Of a stretch of DNA of 46,086 nt, positions 1 to 46,086 are shown piece after piece. The position numbers and the translations under genes were made by a program. The stretch is from the NCBI GenBank assembly GCA_001785735.1, contig MFUP01000008.1, positions 1 through 46,086 of the forward strand, written 5' to 3'. Numbering within the stretch: the first letter of the stretch is position 1; every line of letters starts with the position of its first letter. Under the pieces are notes generated by a model. The model was not told the DNA's origin and ran no database searches. It was given only the letters and a program-made list of their open reading frames with translations. Origin of the DNA: Candidatus Nomurabacteria bacterium RIFCSPLOWO2_01_FULL_33_24. Its GTDB lineage: Bacteria; Patescibacteriota; Minisyncoccia; Phycocordibacterales; MFUP01.

Positions 1-510
1 GGAGGATTGCTCCAAATCTCTTCTGTGCACGAACATGAGCAAATAGCGGATGGTCAGCCGTAAGGCACATGACTCTCGCATACTGGGGTTTCAATTCGTA
101 CACATTGTTTCTTGTCGAAGAAGCAAATTAACAATGTAAGTTTTAAATATATGACAACAGCTCAAAAACAAAGTTGTATGTTTGTCGGTATCGATGTCCA
201 CAAGGACACTCATACAGCAGTCGGAATCTCTCCCTATGGAGAGAAATTGTTTGAAATCACGGTCGGTAATTACAAAGAAGATTTTGAAGCGCTCGACAAG
301 AAGGTGAAGGAACATTCTGGAGTTTTTTCACCATTCTTTGGGCTGGAAGATGTGCGAGGGTACGGAGAAAGACTGTCAGGATATTTGTACGATAAATATC
401 CTGTATATCATGTGCCGAGCATTTTGGTGGACAGACAGAGACAAAATGCAACACATCCAGAGAAAAATGATTCCCTGGATGCGCTAGGAGTCGCTAAAGT
501 CATGATACAA
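1..510 (+). mobile_element. IS110-family element remnant (non-coding left end plus 5' part of transposase)
   Basis: A 150-nt non-coding leader with hairpins precedes an ORF with IS110 DEDD RuvC-like motifs (FVGIDVHKDTH, GLED, KNDSLDA). The element is cut at ~510 and its left boundary probably lies outside the window. Confidence 0.8.
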
Positions 511-531
511 AATATGTTCCACCCTCACTAG
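151..531 (+). pseudogene. IS110 transposase/recombinase, N-terminal RuvC-like domain only
   Basis: ATG at 151. All four acidic motif positions are present, but the ORF stops after ~126 aa, without the coiled coil or the C-terminal serine Tnp domain. Confidence 0.8.
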
Positions 532-787
532 CCGACTCGTAAGTTATCCAAGTTAGTGCGGCACCAATAATTAACGTGATAACACCTACCGCTATATCAC
601 CATTACCAGAACTACTACTAGAGTTATCGTGGTCTGAAAAATCAAAGCTAGTTTTTCTATTGTGAGTTTCGTTTAGCGCACTATATTGGATACGGTCATC
701 TGGTATTTTTTCTGCTGTTGTGGCACCGCAATAACCACAAAATTTTTCATCATTATTTATTTGTTTTTTGCAGTTTCCGCAGATCAT
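500..787 (-). CDS. zinc-ribbon membrane protein, probably 3'-truncated
   Basis: N-terminal CxxC-x10-CxxC and one TM helix. It ends abruptly at GGTYFVS, where it meets the IS110 remnant. Confidence 0.7.
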   Translation of the reverse strand: MICGNCKKQINNDEKFCGYCGATTAEKIPDDRIQYSALNETHNRKTSFDFSDHDNSSSSSGNGDIAVGVITLIIGAALTWITYESASEGGTYFVS

Positions 788-792
788 ATTAT

Positions 793-1176
793 TTAAAAAA
801 ATTTCTTAAACTCCTTTTTCCATTGTGGCTTCTTTGCGAGCGCAATGTAAAGAAAAGTTATTTTGATTAACCTTACAACAACCACCCAAATAATTAGTGT
901 GAGAAGTGAATACCAAAATGCTTCTCCCGCTGTATCGGTGTACGAGCGAGTGTAATAATCGTAATTTGAGCTATTTTCGCTCCACACAAGAGGAACTACG
1001 AGCAAGAGAGGTAAATACAAAAATACATATGCTACTTTTGCTAACCGGTACCACCATTTTTCATCTGAAAGTGCAGTAGTTTTTTCCTCTTTTGCTCCGA
1101 GCGTGTTTGAATGGCCACACTTTGTGCAGAATTTGTGCCCATCTTTTAATTTATTTCCGCAATTTTCGCAAAACAT
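793..1176 (-). CDS. zinc-ribbon domain membrane protein (2 TM)
   Basis: MFCENCG...KFCTKCG followed by two hydrophobic helices. Confidence 0.85.
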   Translation of the reverse strand: MFCENCGNKLKDGHKFCTKCGHSNTLGAKEEKTTALSDEKWWYRLAKVAYVFLYLPLLLVVPLVWSENSSNYDYYTRSYTDTAGEAFWYSLLTLIIWVVVVRLIKITFLYIALAKKPQWKKEFKKFF

Positions 1177-1178
1177 AA

Positions 1179-2069
1179 TTAGTAGGAATATAAGTAATCA
1201 TAAACTTCTTGTTCTACCTCAACCCCTCCGTCTATTGCTCGTTGAAAATAAAATCTTGCGTTGGCTTCGTCTTCTTTAATCGCATATGACCAACCAAGCC
1301 AATAAGCAATATAAGGGTCGCTACCTTGTGAGGAGAGCAAAGAAATTGTCCGATCATAGTTCTCGTTAAAGAAATGAGCTATCGCTAGATTCTGCGTCGC
1401 AATATTTTTTACATCAGAAGTACTAACATCAAACGCTTTTTGAGCATGAGTCAGTGCTTTTGGATAATTGACATAGTTGGGGGCGATGCTCTCTAAATCG
1501 AGATAGAATAAATTTAAAGCGTTGTTGATTTGAAAGTCGCTAGGACTTAATTCATACGCTTTGTTATAGCTTATTTGAGCGGCATTTGGTTTTCCTTCCA
1601 GCAAAGCAATTTCTCCAGAAACTAGGTAGTGGTCAAATGATCCTGCACTTGCATAAGTAAGAGCTTCCTTAAAGGATTGCAACGCTTGGGCATATTGTCC
1701 CTCACTGAAATAAACATAGCCAAGATTTTTTAGGGTATTTAATTTTGTGTCGGAACCAGTGGCTTCTTGGGAGGCCTGTTGAAATTGTCTAATTGCTTGC
1801 TCACTATCTCCAGAATCAAAATTGGATATTGCCTGATTGTTCTTCTCTATAGCTCCGTCGTCCATAGAGCCCCAGATACCCAACCCAACAATAGCGAGAA
1901 TTACGATTATTCCTATAATCTTTCCGACTGGCGACCCTTTTGGTTTGGGGGGAGAAGATTGAGAAAATATCGGCTCACCTTTTTCGGCAGATGTTGAAAA
2001 AGGTGCGCCACAGCTAGTGCAAAACTTCTGATCTCCCTCCGATTTTTCCCCGCATTTTTTACAAAACAT
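1179..2069 (-). CDS. zinc-ribbon + TM + TPR repeat protein
   Basis: MFCKKCG...KFCTSCG, a single TM, then TPR-like repeats (NLGYVYFSEGQYAQALQSFKEAL). Confidence 0.85.
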   Translation of the reverse strand: MFCKKCGEKSEGDQKFCTSCGAPFSTSAEKGEPIFSQSSPPKPKGSPVGKIIGIIVILAIVGLGIWGSMDDGAIEKNNQAISNFDSGDSEQAIRQFQQASQEATGSDTKLNTLKNLGYVYFSEGQYAQALQSFKEALTYASAGSFDHYLVSGEIALLEGKPNAAQISYNKAYELSPSDFQINNALNLFYLDLESIAPNYVNYPKALTHAQKAFDVSTSDVKNIATQNLAIAHFFNENYDRTISLLSSQGSDPYIAYWLGWSYAIKEDEANARFYFQRAIDGGVEVEQEVYDYLYSY

Positions 2070-2625
2070 AAGTATCTATAAATGTCTTAAAATTAGTAAA
2101 TTCCTTTTTGCTCTTCTTAAGTCTGATCGCTTTTTCTCCATCACCTACGACAATGTATTTATCCTTCTCAAAGGATAAATGATTTTTTAGCTTATCCTTG
2201 GAGATTTCAACAAATATATATTCTCTGTAATTTTCAGATGTGAGGTTATTTTCTAAAAGCCAAGCGTTGCGAGCATTTTGACGCTTTTTCCGATCGCTTG
2301 AATTTCCAATAGCAGCTCCTATCGCCGCACCTATGATATTGAAAAGTACCAAGCCAATAATCAAACCCCATGTACCGCCACTTGTTTTTGGAAATTGGAG
2401 TATATAAAACTTATCTTTAGTTACTAAAATGTCGTGATACGGAAGTGAAGCAATCGCAAAATGTTTTGCTCTTATCCAATCTTGACCATAATATAAAATC
2501 TCTCCAGCAGAATTTTTTGGTTGCGATTTAACAGACGCTCCTTTTTCGTCTTTTGCGCTTGCTCCACAGTTTTGGCAGAAAACTGCGCCTTCTTCAATTT
2601 TTGTACCACAATTTGAACAATGCAT
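2059..2625 (-). CDS. zinc-ribbon membrane protein with glycine-zipper-like helix
   Basis: MHCSNCG...FCQNCG and the segment GLIIGLVLFNIIGAAIGAAIG. Confidence 0.85.
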   Translation of the reverse strand: MHCSNCGTKIEEGAVFCQNCGASAKDEKGASVKSQPKNSAGEILYYGQDWIRAKHFAIASLPYHDILVTKDKFYILQFPKTSGGTWGLIIGLVLFNIIGAAIGAAIGNSSDRKKRQNARNAWLLENNLTSENYREYIFVEISKDKLKNHLSFEKDKYIVVGDGEKAIRLKKSKKEFTNFKTFIDTYVL

Positions 2626-2629
2626 ATTT

Positions 2630-2836
2630 TTAATTGATTAACTCATCAACGGAAACGCCGAACGCCTTGGCGACCTTTCGCAAGGTTTCAAGTGTTGGAT
2701 TCTTGTTTTCCCCTGATTCCATTTTAATAATCGTATTGTTGGCGACATCGGCCAATCTCGCCAATTTCTCTTGCGAAAGACCTTTTTGCTTTCGCAACTT
2801 TTCCACATTTTTTGCTAAATTTTCGTTCTTTGACAT
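2630..2836 (-). CDS. XRE-family HTH transcriptional regulator (68 aa)
   Basis: LRKQKGLSQEKLARLADV...ESGENKNPTLETLRKVAKAFGVSVDEL. The ATG at 2836 is preferred over the longer track start. Confidence 0.9.
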   Translation of the reverse strand: MSKNENLAKNVEKLRKQKGLSQEKLARLADVANNTIIKMESGENKNPTLETLRKVAKAFGVSVDELIN

Positions 2837-2851
2837 ATTATTAGTATAGTA

Positions 2852-2923
2852 GTAACATTGAAATGGAAGTATATAAATCTTTTCAACTATTTCAATGTTA
2901 CATCTAAAAGGACAAAAAGTCAA
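2852..2923 (-). promoter_or_regulatory. sigma70-type promoter of the XRE operon with overlapping inverted-repeat operator
   Basis: TTGACT(2923-2918)-17-TAACAT(2900-2895). Perfect 13-bp IR GTAACATTGAAAT 2852-2864 / ATTTCAATGTTAC 2889-2901. Confidence 0.6.
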
Positions 2924-2929
2924 AATTGT

Positions 2930-3285
2930 ATGCCCGCCCGCCGAAAAAAATCGGGCGAAGCCCGAAAAGCAAAAGGGCAAAAAGGAAGGGGGTTGGGGGG
3001 AAGGAATTTTTGCCCTTTTACGAATTAGAATAGAGCGTTTCCGCTTTTCTCTGATTAAGAGAAAACCAAAACAGAAAATTTTTCATTTCCTATTAAAAGA
3101 AAAAAATGGGGGGCAGAAAAAAATAAAAAATGTAATGAAAAAATTTCTGTTTTGGTTTGCCGTAGCGGAGCGGAGGCAAGCGGAAACGCACCTCATTATT
3201 CTGGATTCTGTTCAAAAAAGGTTAGAATTTCAACCAAAAGGCACCGCAGGTGCGTAAAACTTCCGAAACTTCTGAAATTCTAAAT
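2930..3285. other. highly structured non-coding element (nested inverted repeats), candidate ncRNA or cis DNA site
   Basis: Stems at 2951-2965, 2971-2983/3007-3019, 3035-3046/3178-3189, 3063-3087/3134-3158, 3222-3232/3273-3283 and 3241-3253. Confidence 0.6.
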
Positions 3286-3288
3286 TTG

Positions 3289-3373
3289 CGGAGGGTATGG
3301 GATTTGAACCCATGAGGGGTTGCCCCCTACTCGCTTTCCAAGCGAGCGCACTAGACCACTATGCGAACCCTCC
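3289..3373 (-). tRNA. tRNA-Ser(GGA), CCA not encoded
   Basis: GGAGGGT/ACCCTCC acceptor stem, anticodon arm CTCGC-TTGGAAA-GCGAG, long variable arm and GGTTCAAATCC T-arm. Confidence 0.97.
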
Positions 3374-3414
3374 AATAGATTAAAAATAACCTATTTTCTC
3401 CATATTTCCAAATG

Positions 3415-3442
3415 AAAAAGCTCCCGAACGGAAGCTTTTTTG
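3415..3442. terminator. intrinsic terminator hairpin
   Basis: AAAAGCTCCC-GAAC-GGAAGCTTTT with A/T tails, downstream of the small ORF at 3456-3602. Confidence 0.6.
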
Positions 3443-3455
3443 TTTTTTTATCTTC

Positions 3456-3602
3456 TTATCTTACATTTTTGAATCCCAATAAAGAATAATTTTTATTTCC
3501 TTGCCCCTTTGTGCTTTTTCCATGGCAAGTGTGTCTGGAACAAGATGAAGCTAATATTGAAATAAAAATTATGATTAAGAAAAAAACATTTTTTATCTTC
3601 AT
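3456..3602 (-). CDS. small (48 aa) predicted lipoprotein, absent from ORF track
   Basis: MKIKNVFFLIIIFISILASSCSRHTCHGK...NVR. It has its own promoter TTGACT(3675-3670)-17-TGnTATCAT and its own terminator. Confidence 0.65.
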   Translation of the reverse strand: MKIKNVFFLIIIFISILASSCSRHTCHGKSTKGQGNKNYSLLGFKNVR

Positions 3603-3763
3603 GTATAATAATTTTTATTTTATTTTAATTAAAAAACCTCTCTTGTATGATACCACAGTACATATTAAAAGTCAAGAGTTAGAAAATAGTGAAAATAAAA
3701 GGGAAAATTGGTATAATAAAAACTATTATCTTTTAATTTATTGAATCCTCCAGAAAAACAAAA

Positions 3764-4852
3764 ATGCGTTTTATCCCAACTAATATCATCTTGTATTTTT
3801 TTCTAGTAATTCTCGGAATGAGCGGAGTTGTTTTTGCCGTTATTTGGCCTCAAGCAATAGGTTTCTATATCTTTATTGCCTTTGCTGCCGTTGGAGGGCT
3901 TGGGGTTGCCGTTAATATTTATTACACCAAAAGAAGAAACAAACAACTTATTTGTCCTATTGGTTCTGATTGTAATGCTGTTATTAATAGTCAATACGCT
4001 AAGTTTCTAGGAATACCTCTAGAATATTGCGGAATGTTTTATTATGCGATTATTCTTATTTCTTATCTCTTTCTAATTTTTATTCCCCACATATTTTCTA
4101 ATAATTTATCGTCCGCTTTAATAATACTGACGGCTGGGGCTTTTCTTTTTTCTCTCTACCTCTTGTTTGTCCAAGCTTTTATTTTAAAGAAATGGTGTAT
4201 TTGGTGTCTTCTTTCTGCCATGCTTTCTATTGGAATTTTTATAGTTTCTTTGGCTAAGGTAGATTTTGCTGTGACTTTTTTTATGAAAGTGGAAACCATT
4301 ATTGAAATAATTCATACTCTTGGTTTTGTTATTGGAATGGGGGGGGCAACCATAACCCTCTTTCTTTTCTTTAAGTTTTTGCGTGATTTTAAGATTGATG
4401 AAACTGAATTAAAAATACTCCAAGGAATTTCAGAATTTGTCTGGCTCGGGTTGGTTCTTGTTTTAGTAAGCCAATTTATTTCTTATGTTGTTTATCCAAA
4501 TCTTTTAGCTTCGTCTGGTTTATTTTTAATTGAAACGCTAGCTCTTTTGGTGGTCGCTGTTACGGGAGCTATTTTACTAATAATTTTTGCTCCCTTGCTT
4601 TCCATCATTCCCTTTAGTAGTAGAGAGGATAAAAATAATAATCTTTCACCGCTTGAAACATTAAAAAAACCATTATTTGTTCTAGGAGCTATTACTGTCT
4701 CTTCTTGGTATTTTGCCTTTATTATGAATTATTTATCAGAATATAGTTTTTCAAATTTATTTCTAGTGTATCTAGTAGTTTTGATGATAGCCAGTTTTTT
4801 GTCTTTGCTCATAGAAAAAAATATTAACAAGAAGAATTTTGATATTTCCTAA
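3764..4852 (+). CDS. VKOR-family disulfide-bond protein fused to extra membrane domain
   Basis: CPIGSDC...SQYAKFLGIP...WCIWC, followed by about five additional TM helices. Confidence 0.85.
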   Translation: MRFIPTNIILYFFLVILGMSGVVFAVIWPQAIGFYIFIAFAAVGGLGVAVNIYYTKRRNKQLICPIGSDCNAVINSQYAKFLGIPLEYCGMFYYAIILISYLFLIFIPHIFSNNLSSALIILTAGAFLFSLYLLFVQAFILKKWCIWCLLSAMLSIGIFIVSLAKVDFAVTFFMKVETIIEIIHTLGFVIGMGGATITLFLFFKFLRDFKIDETELKILQGISEFVWLGLVLVLVSQFISYVVYPNLLASSGLFLIETLALLVVAVTGAILLIIFAPLLSIIPFSSREDKNNNLSPLETLKKPLFVLGAITVSSWYFAFIMNYLSEYSFSNLFLVYLVVLMIASFLSLLIEKNINKKNFDIS

Positions 4853-4952
4853 TAAATAAAAACACCGATCAAGATTTAAGGTTTTTTATTTGAGAATTAA
4901 TGCAAAGTATGTTAAAATAAAAGAAACATTGTTTATTTAAATATCAAAGCCA

Positions 4953-5465
4953 ATGAAAATTAAATATTTTTTAATTTTATTTTTACTAACTTCTGCTTGT
5001 ACTAAAAAAAGAAATGTTATAGATTGTATCCCAGGATGGGAAAAATGTTCTTATAAAAGTCAGTTTGAAGCTAGTAAAAAATTTAAATTTTACCACCTTA
5101 ACAAAGATCAAAAAGAAATTATTCAAGGATTAGGCATTCTCCCCTGCAGAACTAGTTATAAAATTTTTGTTTTCGAAGAAACAAAAAATAATTGGAGTGA
5201 AATAAAATTACCTCCAGAAATATTAGAATGCAAAATTATAATTAACAATATTAGTATTTTTGGATTCAAAATTATTTTTTCTTGTCTGGGTAAAAATTAT
5301 TATTATCACTATTGTTATAAGACAGGGAAATGGCAAAAAGAGAAAGAAGTTATAAAAAAACAAAAGATTAAAAAGGAAAGAAATATTCCGCAAAATTACC
5401 AGTATTATATAAAAAATAAACCCCGATTAACGGGGTTTTATTTATATAGTTTAGTAATTATCTAA
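4953..5465 (+). CDS. hypothetical Cys-containing lipoprotein
   Basis: Signal MKIKYFLILFLLTSAC; promoter TTGAGA-17-TAAAAT upstream. Confidence 0.6.
   Translation: MKIKYFLILFLLTSACTKKRNVIDCIPGWEKCSYKSQFEASKKFKFYHLNKDQKEIIQGLGILPCRTSYKIFVFEETKNNWSEIKLPPEILECKIIINNISIFGFKIIFSCLGKNYYYHYCYKTGKWQKEKEVIKKQKIKKERNIPQNYQYYIKNKPRLTGFYLYSLVII
5413..5444. terminator. bidirectional terminator between convergent genes
   Basis: AAACCCCG-ATTAA-CGGGGTTT with A/T tails. Confidence 0.65.
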
Positions 5466-5730
5466 TTTTACCATTATTTTTATAAGCTATTTTACGGACA
5501 AAGTTGTTCCCATCTCCATATTTTTCTGTAAATTTTTCTAACTCTTCTTGATTAATCCCCAGTTCTTCTAAAGGAATATTTTCTTTTTTGATAAAATCCT
5601 TGAGACTTGTTAATATTTGTAAATTGTTTCTGCTTCCGTTTTTCCTCAATTTGCCAATATTTCTTTTAGCTGTTCCCATTCTTTGATTCAATGCTTTTCT
5701 TTGTTTTAATTTCTTTTTTTCTTGACCCAT
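5458..5730 (-). CDS. hypothetical basic protein
   Basis: 90-aa ORF with an upstream TTGACT...TATGAT promoter-like sequence. Confidence 0.6.
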   Translation of the reverse strand: MGQEKKKLKQRKALNQRMGTAKRNIGKLRKNGSRNNLQILTSLKDFIKKENIPLEELGINQEELEKFTEKYGDGNNFVRKIAYKNNGKIR

Positions 5731-5822
5731 ATATATTTTTTAAGTTCTAAAATATTTTCATTATTATCATAGTCTATTTACATTTTAAAGTCAATCAGGC
5801 TATTTTAGGTTATAATAAAATA

Positions 5823-7322
5823 ATGACTATTTCTAAATCGGAATATATCATGTTTCTTAAACACCCGGCTTGGCTATGGTTAAAGAAACATGACAAAGAA
5901 AAAATTCCCGAACCCAACGCTATTCTTCAAGCATTATTTGATGACGGGAAACTTTTTGAAGAATATGCTGAAAAATTGTTTCCCCACGGGGTGAAATTAG
6001 GATTTACTGGTTATGGGGATTATCTTAGTCTTCCCAAGAGAACACAAGAGTTATTGGATAAAGGCGAAAAAACAATATTCCAAGGAAGATTTGAAGCCAA
6101 TGACATAACTTGTATTGTCGATGTGCTTGACAGGGTAAAAGATAATACTTTTGATCTCTATGAAATTAAATCAAGCACTAAAGCTAAAATAGATCACGAA
6201 CATGATCTTGCTTTTCAAGTTATTGTTCTTGAAAAAAGAGGATTGAAAATAAGAAATATTTCGGTTATTCATGTAAATAATGAGTACCAAAGAGACGGGA
6301 AGATTGATGTCAAACAACTCACTACCATCACAAATCTAAATGAAGAAGTGAGAGAAAAAATAGAAATTACTAAGGAAAAAATAAAAATGGCTCACGAAAT
6401 AGTAGCTCAAAAAGAAATGCCTGATCCCTCTCCGCGTTATGTTGGATTAGGAGCTTTAAAAGATTGGATGGAAATATATGAAATAATCAAAGGTAAACCA
6501 GAGAAATATAGCATTTATAATTTATGTTCCCCGGGAGTTAAGCGTCTTGGAGAATTAGAAGATTTGGGAGTCAAACTAATATCTGATATTCCAGATGATT
6601 TTAATCTTACTATTAAACAGCAAAGACAAACAATGGTCACCAAGAACGGATCCCGTCATCTTGAAAAAGAAAGTATTAAATCTTTTCTTAATGAGTTAAA
6701 ATACCCTCTTTATTTTTTGGATTACGAAACTTTTTCAGGAGTGATACCAGCCTTTGATGGGATCAGACCATATCAACAAATACCATTTCAATACTCTCTC
6801 CATATTTTAAGAAGCCCCGAAGCAGAATTAGAACATAAAGAATATTTACATACTGAAAATACTAATCCAATCAAACCACTAGTAGAACAATTAAAAAAAG
6901 ATATTGGAACAAAGGGGTCAATTTTGGTTTGGTATCAAGTTTTTGAAAAAGGACGAAACAAAGAAATGGGAGAGATGTTTCCAGTATATAAAGATTTTCT
7001 TACAGAGATAAATGAGAGAATTGTTGATTTAATGATTCCTTTTGCCGATGGTTGGTTTTGTGATAAGGAATTTTTTGGGAGCGCTTCCATTAAAAAAGTG
7101 CTTCCTGTAATTATTCCTAATTTATCTTATCAAGAGCTTGATATTCAAGAAGGAAATACGGCTCAACGAAAATGGATGGAGACAATAATTGATGGGAAAA
7201 ATAGTGATCTAAAAGAAAAAATTATGAATAATCTTATTGAATATTGTAAATTGGACACTTTAGCCATGTCAGAAATTTTTAAATATCTTCACAACTTGAT
7301 TGAGGAGGGAGGTATGATATAA
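5823..7322 (+). CDS. DUF2779-domain protein (RecB/Cas4-like nuclease N-term + RNase H-like C-term)
   Basis: ISKSEY...WLWL, DVL...YEIKSST, HDLAFQ, YFLDYET, PYQQIPFQYSLH, SIKKVLP and YCKLDT motifs. Confidence 0.85.
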   Translation: MTISKSEYIMFLKHPAWLWLKKHDKEKIPEPNAILQALFDDGKLFEEYAEKLFPHGVKLGFTGYGDYLSLPKRTQELLDKGEKTIFQGRFEANDITCIVDVLDRVKDNTFDLYEIKSSTKAKIDHEHDLAFQVIVLEKRGLKIRNISVIHVNNEYQRDGKIDVKQLTTITNLNEEVREKIEITKEKIKMAHEIVAQKEMPDPSPRYVGLGALKDWMEIYEIIKGKPEKYSIYNLCSPGVKRLGELEDLGVKLISDIPDDFNLTIKQQRQTMVTKNGSRHLEKESIKSFLNELKYPLYFLDYETFSGVIPAFDGIRPYQQIPFQYSLHILRSPEAELEHKEYLHTENTNPIKPLVEQLKKDIGTKGSILVWYQVFEKGRNKEMGEMFPVYKDFLTEINERIVDLMIPFADGWFCDKEFFGSASIKKVLPVIIPNLSYQELDIQEGNTAQRKWMETIIDGKNSDLKEKIMNNLIEYCKLDTLAMSEIFKYLHNLIEEGGMI

Positions 7323-7340
7323 TTTCTTTATAAATAAACA

Positions 7341-7985
7341 ATGAGCGAAATGCAATCAGTAATTCAATCCCTTGGTGCCCTCCCCTATGGTGGCATTTTT
7401 GTTTTATTTACGGTGATCAATGCGCTAATTCCTTTTCCGGAAGAGTTATTGATTATTGGGCTTGGTTACTTAGGTCAAATGGGGGCAATTAATATTTTTA
7501 TTGCTACTCCCTTGGCAATTCTTGGTTTAATTATTAGTGATGTTATTATTTTTTCTTTGATTAAAAGTGGAAATAAATATATTATTCGTCTTTCTAATAA
7601 GTTATTTGGAAACTTTGATGAAAACCAAGAATTTGTTGATAAACATATCAGAAAAATTATATTCTTCTCCCGTTTTGTTTTCGGTTTTCGTTTTATTGGG
7701 TTATTTACTGCTGGTTTTAAAAAAGTTTCTTTTAGAACATTTATTTTTTATGATCTCTCGGCCATTATTATTCTAGTTCTCTCTTTGGTATTTATTGGTG
7801 TTTATTTTCAATCTCGGTTTGAAAAGATTTTTGCTGGAATTGAAACCATAAGACACATTGGTTTTTTGGCAATCACCACTATTTTGATATTATTTTTGGG
7901 TCGAATAATTAGGCGGAAGATTTTAAAGTTTATGATAATAACAAAAAATAATAATAAAAATAATAAAATTGATGAAAATAAATAA
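7341..7985 (+). CDS. dedA: DedA family membrane protein
   Basis: PFPEE, IFFSRFVFGFR and AG..K motifs. Confidence 0.85.
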   Translation: MSEMQSVIQSLGALPYGGIFVLFTVINALIPFPEELLIIGLGYLGQMGAINIFIATPLAILGLIISDVIIFSLIKSGNKYIIRLSNKLFGNFDENQEFVDKHIRKIIFFSRFVFGFRFIGLFTAGFKKVSFRTFIFYDLSAIIILVLSLVFIGVYFQSRFEKIFAGIETIRHIGFLAITTILILFLGRIIRRKILKFMIITKNNNKNNKIDENK

Positions 7986-8010
7986 AAACCCCGCTGAGCG
8001 GGGTTTAAAA
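7984..8010. terminator. bidirectional terminator
   Basis: AAACCCCGC-TGA-GCGGGGTTT between convergent genes. Confidence 0.75.
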
Positions 8011-8016
8011 TTAGTT

Positions 8017-8607
8017 CTACTTCAAATTATTTTCCTTTTGATATTTTTTCCAAAGCGGAAGCCAATCTTTCTTGTAAACAGCTAGCAAAACTTCATCACA
8101 ATAACTTCCTCTAACAAAAAATTGTTTTTTCCTTAACCCCTCAATTTGGTAACCGCATTTTTGATTATATTTTTGACTCCTTTTATTAAAATCATAAGCG
8201 GTTGAACAAATTTTTCTTAAATTAAGAGTATTGAAGGCATAATTTAATAAAATCATTTTAGCGTCAGTTCCATAACCTTTCCCCCAATATTCTTTTTCTC
8301 CAAGACAAGCTCCGGTAAAAGCTGTTTTACTAATCCAGTTAATTCTATGTAGGCCCATTAATCCTACTAAACGAGAATCTTCCCTTGTTTCTATTGAGAG
8401 GATAACATTATCGTTTTTACCCACCTGATTGTCAAACCAGTTTTCTTCGTCCCTTATTGTTTTAGGAAAGACTGAAGAAAGATAAAAACGAACCTCTGGG
8501 TCATTAAAAAAACGAGTAAATAATTCTAAATCTGTTTCTTTTCTAATAGGGCGAAGGATAACTTTATTTCCTTCTAGGAAAATAATTTTTTCTTTTTTTT
8601 CTTTCAT
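8017..8607 (-). CDS. GNAT acetyltransferase, RimJ/RimL family
   Basis: LRPI..., YWGKGYGT, AFNTLNLRKI and N.RS.K...KCGY..EG motifs. Confidence 0.9.
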   Translation of the reverse strand: MKEKKEKIIFLEGNKVILRPIRKETDLELFTRFFNDPEVRFYLSSVFPKTIRDEENWFDNQVGKNDNVILSIETREDSRLVGLMGLHRINWISKTAFTGACLGEKEYWGKGYGTDAKMILLNYAFNTLNLRKICSTAYDFNKRSQKYNQKCGYQIEGLRKKQFFVRGSYCDEVLLAVYKKDWLPLWKKYQKENNLK

Positions 8608-8627
8608 TTTTTAATTTTTAAATGAAC

Positions 8628-8666
8628 AAAATAAAAACTGCCCAATCTTAGGGCAGTTTTTATTTT
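8628..8666 (-). terminator. attenuator terminator between leader ORF and GNAT gene
   Basis: Perfect 16-bp stem AAAATAAAAACTGCCC / GGGCAGTTTTTATTTT with a 7-nt loop, 20 nt before the GNAT start. Confidence 0.8.
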
Positions 8667-8682
8667 TAAACCAAATAACTTG

Positions 8683-8790
8683 TTAATATCTTAAGGAGTT
8701 TTGAAAAACAAAAATTGCCCAAACATTTTGGAAAGGGGAGACTATCCCATTTAAGGCAGTTATTCTTTTTTCTAATCTTTGATTTTCCAT
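8683..8790 (-). CDS. 35-aa putative leader peptide (MENQRLEKRITALNGIVSPFQNVWAIFVFQNSLRY)
   Basis: It starts just after a TTGACA(8828-8823)-17-TGnTATTAT(8805-8800) promoter and contains a near-copy of the terminator 3' arm. Confidence 0.65.
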   Translation of the reverse strand: MENQRLEKRITALNGIVSPFQNVWAIFVFQNSLRY

Positions 8791-8881
8791 AATGCTTATA
8801 TAATAACAATATACAATAAATTTGTCAAGTTTGAGATTATTTAGTTTAAAAAAGCTTGGTTTTGTTATATAATTGATTAAT

Positions 8882-9613
8882 ATGGATAAAAATAAAGGAC
8901 ATCTCCACCCCCTAACAATTATTATCCAAGATATGGTGACTATTTTTTCAGAATTAGGTTTCTCAGTAGCCTTTGGTCCAGAAATTGAGTCAGAAGAAAA
9001 TAATTTTGATTTATTAAATATTCCCAAAGACCATCCTGCTCGGGATATGTGGGACACTTTTTTTATTAAAAATGAAGAACAGAAGGTGTTAAGAACTCAC
9101 ACCTCGCCGGTTCAAATTAGATACATGAGAGGAAAACAACCCCCTTTCAGAATTATTTCTCCAGGAAAGACTTTTCGTTACGAAGCCACCGACCTTACTC
9201 ATGAAGCCCAATTTTTTCAATTAGAAGGATTAATAATTGATAAAAAAACATCTCTCGCCGAATTAAAAGGAACTTTAAATTATTTTCTTAAAAAAATATT
9301 TAACAACGAAAATATAGAAACTAGGTTTAGACCAAGTTATTTTCCATTCGTTGAACCGGGTTTTGAAGTGGATATGTCTTGTTCTCAATGTGAAAAGAAA
9401 GGATGTTCTTTTTGTAAACAGACTGGCTGGATTGAACTTCTCGGGGCAGGAATGGTTCACCCTAATGTTTTAAAAAATGTTGGCCTTGATCCAAAAAAAT
9501 ATCAAGGTTTTGCTTTTGGAGTGGGGGTTGATCGGGTAGCAATGCTTAAATATAGGATTGATGATATCCGATTATTATATCAAGGAGATTTAAGATTAGT
9601 TAATCAATTTTAA
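8882..9613 (+). CDS. pheS: phenylalanine--tRNA ligase alpha subunit (short form)
   Basis: GHLHP, HPARDMWDTF, LRTHTSPVQ, FRPSYFPFVEP and GFAFGVGVDR motifs; lacks the N-terminal coiled coil. Confidence 0.97.
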   Translation: MDKNKGHLHPLTIIIQDMVTIFSELGFSVAFGPEIESEENNFDLLNIPKDHPARDMWDTFFIKNEEQKVLRTHTSPVQIRYMRGKQPPFRIISPGKTFRYEATDLTHEAQFFQLEGLIIDKKTSLAELKGTLNYFLKKIFNNENIETRFRPSYFPFVEPGFEVDMSCSQCEKKGCSFCKQTGWIELLGAGMVHPNVLKNVGLDPKKYQGFAFGVGVDRVAMLKYRIDDIRLLYQGDLRLVNQF

Positions 9614-9614
9614 T

Positions 9615-11495
9615 ATGCGTTTTTCTTATAATTGGATTCAAAATTATTTTAGTGATAAGTTGCCTGAACCAAAAGAATTGGCAGAAATTTTGACAATGAA
9701 GTCTTTTGAGGTAGAAGAAATTATTTCTCGTTCGACAGGTCTAGGGCAAGCGAATGATGATTTTATTCTAGAGATAGATGTTTTACCAAACAGATCACAT
9801 GATTGCCTCTCCCACTATGGAATAGCCAGAGATATTTCAGTTATTTTAAACAAAAAATTAAAAGAAGACAAAACAGAAAAAAATTTAGAAAGATATAAAC
9901 TATCTAAAAGTGAATTTAAAGTTGAAGTTTTAGATAAAGATAAATGCCGAAGATATATTGGGACGGAAATTAAAAATATAAAAGTGGCTTCATCTCCAGC
10001 GTGGTTGAAAGAAAAATTAGAAATAGTTGGGCAAAGATCTATTAATAATATTGTTGATCTTGCTAATTATATAATGCTTTCATTTGGGCAACCCCTTCAT
10101 GTTTTTGATGCTGGTAAATTAAGGGGTAAAAAGATAGTTGTTCGGAGAGCTAAAAATGGAGAGAAAATGACTACTCTAGACGGAGAAGAAAAGGAGCTAA
10201 ACGACTCAGTGTTGGTTATTTCTGACGGAGATACTCCCTTAGCTATTGCGGGCATAAGGGGGGGGGTAGGGGCGGAAGTTGACGAAAACACAAGGAATAT
10301 TGTCGTGGAATCAGCTAATTTCGAGTCAGTTAATATCAGGAAAATCTCTCGGAAACTAAATCTCTTTACTGATGCTTCAAAAAGGTTTGAAAACGAAATT
10401 ACACCCGAATTAGCTCAATTAGGAATGGCTAAAGTAGTAGAATTAATTATAGATATTGCCGGAACCGAAAAAACTGAAATTATGGAAGCAATAGATATTT
10501 ATCCTAAACCAGTTTCAAATTGGCAAATAGAAATAACAACCGAGGAAATAAATAAATTACTTGGATCAAATATTTCTAAAACAGAAATAAAAAATATTTT
10601 TAGGAGATTTAATTTTGAATTTTCTGAAAAAAATAACAAGTTTGATATAAAAATTCCAAATTACCGGCTTGATTTAAAAATAAAAACAGATCTAATAGAA
10701 GAAATAGGGAGAATTTATGGTTATGAGAAAATAGAAGCTAAAATTCCTGAATCCATAAAAATTTCAGAAATAAATAAAGAGTTTTATTACACTACTAAAA
10801 TTAGAAATATTTTGGTTTCACATGGGTTTTCAGAAGTTTATACTTATTCTTTTGTGGAAAAAGGAGAAATTGAAATAAGAAATCCGCTCGCCTCTGATAA
10901 AAAATTTTTAAGAAGTAATTTAACAGAGAGATTAAATAAAAGTAATGAATTAAATAACAAAAATTTACCATTGATTGGATTAAAAAAAACTAAAATTTTT
11001 GAAATAGGAAAAGTTTTTAATAAAAATAAAGAATATCTATCTTTAGCCTTAATTGGAGATAAAAAAAAAGAAACAACAGAAAAACTCTCAGAACAATTTG
11101 GAAATAAATTTGGAATTGAAACTAATTTAACAGAGCTAATAGAAAAACTCCCAGACCCAAAATCTTATGATGATTTGAACTTAGAATTATCTGCCAAAGA
11201 AATTAAATATCAGAAAATATCTTCTTATCCATTTATTCAAAGAGATATTGCTCTTTGGGTTCCAGAGGATATTAAAATTGAAGAGACCCAAAAGTTAATA
11301 AAAGAAAACGCCGGAGAACTGTTAGTTGTTGGACCAAATCTTTTTGATGAATTTCATAAAAAGGAAAGAGTTTCTTATGCCTTTAATATGGTTTTTCAAT
11401 CTCTAGAGCGCACTCTAACTGATGAAGAAGTAGGCAAGATAATGAAAAACATAGAAGCCAAAATAGCTCAAAATAAAGGGTGGGAAGTAAGGTAA
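9615..11495 (+). CDS. pheT: phenylalanine--tRNA ligase beta subunit (no B2 OB domain)
   Basis: PNRSHDCLSHYGIARD, NNIVD..NY, GQPLHVFD, RLDL...DLIEEIGRIYGY and a C-terminal anticodon-binding domain. Confidence 0.97.
   Translation: MRFSYNWIQNYFSDKLPEPKELAEILTMKSFEVEEIISRSTGLGQANDDFILEIDVLPNRSHDCLSHYGIARDISVILNKKLKEDKTEKNLERYKLSKSEFKVEVLDKDKCRRYIGTEIKNIKVASSPAWLKEKLEIVGQRSINNIVDLANYIMLSFGQPLHVFDAGKLRGKKIVVRRAKNGEKMTTLDGEEKELNDSVLVISDGDTPLAIAGIRGGVGAEVDENTRNIVVESANFESVNIRKISRKLNLFTDASKRFENEITPELAQLGMAKVVELIIDIAGTEKTEIMEAIDIYPKPVSNWQIEITTEEINKLLGSNISKTEIKNIFRRFNFEFSEKNNKFDIKIPNYRLDLKIKTDLIEEIGRIYGYEKIEAKIPESIKISEINKEFYYTTKIRNILVSHGFSEVYTYSFVEKGEIEIRNPLASDKKFLRSNLTERLNKSNELNNKNLPLIGLKKTKIFEIGKVFNKNKEYLSLALIGDKKKETTEKLSEQFGNKFGIETNLTELIEKLPDPKSYDDLNLELSAKEIKYQKISSYPFIQRDIALWVPEDIKIEETQKLIKENAGELLVVGPNLFDEFHKKERVSYAFNMVFQSLERTLTDEEVGKIMKNIEAKIAQNKGWEVR
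9729..9752 (+). repeat. short in-frame repeat-like insertion in pheT
   Basis: CGTTCGACAGGTCTAGGGCAAGCG encodes RSTGLGQA and resembles the trmD insert at 26878-26904. Confidence 0.5.
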
Positions 11496-11509
11496 ATTAG
11501 GGATAAAAG

Positions 11510-11518
11510 TTATACACA
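11510..11518 (+). promoter_or_regulatory. DnaA box upstream of gyrB promoter
   Basis: TTATACACA is an exact match to TTATNCACA. Confidence 0.45.
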
Positions 11519-11569
11519 ATTTTGGAGAAAATCCTTGTTTTTAAAGGATTTTTTTAGTAAAATAGAGTT

Positions 11570-13552
11570 ATGAAAAAGGAAGAGGAGAAAGGGAAAAAAA
11601 CCAAAGACAGAGGGTCTTATACAGCCAAAGATATATCTGTTTTGGAGGGGCTAGAACCGGTTAGAAAAAGACCGGGAATGTATATCGGGGGAACCGGAGA
11701 AGAAGGTCTTCATCATTTAATTTGGGAGATTTTTGATAATGCTCGAGACGAAGCGATGGTTGGTTTTTGTGATACTGTGGAAATTGTTCTTTTACCAAAT
11801 AATCGAGTTCGCATTACTGATAATGGCCGAGGAATCCCAGTTGATATTCATCAAGGAACAAAAGTTTCCGCCCTAGAAACAATCATGACTACTCTTCATG
11901 CCGGAGGAAAATTTGGACAGGGAAGTTATCAATTTTCTGGAGGACTTCACGGAGTTGGAGCATCTGTCGTGAATGCTCTTTCTTCTTTTACCAAAGCGGA
12001 AGTTCATCGTGATGGAGGGGAATATATGCAAGAATATGCTAAAGGAAAGATAAAAAATAAAGTAAAAAAAATTAAAGCCTCAAAGAATATAGGAACTATT
12101 ATTACTTTTGTTCCAGATAAAGAAATTTTTGGTGATCTTAAATTTGATTTTGATAAAGTTGTTAATCACTTACGACAACAATCTTATTTAGTCAAAGGAT
12201 TTAGAATAGTGATTATTGATGCTAGAGAAGTTGAAGAAAAAATTGATGATAGCAATGTGTTTTTTTTCAAAGAACTTAGTTTAGAAGTTCCTTCAATCAC
12301 TTTTTATTTTGAAGGAGGATTGGTTTCTCTCGTTCAGTTTTATAATAAATTTCAAAAACCAATCCATGATAAAATTTTTCATGTTGAGAAAGAAACAGAA
12401 GGAGTAATCGTTGAAGTATCTTTGCAATATGTTGATGATATCAGTTCTCGAATTGTCGCTTTTGCTAACAATACCTATAATCCCGAAGGAGGAACTCATA
12501 TTACTGGATTTAAAACTTCTTTAACTAGATTTTTAAATAGTTACAGTAAAAAGAATAATCTTCTGAAAGAATCGGAGGGAAATTTCACCGGAGAAGATGT
12601 TTTGGAAGGGTTAACAGCTGTTGTCTCGGTTAAATTACAAGAAATTCAATTTGAAGGACAAACTAAGAGTAAGTTGGGAAGTCCTGAAGCGAGGGGAGCC
12701 GTGGAAACTGTTTTTGGTGATGCTTTTTCCGCTTTTCTTGAAGAGAACCCCGAAGTGGCCAAAGGAGTAGTTAATAAAGTATTTTTGGCCCTTAAGGCAC
12801 GAAAAGCAGCCAAGGCAGCTAAAGATAGTATCTTGCGAAAGGGAGCTATGGAAGGTCTAACTCTCCCGGGAAAATTAGCTGATTGTCAGACAAGAGACGC
12901 CAAACAAGCTGAAATTTTTATTGTTGAAGGTGACTCTGCCGGTGGTTCTGCCAAAATGGGAAGAGACCGAAAGACCCAAGCCATTTTACCTCTAAAAGGG
13001 AAAATTTTAAATGTAGAAAGAGCTCGAATCGATAAAATGATGGCTTTTGTTGAAATAAAAGCTCTCATTATCGCTTTAGGAACTTCAATTGGAGATACTT
13101 TTAATATAGAAAAAATCAGATATCACAAAATTATTATTGCCACTGATGCCGATGTTGATGGTGCCCACATTACAACTTTGCTCCTAACTCTCTTTTATAG
13201 ATACTTCAGACAAATTATTGAAGTTGGTTATCTTTATATTGCTCAACCCCCTCTTTATAAAATAAAAAAAGGGAAAGATGTTTCTTATGTTTATACTGAA
13301 GAAGAAAAAGATAAAATTACCAGAGGAGATGAAGAAGGTTTTACAATTCAACGTTATAAAGGGTTAGGAGAAATGAATCCTGATGAACTTTGGGAAACAA
13401 CGATGGATCCAGAAGTTAGGATTTTAAAACAAGTAAATATTGAAGATGCTCAAATGGCTGATAAAGTTTTCGATACCTTAATGGGGTCGGATGTTTTGCC
13501 TCGTAAAATATTTATTCAAACTCATGCCAAAATGGCTGAGATTGATATATGA
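11570..13552 (+). CDS. gyrB: DNA gyrase subunit B
   Basis: LEPVRKRPGMYIG, GGLHGVG, VEGDSAGG, PLKGKILN, DADVDG and QRYKGLGEM motifs. Confidence 0.95.
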   Translation: MKKEEEKGKKTKDRGSYTAKDISVLEGLEPVRKRPGMYIGGTGEEGLHHLIWEIFDNARDEAMVGFCDTVEIVLLPNNRVRITDNGRGIPVDIHQGTKVSALETIMTTLHAGGKFGQGSYQFSGGLHGVGASVVNALSSFTKAEVHRDGGEYMQEYAKGKIKNKVKKIKASKNIGTIITFVPDKEIFGDLKFDFDKVVNHLRQQSYLVKGFRIVIIDAREVEEKIDDSNVFFFKELSLEVPSITFYFEGGLVSLVQFYNKFQKPIHDKIFHVEKETEGVIVEVSLQYVDDISSRIVAFANNTYNPEGGTHITGFKTSLTRFLNSYSKKNNLLKESEGNFTGEDVLEGLTAVVSVKLQEIQFEGQTKSKLGSPEARGAVETVFGDAFSAFLEENPEVAKGVVNKVFLALKARKAAKAAKDSILRKGAMEGLTLPGKLADCQTRDAKQAEIFIVEGDSAGGSAKMGRDRKTQAILPLKGKILNVERARIDKMMAFVEIKALIIALGTSIGDTFNIEKIRYHKIIIATDADVDGAHITTLLLTLFYRYFRQIIEVGYLYIAQPPLYKIKKGKDVSYVYTEEEKDKITRGDEEGFTIQRYKGLGEMNPDELWETTMDPEVRILKQVNIEDAQMADKVFDTLMGSDVLPRKIFIQTHAKMAEIDI

Positions 13553-13559
13553 TAGAAAT

Positions 13560-13673
13560 ATGATAATTGTTAGAATAATAATCGCTATCATAATTATTTG
13601 GCTTCTAGCAAAAATTTTTCCCCTAGGTCAAATATTTAATGATATTGTCAATTTCATCGGAGGTTTATTTTAA
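13560..13673 (+). CDS. small single-TM protein (37 aa)
   Basis: MIIVRIIIAIIIIWLLAKIFPLG..., with its ATG just after the gyrB stop. Confidence 0.5.
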   Translation: MIIVRIIIAIIIIWLLAKIFPLGQIFNDIVNFIGGLF

Positions 13674-13765
13674 ATAAATCCAAAAAAAAACTTCTATTGG
13701 GGAAAAGAAGTTTCTTTATCTTGAAATAGGTATTTAAGCGAGAATGTTGTCTCAATCGGTGTTTT

Positions 13766-15505
13766 TTATCTTCTCTCTTTTATTTCTCCTTTTATTTTCT
13801 TAATAAATTCTTCCGTTTTTATTTCTTTTAATTTTTGATCATTCCTTCCTTCCACGGTAATAGTTTTATTTTTTATTTCTTCTTCTCCGACAATAATTAA
13901 GTAGGGGATTCTTTGTGTCTTGGCATTTCTGATTTTTTTCCCTAGACTTTCATTTTCATTATGAAGTTCTACTCGAAGATCTTCTTTTTTAAATTGACTG
14001 TATATTTGCTCGGCGTAACTATTTTGTTTTTCTGAAATTGGGAGAATGGCTATTTGAACAGGGGACAACCAAACTGGAAACGCTCCGACATAGTGTTCAA
14101 GTAAAATCATGATAAATCTCTCCGGGGAACCGATTATTGCCCTATGTAACATCACGGGACTTTTTTCTTTTCCATCTTTATCCGTATAAACAAGACTAAA
14201 TTTTTGAGGCGTCACAAAATCAATCTGAATAGTTGAAAGTTGCCACTCTCTCCCAAGAGCATCGGTGGCAATTAAATCCATTTTTGGGGCATAAAAAGCG
14301 GCTTCTCCCGGACCGTCAAAATATTCAATATTATTTCTTTGCATAATTTCTTCAGTCCATTTTTCAACCCTGTCCCAAACTTTTGGATCACCTGAATATT
14401 TTTCAGGGCGCCTAAGATCTCTTGTTGAAAGTCTATATTTATATTTTAAACCAAATGTTTTCATTACTTCTTTAATCATATTCAACATATTATCTATTTC
14501 TTTATTAACCTGATCTTCTCTGCAGAAAATATGACAATCATCTTGTGAAAAAGATCTAACTCTAGCCAAACCGCTCAATTCCCCCGGTTTTTCATCCCTG
14601 TAAAGCATGGCAAAGTCTGTATATCGTAAAGGTAAATCTCGATAACTTCTCATTTTGCCAGCATAAATTTGAGTATGTTGAGGGCAATTCATCGGTTTAA
14701 GATAAAACTCCTCTTTTGAATAATTAGAAATTACTTTGAACATTCCATCTTTGTATTTATCATAATGACCAGATGTTTTAAAAAGATCCGCTTTGGCAAT
14801 TTGTGGTGTCCAAACTTGAGTACAATCAGATTTTAATTGCAAAGATTCAATATAATCATTAAGTAATCTTCTTATAAGGGCGCCTTTTGGAGTATATAGA
14901 GGCAAACCACTACCAATTAGTTCTGAAAAAGTAAACAAATCCAGTTCCTTGCCCAATTTGCGATGATCTCTTTTTTCGGCTTCTTTTATCATCTTTTCAT
15001 ATTCTTCCAATTCCTTTTTTGTTTTGAAAGCTAATCCGTAAACGCGCGTAAGCATCGGATTTTTTTCGTCGCCGCGCCAATAGGCGCCGGCTATTCTATC
15101 CAATTTCCAACTGCCAAATGGCACCTTTGACATATTATCTATATGCCCGCCACGGCACAAGTCCTCAAAATCGCCGGATTTATAAAAAGTAATCGGCTCG
15201 CCGTTCTTTTCAATTTCTTCTATTAGTTCTAATTTATACGAATTATTTTTGAAAAATTCTTTGGCTTCGGCGGGTTTAATTTCATGTCTTTCAAATTTGT
15301 TCCAAGTTGGCAGAATTTTTTTCATCATAGCTTCAATTTTAGGTAAATCGTCCTCGCTGATTTTTAGGTTGTCAAAATCGTAATAAAAACCGTCGTCCAC
15401 GGCCGGTCCGAGAGTGGGCTGAGCGTTCGGATAAAGCTCTAAAACCGCCGCCGCCAGCAGATGTGTCAAAGAATGTCTTTTGTTTTCTAAATTATCTTTT
15501 GTCAT
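13766..15505 (-). CDS. thrS: threonine--tRNA ligase (no TGS domain)
   Basis: RHSLTHLLA, DLCRGGH, RDHRKLG, KPMNCP, QDDCHIFC and HRAIIGS motifs. Confidence 0.97.
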   Translation of the reverse strand: MTKDNLENKRHSLTHLLAAAVLELYPNAQPTLGPAVDDGFYYDFDNLKISEDDLPKIEAMMKKILPTWNKFERHEIKPAEAKEFFKNNSYKLELIEEIEKNGEPITFYKSGDFEDLCRGGHIDNMSKVPFGSWKLDRIAGAYWRGDEKNPMLTRVYGLAFKTKKELEEYEKMIKEAEKRDHRKLGKELDLFTFSELIGSGLPLYTPKGALIRRLLNDYIESLQLKSDCTQVWTPQIAKADLFKTSGHYDKYKDGMFKVISNYSKEEFYLKPMNCPQHTQIYAGKMRSYRDLPLRYTDFAMLYRDEKPGELSGLARVRSFSQDDCHIFCREDQVNKEIDNMLNMIKEVMKTFGLKYKYRLSTRDLRRPEKYSGDPKVWDRVEKWTEEIMQRNNIEYFDGPGEAAFYAPKMDLIATDALGREWQLSTIQIDFVTPQKFSLVYTDKDGKEKSPVMLHRAIIGSPERFIMILLEHYVGAFPVWLSPVQIAILPISEKQNSYAEQIYSQFKKEDLRVELHNENESLGKKIRNAKTQRIPYLIIVGEEEIKNKTITVEGRNDQKLKEIKTEEFIKKIKGEIKERR

Positions 15506-15583
15506 ATTTATTTATCATATCACTTTAAATTAATAATTTAAAGGTTTTATTGCTTTTTTAACTGAAATAAGTATACTAATTAT

Positions 15584-15811
15584 ATGTCAGTTAGAATGCG
15601 ACACACAAGAGCTCATACTAAAAACAGACGATCCCATCATGCCTTAAAGGGACCGGCTGTTTCCAAGTGTAGTAATTGTAGCGAATCTCATATTCGTCAC
15701 AAAGCTTGTTTGAAATGTGGTTCGTATCGAGGCCGACAAGTTATTGATGTTGTTAAAAAATTAAAAAAGAAACAACAAAGAATAAAAGAAAAAGAAAAAC
15801 AACAACAATAA
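15584..15811 (+). CDS. rpmF: 50S ribosomal protein L32
   Basis: RRSHHAL and CSNC...HKACLKCGSYRGRQV. Confidence 0.95.
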   Translation: MSVRMRHTRAHTKNRRSHHALKGPAVSKCSNCSESHIRHKACLKCGSYRGRQVIDVVKKLKKKQQRIKEKEKQQQ

Positions 15812-15832
15812 TAATAACCATTGATACTAACT

Positions 15833-16723
15833 ATGGCTAATAGGCACCTTTCAAGATCAATTGTTCTCCAAACTCTTTTTGAGTTGGATTTTGATGTTCA
15901 AAACCAAAAAAGTCCTCTTTCTATTTTAAACAGAAACACTAAAGATTTTGGTCCTGGGTTGGAAGATTCTTCTTTTATGGAGACGCTTCTCTTGGGTGTT
16001 TTAGAGAAAAAAAAATCTATTGACGAAATAATAGAAAAAGCTGCTCCCGAGTGGCCTCTTAATAAAATTTCAGGAGTTGACAGAAATGTTTTGCGTTTAG
16101 GATTATATGAACTTTTATTTAGTGATCATGATCAAGTTCCTCCAAAAGTAGCTATTAATGAATCAATTGAACTAGCTAAAAGTTTCGGAGGAGAAAGCAG
16201 TAGCAAATTTATTAATGGGGTTTTGGGAACTGTTTATAAAGAAATTGGGGAACCCGGAAAAGATCAGATAAGTAAAAAGAAAAAAGATGAACCAGTTGAT
16301 ATTTCTAAATTACCAATAAAAAGATTGGGAGGAGCAGTTATTTATACCAGAGACGGAGATGAAATAAAATTAGCCCTAGTCCACGATGTTTTTGGTTACT
16401 GGACTTTATCTAAGGGTGGAATTGAAGAAAAAGAAACAGATGAAGATGGAACAAAAAGAGCTATAAAAGAAGAAATTGGTCTTGATGTTAATATAAAAAC
16501 TAAACTTGGAGAAAATGAATACATTGCTTCTCATCCAGAAGAAGGAAAAATAAGAAAACAAGTAACTTATTTTATGGCCGAGTCAGTTTTTCAAGAATTA
16601 CAATTAGCAGAATCCGGAGGACTAGATGGTGCCAGATGGTTTAATTTAGAAGAAATAGGTGATCTTAAAATTTATGACGATATTCTTCCGCTTATTGCCA
16701 AGACTGTTGAAAAAATTACATGA
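15833..16723 (+). CDS. nusB: transcription antitermination factor NusB fused to NUDIX-like domain
   Basis: RHLSRSIVLQTLFE...VAINESIELAKSFG...FINGVL, then WTLSKGG...IKEEIGL. Confidence 0.92.
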   Translation: MANRHLSRSIVLQTLFELDFDVQNQKSPLSILNRNTKDFGPGLEDSSFMETLLLGVLEKKKSIDEIIEKAAPEWPLNKISGVDRNVLRLGLYELLFSDHDQVPPKVAINESIELAKSFGGESSSKFINGVLGTVYKEIGEPGKDQISKKKKDEPVDISKLPIKRLGGAVIYTRDGDEIKLALVHDVFGYWTLSKGGIEEKETDEDGTKRAIKEEIGLDVNIKTKLGENEYIASHPEEGKIRKQVTYFMAESVFQELQLAESGGLDGARWFNLEEIGDLKIYDDILPLIAKTVEKIT

Positions 16724-17412
16724 TTAATTTTACTCAATTTGAAAAAAGAACTGGAATTACTTTTAAAAATAAAAACTTGCTAAAGCAGGCTTTTGTCCAT
16801 CGTTCTTATTTAAATGAAAATCCAAAATTAAAAATCTCTCACAACGAACGTCTTGAGTTTTTAGGTGATGCCGTCTTAGAATTAGTAGTAACTGATTTTC
16901 TTTTTAATAAATATTCCAACAAAGCTGAGGGAGAACTAACTTCTCTTAGATCAGCCCTAGTTAATACTATTACAATTTCTCAAGTGGCTACAGAATTAAA
17001 AATGAATGACTTTTTACTTTTATCAAAAGGGGAAACAAAAGATGCCGGAAAAGCTCGTCAATACATATTAGCTAATACTTTTGAGGCTTTTATTGGGGCA
17101 GTTTATTTGGATCAAGGATATCAACCAGCCCAAAAATTTATAAAGTTTAATCTTTTGGGCCGGACAAATGAGATAGTTTCAAAAGGATTATGGAGAGATG
17201 CTAAAAGTTTAATTCAAGAAAAGGCCCAAGAATATATAGGAATTACTCCTTTTTACCAAGTAATAGACGAAGAGGGACCAGATCATAACAAAAAATTTAC
17301 AGTTGGTATTTATTTTGACAAAGAACTTATGGCTGAAGGCAGGGGAGATTCAAAACAAGAAGCCGAACAACAAGCTGCTCAACTAGCCTTGAAAGTAAAA
17401 AATTGGGAGTAA
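16720..17412 (+). CDS. rnc: ribonuclease III
   Basis: NERLEFLGDAVL signature and a dsRBD. Confidence 0.97.
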   Translation: MINFTQFEKRTGITFKNKNLLKQAFVHRSYLNENPKLKISHNERLEFLGDAVLELVVTDFLFNKYSNKAEGELTSLRSALVNTITISQVATELKMNDFLLLSKGETKDAGKARQYILANTFEAFIGAVYLDQGYQPAQKFIKFNLLGRTNEIVSKGLWRDAKSLIQEKAQEYIGITPFYQVIDEEGPDHNKKFTVGIYFDKELMAEGRGDSKQEAEQQAAQLALKVKNWE

Positions 17413-17413
17413 T

Positions 17414-19657
17414 ATGAAATTAAAAAGTATAGAACTTCTAGGGTTTAAATCTTTTGCTAAAAAAACAGTTATCAAATTTGATAACCCCATTGTCTCAATT
17501 GTTGGTCCTAATGGTTCTGGAAAATCAAATATTGCCGAAGGAATTAGTTTTGTTTTAGGAGAACAATCAATAAAATCTCTTCGAGGGAAATCAGGAGCTG
17601 ATCTTATTTTTAAGGGCTCAAAAAATTTAAGTCATTTTAATAAAGCCTCTGTCTCAGTTGTTTTTGATAATAAAGATAAAAAATTTACTCTAGCTAGTGC
17701 GGATTCTAAAAAAGAAATAAAACTAGATTATAACCAAATTACTATTAGTCGAGAAGTTTATCGTGATGGAATAAATCGTTATTTAATCAATGGGAGCGAA
17801 GTTCGTCTAAAAGATATTTTATCTGTTTTAGCTTCGGTTAATGTCGGAAGTTCTGGACACCAGATTATTTCACAAGGAGAAGCTGATCGAATTTTAAATT
17901 CCTCATTAAAAGATCGTCGAGAGATGATAGAAGATTCACTAGGTCTTAAAGTTTACCAATATCGTTTAAAAGAAAGCGAAAGAAAACTGGAGAAAACAAA
18001 AAACAATATTAAGGAAGCTCAATCATTACGTCGGGAAATTGCTCCTTATATAAATTTCTTAAAAAAACAAGTTGAGAAAGTGGAAAAAACTGAAAAAATG
18101 AGAACAGAACTAGAATTACTTTATAAAGAATATTTTAAAAAAGAAGAAAATTATATTGAGAAAGAAAAAAACATATTGAACCAAGAAAAAAAAATTATTA
18201 ACCAGAAATTAGAAAAAATAACCAAAGCTCTTGAAGAAACAAAAAAAGAAGAGAAAAATAATTTTATCCCCGAGCAAGAACAACTACAACCAACAGAAGA
18301 AAAAATTCAAAAAATCCGTATTTTAAAAGATGAATTATCAAGAAAACTTGGAAGAATTGAAGGAAGGCTAGAGATTAATTCTAAAAATCTTGTTGTTTTG
18401 CCAGTATCTATGGAAGAAATTGATGTTTTTATTTCTGATTTACAAGATTATCTCGATCAAGCTTTATTAGGAAATGAACTCCAGGAAGTGTTTGATATTT
18501 TGGAAAGAATAAAAGTTTTAGTTGATCAGTTTAACCCGTCTCTTAAGGATGAAAAACCAACTAATTATAAAAATGATGAATTAATTAAAACTAAAAATGA
18601 TATTTTAAAGGAATTAAGCGCCTTAGAAGCTGAAGAAAAAAAATTTTACCAATTAATAAAAGAATTTAGAACGACAATAGATAGAAAAAGGATGGATGAA
18701 AGGGAAGAAGAAAAAGAGCAATTTAAATTAAAAATAGAAGAAAAAGATATCAAATCTCAAGATAATTTAATAAGTATTCAAGAGGACAATTTATATAAAA
18801 CAGAAGTTAATTTCAAAGAAGAGATAAGAGAAGCAGAGGTATTAATTGGTCCAGTTATTTTTTCTTATAAAAAATTTAAACTCTTGATTGAATCTGAAAA
18901 TGAAAGCAGAGAAATTCAAGAAATTAGAAGAAAAAAAATAGAAAGGATTAAAATAAGATTAGAAGATATTGGAAGTATTGGAAGTAGTGAAGTAATAAAA
19001 GAATATCAAGAAGTAGCCGAAAGGGATGAATTCTTATCAAAAGAAATTGAGGATTTGAATAAAAGTGTTGAATCTTTGAAAATTTTAATAAAAGAATTGA
19101 AAGAAAAAATAGATGGAGAATTTAAAGAGGGGATTGATAAAATAAATAAACAATTCCAGAAATTCTTTGAGTTAATGTTTGGAGGAGGAAAAGCAAGTTT
19201 GTCAGTTATTAATGCCTCAAATAGAAAAAAAAAACAACAAGACGAAGAAGATATAGAGTTTAAAAATATTCCAACTTTAATTGAAGAAGAAGGGGAAATA
19301 GAACAAGGAATTGATATTAATGTTTCTCTTCCTCGAAAAAAATCAAAGGATCTCCATATGTTTTCTGGCGGGGAGCGCTCTTTAACTTCTATTGCTTTAT
19401 TATTTGCAATTTCACAAGTTAACCCTCCGCCATTCTTGATTTTGGATGAAACAGACGCTGCTCTTGACGAAGCTAACTCTAGAAAATATGGAGATATGGT
19501 GGAAAATTTATCTAAACATTCTCAACTTATTCTGATTACCCATAATCGAGAAACAATGTCTCGATCTCATGTTTTATATGGGGTAACTATTGGAATAGAC
19601 GGAGCCTCTAAACTTCTTTCAGTTAATCTCTCTCAAGCCGTTCAAATAGCGAAATAA
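17414..19657 (+). CDS. smc: short SMC-family ATPase (no recognisable hinge)
   Basis: GFKSF, GPNGSGKSN, ISQGE, FSGGE and LDETDAALD motifs; 747 aa. Confidence 0.85.
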   Translation: MKLKSIELLGFKSFAKKTVIKFDNPIVSIVGPNGSGKSNIAEGISFVLGEQSIKSLRGKSGADLIFKGSKNLSHFNKASVSVVFDNKDKKFTLASADSKKEIKLDYNQITISREVYRDGINRYLINGSEVRLKDILSVLASVNVGSSGHQIISQGEADRILNSSLKDRREMIEDSLGLKVYQYRLKESERKLEKTKNNIKEAQSLRREIAPYINFLKKQVEKVEKTEKMRTELELLYKEYFKKEENYIEKEKNILNQEKKIINQKLEKITKALEETKKEEKNNFIPEQEQLQPTEEKIQKIRILKDELSRKLGRIEGRLEINSKNLVVLPVSMEEIDVFISDLQDYLDQALLGNELQEVFDILERIKVLVDQFNPSLKDEKPTNYKNDELIKTKNDILKELSALEAEEKKFYQLIKEFRTTIDRKRMDEREEEKEQFKLKIEEKDIKSQDNLISIQEDNLYKTEVNFKEEIREAEVLIGPVIFSYKKFKLLIESENESREIQEIRRKKIERIKIRLEDIGSIGSSEVIKEYQEVAERDEFLSKEIEDLNKSVESLKILIKELKEKIDGEFKEGIDKINKQFQKFFELMFGGGKASLSVINASNRKKKQQDEEDIEFKNIPTLIEEEGEIEQGIDINVSLPRKKSKDLHMFSGGERSLTSIALLFAISQVNPPPFLILDETDAALDEANSRKYGDMVENLSKHSQLILITHNRETMSRSHVLYGVTIGIDGASKLLSVNLSQAVQIAK

Positions 19658-19669
19658 ATTTAAATAATT

Positions 19670-22504
19670 TTATTCGATAGTAATAATCGGCGGGGAGATT
19701 TCTCCGTTTTTAGATATAATAACGGAATTTTGGGCGAAGTCTTCTTTCGAGAGGTTATTAATTTGCGAAATAGCTTCGTCTGTTTTGCTAATTTTAGGAT
19801 GACCATCAGAATCAATTTTAATGGGAATTATTTTCCCATTATTCCATTCGCCATTGTTTTTTAAAGATATCATTAACATCGCTGATGTTTCTAATGATTT
19901 ATCCCATCTAGAACTCTTGTCTCCAGCAAAATTGCCTAGTGAATAAGCAATAAGTTTTCCATTATAAAATTCCATCCCTCTTAAAATATGAGGACCAGAG
20001 CCAACTACTAAATCAGCTCCCGAATCAACAGCCACCCGGGCAGCTTTTCTCAAATTACCTCTGTCTTCATCCAAATAAAACTCATTACTATCAGGGATAT
20101 TTCCTTTATCTACCCCCTCCGCTCCCCCATGGAAGAGAGCGATTACTAAGTCAGCTTGTTTCTTGGCTTGTTTTATTAAATTTTCTATCTCATTATAATC
20201 TAATAATGAAGCGGATCTTGGACTTGTGGAAAATCCAACAATAGCAATGTCAAAATTGTCAATTTTTTTTGTGATAATATTTTTATCTCTTACAGAACTT
20301 AGGCCAGATCTATCTAAAACACTGATAGTATTTAAATAACCATCTTGCCCATAATCAAAATTATGATTATTAGATAGATTTATAACATCAAAGCCAGCTT
20401 GACTTAACTCATTAGCAAAAGAGGGAGATCCACGAAAAGTAAAACAAGTCTCTTTATTGAAATACTCATAGTCACATTTTGATGTGCCATTGTCGGTCAA
20501 GACTCCTTCAAGATTTCCAATCATGATATCTGGCTCTTTTAATACACTTTTTACATCACTAAAAATATCTTCTCCTAATTGGGTCTCCTTATTTGGAAAT
20601 GGAAAAATATCTCCCACCCAACCAATCTCAATACTTATTTCTCCCTTTTTATCATTGATTGTATTTTTTAAGAATAAATTAACAACATCTTCTGGGGGTG
20701 TTATTATCTCTGAACTTGTTAAACTAGGTTGATAAAATTGATTTAATTGAACAGTTTTTTTGATAATTTGTTTTATTTTTTTTTCTTCAATCTCTATTTC
20801 CAACATTAATCCTTTCATTGTTTTATCAGAGAAATATTGATCAAAAATAAAATTACCTAAACTATAAGCAATTATTCCACCATTATAAAATTCAGTTGCT
20901 TGTTCAACATGGGGATGATGGCCGATTATAATTTTAGCTCCGGAATCAATTGCTAAATGAGCTAATTTTTCTTGACGTTCATTATATTCAACATATTCAT
21001 CCCCAAAATGAAATGTTACCACTAATAAGTCTACCTGCTGACTTGCCCCCCTTATTGTCTCAGTAAAATCAAGACTGCGAGTTAAAAGAATTCCTGGTTT
21101 TTCTCCTTCAACCTTCATCCAATCAGGACCAACATCTGAAAAACCAAGAAAACCGATTTTTAAATCATTAACATTAATAATTTTTGGTCTTTTGGCTTCG
21201 GTTTCATTTAAACCACCACCAACGGCTAAAATATTACTCTCCTCAAATCTGGCTAATGTATCTTCAAAAGCCTCTTGTCCCCAATCGCCAGCATGATTAT
21301 TAGCTACTGACAACACATCAAAACCAGCCTTATCTAAAGTTGAAATTGTTTCTGGATTCATTCGAAAAGAATAAAGATTTCCCAAATCTTTTCCTTTATC
21401 GGAAACAGGTCCTTCCAAATTACCAAAAAGAATATCAGCCTTTTTCAAATATTCCATATTTTCAAACAAAAACATTTGGTTATCAAGAAAGTTTTTTTGG
21501 ATGGACATTTTTACTCCTCTATCCATCATAATGTCTCCGACAAACATAAGACTAGCTTTGCCACTTCTGTTTTCGTCAGCTTCTAAAATATTTTCTTTTA
21601 AAACTACAAGGCTAACCCCGTCATCTCCCCGTTCACCGTAATAAATATTATCTTTTAAATAAGAAAGAATAGTTTCAACATCTTTTATTCGATTAGTACT
21701 TTGGAGTAAAATAAGAGCAATTTCCCTATCTTTTTCTGAGGGCATTTCAAAAATAGATACTAAGGTTCTTTGAGCGGCGCTAGTATATCCAGTTTTTCCT
21801 CCAAGAAAATCCTTTTTTTGAGCAAGTCCATTAATATTTATCCAATTATCATTGCCAACTTTTACCGTAGTATTATTAGTTATTTCAAATATATAGTTTT
21901 CGTTTTTTCTGAGATAACGGGCAAATTTAAATAAATCAGAGGCAGTAGAAATGTTAGAACTAGATAAACCACTCGGGTCTTTAAAGGCGGTATTAAAAAG
22001 ACCAAGGGAGGCCGCTTTTTGATTCATTTTTATTATAAAGTTGTCTCTTCCTTCGTTTCTTGCTATTTTTTCAGCGGTAGAATTACTTGATTTTAAGAGT
22101 AGGGGATAAAGTAATTCATTGTCTTTGTCTGACAAAGAGGCTGTCATTAATTTTGAGACAGAAGCGATTGGAAAAGTTTCATTAATATTTTTACTTAAAA
22201 TAATTTCACCAGTTTCTAAATCCCCAACTAAATAAACAAGAGCGCTAACCTCAAGCGATTTATCGGGGTCTTTGGCAAAATAATCTAAGGGTGGTTCTGT
22301 TTTTTTGCTTGCTTGGGGGGGAGAAATTTGATCTTTTAAAATATCTTTTTTGACCAAGTTTTGTTTTAGTTCATTTATTTTTGAATCAGCAAATGAATAA
22401 ACAGTATTTCCTCCCTTGGCTAATAAAAAAACAATTAAAATTCCAATTATTATAGCCAAGATCACCCAAACCCCATGATGAATTATTTTTTTAGTTATTT
22501 GCAT
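19670..22504 (-). CDS. D-Ala-D-Ala carboxypeptidase (S11) fused to two CapA-family metallophosphatase domains
   Basis: N-terminal TM; SVSK, SSN and KTG motifs; two copies of GD/GNLEG/NNH/HxG/YSLGNF. Confidence 0.88.
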   Translation of the reverse strand: MQITKKIIHHGVWVILAIIIGILIVFLLAKGGNTVYSFADSKINELKQNLVKKDILKDQISPPQASKKTEPPLDYFAKDPDKSLEVSALVYLVGDLETGEIILSKNINETFPIASVSKLMTASLSDKDNELLYPLLLKSSNSTAEKIARNEGRDNFIIKMNQKAASLGLFNTAFKDPSGLSSSNISTASDLFKFARYLRKNENYIFEITNNTTVKVGNDNWININGLAQKKDFLGGKTGYTSAAQRTLVSIFEMPSEKDREIALILLQSTNRIKDVETILSYLKDNIYYGERGDDGVSLVVLKENILEADENRSGKASLMFVGDIMMDRGVKMSIQKNFLDNQMFLFENMEYLKKADILFGNLEGPVSDKGKDLGNLYSFRMNPETISTLDKAGFDVLSVANNHAGDWGQEAFEDTLARFEESNILAVGGGLNETEAKRPKIINVNDLKIGFLGFSDVGPDWMKVEGEKPGILLTRSLDFTETIRGASQQVDLLVVTFHFGDEYVEYNERQEKLAHLAIDSGAKIIIGHHPHVEQATEFYNGGIIAYSLGNFIFDQYFSDKTMKGLMLEIEIEEKKIKQIIKKTVQLNQFYQPSLTSSEIITPPEDVVNLFLKNTINDKKGEISIEIGWVGDIFPFPNKETQLGEDIFSDVKSVLKEPDIMIGNLEGVLTDNGTSKCDYEYFNKETCFTFRGSPSFANELSQAGFDVINLSNNHNFDYGQDGYLNTISVLDRSGLSSVRDKNIITKKIDNFDIAIVGFSTSPRSASLLDYNEIENLIKQAKKQADLVIALFHGGAEGVDKGNIPDSNEFYLDEDRGNLRKAARVAVDSGADLVVGSGPHILRGMEFYNGKLIAYSLGNFAGDKSSRWDKSLETSAMLMISLKNNGEWNNGKIIPIKIDSDGHPKISKTDEAISQINNLSKEDFAQNSVIISKNGEISPPIITIE

Positions 22505-22505
22505 A

Positions 22506-24404
22506 CTAAACAAAATTATAATCTATAATTCTTCTTTTTAAATCAGTAGCGATAACTTTTATTTTTACCTGACTGCCGATTTTATATTTTTTTTCATCAA
22601 TATTTCTTAATTTTACCATTCCTTCGCACTTGGTTTCTTTTTCTTCAACATAAATACCCCAGTTAGTAATACTAGTAATAACTCCATTAAATACTTTACC
22701 AAGATGATAGGACATATATTCAACTTGCTTGTATTTTATCGAAGCCCATTGAGCTTCTTGAGCCTCTTTTTCTCTTTCTGATGAGATATTAGATATTTTT
22801 TCATAATATTTCCAATCTTCTTTATTTAGTCTTTTTCCTTCTAAATAATTATTTAATAATCGATGAACAATTATATCTGGATAACGACGAATAGGAGAAG
22901 TAAAGTGGGTATAATGATTAAAAGCCAATCCATAATGACCGATATTTTTAGTTGAGTAAATCGCTTTTGCCATTGAGCGAATAATAATTGTTTGGATAGC
23001 GTCAGCCTCTGGTTTATTATTTAAGCTTTTAAGAATATTGTTTATTTCTTTTGAAGGAATCATTCCGTTTATCATTTTAAACTTATACCCAAATCCTCTT
23101 AAAAAATCAGCCAATTCATTCATTTTTTCCTTGTTGGGTTTATCATGGATACGGTAAACAAAAAGATTTTTTTGGTTTTTTTTATCAACAAAACATTCAG
23201 CTACTTTTCTATTAGCTAAAAGCATAAATTCCTCAATTAACTTATTAGTATCGCCACGGACTTTTTTCTCAATTTTTATAGGGACTCCTTTTTTATCAAG
23301 AGTAAATCCTACTTCTTCTTTATCAAGATCAATTGATCCTTCGTTAAATCTTTTTTCCCTTAATTTTTTTGCTAATTTATTAATAATATCTAACTCTCTG
23401 TAAAACTTTCCGATTTTTTCATTTAAATTTTTCTGAGCTTCTTTATAAGTAAATCTTTTTTGAGAATGAATTATTGTTTTTCCAAACCACTTTTCTAAAA
23501 TATTCCCAGTACTATCTAAAATAAAAACAGCCCCGAAAGTTAATCGGTCTTCGTTTGGTTTTAAACTACAAAGATCATTAGATAACACCTCAGGAAGCAT
23601 CGGGATAGTTCTGTCAACCAAATAAACAGAAGTGGCTCTTTTTAGAGCCTCTTTATCTAAAACTGAATCTGCTTTGACATAATAAGAAACATCGGCAATG
23701 TGAATTCCTATTTCATATTTATTCTTCTCCAATTCTTTGAAAGAAAGAGCATCATCAAAGTCTTTTGCGTCATCCGGGTCAATAGTGAAGGTTAATGTTT
23801 TTCTAAAATCTTTTCGTTTTCCTATTTCTATTTCAGTTTGTGAAGTATTTTGAGATTGTTGAAAGATTAAGTTTACTGATTCTTCCACTGGAATAGGGAA
23901 TTGTTCAGAAAATCCTTTTTCTAAAGCAATTGCTTGCATCTCTGCCTCGTTTTCTTGTGGTTTCCCTAAAATTTTTATTATTTCTCCAATAGGATATCTA
24001 TTTGGTTTCCAATCAACTATTTTTCCAAAAATCAAATCACCAATTTTTCCTTTTTTCAATTTATCTACAGGAATAAAAATATTGGCGTACATTTTTTGGT
24101 TATTAGGAATTAAAAAGAAATTACCATTCTTTTTTTCTAAAACACCAGCAAAACCAACATTGGATCTTTTTGTTATTTCTATTATTTCGCCACTTTTTCT
24201 TCGCCCTCCTTTTTTAGAATGAAGTAAAATTTTTACTTTATCTTTATGAAGAGCGGTATTTAAAAGATTAGGAGCTATTTCTATATCATCTTCTAATTGA
24301 TCAACCTCAACATAACCCACCCCCTTAGAAGTCAAAAAAAGTGTTCCCTCGAGATATTTTGATTCCCTAATTGTTTTCCTTTTGGGTCTTGTTTTTCTCT
24401 TCAT
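22506..24404 (-). CDS. rnr: ribonuclease R / RNB-family exoribonuclease
   Basis: TIDPDDAKDFDDA, HIADVS and HFTSPIRRYPD motifs, with an S1 tail. Confidence 0.93.
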   Translation of the reverse strand: MKRKTRPKRKTIRESKYLEGTLFLTSKGVGYVEVDQLEDDIEIAPNLLNTALHKDKVKILLHSKKGGRRKSGEIIEITKRSNVGFAGVLEKKNGNFFLIPNNQKMYANIFIPVDKLKKGKIGDLIFGKIVDWKPNRYPIGEIIKILGKPQENEAEMQAIALEKGFSEQFPIPVEESVNLIFQQSQNTSQTEIEIGKRKDFRKTLTFTIDPDDAKDFDDALSFKELEKNKYEIGIHIADVSYYVKADSVLDKEALKRATSVYLVDRTIPMLPEVLSNDLCSLKPNEDRLTFGAVFILDSTGNILEKWFGKTIIHSQKRFTYKEAQKNLNEKIGKFYRELDIINKLAKKLREKRFNEGSIDLDKEEVGFTLDKKGVPIKIEKKVRGDTNKLIEEFMLLANRKVAECFVDKKNQKNLFVYRIHDKPNKEKMNELADFLRGFGYKFKMINGMIPSKEINNILKSLNNKPEADAIQTIIIRSMAKAIYSTKNIGHYGLAFNHYTHFTSPIRRYPDIIVHRLLNNYLEGKRLNKEDWKYYEKISNISSEREKEAQEAQWASIKYKQVEYMSYHLGKVFNGVITSITNWGIYVEEKETKCEGMVKLRNIDEKKYKIGSQVKIKVIATDLKRRIIDYNFV

Positions 24405-24523
24405 TACTTGAATATAGCACAAAAAACTCTATTTTATCGATATGTTGACTATTATTTTTAGGAAAGAATTGTTTTTTAGTAATGAAGTTGATATTTTAGT
24501 AGAGATTTGGTAGTATGATTTCT

Positions 24524-24874
24524 ATGTTAAAGATTAGATTACAAAGAATAGGAAAAATAAACCAAGCTCATTTTCGGGTGGTGGTGGCTGATTCCAAAAT
24601 TGGGCCAAAAAGCGGGAAGTTTTTAGAGATCCTTGGTTTTTATAATCCAAAAACAAAAGACCTTAATTTAAAAGAAGACAGAATTAAACATTGGATGTCT
24701 CATGGAGCTCAGGTTTCTGACACAGTTCATAATTTTTTAATTGATAAAAAAATTATTCAAGGAAAGAAAATAAATGTTCTTCCTAGAAAAAGTTCTACCC
24801 TGAAGAAAAAAGAAATAAAAGCTGGACCCAAAGTAGAAACTCCAGCACCCAAAGGGGCCGAAAAAAACAAGTAA
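24524..24874 (+). CDS. rpsP: 30S ribosomal protein S16
   Basis: MLKIRLQRIGK...GAQVSDTV. Confidence 0.96.
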   Translation: MLKIRLQRIGKINQAHFRVVVADSKIGPKSGKFLEILGFYNPKTKDLNLKEDRIKHWMSHGAQVSDTVHNFLIDKKIIQGKKINVLPRKSSTLKKKEIKAGPKVETPAPKGAEKNK

Positions 24875-24976
24875 GGATTGACTTTTAAAAAAGAATAGAA
24901 TATAATATACAATAGCTGTACTATTATAAAGTCGAGATAGTGCACTTAATTAAAAGATAAGTTGGATGATAGAAAA

Positions 24977-25291
24977 ATGGAGCTAGATCAAGAATTTCTT
25001 GAGTACGTTGTTAAGTCTCTAGTCGACAATCCAAAGAATGTCAAAGTTAACCGAAAGGTTGATGAAATGGGCGTTCTAATGACTCTCGATGTTCATGTAG
25101 ATGACATGGGGAAAATAATTGGGCGACAGGGAAATACAGCCAAAGCTATCCGAACCCTCTTGCGAGTAATTGGAATGAAAAACAATGCTCGAGTTAATCT
25201 GAAGATTAATGAGCCTGAGGGATCCTTAAAACCAGCGGCTGCTAATCCAGCTGAGGCGGTTGATGAAGCGATGGAAGAGCTTAAAAAATAA
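24977..25291 (+). CDS. khpA: KH-domain RNA-binding protein KhpA
   Basis: DMGKIIGRQGNTAKAIRTLL; follows rpsP; TTGACT-17-TATAAT promoter at 24878-24906. Confidence 0.92.
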   Translation: MELDQEFLEYVVKSLVDNPKNVKVNRKVDEMGVLMTLDVHVDDMGKIIGRQGNTAKAIRTLLRVIGMKNNARVNLKINEPEGSLKPAAANPAEAVDEAMEELKK

Positions 25292-25304
25292 ACTCAAATA
25301 TTAT

Positions 25305-25339
25305 AACAAAAACCCCCGCTTTGGCGGGGGTTTTTGTTA
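25305..25339 (+). terminator. intrinsic terminator after khpA
   Basis: AACAAAAACCCCCGC / GCGGGGGTTTTTGTT. Confidence 0.85.
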
Positions 25340-25383
25340 AACAACACCAAAAGTGCTGGCTGGGGAATTATAAACACCGGCTC

Positions 25384-25416
25384 TTGACGCGGAGAGAGAG
25401 AGAGAGAGAGTACTAT
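25384..25416 (+). promoter_or_regulatory. promoter with (GA)9 microsatellite spacer
   Basis: TTGACG(25384-89)-CG(GA)9G-TACTAT(25411-16), giving a 21-nt spacer. Confidence 0.7.
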
Positions 25417-25452
25417 AAGAATATTATTAACTTTAATTATTAATTTAATGAT

Positions 25453-25617
25453 ATGAATGATAAATTTAAAGACCCAGTTTACTTTTCAGAGTTTATACAA
25501 CGACTTAAGGCGGGAAATACATCATCGGAAGAGGACATACAGTTTGAGCAAGCTTTGAAAGAAATGTCGGAAACAATTGAAAGAATTTCATCTCTAGCCA
25601 GAGATATTAAAAGTTAA
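25453..25617 (+). CDS. small hypothetical protein (54 aa), absent from ORF track
   Basis: MNDKFKDPVYFSEFIQRLKAG...LARDIKS, the first ORF after the GA-repeat promoter. Confidence 0.6.
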   Translation: MNDKFKDPVYFSEFIQRLKAGNTSSEEDIQFEQALKEMSETIERISSLARDIKS

Positions 25618-25635
25618 CAGTAAGAAATAAATTTT

Positions 25636-25992
25636 ATGACAAATAATTTTGAAAGAACACCATCCCTAAACGGGAAAAACGAGAAAGAAGCCACGGTGGA
25701 AAAATTAAAAAAAGAGTTGGAAGGGTTGTCTAGACAATACAAAAATTTTAAAAGAGGTATGGTTTTCAATTTAAAAGAGGCCATACCCCTATACCCATTA
25801 CTGGAGTCATTCTCTGACGAAGATTTGAACCAAGATTGGAGAGGCAAAATTACCTCTGGCGTTATTGGTTTAGCCGGAGCTAATATCATACCTGGTTTGT
25901 TTGAGTCCTGTCAAACGGGGGTTGATATGATTAAAACATATAAAGAAATATTAGATAAAAAAAGAGAGCTTAAGCAAAAAGAAAATATTTAA
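25636..25992 (+). CDS. hypothetical protein
   Basis: 118-aa ORF co-oriented with the 54-aa ORF. Confidence 0.65.
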   Translation: MTNNFERTPSLNGKNEKEATVEKLKKELEGLSRQYKNFKRGMVFNLKEAIPLYPLLESFSDEDLNQDWRGKITSGVIGLAGANIIPGLFESCQTGVDMIKTYKEILDKKRELKQKENI

Positions 25993-26081
25993 AAATGCAC
26001 CAGATCTTTAGATAAAATGAACATTTCCCGTTTTGACCGGAGTAAGTATGTGAATAAGAAAAAAAATCTGTAATTTTTAAA

Positions 26082-26108
26082 TAATTCAGACAATTCAGAC
26101 AATTCAGA
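26082..26108. repeat. 9-bp tandem repeat x3
   Basis: TAATTCAGA CAATTCAGA CAATTCAGA. Confidence 0.8.
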
Positions 26109-26125
26109 TAATCAAGCAATTGAGT

Positions 26126-26167
26126 AAAATGACACAAGTTCTGCCTAGGCAGAACTTGTGTCATTTT
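26126..26167. repeat. perfect 42-bp palindrome
   Basis: AAAATGACACAAGTTCTGCCT|AGGCAGAACTTGTGTCATTTT. Confidence 0.95.
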
Positions 26168-26190
26168 TGGTTTCAGTATAAAATTACATT

Positions 26191-26670
26191 ATGTCCATAG
26201 TTGGAGAGATTTTAAGAGAGCTTTGGGATAAGGAAATAAAATATAAAGGTATGTCCGTTAATCTTTTCGGTATTCCTCGTTTGGGAATTTATTCAAAAAG
26301 AACCCTACGTTCCACCGTTGACCGTTTGTTTAAGGATAAGTTAGTCAGAAAAGAATTGAACGGTTTTATCATAACCATTAATGGGAAAAAATATTTAAAG
26401 AAAAAAGAAGATTCACTTAAGTCTTTTTCAAAACTTCCCATAAAAGATTCATCTAAAAATCTTTTAGTAATGTTTGACGTGCCGGTGGCTCAAAAAGCCG
26501 AAAGGGAATGGCTTCGTTTTCATTTGAAAAAATTTGGTTATATTATGATTCAAAAAAGCGTATGGGTTGGACCGTCGCCCTTACCCACAGACTTTCTTTT
26601 GTACTTGAAAGAAATAAAACTCAAAAATTACATTAAAACCTTTAAACTTACCAACCCATATAAAAAATGA
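26191..26670 (+). CDS. PaaX-like protein: winged HTH + Cas2-like ferredoxin-fold domain
   Basis: RSTVDRLFKDKLV...ITINGK (wHTH), then LLVMFDVP...REWLRFHLKKFGYIMIQKSVWV. Confidence 0.85.
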   Translation: MSIVGEILRELWDKEIKYKGMSVNLFGIPRLGIYSKRTLRSTVDRLFKDKLVRKELNGFIITINGKKYLKKKEDSLKSFSKLPIKDSSKNLLVMFDVPVAQKAEREWLRFHLKKFGYIMIQKSVWVGPSPLPTDFLLYLKEIKLKNYIKTFKLTNPYKK

Positions 26671-26720
26671 CACATTATAAAAAATGACACATTCTCTGCC
26701 ATAGCGGAGAATGTGTCATT
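26660..26720. repeat. 17-bp tandem duplication plus 17-bp-stem hairpin related to 26126-26167
   Basis: ATAAAAAATGACACATT occurs twice (26660-76, 26677-93). Hairpin AATGACACATTCTCTGC-CATA-GCGGAGAATGTGTCATT spans 26683-26720. Confidence 0.9.
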
Positions 26721-26754
26721 GTGGTTTTTTATTATTTTAGATTATAGTATTTAT

Positions 26755-27417
26755 ATGACTTTTCATATTATTACAATTTTTCCAGAAATGTTTGATTCCT
26801 ATTTTAAGGAGTCTATTCTTGGTCGAGCTATTAAACAAAAAATAATAAAAATAAAATTTTATAATCCAAGAGACTTTATCCCTCGACCTCACTCGGGACA
26901 AGCCAAACACAAACAAATAGACGACAAACCTTATGGTGGCGGTCCGGGAATGGTAATGATGGCTGAACCAATAATTCGAGCGGTCGCTCATATAAAATCA
27001 AGAATCAAAAATCAAGATTCAAGAATCATGATTTTATCTCCAAACGGAAAAAAATTTACCAATAAATATGCAATTACCCTAGCAAAAAAACATCAGCATC
27101 TAGTTTTGATATCTGGTCGTTATGAAGGAATAGATGCTCGGGTTAAAAAAGTTTTAAGAGCTCAAGAAATATCAATCGGGGATTATGTATTAACAGGAGG
27201 AGAATTACCAGCAATGGTTATAATTGATATTATCACTCGTCAGATCAAAGGTGTTTTAGGAAAAAATGAGTCAGTAGAAGAAAATCGTATTTCTAGCCCC
27301 GAGATTTATACTCGTCCAGAAATTATTAAATACAAAAATAAGAATTATAAAGTTCCCAAAATTTTACTCTCTGGTCACCATAAAAATATAGAAAATTGGA
27401 AGAAAAAAAGGACCTAA
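26755..27417 (+). CDS. trmD: tRNA (guanine-N1)-methyltransferase
   Basis: DDKPYGGGPGMVM, GRYEGIDARV and SIGDYVLTGGE motifs. Confidence 0.97.
   Translation: MTFHIITIFPEMFDSYFKESILGRAIKQKIIKIKFYNPRDFIPRPHSGQAKHKQIDDKPYGGGPGMVMMAEPIIRAVAHIKSRIKNQDSRIMILSPNGKKFTNKYAITLAKKHQHLVLISGRYEGIDARVKKVLRAQEISIGDYVLTGGELPAMVIIDIITRQIKGVLGKNESVEENRISSPEIYTRPEIIKYKNKNYKVPKILLSGHHKNIENWKKKRT
26878..26904 (+). repeat. short palindromic in-frame insertion in trmD
   Basis: ATCCCTCGACCTCACTCGGGACAAGCC encodes IPRPHSGQA between RDF and KHKQIDD. Confidence 0.6.
26996..27030 (+). repeat. five tandem degenerate heptamers inside trmD
   Basis: AATCAAG AATCAAA AATCAAG ATTCAAG AATCATG. Confidence 0.75.
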
Positions 27418-27454
27418 CTATGATTAAGCTAGGTCCCCAATGGAGTTTTTAGTC

Positions 27455-28456
27455 CTATTTATTTTCCCGTTCTTGACGGAGAACCTTGAAAGTCTTTCTT
27501 TTTTTGTATACAAGACTTTCAGTAAGACATCTCAAAATTTTTTTTATCTCTAGCTTAGTCGGGGGAGCGGTCGCTGTTTTGCTCCCGTTCAGAAAGAACT
27601 GCCCTTCTTCGTGGTAGAACCAATTACTTGCTCCTTTTACGTATCCCGGGGCTTTTAGTTCCTCCCAGTTACTGGTGATGACTTTTTTGTTTGCCACCTG
27701 TTCGGCAAACCGAATTTTTGCAAAGGCGCACGCTAGAGAGATTTTAGGAATGCCTATTTTTTTATTTATATAAATTTGGACATTTCCACTCTCTCCTTTT
27801 TGAACAATGATTCCTACTCCTTTGCTCAACCCCACTTTTGACAACATAATATTGTCTCCATAAACCAAGGCAATTGAAATCATCTTTTGTTCATTAAAAT
27901 TACTCACTAGAGTAATTTTAAAGATTTCCGACTTTTTTTCAAACTCTTCTTCTGCCTCAAGAAACATCAGTTGCTTCCGGTATTTAACTTCTAGTGGTTC
28001 CATGGCCCACCTCACTACTTCCTGATGATCTTCTTTTTCGTGAAGATCAAAGTAGTCTTTTATTAGGTTTGCAAATTCCCATGGGTGAGCGCCGGCTTTT
28101 TTATCATTTTGAAAAACATATTTTAAAATATAGTTAAGAGCAGGATCATCATCTGCTTCTAAATATTGAGCAACCAAGGTTGCGCAACACTCTTTTTCTG
28201 TTTTTTTCTGATGGTCATCGAATTTCCCCCCTCCAATCCCAAGAAAAAGATAACCCTTTTTCTCCAACTCCTCAAACGAGGTACCGTTTGGTCCTATATG
28301 CCGGTCGGGATGAAAAAGAATTTTAGCCTTTTTGATTCCGGGGAATTCCTCCGTTCCCCATTTTTTTAAGATCCACAGAGCCGCTACCTCATCTAGGTGC
28401 GGATTATTATGTGTTACCACATATTCAATTCCAATAGGGATTTGTTTCTGTAACAT
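27455..28456 (-). CDS. MYG1/DHH-like putative metal-dependent phosphoesterase
   Basis: VVTHNNPHLDE and GGGKFDDHQ motifs; consensus promoter and AAAGGAGG SD upstream. Confidence 0.6.
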   Translation of the reverse strand: MLQKQIPIGIEYVVTHNNPHLDEVAALWILKKWGTEEFPGIKKAKILFHPDRHIGPNGTSFEELEKKGYLFLGIGGGKFDDHQKKTEKECCATLVAQYLEADDDPALNYILKYVFQNDKKAGAHPWEFANLIKDYFDLHEKEDHQEVVRWAMEPLEVKYRKQLMFLEAEEEFEKKSEIFKITLVSNFNEQKMISIALVYGDNIMLSKVGLSKGVGIIVQKGESGNVQIYINKKIGIPKISLACAFAKIRFAEQVANKKVITSNWEELKAPGYVKGASNWFYHEEGQFFLNGSKTATAPPTKLEIKKILRCLTESLVYKKRKTFKVLRQERENK

Positions 28457-28507
28457 TTAAATCCTCCTTTGTTTGTATTCCGCTTTGCGCAGAATGGTTA
28501 TAAAATG

Positions 28508-28554
28508 TGTTAAAGAACTTCCTAATTATACCATACCTAATACTAATTTGTCAA
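28508..28554 (-). promoter_or_regulatory. consensus sigma70 promoter followed by boxA-like motif
   Basis: TTGACA(28554-49)-18-TATAAT(28530-25) with a TG extension, then AGTTCTTTAACA (28519-08). Confidence 0.7.
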
Positions 28555-28611
28555 TCCTTTTGCCAATATCTTATTTAGATTTTATCTTTAAAATAGGCTA
28601 TAATTCCTAAT

Positions 28612-30585
28612 ATGTTGGGTGACCCAGAAAAAATTACTTATTTTGCTGAAACTGATTATCGCAATAACAAAGTTCCCTTTGGGATTAAGGCCAAAGATCG
28701 TACTCGACATGTCTATGTAATTGGAAAAACAGGAATGGGAAAATCTACTCTTTTAGAGAATATGGCCATTCAGGATATCATCGAAGGAGAAGGAATGGCT
28801 TTTATTGATCCTCATGGGGGAACTGCCGAAAAATTACTTGATTATATTCCCGAACATAGAATAAAAGATGTCATTTATTTTGCTCCTTTTGATATGGATT
28901 ACCCAGTTTCTTTTAATGTGATGGAAGATGTCGGAATAGATAAACGCCATTTAGTAGCTAGCGGATTAATGAGTGCTTTTAAAAAAATTTGGGTGGATGC
29001 TTGGTCAGCTCGAATGGAATATATTTTGAATAATATTTTATTGGCTTTACTTGAATACCCAAATGCAACTCTTTTAGGAGTGAACCGGATGTTAGCTGAT
29101 AAAAATTATCGTAAAAAAGTAGTTAATAACATTTCTGATCCATCAGTTAAAGCTTTTTGGGTAGACGAATTTGCTAAATATGGAGATCGTTATATGCAAG
29201 AAGCCGGAGCCGCTATACAAAATAAAATTGGTCAATTTGTTTCTAATCCCCTTATTCGTAATATTATTGGTCAACCAAAATCAACTTTTGATATTAGAGA
29301 AGTAATGGACAAAAGAAAGATTTTGATAATGAATCTTTCTAAGGGAAAAATTGGCGAGCAGAATTCAAATTTATTAGGAGGAATGTTGATTACAAAAATT
29401 TATCTTGGAGCCATGTCTCGAGCGGATGTTTCGGCTGGAGCCTTAGAAAGACTTCCAAATTTTTATTTTTATGTGGATGAATTTCAGTCTTTTGCTAATG
29501 AATCTTTTGCTGATATTTTATCCGAGGCTCGAAAATATAAACTTAATTTAACTATTGCCCATCAATACATAGAACAAATGCCGGAAGAAGTTCGAGCCGC
29601 TGTTTTTGGCAACGTGGGGACAATGATTATTTTTAGAGTTGGTTCTTTTGATGCGGAAATCTTTGAAAAAGAATTCTCTCCTTATTTTTTTATAGATGAT
29701 ATTGTTAATCTTGGATTTGCTCAGATTTATTTAAAACTTCTAATCAATGGCATTGGTTCTAAGCCGTTTTCAGCTGTTACTATTCCCCCTATTAAAGAAC
29801 CGCCAATTAATTTTAAAGAGCAAATCATTCTTAATTCAAGAAAAGCATACTCGCGCCAACGTGCCTTTGTGGAGGAAGAAATAAAATCTTGGCATGATAC
29901 TATCGAAGAAGAAAAAGATGAAAGATCTTTATTAAATAAAGATTTCAAAAAAAAAGAATTTAATTCAACAACAAAATTACCCACTCCTAATTATAGACCG
30001 CGACAAAACGATACGAAATTCCAAAGATCCCAAACACCTCTAAGATATGAAAAATCTCAATCGTTACTAACAAACCAAAGATCTGAAAAATCTCAAACAG
30101 AAATAAAAAATAACCCCCCGATTACCACCTGGAAACCTGATAAGAATATTCAAACTCAAACAACAATAAATCATCCAAAAAAACAAAGATCTCAAATGCA
30201 AAAAATAGAACCATCATCCCCCAAACTTAAAGAACTACTCAATAAACTCGAAGGGGGGACTAACCCCGACTCTAATTTTAAAAATAGAGAGTTTTTAACT
30301 GACGAAAAAGTTAAGATAGAAAAAAATGAAAATTACGGAAAAACAGTCCCTCTTTCTCAACTAAAAGAAAAAGTTCCTCAAAAAGATCCTTCTGCTCAAA
30401 ATTTATCACAATTAAAAGAGGTTCTTAACAAAGCTCTTGAGAATAGAGAAAACAAAAAAAATTCTATTCCCCCTTCACAAAATCAAAGATTGTCGATTTC
30501 AACGGAATCACAAATTGGAACAGAGAAAAAACTTAACCCTCCTAAAGAAGTGCCTGAAGATGTTTTAAAAAAGATTTTAGAATAA
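28612..30585 (+). CDS. TraD/VirD4/HerA-like P-loop ATPase with low-complexity tail
   Basis: RHVYVIGKTGMGKST, IDPHG, YVDEFQSF and LSEARKYKLNLTIAHQY motifs. Confidence 0.88.
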   Translation: MLGDPEKITYFAETDYRNNKVPFGIKAKDRTRHVYVIGKTGMGKSTLLENMAIQDIIEGEGMAFIDPHGGTAEKLLDYIPEHRIKDVIYFAPFDMDYPVSFNVMEDVGIDKRHLVASGLMSAFKKIWVDAWSARMEYILNNILLALLEYPNATLLGVNRMLADKNYRKKVVNNISDPSVKAFWVDEFAKYGDRYMQEAGAAIQNKIGQFVSNPLIRNIIGQPKSTFDIREVMDKRKILIMNLSKGKIGEQNSNLLGGMLITKIYLGAMSRADVSAGALERLPNFYFYVDEFQSFANESFADILSEARKYKLNLTIAHQYIEQMPEEVRAAVFGNVGTMIIFRVGSFDAEIFEKEFSPYFFIDDIVNLGFAQIYLKLLINGIGSKPFSAVTIPPIKEPPINFKEQIILNSRKAYSRQRAFVEEEIKSWHDTIEEEKDERSLLNKDFKKKEFNSTTKLPTPNYRPRQNDTKFQRSQTPLRYEKSQSLLTNQRSEKSQTEIKNNPPITTWKPDKNIQTQTTINHPKKQRSQMQKIEPSSPKLKELLNKLEGGTNPDSNFKNREFLTDEKVKIEKNENYGKTVPLSQLKEKVPQKDPSAQNLSQLKEVLNKALENRENKKNSIPPSQNQRLSISTESQIGTEKKLNPPKEVPEDVLKKILE

Positions 30586-30594
30586 GTTAAAATA

Positions 30595-32031
30595 ATGAAA
30601 AATTTAATAAAAGTTTTTTTTGTTCTAATCATTATCTTATTTACTCATAATATTTTTGCTCAAGTAATTATTAATGAGATTGCTTGGATGGGGAACAGTA
30701 ATTCTTCTTCGGATGAGTGGATTGAATTGTATAATTTGGGCGGAAGTGATATTGATTTAACTAATTGGACCCTTGAAGCAACGGATGATTCTCCCAGTAT
30801 CACCCTCTCAGGATTTCTTCCCTCTTTTAATTTTTTTCTTTTAGAAAGAACTGACGATAGTTCTGCCCCAACCATTTCTGCTGATTTTATTTATACAGGA
30901 GCTCTTTCTAATGATGGAGAACATTTAATTTTAAAAAATGATTTAGGAGAAATTATTAATCAAATAGATGCTTCCACCGGTTGGTTGGCTGGCGATAATG
31001 CAACCAAAGAGACAATGCAATGGGATGGGGCTGTTTGGCAGACCGGAGAAGCTACCCCAAGAGCGACAAATATAGGCAGTTCTTCTAATCATGGAGGAGA
31101 AAGTGGTGGTAGCAGTAGTAAAGAATTGATTATTATAGATGAAAACATTCCTGTTTTCTCTTTACCCACCAAAATGTCAACAAAAATAATTGCTCCCGAA
31201 TCAATGATCGCTGAAGCCCCTTATATTTTTAGTAGTAAAACTTTGAATTCTGGAGGAGAAATTTTAATTAAAGGAAAATATACATGGAATTTTGGAAATG
31301 GAGAAATAAGGGAAGATCAAGAAAATAAAGATTTTGAATATACTTATTCGCATCCCGGGGAATACGTTGTTATTTTAGAGTATCGCAAGAATTTTTATAA
31401 TTTAAATCCTGATGTTACTGATCGGATAGTAATTGAAGTTATCCCAGCTGATTTGTCTATTTCAAATGTTTTTGAAGATGGTTCCATTGAACTTTTTAAT
31501 GAATCAGATAATGAAATTAATATTGGAAAATGGTCACTTAAATCTAATGACAATTATTTTAATATTCCCAAAAATACATTTATTCTATCTGGAAAAAAAC
31601 TCGTTTTCTCTCCCTCAGTGACTGGTTTTACAAATATCGCTTTAAATCAAATGGCCCTAATTTACCCTAATCAAAAAATTGCTTCTGATTACAAAAAAGA
31701 ACCAGAACCAAAGAAAATTCCTCAAAAGATAGTTTACGAAAATTCAGTGGCTAAAACATTTGTTCAAGAAGAAATAGATCAAATTAAAGAAGAAAATAAT
31801 ATTTTAGTAGAGAATAAAACCAATCTGGATTCTAATTTGTCTGAAATACCCCTTGAAGCAAGTATTATAAAAACTTTACCTGAGAACAGGGTTAATAACA
31901 AAAAAAGTAATTCTTATATTTGGTTTCTAGTTTTAATTGGTCTAGTCAGTTTGGCTGTCCTTTCCATTTTTTTTATCAGGAATAGTGGAAAGAGGACTAA
32001 TAATTTCGATAGTTTCAAAATCATCGATTAA
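30595..32031 (+). CDS. surface protein with lamin-tail and PKD domains, C-terminal TM anchor
   Basis: Signal peptide, INEIAWMG...EWIELYN, YTWNFGNG...YSHPGEY, a second LTD-like domain and a terminal TM. Confidence 0.85.
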   Translation: MKNLIKVFFVLIIILFTHNIFAQVIINEIAWMGNSNSSSDEWIELYNLGGSDIDLTNWTLEATDDSPSITLSGFLPSFNFFLLERTDDSSAPTISADFIYTGALSNDGEHLILKNDLGEIINQIDASTGWLAGDNATKETMQWDGAVWQTGEATPRATNIGSSSNHGGESGGSSSKELIIIDENIPVFSLPTKMSTKIIAPESMIAEAPYIFSSKTLNSGGEILIKGKYTWNFGNGEIREDQENKDFEYTYSHPGEYVVILEYRKNFYNLNPDVTDRIVIEVIPADLSISNVFEDGSIELFNESDNEINIGKWSLKSNDNYFNIPKNTFILSGKKLVFSPSVTGFTNIALNQMALIYPNQKIASDYKKEPEPKKIPQKIVYENSVAKTFVQEEIDQIKEENNILVENKTNLDSNLSEIPLEASIIKTLPENRVNNKKSNSYIWFLVLIGLVSLAVLSIFFIRNSGKRTNNFDSFKIID

Positions 32032-33147
32032 AGTTTCTTCTTTTATTGTTACAGGAGTTAATTCCTCTAGCTCTTGTAAATCTTTTTTAATAACTTCTCC
32101 GACATCATTAATTATATTTTCTAACGAATTTGATAATCCCTCACTGGTTCTTATTTCATCTTTTAGAGACAAAAGAAGACTTAACTCGTCAGCCTTTTGA
32201 TTTATTTTCTGCAAGACAAGAAATGTTTCTGCATCATTATCTTTAACCTCAGGTTCCTTGTCAACTTTTCCTTTAAGTTCTTGAATCTTAGCTAGTTTTT
32301 CATCTATATCATTAGCAAATGTTTTTGAGGCAGGTATTTTTAGATTGTCTACCACAAATTGCAACTCATTAACTTTTTTTTCTGCTTCTTTAATTTTTTT
32401 CTGAATATTGATTTCCCCATCAGTATCTATCCCTCCTTCTTCAGCTATTAGTTTTTTACTTTCATTTTTATTTTCCGATGATTTAATTGTCTTTTCATAA
32501 GTCTTAGAAAGAATATCATCTATATTTTTTTCGCTCTTCGTTTCTTCTTTTATAGCCAATAAAACTGTCGTATGAACTCCAAGGGAAGTTTCTAACTGTG
32601 AATGTATCTCTACTGCTAATTTAGGATTTTTTACCTCAATTTTTTTAGTTTCTTTATCTATTTTATCCGCATGTTTATCTAACTGATTATTTATTTTTTC
32701 ACTGGCACTGGAGGTCATTTTATCTTTCAACACTAGTTCGGCTGCTTCTTGAAGACGTCTTTCAGTTCTTTCTATCTCCCAGATTGCTTTTTCTTTTGAT
32801 CCTGAAATAAAAATACCTCTTATTTCTTCGTTAATTTCTACTTTTATAGGGTAAAGGGCATCTCCGGGAAGAGATTGTTCAGCCGCATAAGAAAAACTGC
32901 CACCAGTCAAAAGAGTGATTACAAGACTAGTCACCATAATAATTCGCATAGGTTTTTTTATTAAAGAAAAGTTAAATAATTTTGAAGAAATAAAATATGG
33001 TGATTTAATAAAAAAAGGAGAATTAATTGGAGCTGGATTTTTTTCCATAAATGACAAAAGCCTCCCTTTAATAAGAGTTTTTTCATCTTCTTGAAGAACA
33101 ACTTTCTTTATCTTTTCTATAATTTTTTTAAAAATATCATTTCTCAT
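31942..33147 (-). CDS. DUF5667-domain membrane protein, putative anti-sigma factor
   Basis: TM followed by AEQSLPGDALYPIK...ERRLQEA; overlaps the stop of the ECF sigma gene. Confidence 0.8.
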   Translation of the reverse strand: MRNDIFKKIIEKIKKVVLQEDEKTLIKGRLLSFMEKNPAPINSPFFIKSPYFISSKLFNFSLIKKPMRIIMVTSLVITLLTGGSFSYAAEQSLPGDALYPIKVEINEEIRGIFISGSKEKAIWEIERTERRLQEAAELVLKDKMTSSASEKINNQLDKHADKIDKETKKIEVKNPKLAVEIHSQLETSLGVHTTVLLAIKEETKSEKNIDDILSKTYEKTIKSSENKNESKKLIAEEGGIDTDGEINIQKKIKEAEKKVNELQFVVDNLKIPASKTFANDIDEKLAKIQELKGKVDKEPEVKDNDAETFLVLQKINQKADELSLLLSLKDEIRTSEGLSNSLENIINDVGEVIKKDLQELEELTPVTIKEETLIDDFETIEIISPLSTIPDKKNGKDSQTD

Positions 33148-33652
33148 ATTCTCTTAAAATACTTTTTATATCCTTTAATCCTCGATGGAGACGAACAGAT
33201 ACATTGTTTTCTGTCTCTTTTATAATTTTAGCGATTTCTTTTATAGAAAAGTCATCAACATAATGCATAATAATGACTTCCCTATATTTATCGTCAATTT
33301 GGTCTAAGACCTTAATAACTTTTTTTCCATCAATTACTTCTTCAGTTTTTTCTTTTTCATCAAATCCATAATCAAATCCATATTCTACCATCTCATCCAA
33401 GGAAAAATTTTTTTTCTTTCGTGATTGATCAATAATCAAATTATTAGCTACTTTATACAAAAAAGCTCTAATATTTTCGATCTCCCTCTTTTCTCCCCCA
33501 GAGAGATATTCCCAAGTTTTCATAAATGTTTCTTGAGTAATATCTAAAGATAAATCTCGATTTCTGGTTTTAAAGAGACAAAATCGAAAAATAGCATCTG
33601 AATATTCATCATAGGCCCTTAAAAATTCACTATTTTGTTTATTTACTTTCAT
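33137..33652 (-). CDS. ECF-type RNA polymerase sigma factor
   Basis: DITQETFMKTW, FLYKVANNLIIDQSRK and SIKEIAKII...VSVRLHRG. Confidence 0.93.
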   Translation of the reverse strand: MKVNKQNSEFLRAYDEYSDAIFRFCLFKTRNRDLSLDITQETFMKTWEYLSGGEKREIENIRAFLYKVANNLIIDQSRKKKNFSLDEMVEYGFDYGFDEKEKTEEVIDGKKVIKVLDQIDDKYREVIIMHYVDDFSIKEIAKIIKETENNVSVRLHRGLKDIKSILREYEK

Positions 33653-33659
33653 CTATTAT

Positions 33660-33685
33660 GACGATCCAATAAGGCATTTATTACA
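33660..33685 (-). promoter_or_regulatory. ECF-type promoter (autoregulatory candidate)
   Basis: TGTAAT-16-CGTC, 7 nt upstream of the sigma ATG. Confidence 0.55.
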
Positions 33686-33737
33686 CAGTTTTACCTTATG
33701 ATATAAGCCATTTTAGCTTAAATTGTAGTAAAATGGA

Positions 33738-36383
33738 ATGATGGAACTTATTTGGCATACCAAGAGCTACAAAGAAATAATCCAAGAATTATCTTCTAGG
33801 GAAAGTGGTCTGAACAACTCTGAGGTTCAAAAACGTTTAAAAGAATACGGATCTAATGAATTACCTGATCCGAAAGTTGATAGTTTTTTTTCTATATTTT
33901 TAAAACAATTTCAGAGTCCTCTTATTTATATTTTATTTTTAGCCAGTCTAATAATTTTTTTGATGGGGGAGCTGACAGATGGGTTTATTATTCTCTTTGT
34001 TCTTTTCTTTAATGCTCTAATAGGAACCATCCAAGAAGGAAAAGCTCAAAACACTCTTTTGTTACTAAAAGAGTTTTCCGAAACTAATACTTTAATTTTA
34101 CGCGAAGAAAAAGAAATAATCATTTCATCAAAAGAAATTGTTCCAGGAGATATTATTATTTTACAAGATGGAAATAAAATTCCTGCCGATGCTAGGATTA
34201 TTGATTCCCACTATTTAATTCTTGACCAATCTACTTTAACCGGAGAGTCTGTCCCAGTTCACAAAGTTAATCTTAAATCATTAAATAAAAAATTAAGCCC
34301 AGCCGACCAAAATAATATGGTATTTAAAGGAACTCATATTGTGGCCGGAAACGGGAAAGCCATTGTGGTTGCCACCGGACTTAATACTATTCTAGGGAAA
34401 ATTTCAAAAAAAATTGAAACAATAAATACTGAGATACCGCTTAAAAGAAATATTGAGAATATCGCCAAAATAATCATTACCCTAGTTGGAATAATAAGTT
34501 TATTATTATTTATAATAGGGATCTGGTCAGGAAATAATATTAGAGAAATGTTCAAGATTGTTGTTTCTCTTTCTGTTTCAGTTATCCCTGAGGGATTACC
34601 AATTGTTATTACTCTAATTTTAACCAGAGGTGTTTTTAAAATGAGTAAACAAAATGTTTTAGTAAAAAGGCTTCAAGCAGTAGAGTCTTTGGGAGAAGCG
34701 GAAATAATTGCTGTTGATAAGACTGGAACCATTACTAAAAATGAAATGATTATCCAGAAAATATATACTAATAATAAACTTTTTGAAGTTGGGGGTATCG
34801 GTTATGAGCCCAAAGGAAAAATTTCTTTTAATGGAAAAATAATTAATCCTCGAAATTATCCTGAACTCATGATGATGGGGAAATTAGCCCTTTTTTGCGC
34901 TAATGCTCGTGTTTTTTATTCTGAAGAAAAAGATCAATGGTTAGTCAGCGGAGAACCAACCGAAGCCTCTTTGTTGGTTTTAGGACATAAAATTGGTTTT
35001 AATAAAAGTAAATTAGAAGAAAAATATCCTTTAATAATAGATATTCCTTTTAGTCATGCTAATAAATATCATGGAACTACTCATTTGATTGATAATAAAG
35101 GACTTTTAAAGATAGTTGGAGCTCCAGAAACAGTTTTATCCCTTTGTTATAAGTTATCACTTGAAGAAAAAAAAATAATTGAATCGATGATCAGAAAAAT
35201 GTCTAAGCAAGGACTTCGTGTTTTAGCAGTAGGGATAAATGAAAATGTTTCTTTTGAATATAAAGAAGCAGATACAAAAAAATTAACTTTCATTGGTCTT
35301 TTCGGGATGAAAGATGGCTTGCGTCCAGAAGTAATTGAAGCAGTTAAAAAAACAAAATTAGCCGGGGTAAAAGTGATAATGATTACCGGTGATCACAAAA
35401 TTACCGCTCAGGCAGTTGCTCGAGAGGCAGGCATTTTTATAGAAGGAGATAGTATCCTAACAGGTAAAGACATTGATGAATTATCTGACGAGGAATTTAA
35501 ATTTGAACTAGAAAAAACCACTGTTTTTGCTAGGGTTAGTCCAGAGCATAAATTAAAAATTATTAAAGCTTATAAAGATAATGGAAAGATTATTGCTATG
35601 ACAGGTGATGGAGTTAATGATGCCCCGTCTTTAGTAGCTGCTGATTTAGGAGTGGCTATGGGAAAGATTGGAACAGAAGTAGCTAAAGAAGCTTCAGACC
35701 TTGTTCTTTTAGATGATAATTTTGGCAGTATTGTCGATGCTATTAAAGAGGGAAGGAATATTTATAAAAATATCAAGAGAGTCATCCTGTATCTTTTTTC
35801 TACTGGAATTGGAGAAATAATGGTTATCACAGTGGCTATTATATTAAAATTACCATTACCTCTTTTAGCAGCCCAAATTATTTGGTTAAATTTAGTGACA
35901 GATAGTTTTCCAATTTTAGCCATGTCTTTTGATTCAAAAGGGGGTCAAAGTTTTTATCATGAAAAATTTAGCCACCGAAAAAAAATTATCGACTCTTTAA
36001 TGATTCAAAGAATGATTATAATGGCTACCCCCATGGTTATTGGGACTTTAATTTTATTCAAATATTATTTACAAATTGATTCAATTAAAGCCTTAACAGT
36101 TTCTTTAACAGTTCTAGCTGCTTTTCAATGGCTTAATGCTTGGAATTGTATTTCCAAGACACAATCTTTGTTTAAGGAAAAAATTCTTCAACATAAATTT
36201 CTTATTGGAGCGACCCTATTAGTTATCGGACTTCAATTATTAGCTGTTTACACTCCTTTTTTCCAAAAAATATTACACACAACCCCCTTATCATTTATAG
36301 ATTGGCTTTTGATTATTGTAGTTGGATTTTCTGTTGTTATTTTTGAAGAAATTCGCAAATGGCTTTACCAAATTTTTGATTAA
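33738..36383 (+). CDS. P-type cation-transporting ATPase (type IIA-like)
   Basis: LTGES, IPEGLP, DKTGT, MITGD, GDGVNDAP and WLNLVTD motifs. Confidence 0.95.
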   Translation: MMELIWHTKSYKEIIQELSSRESGLNNSEVQKRLKEYGSNELPDPKVDSFFSIFLKQFQSPLIYILFLASLIIFLMGELTDGFIILFVLFFNALIGTIQEGKAQNTLLLLKEFSETNTLILREEKEIIISSKEIVPGDIIILQDGNKIPADARIIDSHYLILDQSTLTGESVPVHKVNLKSLNKKLSPADQNNMVFKGTHIVAGNGKAIVVATGLNTILGKISKKIETINTEIPLKRNIENIAKIIITLVGIISLLLFIIGIWSGNNIREMFKIVVSLSVSVIPEGLPIVITLILTRGVFKMSKQNVLVKRLQAVESLGEAEIIAVDKTGTITKNEMIIQKIYTNNKLFEVGGIGYEPKGKISFNGKIINPRNYPELMMMGKLALFCANARVFYSEEKDQWLVSGEPTEASLLVLGHKIGFNKSKLEEKYPLIIDIPFSHANKYHGTTHLIDNKGLLKIVGAPETVLSLCYKLSLEEKKIIESMIRKMSKQGLRVLAVGINENVSFEYKEADTKKLTFIGLFGMKDGLRPEVIEAVKKTKLAGVKVIMITGDHKITAQAVAREAGIFIEGDSILTGKDIDELSDEEFKFELEKTTVFARVSPEHKLKIIKAYKDNGKIIAMTGDGVNDAPSLVAADLGVAMGKIGTEVAKEASDLVLLDDNFGSIVDAIKEGRNIYKNIKRVILYLFSTGIGEIMVITVAIILKLPLPLLAAQIIWLNLVTDSFPILAMSFDSKGGQSFYHEKFSHRKKIIDSLMIQRMIIMATPMVIGTLILFKYYLQIDSIKALTVSLTVLAAFQWLNAWNCISKTQSLFKEKILQHKFLIGATLLVIGLQLLAVYTPFFQKILHTTPLSFIDWLLIIVVGFSVVIFEEIRKWLYQIFD

Positions 36384-36468
36384 TTGAAATATTTTTAATA
36401 GCTTGCTATTCTGATTATATTGTGGTATTTTAAGTAATATATTATTTTGTTCATTAAAATTAATATTT

Positions 36469-38550
36469 ATGGTAAAAACAGGTATTGTTAACAAGGCAGT
36501 TAAAAAAAGATTAACTTTTCATGAAGCCAAAGAGGCTCTCAAAAATATTAAAAATATTTTAACAAAGGAACAATTTTTATTTTCAGGAGCGATCCTTCAA
36601 GAATCTAAGGCCTCCGGTTTTTATGGAGTTGTTTCTTTTAATTGTAAATCTACCTCAAAAAAAGCTCATGAATTTTTAATTTTTATGGGTTTTCCAAAAT
36701 CAAAAACTAGCTGTTCAAAAGGAAAAATAAGGTTGTTTCAATTAATTCCTGACAAAATTATCCACCCGAAAAAGAAACAATCAGACCAGTTTCTAAAAGG
36801 AAAAACTTTTCTTCAAACAAAGATAACTGAAGTAGAAGAGAAAAAAGAAGTTCCGTCACCAAAAAACAAAAGAGAAAAAATTCCAGCTGACTCTAAAACT
36901 TTTGAATATGCCAAAATGGTTGAAAACTTAATTGGGAATATATTTAAAAAATATAGCATCCCAATCATTTGGAGTAGTAACGTAACTCAAAAAGATTCAA
37001 AAACCACTGACAGCAAAAAATTCAGATTTTCTAAAAAGAGCCTGGTAGTCAGAGCAAAAAAAGCTTTAAGAAGGGCGGGATTTGATGATATTAGTGTCGC
37101 TGACAATAGTCAGCCAGCTACTAGTTTAAAAGAGGAAATTCACGAAATAGAAGTGTTGCTTATTATGCCAACAGAAAAGGGAGAAAAAAATAATTTAACT
37201 CCCGATCTTGAAATAGTTGAGATGGATGAAAAAAAAGAACAAATTTTTTCTCCTAGCGAATATTCACCAAAAAAAATTCTTCAGATTACTGGAAAAATGA
37301 GAGCAATGCAAATTTTAGATATCATTGAAAATAAACTCAATATTAAGAGTTTTGGGGAAAGTATTAATTCTTATTTGTCAGGAAAATTAGTATCTTATAA
37401 GACTGGATATATTAGGTTGAAATTTAAAATTGTTAACCCCAATGATTTTAGTGTTCAAAGTGTATTTGAGTTTTTTAGGCAACAGAAATTTGGAGCTTTT
37501 ATCAAAAATGATTTTCTCTATATTTCTTTGTGGGAAGGGCCATATTTAATCATCAATAGTCCAAACAAATTAAAAAAGGAAATTAATATGGAAAAAAAAG
37601 AAAATCCCATTATTCCCTCGCTGTATGAAGCCAGAAAAATGATTCGTGATATTGTTCGGAAAAGTACTTTTCGTTTCAATCTTGCTTTTCCGGTTTTTGA
37701 TTTTTCCAAGAACAACAAGAAAGATATTGGAATAGCAATGAAGTTTTCTAACAGAGAGGAGTTAGAACAGGTAAAAACTCTTTTTGACGAGAATCTTTTT
37801 AAGGTAATCTCGAATTCAGAAAGTTTATTGCTAAAAGTCTTGTGGTTATTTGAGGTTAATCTTCCCAAAATTCCTCAAGAAAAAAAAGGATATCCTTTAA
37901 AAGATGAAATTATCCGAGGAAAAAACTCAAATGAATTGATAACAATATTGAAAGATATTGTGAATAAAGAAAGAATTAAACTTTCTCGTCCTATTAGAAT
38001 TTTTTCAAGAGGGATAAAAATGAGAACCTTCAGAACAGGATCTGCTTACAGATTGAAAAATATATTAATAAAAAAAGGTTTTGATGCCAGAATAGCCAAA
38101 ACTAAAGGAATCATAGGAAAAGAATTGATTGTTAATATAATTTTACCAACTACAATGACGACTACCAGGCAAAGAGGGAAAGCTGTAATTATCCCAATCA
38201 AATCTCAAAAAAAGGATAAAAAAGCAAGAAAAAAAAGGAACTCCCCCCGGACTGAATCTGTTTTGGTTAAATCAATTAAAGAAGCAATCAAAAACGACCG
38301 CGAGCTTCAGGAAGAGATTTTAACAATTATAGATCAAGATTTAATTGAGAAAATTTCGCCGCCACCATTGGTTCCGGATCCAATGGTTTTTTTAAAAAAT
38401 ATCTTTAAAAAGGCAAAGGAAAATAATTTTTTTATCTCGTTTGAGTTAGGGGTAATTAAATTCCTTAAAAGTTCCGGAATAGTGACTTCTGAAGTTACTG
38501 GTCCAGAATTAGAAAACTTTCTAAAGGAAGTTACAAAGATGTCTTATTAA
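36469..38550 (+). CDS. large basic hypothetical protein with apparent internal domain repeats
   Basis: 693-aa Lys-rich ORF with its own promoter and terminator. Confidence 0.75.
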   Translation: MVKTGIVNKAVKKRLTFHEAKEALKNIKNILTKEQFLFSGAILQESKASGFYGVVSFNCKSTSKKAHEFLIFMGFPKSKTSCSKGKIRLFQLIPDKIIHPKKKQSDQFLKGKTFLQTKITEVEEKKEVPSPKNKREKIPADSKTFEYAKMVENLIGNIFKKYSIPIIWSSNVTQKDSKTTDSKKFRFSKKSLVVRAKKALRRAGFDDISVADNSQPATSLKEEIHEIEVLLIMPTEKGEKNNLTPDLEIVEMDEKKEQIFSPSEYSPKKILQITGKMRAMQILDIIENKLNIKSFGESINSYLSGKLVSYKTGYIRLKFKIVNPNDFSVQSVFEFFRQQKFGAFIKNDFLYISLWEGPYLIINSPNKLKKEINMEKKENPIIPSLYEARKMIRDIVRKSTFRFNLAFPVFDFSKNNKKDIGIAMKFSNREELEQVKTLFDENLFKVISNSESLLLKVLWLFEVNLPKIPQEKKGYPLKDEIIRGKNSNELITILKDIVNKERIKLSRPIRIFSRGIKMRTFRTGSAYRLKNILIKKGFDARIAKTKGIIGKELIVNIILPTTMTTTRQRGKAVIIPIKSQKKDKKARKKRNSPRTESVLVKSIKEAIKNDRELQEEILTIIDQDLIEKISPPPLVPDPMVFLKNIFKKAKENNFFISFELGVIKFLKSSGIVTSEVTGPELENFLKEVTKMSY

Positions 38551-38555
38551 AAGAC

Positions 38556-38585
38556 AAGGCGCCCAATTCGGGTGCCTTTTTATTT
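38556..38585 (+). terminator. intrinsic terminator
   Basis: AAGGCGCCC-AATTC-GGGTGCCTT followed by a T-run. Confidence 0.8.
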
Positions 38586-38617
38586 CTAATGAAGATATTT
38601 TGTGATAAAATCAAACC

Positions 38618-39166
38618 ATGGAAAGACAAGAAGCAACCCAAAGAAATATCCAAGAAAAATCAAAATTAAAAGGAAGAACTTTATTTATCATTTTGGCGGT
38701 TCTGGGGGCGGTAATAATGGGATATTTAATTTCTCTCCATTATACTAATCAAGCCAATTCTATCTGTGAATTTGGAGAGAAATTATCCTGTGATTTGGTT
38801 AATAAAAGTCATTACTCGGAAATATTAGGAATCCCTTTTTCTGTTTTGGGTTTTGTTTATTTTTTGGGAACTCTGGGGGCGGGGATTGGCTGGTATAACA
38901 GATTTACTCTCAAAAAAGTTATTTTCTTTTCAATTTTATTTCTCGGCCCCGCTCTCTATCTAACGGGAACTGAAATTTTTCTCATAAAAAGTTTTTGTCT
39001 TTTTTGTGAAATATCAAAAATTTTAATGATTAGCATTGTCATTAATTCCTACCTGGCCTTGAAACCAGAAAAATTTGATCATAAAGAACTAGTAGTTGGA
39101 ATGGTAATAGCGATATTTTTAGGAGGAGCTACTTACCTTCTTCATTCAATTACTTTGTTGAATTAA
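38618..39166 (+). CDS. VKOR-family protein
   Basis: CEFGEKLSCDLVNKSHYSEILGIP and FCLFC. Confidence 0.88.
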   Translation: MERQEATQRNIQEKSKLKGRTLFIILAVLGAVIMGYLISLHYTNQANSICEFGEKLSCDLVNKSHYSEILGIPFSVLGFVYFLGTLGAGIGWYNRFTLKKVIFFSILFLGPALYLTGTEIFLIKSFCLFCEISKILMISIVINSYLALKPEKFDHKELVVGMVIAIFLGGATYLLHSITLLN

Positions 39167-39728
39167 TTTTTTCTAATACTCTGGGGAGTTTTTTAAAGTC
39201 CTCGATAAGCACTTCTCTCATTGAGCCGTTATAAAGGGCAGCCGCTGGATGGTAAAGAGCCAGAAAAGTGTCTCCAATTTTTGTTTTCTTTTTTAAAATT
39301 TTTCCATGAACCTCGGAAATTTTTTCATTAGGAAAAAAGTTTTGAAGAGAATGTCGCCCAAGAAAAACAATCAACTTTGGATTAATAATTTTTATTTCTT
39401 CTTCTAGCCATTCAACACAAGACTCTTTTTCTTCAGGTAAGGGATCGCGATTATTAGGTGGGCGATATTTAACCACGTTGGTAATATAAATATCTTCCCG
39501 TTTCATTTTTATATCCTCCAGCATTTCGTTTAAAAATTTTCCGGCCGCTCCCACAAACGGTTTTCCTTGAAGATCTTCTTCTTTTCCGGGGGCTTCACCA
39601 ATAAAAATAATTTCTGAATCAGGGTTACCATGTCCGGGAACCCCCTGAGTAGCTTCTTCTTTTAATTGGCACTTACATTTTTTTAGCCATTTTTCATGAA
39701 CTTTTTCCAATTTTTCTTGTTTGGTCAT
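39150..39728 (-). CDS. udg: uracil-DNA glycosylase family 4
   Basis: IGEAPG, PFVGAAG, YITNVVKYRPPNNRDP and YHPAAALY motifs. Confidence 0.93.
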   Translation of the reverse strand: MTKQEKLEKVHEKWLKKCKCQLKEEATQGVPGHGNPDSEIIFIGEAPGKEEDLQGKPFVGAAGKFLNEMLEDIKMKREDIYITNVVKYRPPNNRDPLPEEKESCVEWLEEEIKIINPKLIVFLGRHSLQNFFPNEKISEVHGKILKKKTKIGDTFLALYHPAAALYNGSMREVLIEDFKKLPRVLEKINSTK

Positions 39729-39750
39729 ATTATGGATTTTAATATATCTT

Positions 39751-41139
39751 TTAATAATCTTTGTAACAATTATTTTTTGCCAGAAACATTTCATAGTTTA
39801 ATTCTATTCCATGTTCACCACTTATTTCTACACAATTATTTTCTTTTTCTTCTATTAGGCAGAAGTTTTTGAACATTTCATGATATAAATTTTCTTGAAT
39901 ATCGGCAAGACAAGCATTTAGTGATTCATTTTTTTTCCTTAATTGGGCTTCCATTTCTGTTAAGTTAAAATATTTCTCAAGTCTTTTATTTTCATCTTTT
40001 ATAAATTCCAAGGTTTCTTTTAATGATTTTGACTTTGGGTGTAGCTCTAGAGCTTTTTTAAGGATGGCTATTGATTCTTGGTATTCTGCCATATACCACC
40101 GCGCTTTAGCTAATGGCCCATAACAAAAAGATTCTGGGCTTATCTTAATACATGTTTTTGCGGCCTCTATCGCCAAGTTATATTTTCCTAGATCAATATA
40201 GATATAAGATAAATGTCCATAAGCATAATTTGTTGGATCATATTTTATTGATTTTAATATATTTTCTAGAGCTTCATCTTGTTTCCCCATATAACTATAT
40301 CCATTTGCTATCCAATATAGAGCATAAGCCTCTTCCTTTTTATTATTGGCGACTAATAATGCCTCACTGGCTTTATTTTTCACTTGTTCACCAACATTAA
40401 AAAAGTAAGTTCTATTTTTTATAGAACCACTTAATTCGCCGGATCCAGCTTCTGATAATAAATGAAACAATCCTCTAGACTCAAGTATTTTAGCCTCATA
40501 GTTTGATCTTAGATTATTTAAACTTATTATTCCACCAAACAAAGCCAGAATTACGAAGAAAATAATAAGAACTTTATAACCAATATTTTTATTGAAAATA
40601 AATAAAAGAAAAGAAGATATTAAAAATAAAATACTAATTATAAATATTGTTTCTATAAAATCATAATAAACAAAATCAGTTTCAATGGCCTTTATTATAT
40701 CAAAAGTGTCTGAAAAGATAGGAAACTGAATTATTGGTCGTATGGGTGTAAAAGCGATAATCAGAGAAGAAATTAAATATGTGTGAAATACGTAAATCTG
40801 TTTTTTATTAAACTTTAAGTTTTTCAAAAAACTCAAAGTTGTTTCTATTGTTTGGTGAATATAATAATAAATACGTTTAGCGATAGAATAACCCACCACA
40901 AATGTTATTGTATAAATTCCAGCATTTTTTAGAATATCTAGTAATAATTTAAAATTGAATTTACTTATCTCGCTTACTACTATATTTTTCCAAACAGAAA
41001 TCAATATTGTGAAGACAACGATAATAAATACTAATATTGCCTCTATTGTCACAGCTTCTTTTAGACTGATATTTGGGCGAAGATTATTAGATTCTTCTAT
41101 TTTTTTAGTTATTCTTTTTTCATTTTCTCCTTTGATCAT
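39751..41139 (-). CDS. multi-pass membrane protein with C-terminal TPR repeats
   Basis: About five TM helices followed by TPR-like repeats. Confidence 0.8.
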   Translation of the reverse strand: MIKGENEKRITKKIEESNNLRPNISLKEAVTIEAILVFIIVVFTILISVWKNIVVSEISKFNFKLLLDILKNAGIYTITFVVGYSIAKRIYYYIHQTIETTLSFLKNLKFNKKQIYVFHTYLISSLIIAFTPIRPIIQFPIFSDTFDIIKAIETDFVYYDFIETIFIISILFLISSFLLFIFNKNIGYKVLIIFFVILALFGGIISLNNLRSNYEAKILESRGLFHLLSEAGSGELSGSIKNRTYFFNVGEQVKNKASEALLVANNKKEEAYALYWIANGYSYMGKQDEALENILKSIKYDPTNYAYGHLSYIYIDLGKYNLAIEAAKTCIKISPESFCYGPLAKARWYMAEYQESIAILKKALELHPKSKSLKETLEFIKDENKRLEKYFNLTEMEAQLRKKNESLNACLADIQENLYHEMFKNFCLIEEKENNCVEISGEHGIELNYEMFLAKNNCYKDY

Positions 41140-41168
41140 AATTTAATTATATTATATAATAGGATTAT

Positions 41169-41396
41169 ATGAATCATTATGTTTGTACAGGAGGATGTGA
41201 TGAGGTCTCGGATAATCAAGGAGTTTGTCAAAATAAAAATTGTTTAAAAAACGGGCAACCCCTTCATAAGTGTGATTGTTCCGATAAAACCCATCATGGT
41301 CTTATTACTATTTGCCAAAAATGTGGCACTCTCTGTCGCACTAAAGGTGGTTGCGAGGTTGAATCTTTTAAATCTGAATTAGGATTAGGAGAATAA
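41169..41396 (+). CDS. small Cys-rich metal-binding protein
   Basis: 10 Cys and 4 His in 75 aa. Confidence 0.75.
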   Translation: MNHYVCTGGCDEVSDNQGVCQNKNCLKNGQPLHKCDCSDKTHHGLITICQKCGTLCRTKGGCEVESFKSELGLGE

Positions 41397-41397
41397 T

Positions 41398-41619
41398 ATG
41401 TTTAAAAAATTTTTAATGAAACAAATGCTGAAACAACAGATGAAAAATGTTCCTAAAGATCAGCAGGAAAAAATATTAAAATTAGTTTCCGAGAACCCGG
41501 AGCTTTTTCAGAAAATAGGGAGTGAAGTCCAAGAGAAAATGAAACAAGGAAAAGATCAGATGACGGCTACCATAGAAGTAATGAAAGCTCATCAGGATGA
41601 ACTTAAGGGAATAATGTAA
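41398..41619 (+). CDS. small Met/Gln/Lys-rich helical protein
   Basis: 73-aa ORF starting 1 nt after the previous stop and followed by a hairpin. Confidence 0.75.
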   Translation: MFKKFLMKQMLKQQMKNVPKDQQEKILKLVSENPELFQKIGSEVQEKMKQGKDQMTATIEVMKAHQDELKGIM

Positions 41620-41636
41620 ACTTCTTCAACTTTTTT

Positions 41637-41668
41637 AAAATGCCACACCAAAAAAGTGTGGCATTTTT
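41637..41668 (+). terminator. hairpin/terminator
   Basis: AAAATGCCACAC-CAAAAAA-GTGTGGCATTTT. Confidence 0.7.
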
Positions 41669-41898
41669 CTGCTCCTTTTTATTTGAAAATAACTATATTT
41701 CTGATATATTCTTACCATATCTCTCAAAATTGAAATTGTCAAGGTGTAAAAAATAATTTTTATTTTGATAAAACTAAAGCAATTCTTTTTACTCTTACAA
41801 TAAAAATTTCACCAAATAAACATTCTCACTATAAATATAAATTGAAATAACAAGGGTTTCGTTTTACACTTTTATGTGTTAAAATATATGGGTTATTT

Positions 41899-44800
41899 AT
41901 GAAAATTAAGACAGAAAACCAAACATTAGAACCCAAAGAACAAGTTTCTCAATTTGAAGTGAATTTAAATTCAGAAAATAAAGAAGAAGAAGAAAAGGAT
42001 GTATTAGAAAAAGAAATTGAAAGAGAGATTGATCCAATTTTAGAAGTGCTTTGTCCAGAAGGGGAAGATTTTGATGTTTATAGAGAAAAAATACTTAACG
42101 AATTGTTTAATGACGCAGAAAAAATAAAAGTTATTCAGAATAAATTATATCAGAACTCAAAAGATTTTGTTGCCAATGCCAAACATATCTTAACCTCGCG
42201 ACTTCGCGCTGTTCTGGAGGATATTAATAAAAGTGTCGCCCATAATATGTCTATCGAAGATCAGGAAAAGAAAGATAATGCCATAAGAGCAAAAGCCGGA
42301 TTGCTTATTTCTGGGGAGGAGCTACCTGAATTTGCAAGACAACATTATGGATTGAGCTATTTAGACTCAAAACCCGAAAAGCTTATCAAAAAAAATATTG
42401 AAAAGTATATGGCTGAGTATAATACTAAAAAAATTGAAATAATTTTAGATAATCTGCATTCTTCTTATAAAATACCTAAAGAAAAAGATTTGCCAAATAA
42501 TATATTGCCAAGGTTAAATAATAGTTTTAATTACCAAGAGAAAATACAGGAAGAAGTGCTTCGTGGAAAGTTGCCATATTCAATTTTTTCTGGAAATCAA
42601 AATTTTTCTGGTTATACTCAAGATTTTGAAAAAAATGAGCTATTCAAAAAATTTATTCCAAAACTTCATTATAATCGAGATGTCATTAAGAGAATACGGT
42701 CAAATCAAACTTTTTTTGCTATAGCGATTAAAGAAAATACCCCTGAAGCCCAAATGATACAAAAGGTACTAGATATGGAAAACGACTATGAGGTAAATGA
42801 CTTACTAGGTGAAGAAATGAGCGATGAAGAGGTTTTAAGAACTTCAAATTTTGTTAAAGAAAAGGAAAAAGAAAATATTTTTTCACTTGATTATCATTCT
42901 CAGAGAATTCTTTTTAGGATTTTTACTGTAGAAGATTTTAAATATTTAATAAATGAAAAGAATACAGATTTGAATTATCTTTTTCCTGAAAATTTACCCA
43001 TTGAAAGTAAACCAGAGATTCGAAAATATTTTAAGGAATTATGGAAAAGTCATATTTCAGAGTTGAATTTTAATAGCTCAAACAATTCATATAATACAAG
43101 TGAAAACATGAAGAAAGTTTATTCGTGTTTTAGTTTGGATGATTTTGAAGAATTTTTTCTTAAAAACATTCCAATAAACACAGATTTAGTCAACACAGAA
43201 ATGCTGACAGGATTACTTAATTCCCCAAATATTACTGCATCCAAAAAACTCAGATCTGCATTAGAGACAAAACTAGCGAATGACTTAAATAGAAAATATA
43301 TTTCCAGCACAAATGAAACTCTTATAGAAGAAGGAGCATTTCGGAAAGAATTTTTAGAACAGCCAGGAATAAAAGAAAAAGGTTTTGAAATGTTAAAAAC
43401 AAAACTTAAAGGAGGAAACTTGGATGATTCTATAAAAATATTAACACTACTTCCTGTAGAGAAGGCCAGCCTTGATTCAGAAGAAATCAGAGAACTAGCA
43501 ATAGAAGGAATTACAAAATTGAAATTAGATGGTTGGCATGACCTTAACTCTTCATATCTCGAAAACCATTATTCAAAAGTGAGAAAAATATCAGAATATA
43601 TTAAAATCCCAGAATATTTTTTAAAATCAGAAGAAGTAATAAACAATATTAAAACTTCTAAAATTGAGAGTATTAAGATTGTGGGGAAAAAAATAATTAG
43701 GCAAGTTTTTAATTCTTCAGAGCCGGAGGTTATTTATGAAAAAATACTTGAGCGTTTAGAAGAGATAAAAGATTATAAAAAAATAATTACAAACGAAGAT
43801 TGGCTTATCCTGTATCTTTCCAAATTTGAAGAACATGGAACTTTAGAAGAAAAAAAAGAGTTCGCAACTTTTATAGAAAAGATTTCAGAAAATGTGCCTC
43901 ATGATTTTGCGTGGAAAAACTTCAAGTATCTTTATGAAAAATTTAGTGTGTTATCCAGCGTTGAAATGGAAAGACAAAGAATTTTCATTCAGAAACTTGT
44001 ACCACACCTTTCCTCTGTTTTTTTAAAAAACATTTCATTTCCTAAAGCATTTGAACAGTTTTTATCATATACATCAGAACAACAAGATCAATTATTTAAT
44101 GTATTAAAAGAAAATCCTTCTTTTAATACTATTGATTTCTTAAAAAATAATTGGATGGAAAATCTTATAATTTATGTGAATGATGTTGAAGAAGCAGAGA
44201 ATTTAATATCAAAAGATGAAGAGAGAAAGAAAAAAGTTATAGAATTATTTTTAGGTGAATATAAGAATATTGCTCTTGATGGTATGAGTGGAGAATGGAA
44301 GAATTTTTTAAAAAGTAAAGATAAATTTTTCCCCCCAGGTATTTTTTTGATAAGTAAATTAATTAAGAATGTTGGTGGAGCGGGCAATTTAAAACACGTT
44401 GAATCACTTGGAAATCTTATATATCAGATGAATATTATTTTACAAAATCCCAAAACGACAGAAAAGACAAAGAATGAGATAAGAAGCTTATTATCAGAAC
44501 AAGAAAAAAAGTTTGAAAAAGAAAAATGGTCGCAAGATGACTGTTCAGAATTTTATAATCTCTCTCGGGATATTATGGAAGCGGCTCCGAGCTTATATAC
44601 TGCTTTTTCTCCAATATTTAAGCAAATGTCTCCAAAAGATATGAAAACTTTTATGAAAGAAGTTTTTCCATTTTATCAAGCGCAATTGGTAATTATTCAG
44701 GAAATTAGTGATGATGATGTTAAATATAAACCTAAAGAGCTTGTCAATGTTCGACAATCTTTAAAAGATATAGCAGAAAAAATGAAGCAATCTTTTGAAG

Positions 44801-46086
44801 ATAGGAAAAATATTTTTAATGAAGAAAGATCTCGACTTTTAGAAATTGTAAAAAGTGGTTTTAAGGATCGTTTTGGTCTTATTAAAATTCCAGAAGAATT
44901 TAGTAAAGATAATTTACGATCTATTCAAAATTGTATTCGATATATTGGCAATATTAGTGAGCGAAACATTAAAAGAGAAACAGTTATTGCATTTTATCTT
45001 GGCCTCGAACTTAATGATGAATGGGATGCATTTCGTCAAGGGAAAGAAATAAAACTTGAAGATTATTTTTCAGGGAAACAACTTGATTTAATTAGACCAT
45101 TAGTAGAGGAAAAAATGAAAGGCTATAAAATACTTGAAGAAACTTTAAGTATTTCAAAAGAACAGATGCCAAGATTTCAAGAAATACTGCAAGAAGATAC
45201 CATTAGTAATATGATGGGAAATATCCAAACCATTGATGTTAAATTAGGAAATGCAAAACGAAACATTGAAGAACTGGCTGATCTGGACATCTATCCCAAT
45301 CAGCAGGATAAAGATATCCTTGCCCTTCTTTTGAAAGAAGGAAAAATTGTCGGAGGAGTGTTGGCAAAAACATTTAGTAAAGTATCTGGCAAAAAAATAG
45401 AAATGACCCAAGTCGAAAAAGTGATCCAAATAGAGATAGCAAAAATATTTGGAGTAAGTCTATGGAATGCGGAGCAAGTGAAGAGAATACAAGATGCAAT
45501 TCAACCGTTTAGTTTGATTGCCAATATGATAAATAAAATGGAGGAAGAAAAAGTAGATGAAAATATAGAAGAGCTTCAAAAAAGACTCATTCCCCCTAAT
45601 AAAATTATAGAGATATTTAATCATCTTGGTGAAGAATTTAAACAAGAATCTGGCGCTATGGCATTATCTAAGGATATTACTTATCTTGAAAATTTGATAG
45701 TAAAAGATGATAAGAAAATAACCCCAGAAGAAAAAGCGGAAGTCCAATCTTACTTAGATGCGATAAAAGAAAAAATGAAAGATCTTGAAAATATACTTGA
45801 TAAAGTGAGAGAATATTTTAATAAAATAAAAAAAAGTGCTCATTTAGAAAATCATGAACTTTTAAAGAATCGTTTAGCTGATATTGAGAAGATTATCTAT
45901 TCGACAGATTCTAATGCAATGATTGTAAGTCATATGACAAAAAATTTGAATTTGATTATTGAAAATATGCGTGCCTGTCTTGGGTGTATGAGAAAAGAAA
46001 CAAACAATGACACAAATCTTGCTTTTAGCGATTATAATAAATTTTACATGATGAATCAGGGAGAGAAAGAAAAGGGTAGTATTTCA
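41899..46086 (+). CDS. giant hypothetical protein (>=1396 aa, 3' end outside window), absent from ORF track
   Basis: ATG at 41899 (MKIKTENQTLEPKEQ...). The frame reads open at the spot-checked positions through to the window end (...ENMRACLGCMRK...), and its absence from the track is consistent with no stop codon. Confidence 0.85.
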   Translation, partial: MKIKTENQTLEPKEQVSQFEVNLNSENKEEEEKDVLEKEIEREIDPILEVLCPEGEDFDVYREKILNELFNDAEKIKVIQNKLYQNSKDFVANAKHILTSRLRAVLEDINKSVAHNMSIEDQEKKDNAIRAKAGLLISGEELPEFARQHYGLSYLDSKPEKLIKKNIEKYMAEYNTKKIEIILDNLHSSYKIPKEKDLPNNILPRLNNSFNYQEKIQEEVLRGKLPYSIFSGNQNFSGYTQDFEKNELFKKFIPKLHYNRDVIKRIRSNQTFFAIAIKENTPEAQMIQKVLDMENDYEVNDLLGEEMSDEEVLRTSNFVKEKEKENIFSLDYHSQRILFRIFTVEDFKYLINEKNTDLNYLFPENLPIESKPEIRKYFKELWKSHISELNFNSSNNSYNTSENMKKVYSCFSLDDFEEFFLKNIPINTDLVNTEMLTGLLNSPNITASKKLRSALETKLANDLNRKYISSTNETLIEEGAFRKEFLEQPGIKEKGFEMLKTKLKGGNLDDSIKILTLLPVEKASLDSEEIRELAIEGITKLKLDGWHDLNSSYLENHYSKVRKISEYIKIPEYFLKSEEVINNIKTSKIESIKIVGKKIIRQVFNSSEPEVIYEKILERLEEIKDYKKIITNEDWLILYLSKFEEHGTLEEKKEFATFIEKISENVPHDFAWKNFKYLYEKFSVLSSVEMERQRIFIQKLVPHLSSVFLKNISFPKAFEQFLSYTSEQQDQLFNVLKENPSFNTIDFLKNNWMENLIIYVNDVEEAENLISKDEERKKKVIELFLGEYKNIALDGMSGEWKNFLKSKDKFFPPGIFLISKLIKNVGGAGNLKHVESLGNLIYQMNIILQNPKTTEKTKNEIRSLLSEQEKKFEKEKWSQDDCSEFYNLSRDIMEAAPSLYTAFSPIFKQMSPKDMKTFMKEVFPFYQAQLVIIQEISDDDVKYKPKELVNVRQSLKDIAEKMKQSFEDRKNIFNEERSRLLEIVKSGFKDRFGLIKIPEEFSKDNLRSIQNCIRYIGNISERNIKRETVIAFYLGLELNDEWDAFRQGKEIKLEDYFSGKQLDLIRPLVEEKMKGYKILEETLSISKEQMPRFQEILQEDTISNMMGNIQTIDVKLGNAKRNIEELADLDIYPNQQDKDILALLLKEGKIVGGVLAKTFSKVSGKKIEMTQVEKVIQIEIAKIFGVSLWNAEQVKRIQDAIQPFSLIANMINKMEEEKVDENIEELQKRLIPPNKIIEIFNHLGEEFKQESGAMALSKDITYLENLIVKDDKKITPEEKAEVQSYLDAIKEKMKDLENILDKVREYFNKIKKSAHLENHELLKNRLADIEKIIYSTDSNAMIVSHMTKNLNLIIENMRACLGCMRKETNNDTNLAFSDYNKFYMMNQGEKEKGSIS

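Follow-up and report, generated by a model that had tools for sequence, protein, structure and literature searches.

Large serine integrases are known from phages, for example phiC31, Bxb1 and A118, and modular hairpin repeats are known as the pneumococcal BOX and the Neisseria Correia elements; the latter are transcribed with their neighbours, have optional modules, and are scattered through the genome in high copy number. Large serine recombinases need only sites of ~40-50 bp, as stated in PMC12286644. Islands specific for ssrA, with the serine integrase DsiB, have been described for Dehalococcoides (McMurdie et al. 2011, PMC3146451); in that account they accumulate in tandem, some lack integration genes, and their cargo is strain-specific. 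Restriction-modification units with long inverted repeats are reported to have repeats of 26-65 bp and target duplications of 8 bp (Furuta, Abe and Kobayashi 2010, PMC2853133). The tycheposons of Prochlorococcus, as presented in the preprint (10.1101/2020.12.28.424599), carry mostly tyrosine recombinases and often replication modules, and a minority (937 minus 910 elements) has a large serine recombinase.

The window analysed here, i.e. the whole stretch of 46,086 nucleotides from contig MFUP01000008.1 of Candidatus Nomurabacteria bacterium RIFCSPLOWO2_01_FULL_33_24, contains an interval of about 350 nt between a tRNA-Ser gene and an island, for which the original prediction had proposed a large structured RNA or a signal acting on single-stranded DNA. 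Comparison with related loci makes it likely that a decayed cassette-type integrative element sits at tRNA-Ser(gga) and that this interval forms its recombinase-proximal arm, to which boundary roles may be ascribed. The arm and its parts are:

2931..3249, plus strand: arm (conserved terminal repeat), inner end 2931, outer end 3249 (nhmmer, 7-sequence profile)
2951..2965, minus strand: P0 hairpin TCGGGC-TTC-GCCCGA, then T7; an inward-facing intrinsic-terminator-like site at the inner arm edge
2971..3019, plus strand: hairpin A, a perfect 13-bp stem (2971-2983/3007-3019) with the 23-nt loop GGAAGGGGGTTGGGGGGAAGGAA
3035..3189, plus strand: module B, a three-way junction of P1 (3035-3046/3178-3189), P2 (~3045-3065), P3 (3063-3094/3127-3158) and P4 (~3159-3177)
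3195..3249, plus strand: module C, the outer arm end, ending in ...CCAAAAGGCACCGC (homologue alignment)

An inverted-repeat listing returned all predicted stems at the same positions, and the block indeed lies close to the tRNA, with the 3' end of tRNA-Ser(gga) 3-5 nt away. P0, which reads TCGGGC-GAA-GCCCGA on the plus strand and is preceded there by the boundary GCCCGCCCGCCGAAAAAAA, recurs in two related loci (L044 and L045). The stem base of hairpin A covaries (AAAAGGGC to GGCGGGC in homologues); in module B, the outer stem extends to 3035-3051/3173-3189 (17 nt, 88%, with the perfect 12 bp included), and the long stem P3 comprises 32 nt (88%). A perfect 11-bp stem (3222-3232/3273-3283) encloses GCACC-GCA-GGTGC at 3241-3253. 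In module C, homologue conservation breaks off directly after ACCGC(CA), and on the minus strand this module is a hairpin followed by T6 (L027, L054). A plus-sense sigma-70-like promoter in module C was rejected, because the TAGAAT of the window is not conserved; a minus-strand promoter candidate (TTGAAA-17-CAGAAT, 3233-3205) is partly conserved by eye.

The interval folds beyond chance. The minimum free energy was -114 kcal/mol for the minus strand versus -78.3 +/- 5.6 in 100 shuffles (z -6.36, none as good), and -112.9 kcal/mol for the plus strand versus -88.5 +/- 5.0 in shuffles (z -4.85, none as good). A GC-rich hairpin with T run, as in rho-independent terminators, was found in P0 only (TCGGGCTTCGCCCGA + TTTTTTT, minus strand); P0 makes up 15 of ~320 nt, so the entire arm does not count as a terminator. 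Together with the homologues described below, the shuffles bear out a real, conserved structured element that is larger than a terminator.

Across 21 homologues, P3 shows two-sided changes in 17 of its 22 pairs, and 90.2% of the cells are paired versus 75.7% in shuffles (0 of 500 shuffles equal); the P2 stem is wholly replaced in homologues. These compensatory changes, together with near-invariant loops, point to a selected fold, and a repeat that served solely as a homology handle could do without such a fold. The open reading frame at 2895-3257 (120 aa), whose translation had been suspected to be protein-unlike, exists and is non-coding: its frame is not kept, with anchor distances that differ by non-multiples of 3 among nine homologues. 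The plus strand has only 18-23% T, so open frames persist. The element matches no known Rfam family. For the region 2400-3800, searches with E-value thresholds gave only plant-miRNA-type hairpin matches far below gathering scores; at gathering thresholds only the tRNA passed in the window, and in seven related loci nothing was found over an arm, the only match being a SAM riboswitch elsewhere in L016. None of the observations named in advance as speaking against the element (codon-level purifying selection without compensatory base changes, lack of homologues, a match to a known Rfam family) was made.

Of 401 genomes sampled from the order, 36 gave a match to the arm (E <= 1e-5), and a sample of 401 genomes from the phylum likewise gave 36 with a match (E <= 1e-6); the genome of the window is counted in both. 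The arm shares 95% identity across 262 nt with a contig from a genome of another family (G309:C4), where the arm alone is conserved and the flanking genes are not; with a genome outside its class it shares 87% identity across 300 nt. The 41-nt core of hairpin A (2975-3015) is 100% identical at six places in five genomes of the order. At least 120 stretches of the species collection contain the exact core, which is preserved without a single change in lineages labelled Saccharibacteria, Uhrbacteria, Peregrinibacteria, Berkelbacteria and others. A genome holds 0-6 matching places (six in G309, some of them palindromic self-matches), which are always tied to the cassette, unlike the BOX and Correia elements, with which the arm has its modular, hairpin-forming build in common.

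The neighbourhood of the arm in the window comprises the following features:

503..2625, minus strand: cargo operon downstream of the XRE gene, four tightly packed zinc-ribbon protein genes (Zn_Ribbon_1 / DZR / TPR Pfam matches)
2633..2836, minus strand: XRE-family helix-turn-helix regulator, 68 aa (Pfam HTH_3, E 6.3e-18)
2830..2858, plus strand: outward promoter-like site TTGACA-17-TAACAT facing the arm (consensus match only, 10/12)
2852..2901, no strand: perfect 13-bp inverted repeat GTAACATTGAAAT / ATTTCAATGTTAC with a 24-bp spacer
3241..3318, plus strand: large-serine-recombinase remnant, last 26 codons (APQVRKTSETSEILNLRRVWDLNP*; tblastn)
3288..3373, minus strand: tRNA-Ser(gga), the presumed integration target, with its 3' end abutting the element (ARAGORN; Rfam tRNA, 57.6 bits)

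The cargo genes are predicted at 503-787, 796-1176, 1182-2069 (TPR repeats) and 2062-2625, and the GC content is 0.37-0.40 across positions 1-3000 compared with about 0.30 elsewhere. An IS110-type fragment at 112-528 is an unrelated, truncated insertion sequence. The XRE gene is the first gene of the cargo operon, lies 95 nt from the arm and is transcribed away from it. The -35 motif of the outward promoter-like site overlaps the XRE start codon, and the inverted repeat at 2852-2901 overlaps both the outward -10 motif and the -35 motif of the predicted XRE promoter (TTGAAA-16-TATACT, 2895 to 2868, minus strand); this repeat is a candidate XRE operator.

On the other side of the arm, the recombinase remnant begins at the GCACCGC common to the outer arm end and continues antisense into tRNA-Ser; aligned with residues 504-529 of the recombinase of locus L050 (530 aa), it is identical at 20 of 26 positions (tblastn). 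As read from its sequence, the window is a decayed member, with only the 26 terminal recombinase codons left, of a family in which the gene is intact in L047, L050 and L056. The own genome (67% complete) gave no match to the resolvase domain (PF00239), and a search of it for a second arm copy returned only the self-palindrome and A-rich chance matches. Position 1 of the contig already lies within the island, whose far end, with any second arm, falls outside the contig; as the window contains one arm only, the designation 'cassette' is taken from the relatives.

In the relatives, 3-9 kb of cargo lie between structured repeats of 60-400 nt. Inverted arm pairs were found in L056 (317 nt, 99.7%), L047 (170 nt, 97%), L016 (113 nt, 100%), L017 (255 nt, 87%) and L055 (99 nt, 97%), and further pairs in G570, G422 and G408; where a locus holds two exact 41-mers, these are on opposite strands (10/10). 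The cargo varies by copy and includes GmrSD, an EcoO109I-type enzyme with methylase and TPR-PIN protein, TaqI, zinc-ribbon proteins, two methylases with an AAA_15 ATPase, and a weak nucleotidyltransferase-like match (27 bits, cut-off 21); its orientation relative to the recombinase also varies among loci.

The neighbours that had been proposed for tabulation (tRNA, XRE, recombinase) turned out to be the defining ones. The recombinases of L047, L050 and L056 comprise the Pfam domains Resolvase, Recombinase and Zn_ribbon_recom. Intact genes overlap the 3' end of an opposite-strand tRNA in these three loci and in L060, and within the recombinase-bearing set the gene ends at or over an opposite-strand tRNA in 10 of 18 loci, with overlap in seven. 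The tRNA targets in relatives are Ser, Asn, Ala, Gln and Cys, and a recombinase-tail remnant at tRNA-Ser(gga) was likewise found in genome G108. At 40 distinct junctions an XRE homologue (37-79% identity) sits immediately inside an arm and points away from it. At the recombinase-proximal arm an XRE gene was found in 3 of 4 and in 10 of 12 loci (sets that may overlap), and of the 16 arms whose inner end is intact and whose flank reaches 700 nt or more, 7 had one; with one XRE gene and two arms per element, about half of the arms would be expected to. A syntenic relative without the island was not found, the relatives being from other families with flanks that are not shared. A transposon or MITE with terminal inverted repeats was rejected, because there is no target-site duplication at L047 or L056 (for the far side of L056, no duplication or direct repeat of the tRNA end of at least 11 nt) and no transposase between the arms of relatives.

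Like the islands of Dehalococcoides, where the island edge carries the gene of a CcrB-like large serine recombinase by a tRNA-like target (PMC3146451), the cassettes have such a gene beside their target. They differ from the islands in that account by a single recombinase gene instead of a six-gene integration module, by ordinary tRNA genes as targets (an arm with XRE gene lies beside a tmRNA gene in one locus, L046), by the hairpin-rich inverted arms and XRE gene that bracket the cargo, which the account does not describe, and by Patescibacteria as hosts. With phage-type large serine integrases the cassettes share the Resolvase, Recombinase and Zn_ribbon_recom architecture and, presumably, site-specific integration; no phage genes were seen in the cassettes, and the structured arm is extra beyond the ~40-50 bp site given in PMC12286644. 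The restriction-modification units with long inverted repeats resemble L017, whose arms enclose the genes of an EcoO109I-type enzyme and a methylase, in that defence genes are bracketed with no transposase inside; compared with the units as reported (PMC2853133), the cassette repeats are longer (60-400 nt), internally folded and beside a serine recombinase and a tRNA gene, with no duplication at L047 or L056. Tycheposons are likewise small cargo shuttles at tRNA genes in variable islands of streamlined genomes; hairpin-rich inverted arms and an XRE-first cargo operon set the cassettes apart from tycheposons as described in the preprint (10.1101/2020.12.28.424599). A published description of the cassette family was not found in the literature, where supplements, e.g. 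that of the tycheposon preprint, may hold element lists.

In the intact relatives, an element comprises, in window orientation, an inverted first arm, variable cargo, the second arm, the recombinase gene and the tRNA gene. The cargo begins with an XRE regulator gene whose direction is away from the second arm, and this arm runs from the inner boundary through P0, hairpin A and module B to module C; the 3' end of the large serine recombinase gene overlaps the 3' end of the tRNA gene in antisense. Of these parts, the window has retained the second arm, the tRNA gene and the cargo with XRE and its four zinc-ribbon genes, the recombinase body having probably been deleted between two GCACCGC copies such that 26 codons remain.

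We infer that the arm acts in cis as a boundary module. It may serve as a constant flank, between two copies of which cargo would be swapped or flipped by homologous recombination; its hairpins and inward terminator-like sites may insulate the cargo and the recombinase gene from transcription of the tRNA gene and from outside; and the XRE-side copy is perhaps transcribed from the outward promoter that overlaps the XRE start, as a long structured leader toward the recombinase gene. Large serine recombinases need only sites of ~40-50 bp, so the recombination chemistry does not explain a 320-nt arm. The supposed roles are supported by terminator-like sites, which face inward in 8 and outward in 3 of the 19 arms (canonical terminators in only a minority of arms), and by an outward promoter-like site (>= 10/12) at 20 of the 40 XRE-arm junctions versus about 5% of shuffles. 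They are supported also by contigs from RNA libraries of three studies, which cover 2986-3247 at a depth of 5-24 (X15, 21; X17, 24.4; X20, 5-9.2), compared with 0-3.8 for the XRE gene, and which carry neither strand nor transcript ends and may include DNA carry-over. Positions 2986 and 3247 were rejected as RNA ends and are read as assembly-graph breaks at variable or branching sites. Joints in a DNA run (e.g. 831 to 2684) have short sides of < 30 nt, may stem from other organisms and were set aside. The recombinase gene of L050 has a promoter-like site of its own next to the ATG, as read by eye, which weakens the leader idea.

Neither the G-U counts nor the fold energies revealed a clear strand bias, and the RNA contigs are unstranded. 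Tallies of G-U versus A-C in consensus pairs, all from related sequences, were 15 versus 8 and 22 versus 15, and for P3 on the plus strand 22 versus 11 in 29 unique copies; the plus-strand fold was lower in energy in 18 of 21 copies, which may reflect composition since the plus-strand shuffles also fold better.

It is conceivable, and in our view rather doubtful, that the arm represents a new class of mobile-element RNA or single-stranded-nucleic-acid signal, a ~320-nt fold with near-invariant G-rich loops and an XRE-gated promoter that governs movement or cargo expression of pan-CPR serine-recombinase cassettes. If true, selection on the fold would explain the letter-perfect 41-nt hairpin across lineages.

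A structured ncRNA in plus sense, made from an XRE-controlled outward promoter and acting on the element (recombinase expression, cargo) via its G-rich loops, is unlikely. Such an RNA would agree with the strong compensatory changes (17/22 pairs, 0/500 shuffles), the conserved loop sequences, the promoter-like site at half of the junctions, the RNA-library contigs spanning 2986-3247 and the plus-strand excess of G-U in P3. However, copies differ in which modules they retain and in the direction of these modules: of 47 short arms, 42 have hairpin A on the strand opposite to module C, whereas all 27 full arms have both on one strand, and the short arms lack module B. Each element moreover has a second, inverted copy adjoined by no XRE gene, a plus-sense terminator was not found in 16 of 19 arms, the contigs are without strand or ends, and the G-U excess is weak. 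The stand-alone large ncRNA gene of the original prediction found no support, as inverted pairs bracket the cargo and the modules change orientation. Nor did its origin, transfer or packaging signal, since no replication or transfer gene was found by Pfam among 20 neighbour proteins from seven loci (three recombinases included). Its 'signal of the island' comes closest to the truth, in that the arm is the conserved end repeat of the island; the arm is probably neither a free-standing RNA gene nor an origin.

The swapping of the 5-6 bp stems P2 and P0 wholesale, with position and loop kept, the persistence of the three-way junction across sequence types with little stem similarity, and the conservation of loops independently of stems render it very unlikely that the arm is a DNA-only repeat, i.e. 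a homology handle or recombination substrate whose covariation came about by palindrome self-correction (template switching, or gene conversion between halves). What such a repeat would account for is the 87-100% identity between arms of one element, the far stronger conservation of arms than of cargo, the variable cargo orientation relative to the recombinase, the occurrence of hairpin A in both orientations and the unclear strand bias. It is extremely improbable that the arm is a single-stranded DNA signal (a single-strand-origin-like priming site or a transfer origin) used when the cassette enters as one strand, an analogy from plasmid biology in which inverted copies would give either strand one active copy: the dense, stable hairpins, conserved loops, inverted copies and equal stability on both strands would suit it, but there is no Rep, relaxase or primase domain in the 20 neighbour proteins, no match in 72,556 plasmid records, 50,697 phage records or viral contigs, and no nick-site motif was identified.

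The reading as a terminal arm of a cassette-type element has implications for CPR/Patescibacteria, which have tiny genomes with few recognised mobile elements. For genome annotation, recognising the arm clears spurious 'hypothetical proteins' across it, e.g. the 120-aa frame at 2895-3257. The elements offer compact serine recombinases with readable tRNA targets, and a natural cassette design of constant arms, regulator first and swappable cargo, whose insulating or regulatory logic is testable. The copy in the window itself is a relic. The 41-nt core, shared by at least 120 stretches that belong to many candidate phyla, and the 87-95% identity of arms between families and classes speak for recent gene flow between very deep lineages, and the cassette family appears to be a very widespread vehicle for the exchange of defence and accessory genes among CPR/Patescibacteria.

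The genome carrying the window (398 kb, 16 contigs, 67% complete) has its flagged block in the interval between tRNA-Ser(gga) and a minus-strand XRE gene. The arm, a hairpin-rich conserved end repeat of a cassette, extends from 2931 (inner end) to 3249 (outer end), with module borders taken from an alignment of nine full-length copies. The features are listed below.

Features of the block and its neighbours (window positions)
2633-2836, minus strand: XRE gene, coding part (Pfam HTH_3, E 6e-18)
from 2931: inner boundary at the arm inner end, (G)CCCGCCGAAAAAA(A)
2951-2965: P0, small hairpin after the inner boundary
2971-3019: hairpin A
3035-3189: module B, outer stem P1 around small hairpin P2, long hairpin P3 and small hairpin P4
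3195-3249: module C, arm outer end, terminating ...AAAAGG(C/T)ACCGC(CA)
3288-3373, minus strand: tRNA-Ser(gga)

The inverted repeats of the original prediction were all recovered: the stem at 2951-2965, the stem 2971-2983/3007-3019 with its G-rich loop of 23 nt, the outer stem (extent, 3035-3051/3173-3189), the long stem (extent, 3063-3094/3127-3158), and the stem 3222-3232/3273-3283, which encloses 3241-3253. For the RNA fold of 363 nt the energy was -114 kcal/mol with z -6.36 (minus strand) and -112.9 kcal/mol with z -4.85 (plus strand), and 0 of 100 shuffles equalled it in each case. An Rfam scan of the block found, the tRNA aside, no family close to its gathering score, and no second copy was found in the window's own genome (67% complete). 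The observation is confirmed, and its interpretation, a large structured RNA or an origin, transfer or packaging signal of an island, is partly supported. The proposed island agrees with the G+C content, which is 0.37-0.40 over the contig's first 3 kb vs about 0.30 for the remainder. At the contig start (112-528, plus strand) lies an N-terminal fragment (139 aa) of an IS110-family transposase (DEDD_Tnp_IS110, E 2e-16); it is a multi-copy insertion sequence, since depth in a groundwater DNA run is 190-570 over 1-600 vs 3-10 nearby, and it probably broke the assembly. Upstream of tRNA-Ser, a terminator-type hairpin with T-run (3411-3450, minus strand) accounts for a sub-threshold Rfam 'Phe_leader' alignment (28.3 bits, gathering score 55).

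The block is present, whole or in part, in 11 of 61 relatives (E <= 1e-3), in 36 of 401 genomes sampled across the order (E <= 1e-5) and in 36 of 401 sampled across the phylum (E <= 1e-6), the window genome being counted each time. The best match (262 nt at 95% identity; related genome G309, contig C4) is from another family than the window's, and conservation at the DNA level between the two is confined to the arm; a genome of another class (G524) matches over 300 nt at 87% identity. Beyond the ACCGC(CA) of module C no similarity is left in the nine-copy alignment. The hairpin A core of 41 nt (2975-3015) is found exactly at six sites in five other genomes from the order, and in at least 120 stretches of a one-genome-per-species collection; among the 80 matches listed, 53 carry a Patescibacteria/CPR-lineage label (Saccharibacteria, Uhrbacteria, Berkelbacteria, Peregrinibacteria, Nomurabacteria, others), eight are labelled just 'bacterium', and 19 have other labels as recorded, mostly 'uncultured Gammaproteobacteria'. 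In the groundwater DNA run, summed contig depth was 690-1880 over 2601-3400 vs 3-10 in unique flanks, and many contigs end precisely at 2975, 3015 and 3373; this stretch is therefore common to many community organisms, in differing contexts. Most relatives (L098, L016, L030, L049, L009 and other loci) have an extra conserved block between XRE promoter region and arm, located some 60-120 nt inward of the arm's inner end, comprising AAAGGGAG (Shine-Dalgarno-like) and after it a hairpin whose loop is GCGCACGGG(T/A)GG(T/G)GGGGCAAG; it is absent from the window, where the XRE-side spacer is 95 nt vs 140-210 nt elsewhere.

In relatives the arms form inverted pairs with their inner (A) ends facing, also in the genomes G570, G422 and G408, and the 10 loci with two exact 41-mers all have them on opposite strands. 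The cargo between the arms varies by genome.

Arm pairs, cargo and predicted recombinase target in the window and related loci (L)
L047: arm pair 170 nt, 97% identity; cargo, GmrSD/Mrr-type restriction enzyme; target, tRNA-Ser(tga)
L056: arm pair 2931-3212 (minus) and 5279-5559 (plus), 317 nt, 99.7% identity; cargo, weak nucleotidyltransferase-like match, 27 bits (cut-off 21); target, tRNA-Ser(gct)
L017: arm pair 255 nt, 87% identity; cargo, EcoO109I-type enzyme, methylase and TPR-PIN protein
L016: arm pair at both contig ends, 113 nt, 100% identity
L055: arm pair 99 nt, 97% identity
L011: cargo, TaqI-type
L049: cargo, two methylases and AAA_15 ATPase
L050: target, tRNA-Ser(gct)
L060: target, tRNA-Cys
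Window: cargo, four zinc-ribbon proteins

The 3.5-kb two-arm cassette of L016 has a SAM riboswitch within its cargo (892-1003, minus strand; 66.6 bits, gathering score 44.4) with small ORFs of no assigned family downstream, i.e. a metabolite-sensing leader carried on a mobile cassette.

Of 16 arms whose inner end is intact and whose flank is long enough, 7 have an XRE homologue directly inside, pointing away from the arm, about the share predicted if each pair of arms has one XRE. In total, 40 distinct XRE-arm junctions were collected. On the other side of the XRE-adjoining arm, a protein of 500-540 aa with the domains Resolvase, Recombinase and Zn_ribbon_recom is encoded, and the 3' end of its gene overlaps an opposite-strand tRNA gene (L047, L050, L056, L060). 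XRE is on the recombinase-proximal arm in three of four informative loci of a first set (window, L047 and L057 for; L056 against) and in 10 of 12 loci of a second set, which may overlap the first. Among the 18 recombinase-bearing loci of the second set, the recombinase match ends at a tRNA (Ser, Asn, Ala or Gln), or no further than 42 nt from one, in 10; two adjoin another arm's outer end, and the remaining loci are truncated at the locus end or have no tRNA. Three loci (L092, L098, L109) preserve the window's order with the recombinase intact: XRE (minus), arm (plus), recombinase (plus), tRNA (minus).

The window copy has lost this gene. With the L050 recombinase as tblastn query, a match was obtained at 3241-3318 (plus strand), whose translation APQVRKTSETSEILNLRRVWDLNP* is identical in 20 of 26 residues to residues 504-529 of 530; the final part of this tail is the antisense of the tRNA T-arm, and its first 15 codons are outside the tRNA. 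Arm outer end (GGCACCGC, to 3249) and recombinase tail (GCACCGCAGGTGC...) have GCACCGC in common, and in L050 and L029 either the recombinase gene or some 100 nt from the region upstream of it stands between the two sequences. From this we infer that the window's recombinase gene would have been deleted between the short direct repeats GCACCGC. The innermost predicted features are therefore of mixed origin: in the 11-bp stem 3222-3232/3273-3283 module C pairs with the recombinase tail, and GCACC-GCA-GGTGC is part of that tail. No Resolvase domain was found in the window genome (67% complete). The window element is a decayed member of a widespread variant of serine-recombinase integrative elements.

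Some loci depart from this arrangement. Directly past the arm's outer end in L009 (1800-1930) and L022 (487-640) lies a conserved unit, some 130-150 nt in length, in which a sequence like the tRNA-Ser 3' end pairs with its complement to form a closing stem of 15 bp (GGAGACGGAGGGATT...AATCCCTCCGTCTCC); neither ARAGORN nor Rfam gave a call for it, the L022 unit includes a 19-nt direct repeat of the adjoining tRNA-Ser(gct) 3' end, and the unit may be an attachment-site relic. In L046 (9589-10665) a tmRNA gene takes the place of the tRNA beside an XRE gene and an arm's inner part; the locus gave no recombinase match, and the arrangement only hints at a tmRNA target as in Dehalococcoides islands. 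In L110 (20-1893), L113 (2-1821) and L073 (6114-6550) the neighbour of an arm outer end is a further recombinase gene, adjoining with its 3' end, or a further arm in tail-to-tail orientation. This suggests tandem stacking of elements, and that the outer end (...ACCGCCA, like a tRNA acceptor end with CCA) is usable as a target itself.

The fold of the arm is conserved. RNAalifold predicted 48 consensus pairs from nine copies, with two-sided changes in 23. Across 21 copies of P3, two-sided changes occur in 17 of 22 pairs, and 90.2% of cells pair vs 75.7 +/- 1.2% with partners shuffled (none of 500 shuffles as high); when the partner is slid by 1-3 columns, pairing falls to 50-63% and the pairs with two-sided changes to 6-11. 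The P2 stem keeps its position while its sequence is swapped among copies (TCTC/GAGA, CCCGC/GCGGG, CCTCT/AGAGG, TTTGGC/GCCAAA). Self-correction of palindromes could in principle produce compensatory changes, but this wholesale replacement of short stems points to selection on pairing. A dedicated RNA gene is argued against by module orientation: hairpin A shares its strand with module C in 27 of 27 full-length arms, whereas 42 of 47 short arms, a type in which module B is missing too, have the two on opposite strands (orientation of hairpin A confirmed by sequence in L047). Within one RNA, a G-rich loop and a C-rich one are not interchangeable. Strand-of-action tests gave no clear bias, and an RNA or single-strand DNA function of the arm is in our view the boldest reading, and an unlikely one. 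The ORF 2895-3257 is ruled out as a gene by anchor-to-anchor distances among homologues, which vary by non-multiples of three, and by the low T content of the plus strand (just 18-23%), which is why long open frames are called across the arm; its frame is not conserved among homologues, in line with its earlier description as protein-unlike.

Hairpin A and the candidate XRE operator (2852-2901) have equal geometry, i.e. perfect 13-bp arms with a spacing of 23 and 24 bp, and unlike sequences. The hairpin A loop is close to a purine mirror repeat, near-perfect: GGAAGGGGG-TT-GGGGGGAAGG. Purine mirror repeats tend to form triplexes or G-quadruplexes.

Recombination does not explain the arm interior, since short sites suffice for large serine recombinases (PMC12286644). 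Both arms of one element are near-identical, and cargo and cargo orientation vary; the arms are the constant part, within which homologous recombination could swap or flip the cargo. At the inner edge of the arm, an inward terminator-like P0 with T7 is found in the window, L044 and L045, module C has a hairpin with T-run on the same strand as this site, and terminator-like hits are in inward sense in 8 of 19 arms vs 3 of 19 in outward sense. Read-through from tRNA-Ser would cross the window arm and halt at P0, directly ahead of the XRE promoter. A sigma-70-like site facing the arm (TTGACA-17-TAACAT in the window, -35 over the XRE start codon) scores at least 10/12 at 20 of 40 junctions vs about 5% of shuffles, and the perfect 13-bp inverted repeat 2852-2864/2889-2901 flanks this promoter-like site and covers the -35 of the XRE promoter; this overlap suggests that XRE may gate transcription that enters the arm and, where the element is intact, runs on toward the recombinase. 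RNA-library contigs of three studies cover 2986-3247 at a depth of 5-24 (libraries X15, 21; X17, 24.4; X20, 5-9.2), giving neither strand nor ends and with DNA carry-over possible, and the XRE gene at a depth of 0-3.8.

Some traits of the arm cassette are common with restriction-modification units with long inverted repeats (excerpts of PMC2853133), and others with tycheposons (excerpts of the preprint 10.1101/2020.12.28.424599); hairpin-rich arms and XRE-first cargo are not described in these excerpts. No description of such elements in CPR came up in full-text searches of papers. The arm cassette is apparently an undescribed variant of serine-recombinase integrative elements.

Follow-up and report, generated by a model that had tools for sequence, protein, structure and literature searches.

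The window, that is the whole stretch of 46,086 nucleotides that was analysed, covers positions 1 to 46,086 of contig MFUP01000008.1 and carries on its minus strand a compact succession of elements, in which a promoter is followed by a short leader ORF, a terminator and a gene for a GNAT N-acetyltransferase (Table 1). An initial annotation of this DNA had described a consensus promoter, a near-leaderless ORF of 35 aa, a 16-bp terminator and the GNAT gene, and all four were found again at these minus-strand places. The sigma-70-type promoter matches 11 of the 12 consensus positions and is the top-scoring site within 7900-9000. The leader ATG lies 9 nt past the -10 box, without a Shine-Dalgarno sequence, and from this spacing the mRNA is predicted to be leaderless or almost leaderless. 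The terminator arms (8666-8651 and 8643-8628) are complementary over 16 of 16 positions, with five G-C pairs and a 7-nt loop, and the 3' arm and tail are rich in T. The GNAT ATG (8607) stands 20 nt beyond the terminator stem; a promoter of its own in this gap, which the initial annotation had named as evidence against its interpretation, has no room there, and no promoter-like site was detected between hairpin and ATG.

Table 1. Features of the leader, the regulated gene and their immediate surroundings (positions in the window).
Feature	Position	Strand	Remarks
Terminator 3' of the GNAT gene	7986..8006	-	
GNAT N-acetyltransferase, regulated gene	8017..8607	-	196 aa; Pfam Acetyltransf_3
Segment 4, terminator 3' arm	8628..8645	-	stem 8643-8628; ends in TTTTTATTTT, then GTTCATTT
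Segment 3, terminator 5' arm	8648..8667	-	stem 8666-8651; common to antiterminator and terminator
Leader ORF, 35 codons	8683..8790	-	ATG at 8790; stop TAA 8685-8683
Segment 2, antiterminator strand	8705..8722	-	codons 23-29
Small palindrome CCAAA-ATG-TTTGG	8719..8731	-	described in the initial annotation
Segment 1, anti-antiterminator strand	8749..8770	-	ends on codons Leu13-Asn14 (TTA AAT, 8754-8749)
Sigma-70-type promoter	8800..8828	-	TTGACA 8828-8823, 17-nt spacer, TG-extended TATTAT 8805-8800
Divergent promoter-like site for pheS	8845..8873	+	10/12 consensus matches

The terminator that follows the GNAT gene makes it a single-gene unit, and a VTT/DedA-type gene on the plus strand converges on this same point. 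The leader hairpin does not mark the end of a preceding gene, since the sole upstream gene, pheS, runs the opposite way. When the 398-kb assembly was scanned for a promoter, an ATG within 5-10 nt, an ORF of 15-70 codons and a terminator, the focal site was the sole match. Compared with its own genome, the 265-nt intergenic region gave just short A/T-rich matches, which rules out its being a member of a repeat family.

The regulated protein has the GNAT fold, with a match to Pfam Acetyltransf_3 at E 6.9e-25 (88.8 bits against a cut-off of 25.4). Its nearest solved structures are spermidine N1-acetyltransferases (SpeG; E 7e-14), and it scores 55.8 bits with the NCBIfam SpeG model NF011709, for which the equivalog cut-off is 218. 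Judged by these matches, the enzyme is SpeG-like, yet not SpeG. Its best relative is 64% identical, and among the genomes compared there was no second one of the same family. Records named for Patescibacteria or for one of its groups make up nearly all of the GNAT relatives and nearly all of the best 80 relatives of PheS, in agreement with the CPR origin that had been suggested from the letters alone.

The leader transcript contains four segments able to pair in alternative ways. Segment 2 had been recognised at 8720-8705 as a 14/16 copy of the terminator 3' arm; this copy, in codons W24 to F29, is confirmed within a somewhat longer stretch, 8722-8705, which is 89% identical to the 3' arm over 18 nt. 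The proposal that it pairs with the terminator 5' arm as an antiterminator also held, with an energy reaching -15.8 kcal/mol that was equalled by none of 200 shuffles, and with covariation in relatives. Segment 1 had been overlooked: its bases 8770-8751, inside the ORF, are an 85% copy of the terminator 5' arm over 20 nt and complete a trp-like 1:2 / 2:3 / 3:4 layout. The competing helix proposed in its stead, CCAAA-ATG-TTTGG, does exist at 8731-8719, but it amounts to only -1.3 kcal/mol and is absent from the minimum-energy folds, so that the competitor of the antiterminator is segment 1 and not the palindrome.

Three duplexes of increasing strength result from this arrangement in the focal leader, namely 1:2 (-8.4 to -10.3 kcal/mol), 2:3 (-14.4 to -15.8 kcal/mol) and 3:4 (-22.0 kcal/mol). 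The leader folds with a z of -2.6 relative to dinucleotide shuffles, and segment 1 is paired with segment 2 in the minimum-energy fold of the full-length leader. Folding of the nascent transcript passes through all three helices: 1:2 gives way to 2:3 when segment 3 has been made, and 2:3 in turn to 1:2 together with 3:4 on completion of segment 4. Equilibrium folding of the focal leader with a ribosome mask does not, however, tell the ON and OFF states apart. As long as segment 4 has not been made, 2:3 has the lowest energy whether or not the mask is applied; from then on, 3:4 always has. As equilibrium folds fail to separate the two states, the switch must be kinetic.

The same succession of elements was found upstream of GNAT orthologues. 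In a first set, 84 loci had 150 nt or more of upstream sequence; 71 came from metagenomes, 12 from genomes of the order, and one was the focal locus. A terminator-like hairpin lies at most 130 nt from the GNAT start in 50 of them, and in 44 of these 50 an ORF ends 8-40 nt before the hairpin; the other 34 orthologues are without the device. Among 79 usable GNAT loci from named genomes, the hairpin is present in 62 and the complete hairpin and ORF layout in 60, nearly all from Patescibacteria, while 17 are without the device. Conservation of the arrangement upstream of orthologues, which the initial annotation had named as a check, is thereby borne out. Of 101 distinct hairpin loci, 94 have a leader ORF of 25 codons or more whose end falls 8-40 nt ahead of the terminator; the number expected from dinucleotide shuffles is 10.5, and 9 are seen on the reverse complement. 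L175 and L181, which have a hairpin but lack this ORF, were left out of the count. Of 26 metagenome leaders with a recognisable promoter, 23 have their ATG 6-9 nt past the -10 box. All these counts depend on our own criteria for hairpin, ORF and promoter, and the related sequences they are drawn from are not independent samples.

The peptide itself left a fainter trace. It has no match in Pfam or NCBIfam. The median pN/pS of the leaders is 0.61 in 43 pairs, with values below 1 in 40 of the 43, which hints weakly at selection on the peptide, and the entropies at codon positions 1, 2 and 3 (25.2, 24.6 and 26.4) give just a weak coding signal.

At the level of RNA, covariation points to the helices themselves. 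In 31 aligned leaders, 88.9% of the cells of the antiterminator are paired and 9 of its 14 pairs have changed on both sides; none of 500 shuffles reaches the observed value, and slid registers give 37-51%. The terminator of the same 31 leaders is paired in 94% of cells, with double changes at 7 of 13 pairs. When the 5' arm of each leader is matched with ORF ends, its own ORF end does better than all but 5% of those from unrelated leaders in 41 of 93 cases. Helix 1:2 has moderate support across the family: 72.8% of cells are paired, a value reached by 22 of 500 shuffles, 5 of 7 pairs are double-changed, and 12 of 57 leaders fall in the top 5% of a permutation test. In the relatives, the midpoint of the partner of segment 2 lies at a median distance of 24 nt from the ATG. 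The focal leader could be closely compared with three others (L025, L107 and L108), and these nearest leaders form the same three helices with compensatory changes. AAUA and the terminator loop GRAYRRA are conserved at the nucleotide level, and the region separating segments 1 and 2 is of variable sequence and length.

The device is not confined to acetyltransferase genes. A search for promoter plus motif located it before an MFS transporter, in whose family 38 of 53 usable loci carry the hairpin and 37 of 53 the full device. This search of contigs gives no frequency of the device, because it rests on the matches listed, which were mostly chance hits in other phyla. A covariance model of the 3' half of the device (R1), built from the seed alignment, gave 21 strong matches in 151 genomes of the order, every one of them before a GNAT or an MFS gene: GNAT orthologues follow 11 of the matches and MFS genes the other 10, among the latter members of two MFS families absent from the seed alignment. 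On these comparisons, the device is a family across the phylum Patescibacteria and not a one-off, and its predicted targets are one acetyltransferase family and three drug-efflux-like families of MFS transporters. The matches of the MFS and GNAT proteins to named resistance or SpeG families were all far under the curated cut-offs. The focal leader is an outlier of the family: its Leu-Asn pair occupies codons 13-14 and not 8-10, its terminator is of a different sequence type from the R1 seed alignment, and R1 had no match in the focal genome. An MFS gene was not found in this genome, whose assembly is 67% complete.

Taken as a whole, the device is very probably a ribosome-mediated (leader-peptide) transcription attenuator, a known kind of regulator. 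Three lines of evidence argue for this reading: the conservation of the ORF, the covariation of antiterminator and terminator, and the presence of the device before both GNAT and MFS genes. They also lend support to the earlier proposal that stalling early in the leader would switch the acetyltransferase on. The layout and its conservation are observed; from them we infer the positions of the ribosome and the outcome as follows. The 5' end of the transcript would coincide with the ATG at 8790 or lie just ahead of it, so that the ribosome would load on the RNA 5' end. In the OFF state, the lead ribosome would keep up with RNA polymerase, cross segment 2 and arrive at the stop codon; with segment 2 occupied or blocked, 3:4 would form and transcription would end 20 nt before the GNAT start. 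In the ON state, a ribosome held on codons 1 to 10-15 would sit atop segment 1 and leave segment 2 free to pair with the newly made segment 3, whereupon no terminator would form and the polymerase would enter the GNAT gene. This scheme assumes that intrinsic terminators are functional in Patescibacteria.

Several natural triggers could hold the ribosome in such a position. The most likely, with about an even chance of being the right one, would be a compound that slows or arrests elongation, for example an antibiotic from neighbouring or host bacteria; it is favoured because the device controls a SpeG-like acetyltransferase together with three drug-efflux-like MFS families. Slow decoding of a conserved AAU (Asn) codon when charged tRNA-Asn is short would be a less probable trigger, and an excess of polyamine or of another cation a rather improbable one. 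The three are compatible with one another and need not be mutually exclusive.

The AAU codon deserves particular attention. Of 95 distinct GNAT leaders, 68 have Asn as their ninth or tenth residue, and the motif [Q/K]-[M/L]-N is found at residues 7-10 in 68 of the 95; the focal leader carries it at residues 12-14. Around the Asn codon, Q or K is kept at -2, M or L at -1 and a first-base A at +1. Over GNAT and MFS leaders, the codon at 9/10 is AAT 94 times and AAC once, whereas AAT and AAC stand at 414:397 within the GNAT genes, and at 143:68 when the remaining Asn codons of the leaders are counted. The motif can be explained in part by RNA pairing of TGAAT with ATTCA. Pairing as its full cause was rejected, as the complement beside segment 2 is significant in only 27 of the 95 leaders; the idea that the Met/Leu codon is the true start was likewise discarded, since TTA, CTA, TTT and ATT are also found there. 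We advance, as a tentative proposal, that the AAU at 9/10 is a site of programmed arrest that depends either on a compound or on tRNA, and that the copies of the device before the SpeG-like GNAT and three or more MFS pump families together make up a minimal regulon for inducible resistance or detoxification across Patescibacteria.

The same layout could instead report the supply of charged tRNA-Asn, the ribosome waiting at the AAU over segment 1 and at nearby Asn codons of what would then be an 'Asn leader', by analogy with the Ala-rich upstream ORF of whiB7. The near-invariance of AAT at 9/10 would fit such a function, and so would the enrichment of Asn, the most enriched residue at positions 2-15 (15.1% against 4.7%) and present there at least once in 121 of 124 leaders. 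The upstream ORF of whiB7 is likewise described as sensing a shortage of whichever amino acids it encodes (10.1101/2023.06.02.543512). However, there is no run of Asn codons: 40 of the 124 leaders have a single Asn in residues 2-15, and those of the focal leader are scattered at residues 3, 14, 22 and 31. A classical amino-acid attenuator combines a codon run with targets in biosynthesis or charging of the amino acid, and here the targets are acetyltransferases and efflux-type transporters of the MFS without an evident role in Asn supply. The conserved neighbours of the codon would be needless for a plain hungry codon, and part of the motif is accounted for by TGAAT/ATTCA pairing. We therefore hold this version to be doubtful, if worth bearing in mind.

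A second variant dispenses with the stall site altogether. The leader would be a general sensor of transcription-translation coupling, in which any loss of leader translation, failed initiation included, frees segment 2. The relative strength of the duplexes speaks for it: as 1:2 is much weaker than 2:3 (-8.4 against -15.8 kcal/mol), a leader without translation might read through and not terminate, and the gene would thus be on whenever translation falters. In keeping with this, 2:3 is the minimum-energy fold of the ribosome-free transcript once segment 3 is made, and the support for helix 1:2 is moderate. The toiL leader, moreover, is reported to answer at least five antibiotic classes that stall ribosomes at different codons (PMC12121999). 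Yet a near-invariant AAU at a fixed distance from the start, with conserved neighbours, points to a defined pause or arrest point, and segment 1 exists and in part covaries with segment 2. On balance, a sensor without a specific stall site appears unlikely.

A riboswitch or protein-binding leader, in which a ligand or protein would pick between antiterminator and terminator and the ORF would be incidental, is very unlikely. The choice between terminator and antiterminator is admittedly the usual expression platform of riboswitches, and the conserved AAUA and loop GRAYRRA could form a binding site. Nevertheless, 94 of 101 loci retain the ORF where 10.5 would be expected to, its ATG is fixed at the predicted transcript 5' end, and no conserved aptamer-like helices occur between segments 1 and 2. 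Rfam gave no family on the leaders either, whether in the window at gathering scores, where a tRNA alone was matched, or in 17 leader-bearing loci at E up to 1. Least probable of all is an independent small gene or small RNA that has a promoter and a terminator to itself, with the GNAT expressed separately or by leakage: promoter, 35-codon ORF and strong terminator do form a complete unit of about 165 nt, and the low pN/pS would suit a small gene, but this gives no reason for the covariation between the ORF 3' end and the terminator 5' arm, the unit always precedes one of few gene families, its peptide resembles no Pfam or NCBIfam family and the GNAT gene has neither room nor a match for a promoter after the hairpin.

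Patescibacteria (CPR) represent a large share of bacterial diversity. To our knowledge, almost nothing is known of gene regulation in this group, which is not known to have much regulatory machinery. Saccharibacteria that grow in culture and are amenable to genetics do exist. The ribosome-mediated attenuator would add to this barely studied phylum a cis-regulatory device that comparison supports strongly and whose targets are defined. Its mechanism is textbook; what makes it worth attention is its lineage, its regulon and the peculiar fixed AAU codon. On this reading, such ultra-small bacteria would monitor difficulties at their own ribosomes and respond to them with acetylation and export, which would fit a life attached to or among antibiotic-producing bacteria. 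Should the AAU prove to be the arrest site of such a regulon, this would be the first inducible stress response defined for Patescibacteria. Identifying the trigger would also hint at the substrates of the uncharacterised GNAT and MFS proteins. A search of openly accessible main texts found no published description of this attenuator family.

Comparisons with known systems place the device among leader-peptide regulators while setting it apart from each of them. In the leaders of erm, cat and cml genes, a drug-dependent arrest motif lies about 5-10 residues from the N-terminus. In the leaders described here, the motif [Q/K]-[M/L]-N would be the candidate for such a motif.

Among the genes of the whiB7 regulon, in mycobacteria and other actinobacteria, are eis, which codes for an acetyltransferase of the GNAT type, and tap, which codes for an MFS pump; both kinds of gene are also those that follow the device. 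In the whiB7 leader, efficient translation of the upstream ORF is described as leading to a Rho-independent terminator, and translation stress as leading to an antiterminator and read-through (bioRxiv 10.1101/2023.06.02.543512); a translated upstream ORF and a choice between terminator and antiterminator are also what we propose for the device. On other aspects the two differ. One attenuator acts there on one transcription factor, whereas the GNAT and MFS genes considered here are each preceded by a separate copy. The ORF of whiB7 is rich in Ala, the leaders of the device in Asn with one fixed AAU, and the two systems share neither sequence similarity nor phylum.

The toiL leader of the Escherichia coli topAI-yjhQ operon resembles the device in using a short upstream ORF to sense several classes of ribosome-targeting antibiotics by stalling (PMC12121999). 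It differs in its outcome: the ribosome-binding site is occluded and Rho ends transcription within the gene, with no intrinsic terminator in the leader.

The four-segment 1:2 / 2:3 / 3:4 logic is shared with the trpL type of E. coli and with IlvL of the Corynebacterium glutamicum ilvBNC operon. IlvL is described as leaderless, its transcription starting one nucleotide from the start codon, and as having an anti-antiterminator for its first hairpin (PMC11857589). Both rely on runs of regulatory codons before genes for biosynthesis of the same amino acid, whereas the device has no run and its targets resemble genes of detoxification and export.

In Bacillus subtilis, antibiotic stalling leads to read-through into resistance genes at bmrCD (with its leader bmrB), vmlR, tlrB and ytbDE (PMC13689557). 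As outlined in that source, anti-antiterminator, antiterminator and terminator stem-loops are read there by the ribosome on the leader peptide, as we propose here. For vmlR and tlrB, it adds two distinguishing features, a stem-loop that holds the Shine-Dalgarno sequence and pausing that depends on NusG. The patescibacterial device, by contrast, would start its leader at the 5' end of the transcript, and it precedes SpeG-like GNAT and MFS pump genes in Patescibacteria.

The leader preceding the GNAT gene on the minus strand joins a consensus promoter, a short reading frame and a terminator hairpin (see the table). A re-reading of the sequence confirmed every coordinate of the elements described in the initial annotation. 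The leader promoter is the highest-scoring promoter-like site in 7900-9000, and the same search found none within or 3' of the hairpin, before GNAT. The leader ATG lies 9 nt past the -10 box, with no Shine-Dalgarno sequence before it. The leader stop codon is separated from the hairpin by 16 nt, the terminator 3' arm ends in TTTTTATTTT and the GNAT ATG (8607) stands 20 nt past the stem. The upstream neighbour pheS is divergent, with a promoter-like site of its own, and because it is transcribed in the opposite direction the hairpin is not the end of that gene.

Features of the leader and of the GNAT transcription unit
Feature	Position	Strand	Description
Leader promoter	TTGACA 8828-8823; TG-extended TATTAT 8805-8800	-	17-nt spacer; 11/12 consensus positions
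Leader ORF	ATG 8790; stop 8685-8683	-	35 codons, from ORF reading
Segment 1	8770-8751	-	85% copy of terminator 5' arm
Segment 2	8722-8705	-	89% copy of terminator 3' arm
Segments 3 and 4 (terminator hairpin)	8666-8651 and 8643-8628	-	two terminator arms of 16 nt, fully complementary; 7-nt loop
Terminator 3' of GNAT	8006-7986	-	from terminator search

The regulated gene encodes a 196-aa protein with a Pfam Acetyltransf_3 domain (E 6.9e-25), and the terminator directly after it makes it a single-gene unit. The best NCBIfam model is SpeG (55.8 bits vs a cut-off of 218) and, among solved structures, spermidine N1-acetyltransferases come closest (E 7e-14): the protein is SpeG-like, yet it is no SpeG by the curated cut-off. 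The assembly (398 kb, 16 contigs, about 67% complete) is the only one from its family in the set of genomes compared. The assignment to a CPR bacterium agrees with the record titles, since nearly all of the best 80 PheS relatives, and of the GNAT relatives, are titled Patescibacteria, Parcubacteria, Paceibacterota, Saccharibacteria or similar. PheS itself is short (243 aa from the ATG at 8882; Pfam matches the class II core domain only) and also apparently leaderless, with a TATAAT ending at 8873 on the plus strand (window 8845-8884, 8882-9613). A script scan of the genome returned 12 sites where a promoter is followed within 5-10 nt by an ATG that opens an ORF of 80 codons or more, and leaderless starts may therefore be frequent there. 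At 5823-7322 (+) an isolated gene encodes a protein of 499 aa, which contains a DUF2779 domain (E 2.6e-42) and weakly matches a Cas4-type nuclease; no CRISPR genes were found near it among the ORFs of 6000-11500.

A repeat search of the leader revealed four related segments rather than three, the one overlooked at first being the copy of the terminator 5' arm (segment 1). Their arrangement is the classical layout of alternative 1:2, 2:3 and 3:4 helices, with predicted duplex energies of -8.4, -15.8 and -22.0 kcal/mol, respectively. When the growing transcript is folded, 1:2 forms first, 2:3 appears after segment 3, and 1:2 together with 3:4 after segment 4. The helix CCAAA-ATG-TTTGG, initially proposed as the competitor of the antiterminator, is worth -1.3 kcal/mol and goes unused in these folds. 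Equilibrium folds masked by a ribosome fail to distinguish read-through (ON) from termination (OFF), and the decision must thus be kinetic, as in other attenuators.

The arrangement is widely conserved before GNAT orthologues. A metagenome set of 80 GNAT loci (36-65% identity to the window's protein) was pooled with those from genomes of the window's order and the window's own, giving 84 loci with at least 150 nt upstream. In 50 of them a terminator-like hairpin lies 130 nt or less from the start of GNAT, and 44 of the 50 carry an ORF of 25 codons or more that begins with ATG and ends 8-40 nt before the 5' arm, a few of these loci appearing false (L026, L085, L013). The promoter pattern matched 26 of the 44 leaders, with the ATG 6-9 nt past the -10 box in 23. 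Among 80 further GNAT loci from species-representative genomes, nearly all Patescibacteria, hairpin and ORF occur together in 60, bearing out the conservation that the initial annotation had proposed to check; 17 have no hairpin, two a hairpin without ORF and one is too short. Leaving out those two, 94 of 101 distinct hairpin loci have an ORF in the expected position, against 10.5 predicted from dinucleotide shuffles and 9 on the reverse complement.

Sequence variation in the relatives follows the helices. After removal of L026 and L085, each terminator 5' arm was paired with the end of its own ORF and with unrelated leaders in a permutation test; the own leader ranked in the best 5% for 41 of 93 arms and in the best 10% for 53 (mean pairing energy -11.5 vs -7.8 kcal/mol). 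MAFFT was used to align 31 leaders sharing the commonest terminator type (14 ahead of GNAT and 17 ahead of MFS genes). In this alignment 88.9% of antiterminator cells are paired and 9/14 pairs show double-sided changes; none of 500 shuffles was as good, and slid registers reached 37-51%. For the terminator, 94% of cells are paired, with double changes in 7/13 pairs. One segment 3 column alternates between G and A, its partners in segments 2 and 4 alternating along. Support for 1:2 among the relatives is moderate only; the leaders closest to that of the window (L025, L107, L108) have the same three helices with compensatory changes. This covariation indicates that the alternative helices are under selection. 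The loop of the same terminator type is also conserved across GNAT and MFS leaders (GRAYRRA closed by GCT...AGC, columns 193-200 of the leader alignment A3, for example in loci L051, L061, L144 and L313-L355); as a plain terminator needs no such conservation, the loop may act as a signal for binding or pausing.

Counted from the window's leader ATG, segment 1 spans nt 21-42, its 3' end holding Leu-Asn at codons 13-14 (nt 37-42), segment 2 nt 69-86, the stop nt 106-108 and segment 3 nt 124-143. In the relatives, the midpoint of segment 2's partner lies at a median of 24 nt from the ATG, and the stop codon 9-21 nt (quartiles) past the end of segment 2 and, in most leaders, 14-30 nt ahead of the terminator arm. 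It follows from this geometry that a ribosome near codon 9-14 would cover segment 1, and that one at the stop would cover or block segment 2, leaving segment 3 free. The leader is probably a ribosome-mediated transcription attenuator, one that would be switched ON by a lead ribosome stalled over segment 1. The initial proposal, in which early stalling frees the antiterminator, is supported, with the corrections that there are four segments and that the competing helix is provided by segment 1.

The device extends to other genes. A search pattern of promoter, ATG and conserved leader codons led to an MFS transporter of 392 aa that is preceded, in three Patescibacteria, by the same leader and terminator, and the device is present at 37 of 53 usable loci of this first MFS family. 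R1, a covariance model running from segment 2 through the terminator, gave 21 matches (E up to 1.3e-4) over 151 genomes of the window's order: 11 precede GNAT orthologues and 10 precede MFS genes (seven of a second family, two of a third, one of the first), the second and third families being absent from the seed. At least one of the GNAT matches (L363) repeats a seed sequence exactly. The nine weaker loci inspected (E 8e-4 to 8e-3) carry no such leader, and seven sit where a long reading frame ends. The best models for the MFS proteins are drug-efflux ones (TetA(P), Tet(40), HP1165, multidrug), all far under cut-offs. The shared leaders suggest that GNAT and MFS targets form a regulon.

Other loci came to light in these searches. 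Two further Patescibacteria leaders (L254:1536-2467 (+) and L239:1535-1670 (+)) share promoter, Asn-9 motif and terminator and may be regulon members; one leads into a 254-aa protein that matches neither Pfam nor NCBIfam models, and the other is followed by no ORF within 160 nt. Near-identical leader peptides of 43-44 residues precede unrelated genes of different genomes (L152, GNAT; L321, MFS), and the entire module seems to move, or to be copied, from one target to another. On one Patescibacteria contig, the paralogous genes L188 and L189 (about 155 codons, 1064 nt apart) each have an ATG a few nt past the -10 box of a consensus promoter, and their N-termini fit the pattern by chance. In Lactovum miscens (L211:1538-1720 (+)), a 282-aa lipoprotein resembling a solute-binding protein is preceded by a leader of 25 codons, five of which encode Cys and lie close to its end, and then a terminator-like hairpin; this may be an attenuator that senses cysteine, separate from this family.

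Among the candidate triggers, an elongation inhibitor is the best match to the regulon. The supply of Asn-tRNA also fits, on account of a fixed AAU codon. Asn, the most enriched residue at leader positions 2-15 (3.2-fold), occupies residue 9 or 10 in 68 of 95 distinct GNAT leaders; the residue two before it is Q or K, the one just before it M or L, and the codon after it mostly begins with A. Over GNAT and MFS leaders, this Asn is encoded by AAT 94 times and by AAC once; AAT:AAC is 414:397 in GNAT genes and, for Asn elsewhere in the leaders, 143:68. Pairing of TGAAT with ATTCA beside segment 2, significant in only 27 of 95 leaders, accounts for the bias in part. Selection on the leader peptide is weak overall (median pN/pS 0.61). 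Polyamines fit the SpeG likeness of the enzyme, and the weakness of the 1:2 helix would suit a plain coupling sensor. A stand-alone small gene is unlikely, as are a riboswitch or protein-binding leader and, beside the shuffled controls, a layout arisen by chance.

Neither the literature searched nor Rfam yielded a description of the GNAT/MFS leaders, which appear to be a new family with a proposed mechanism of a known kind; their interest lies in lineage, regulon and fixed AAU codon. The proposed mechanism is that of the whiB7 upstream ORF (10.1101/2023.06.02.543512), the bmrCD, vmlR, tlrB and ytbDE attenuators of B. subtilis (PMC13689557) and the leaderless IlvL attenuator of C. glutamicum (PMC11857589), and the toiL upstream ORF (PMC12121999) is a looser analogue.
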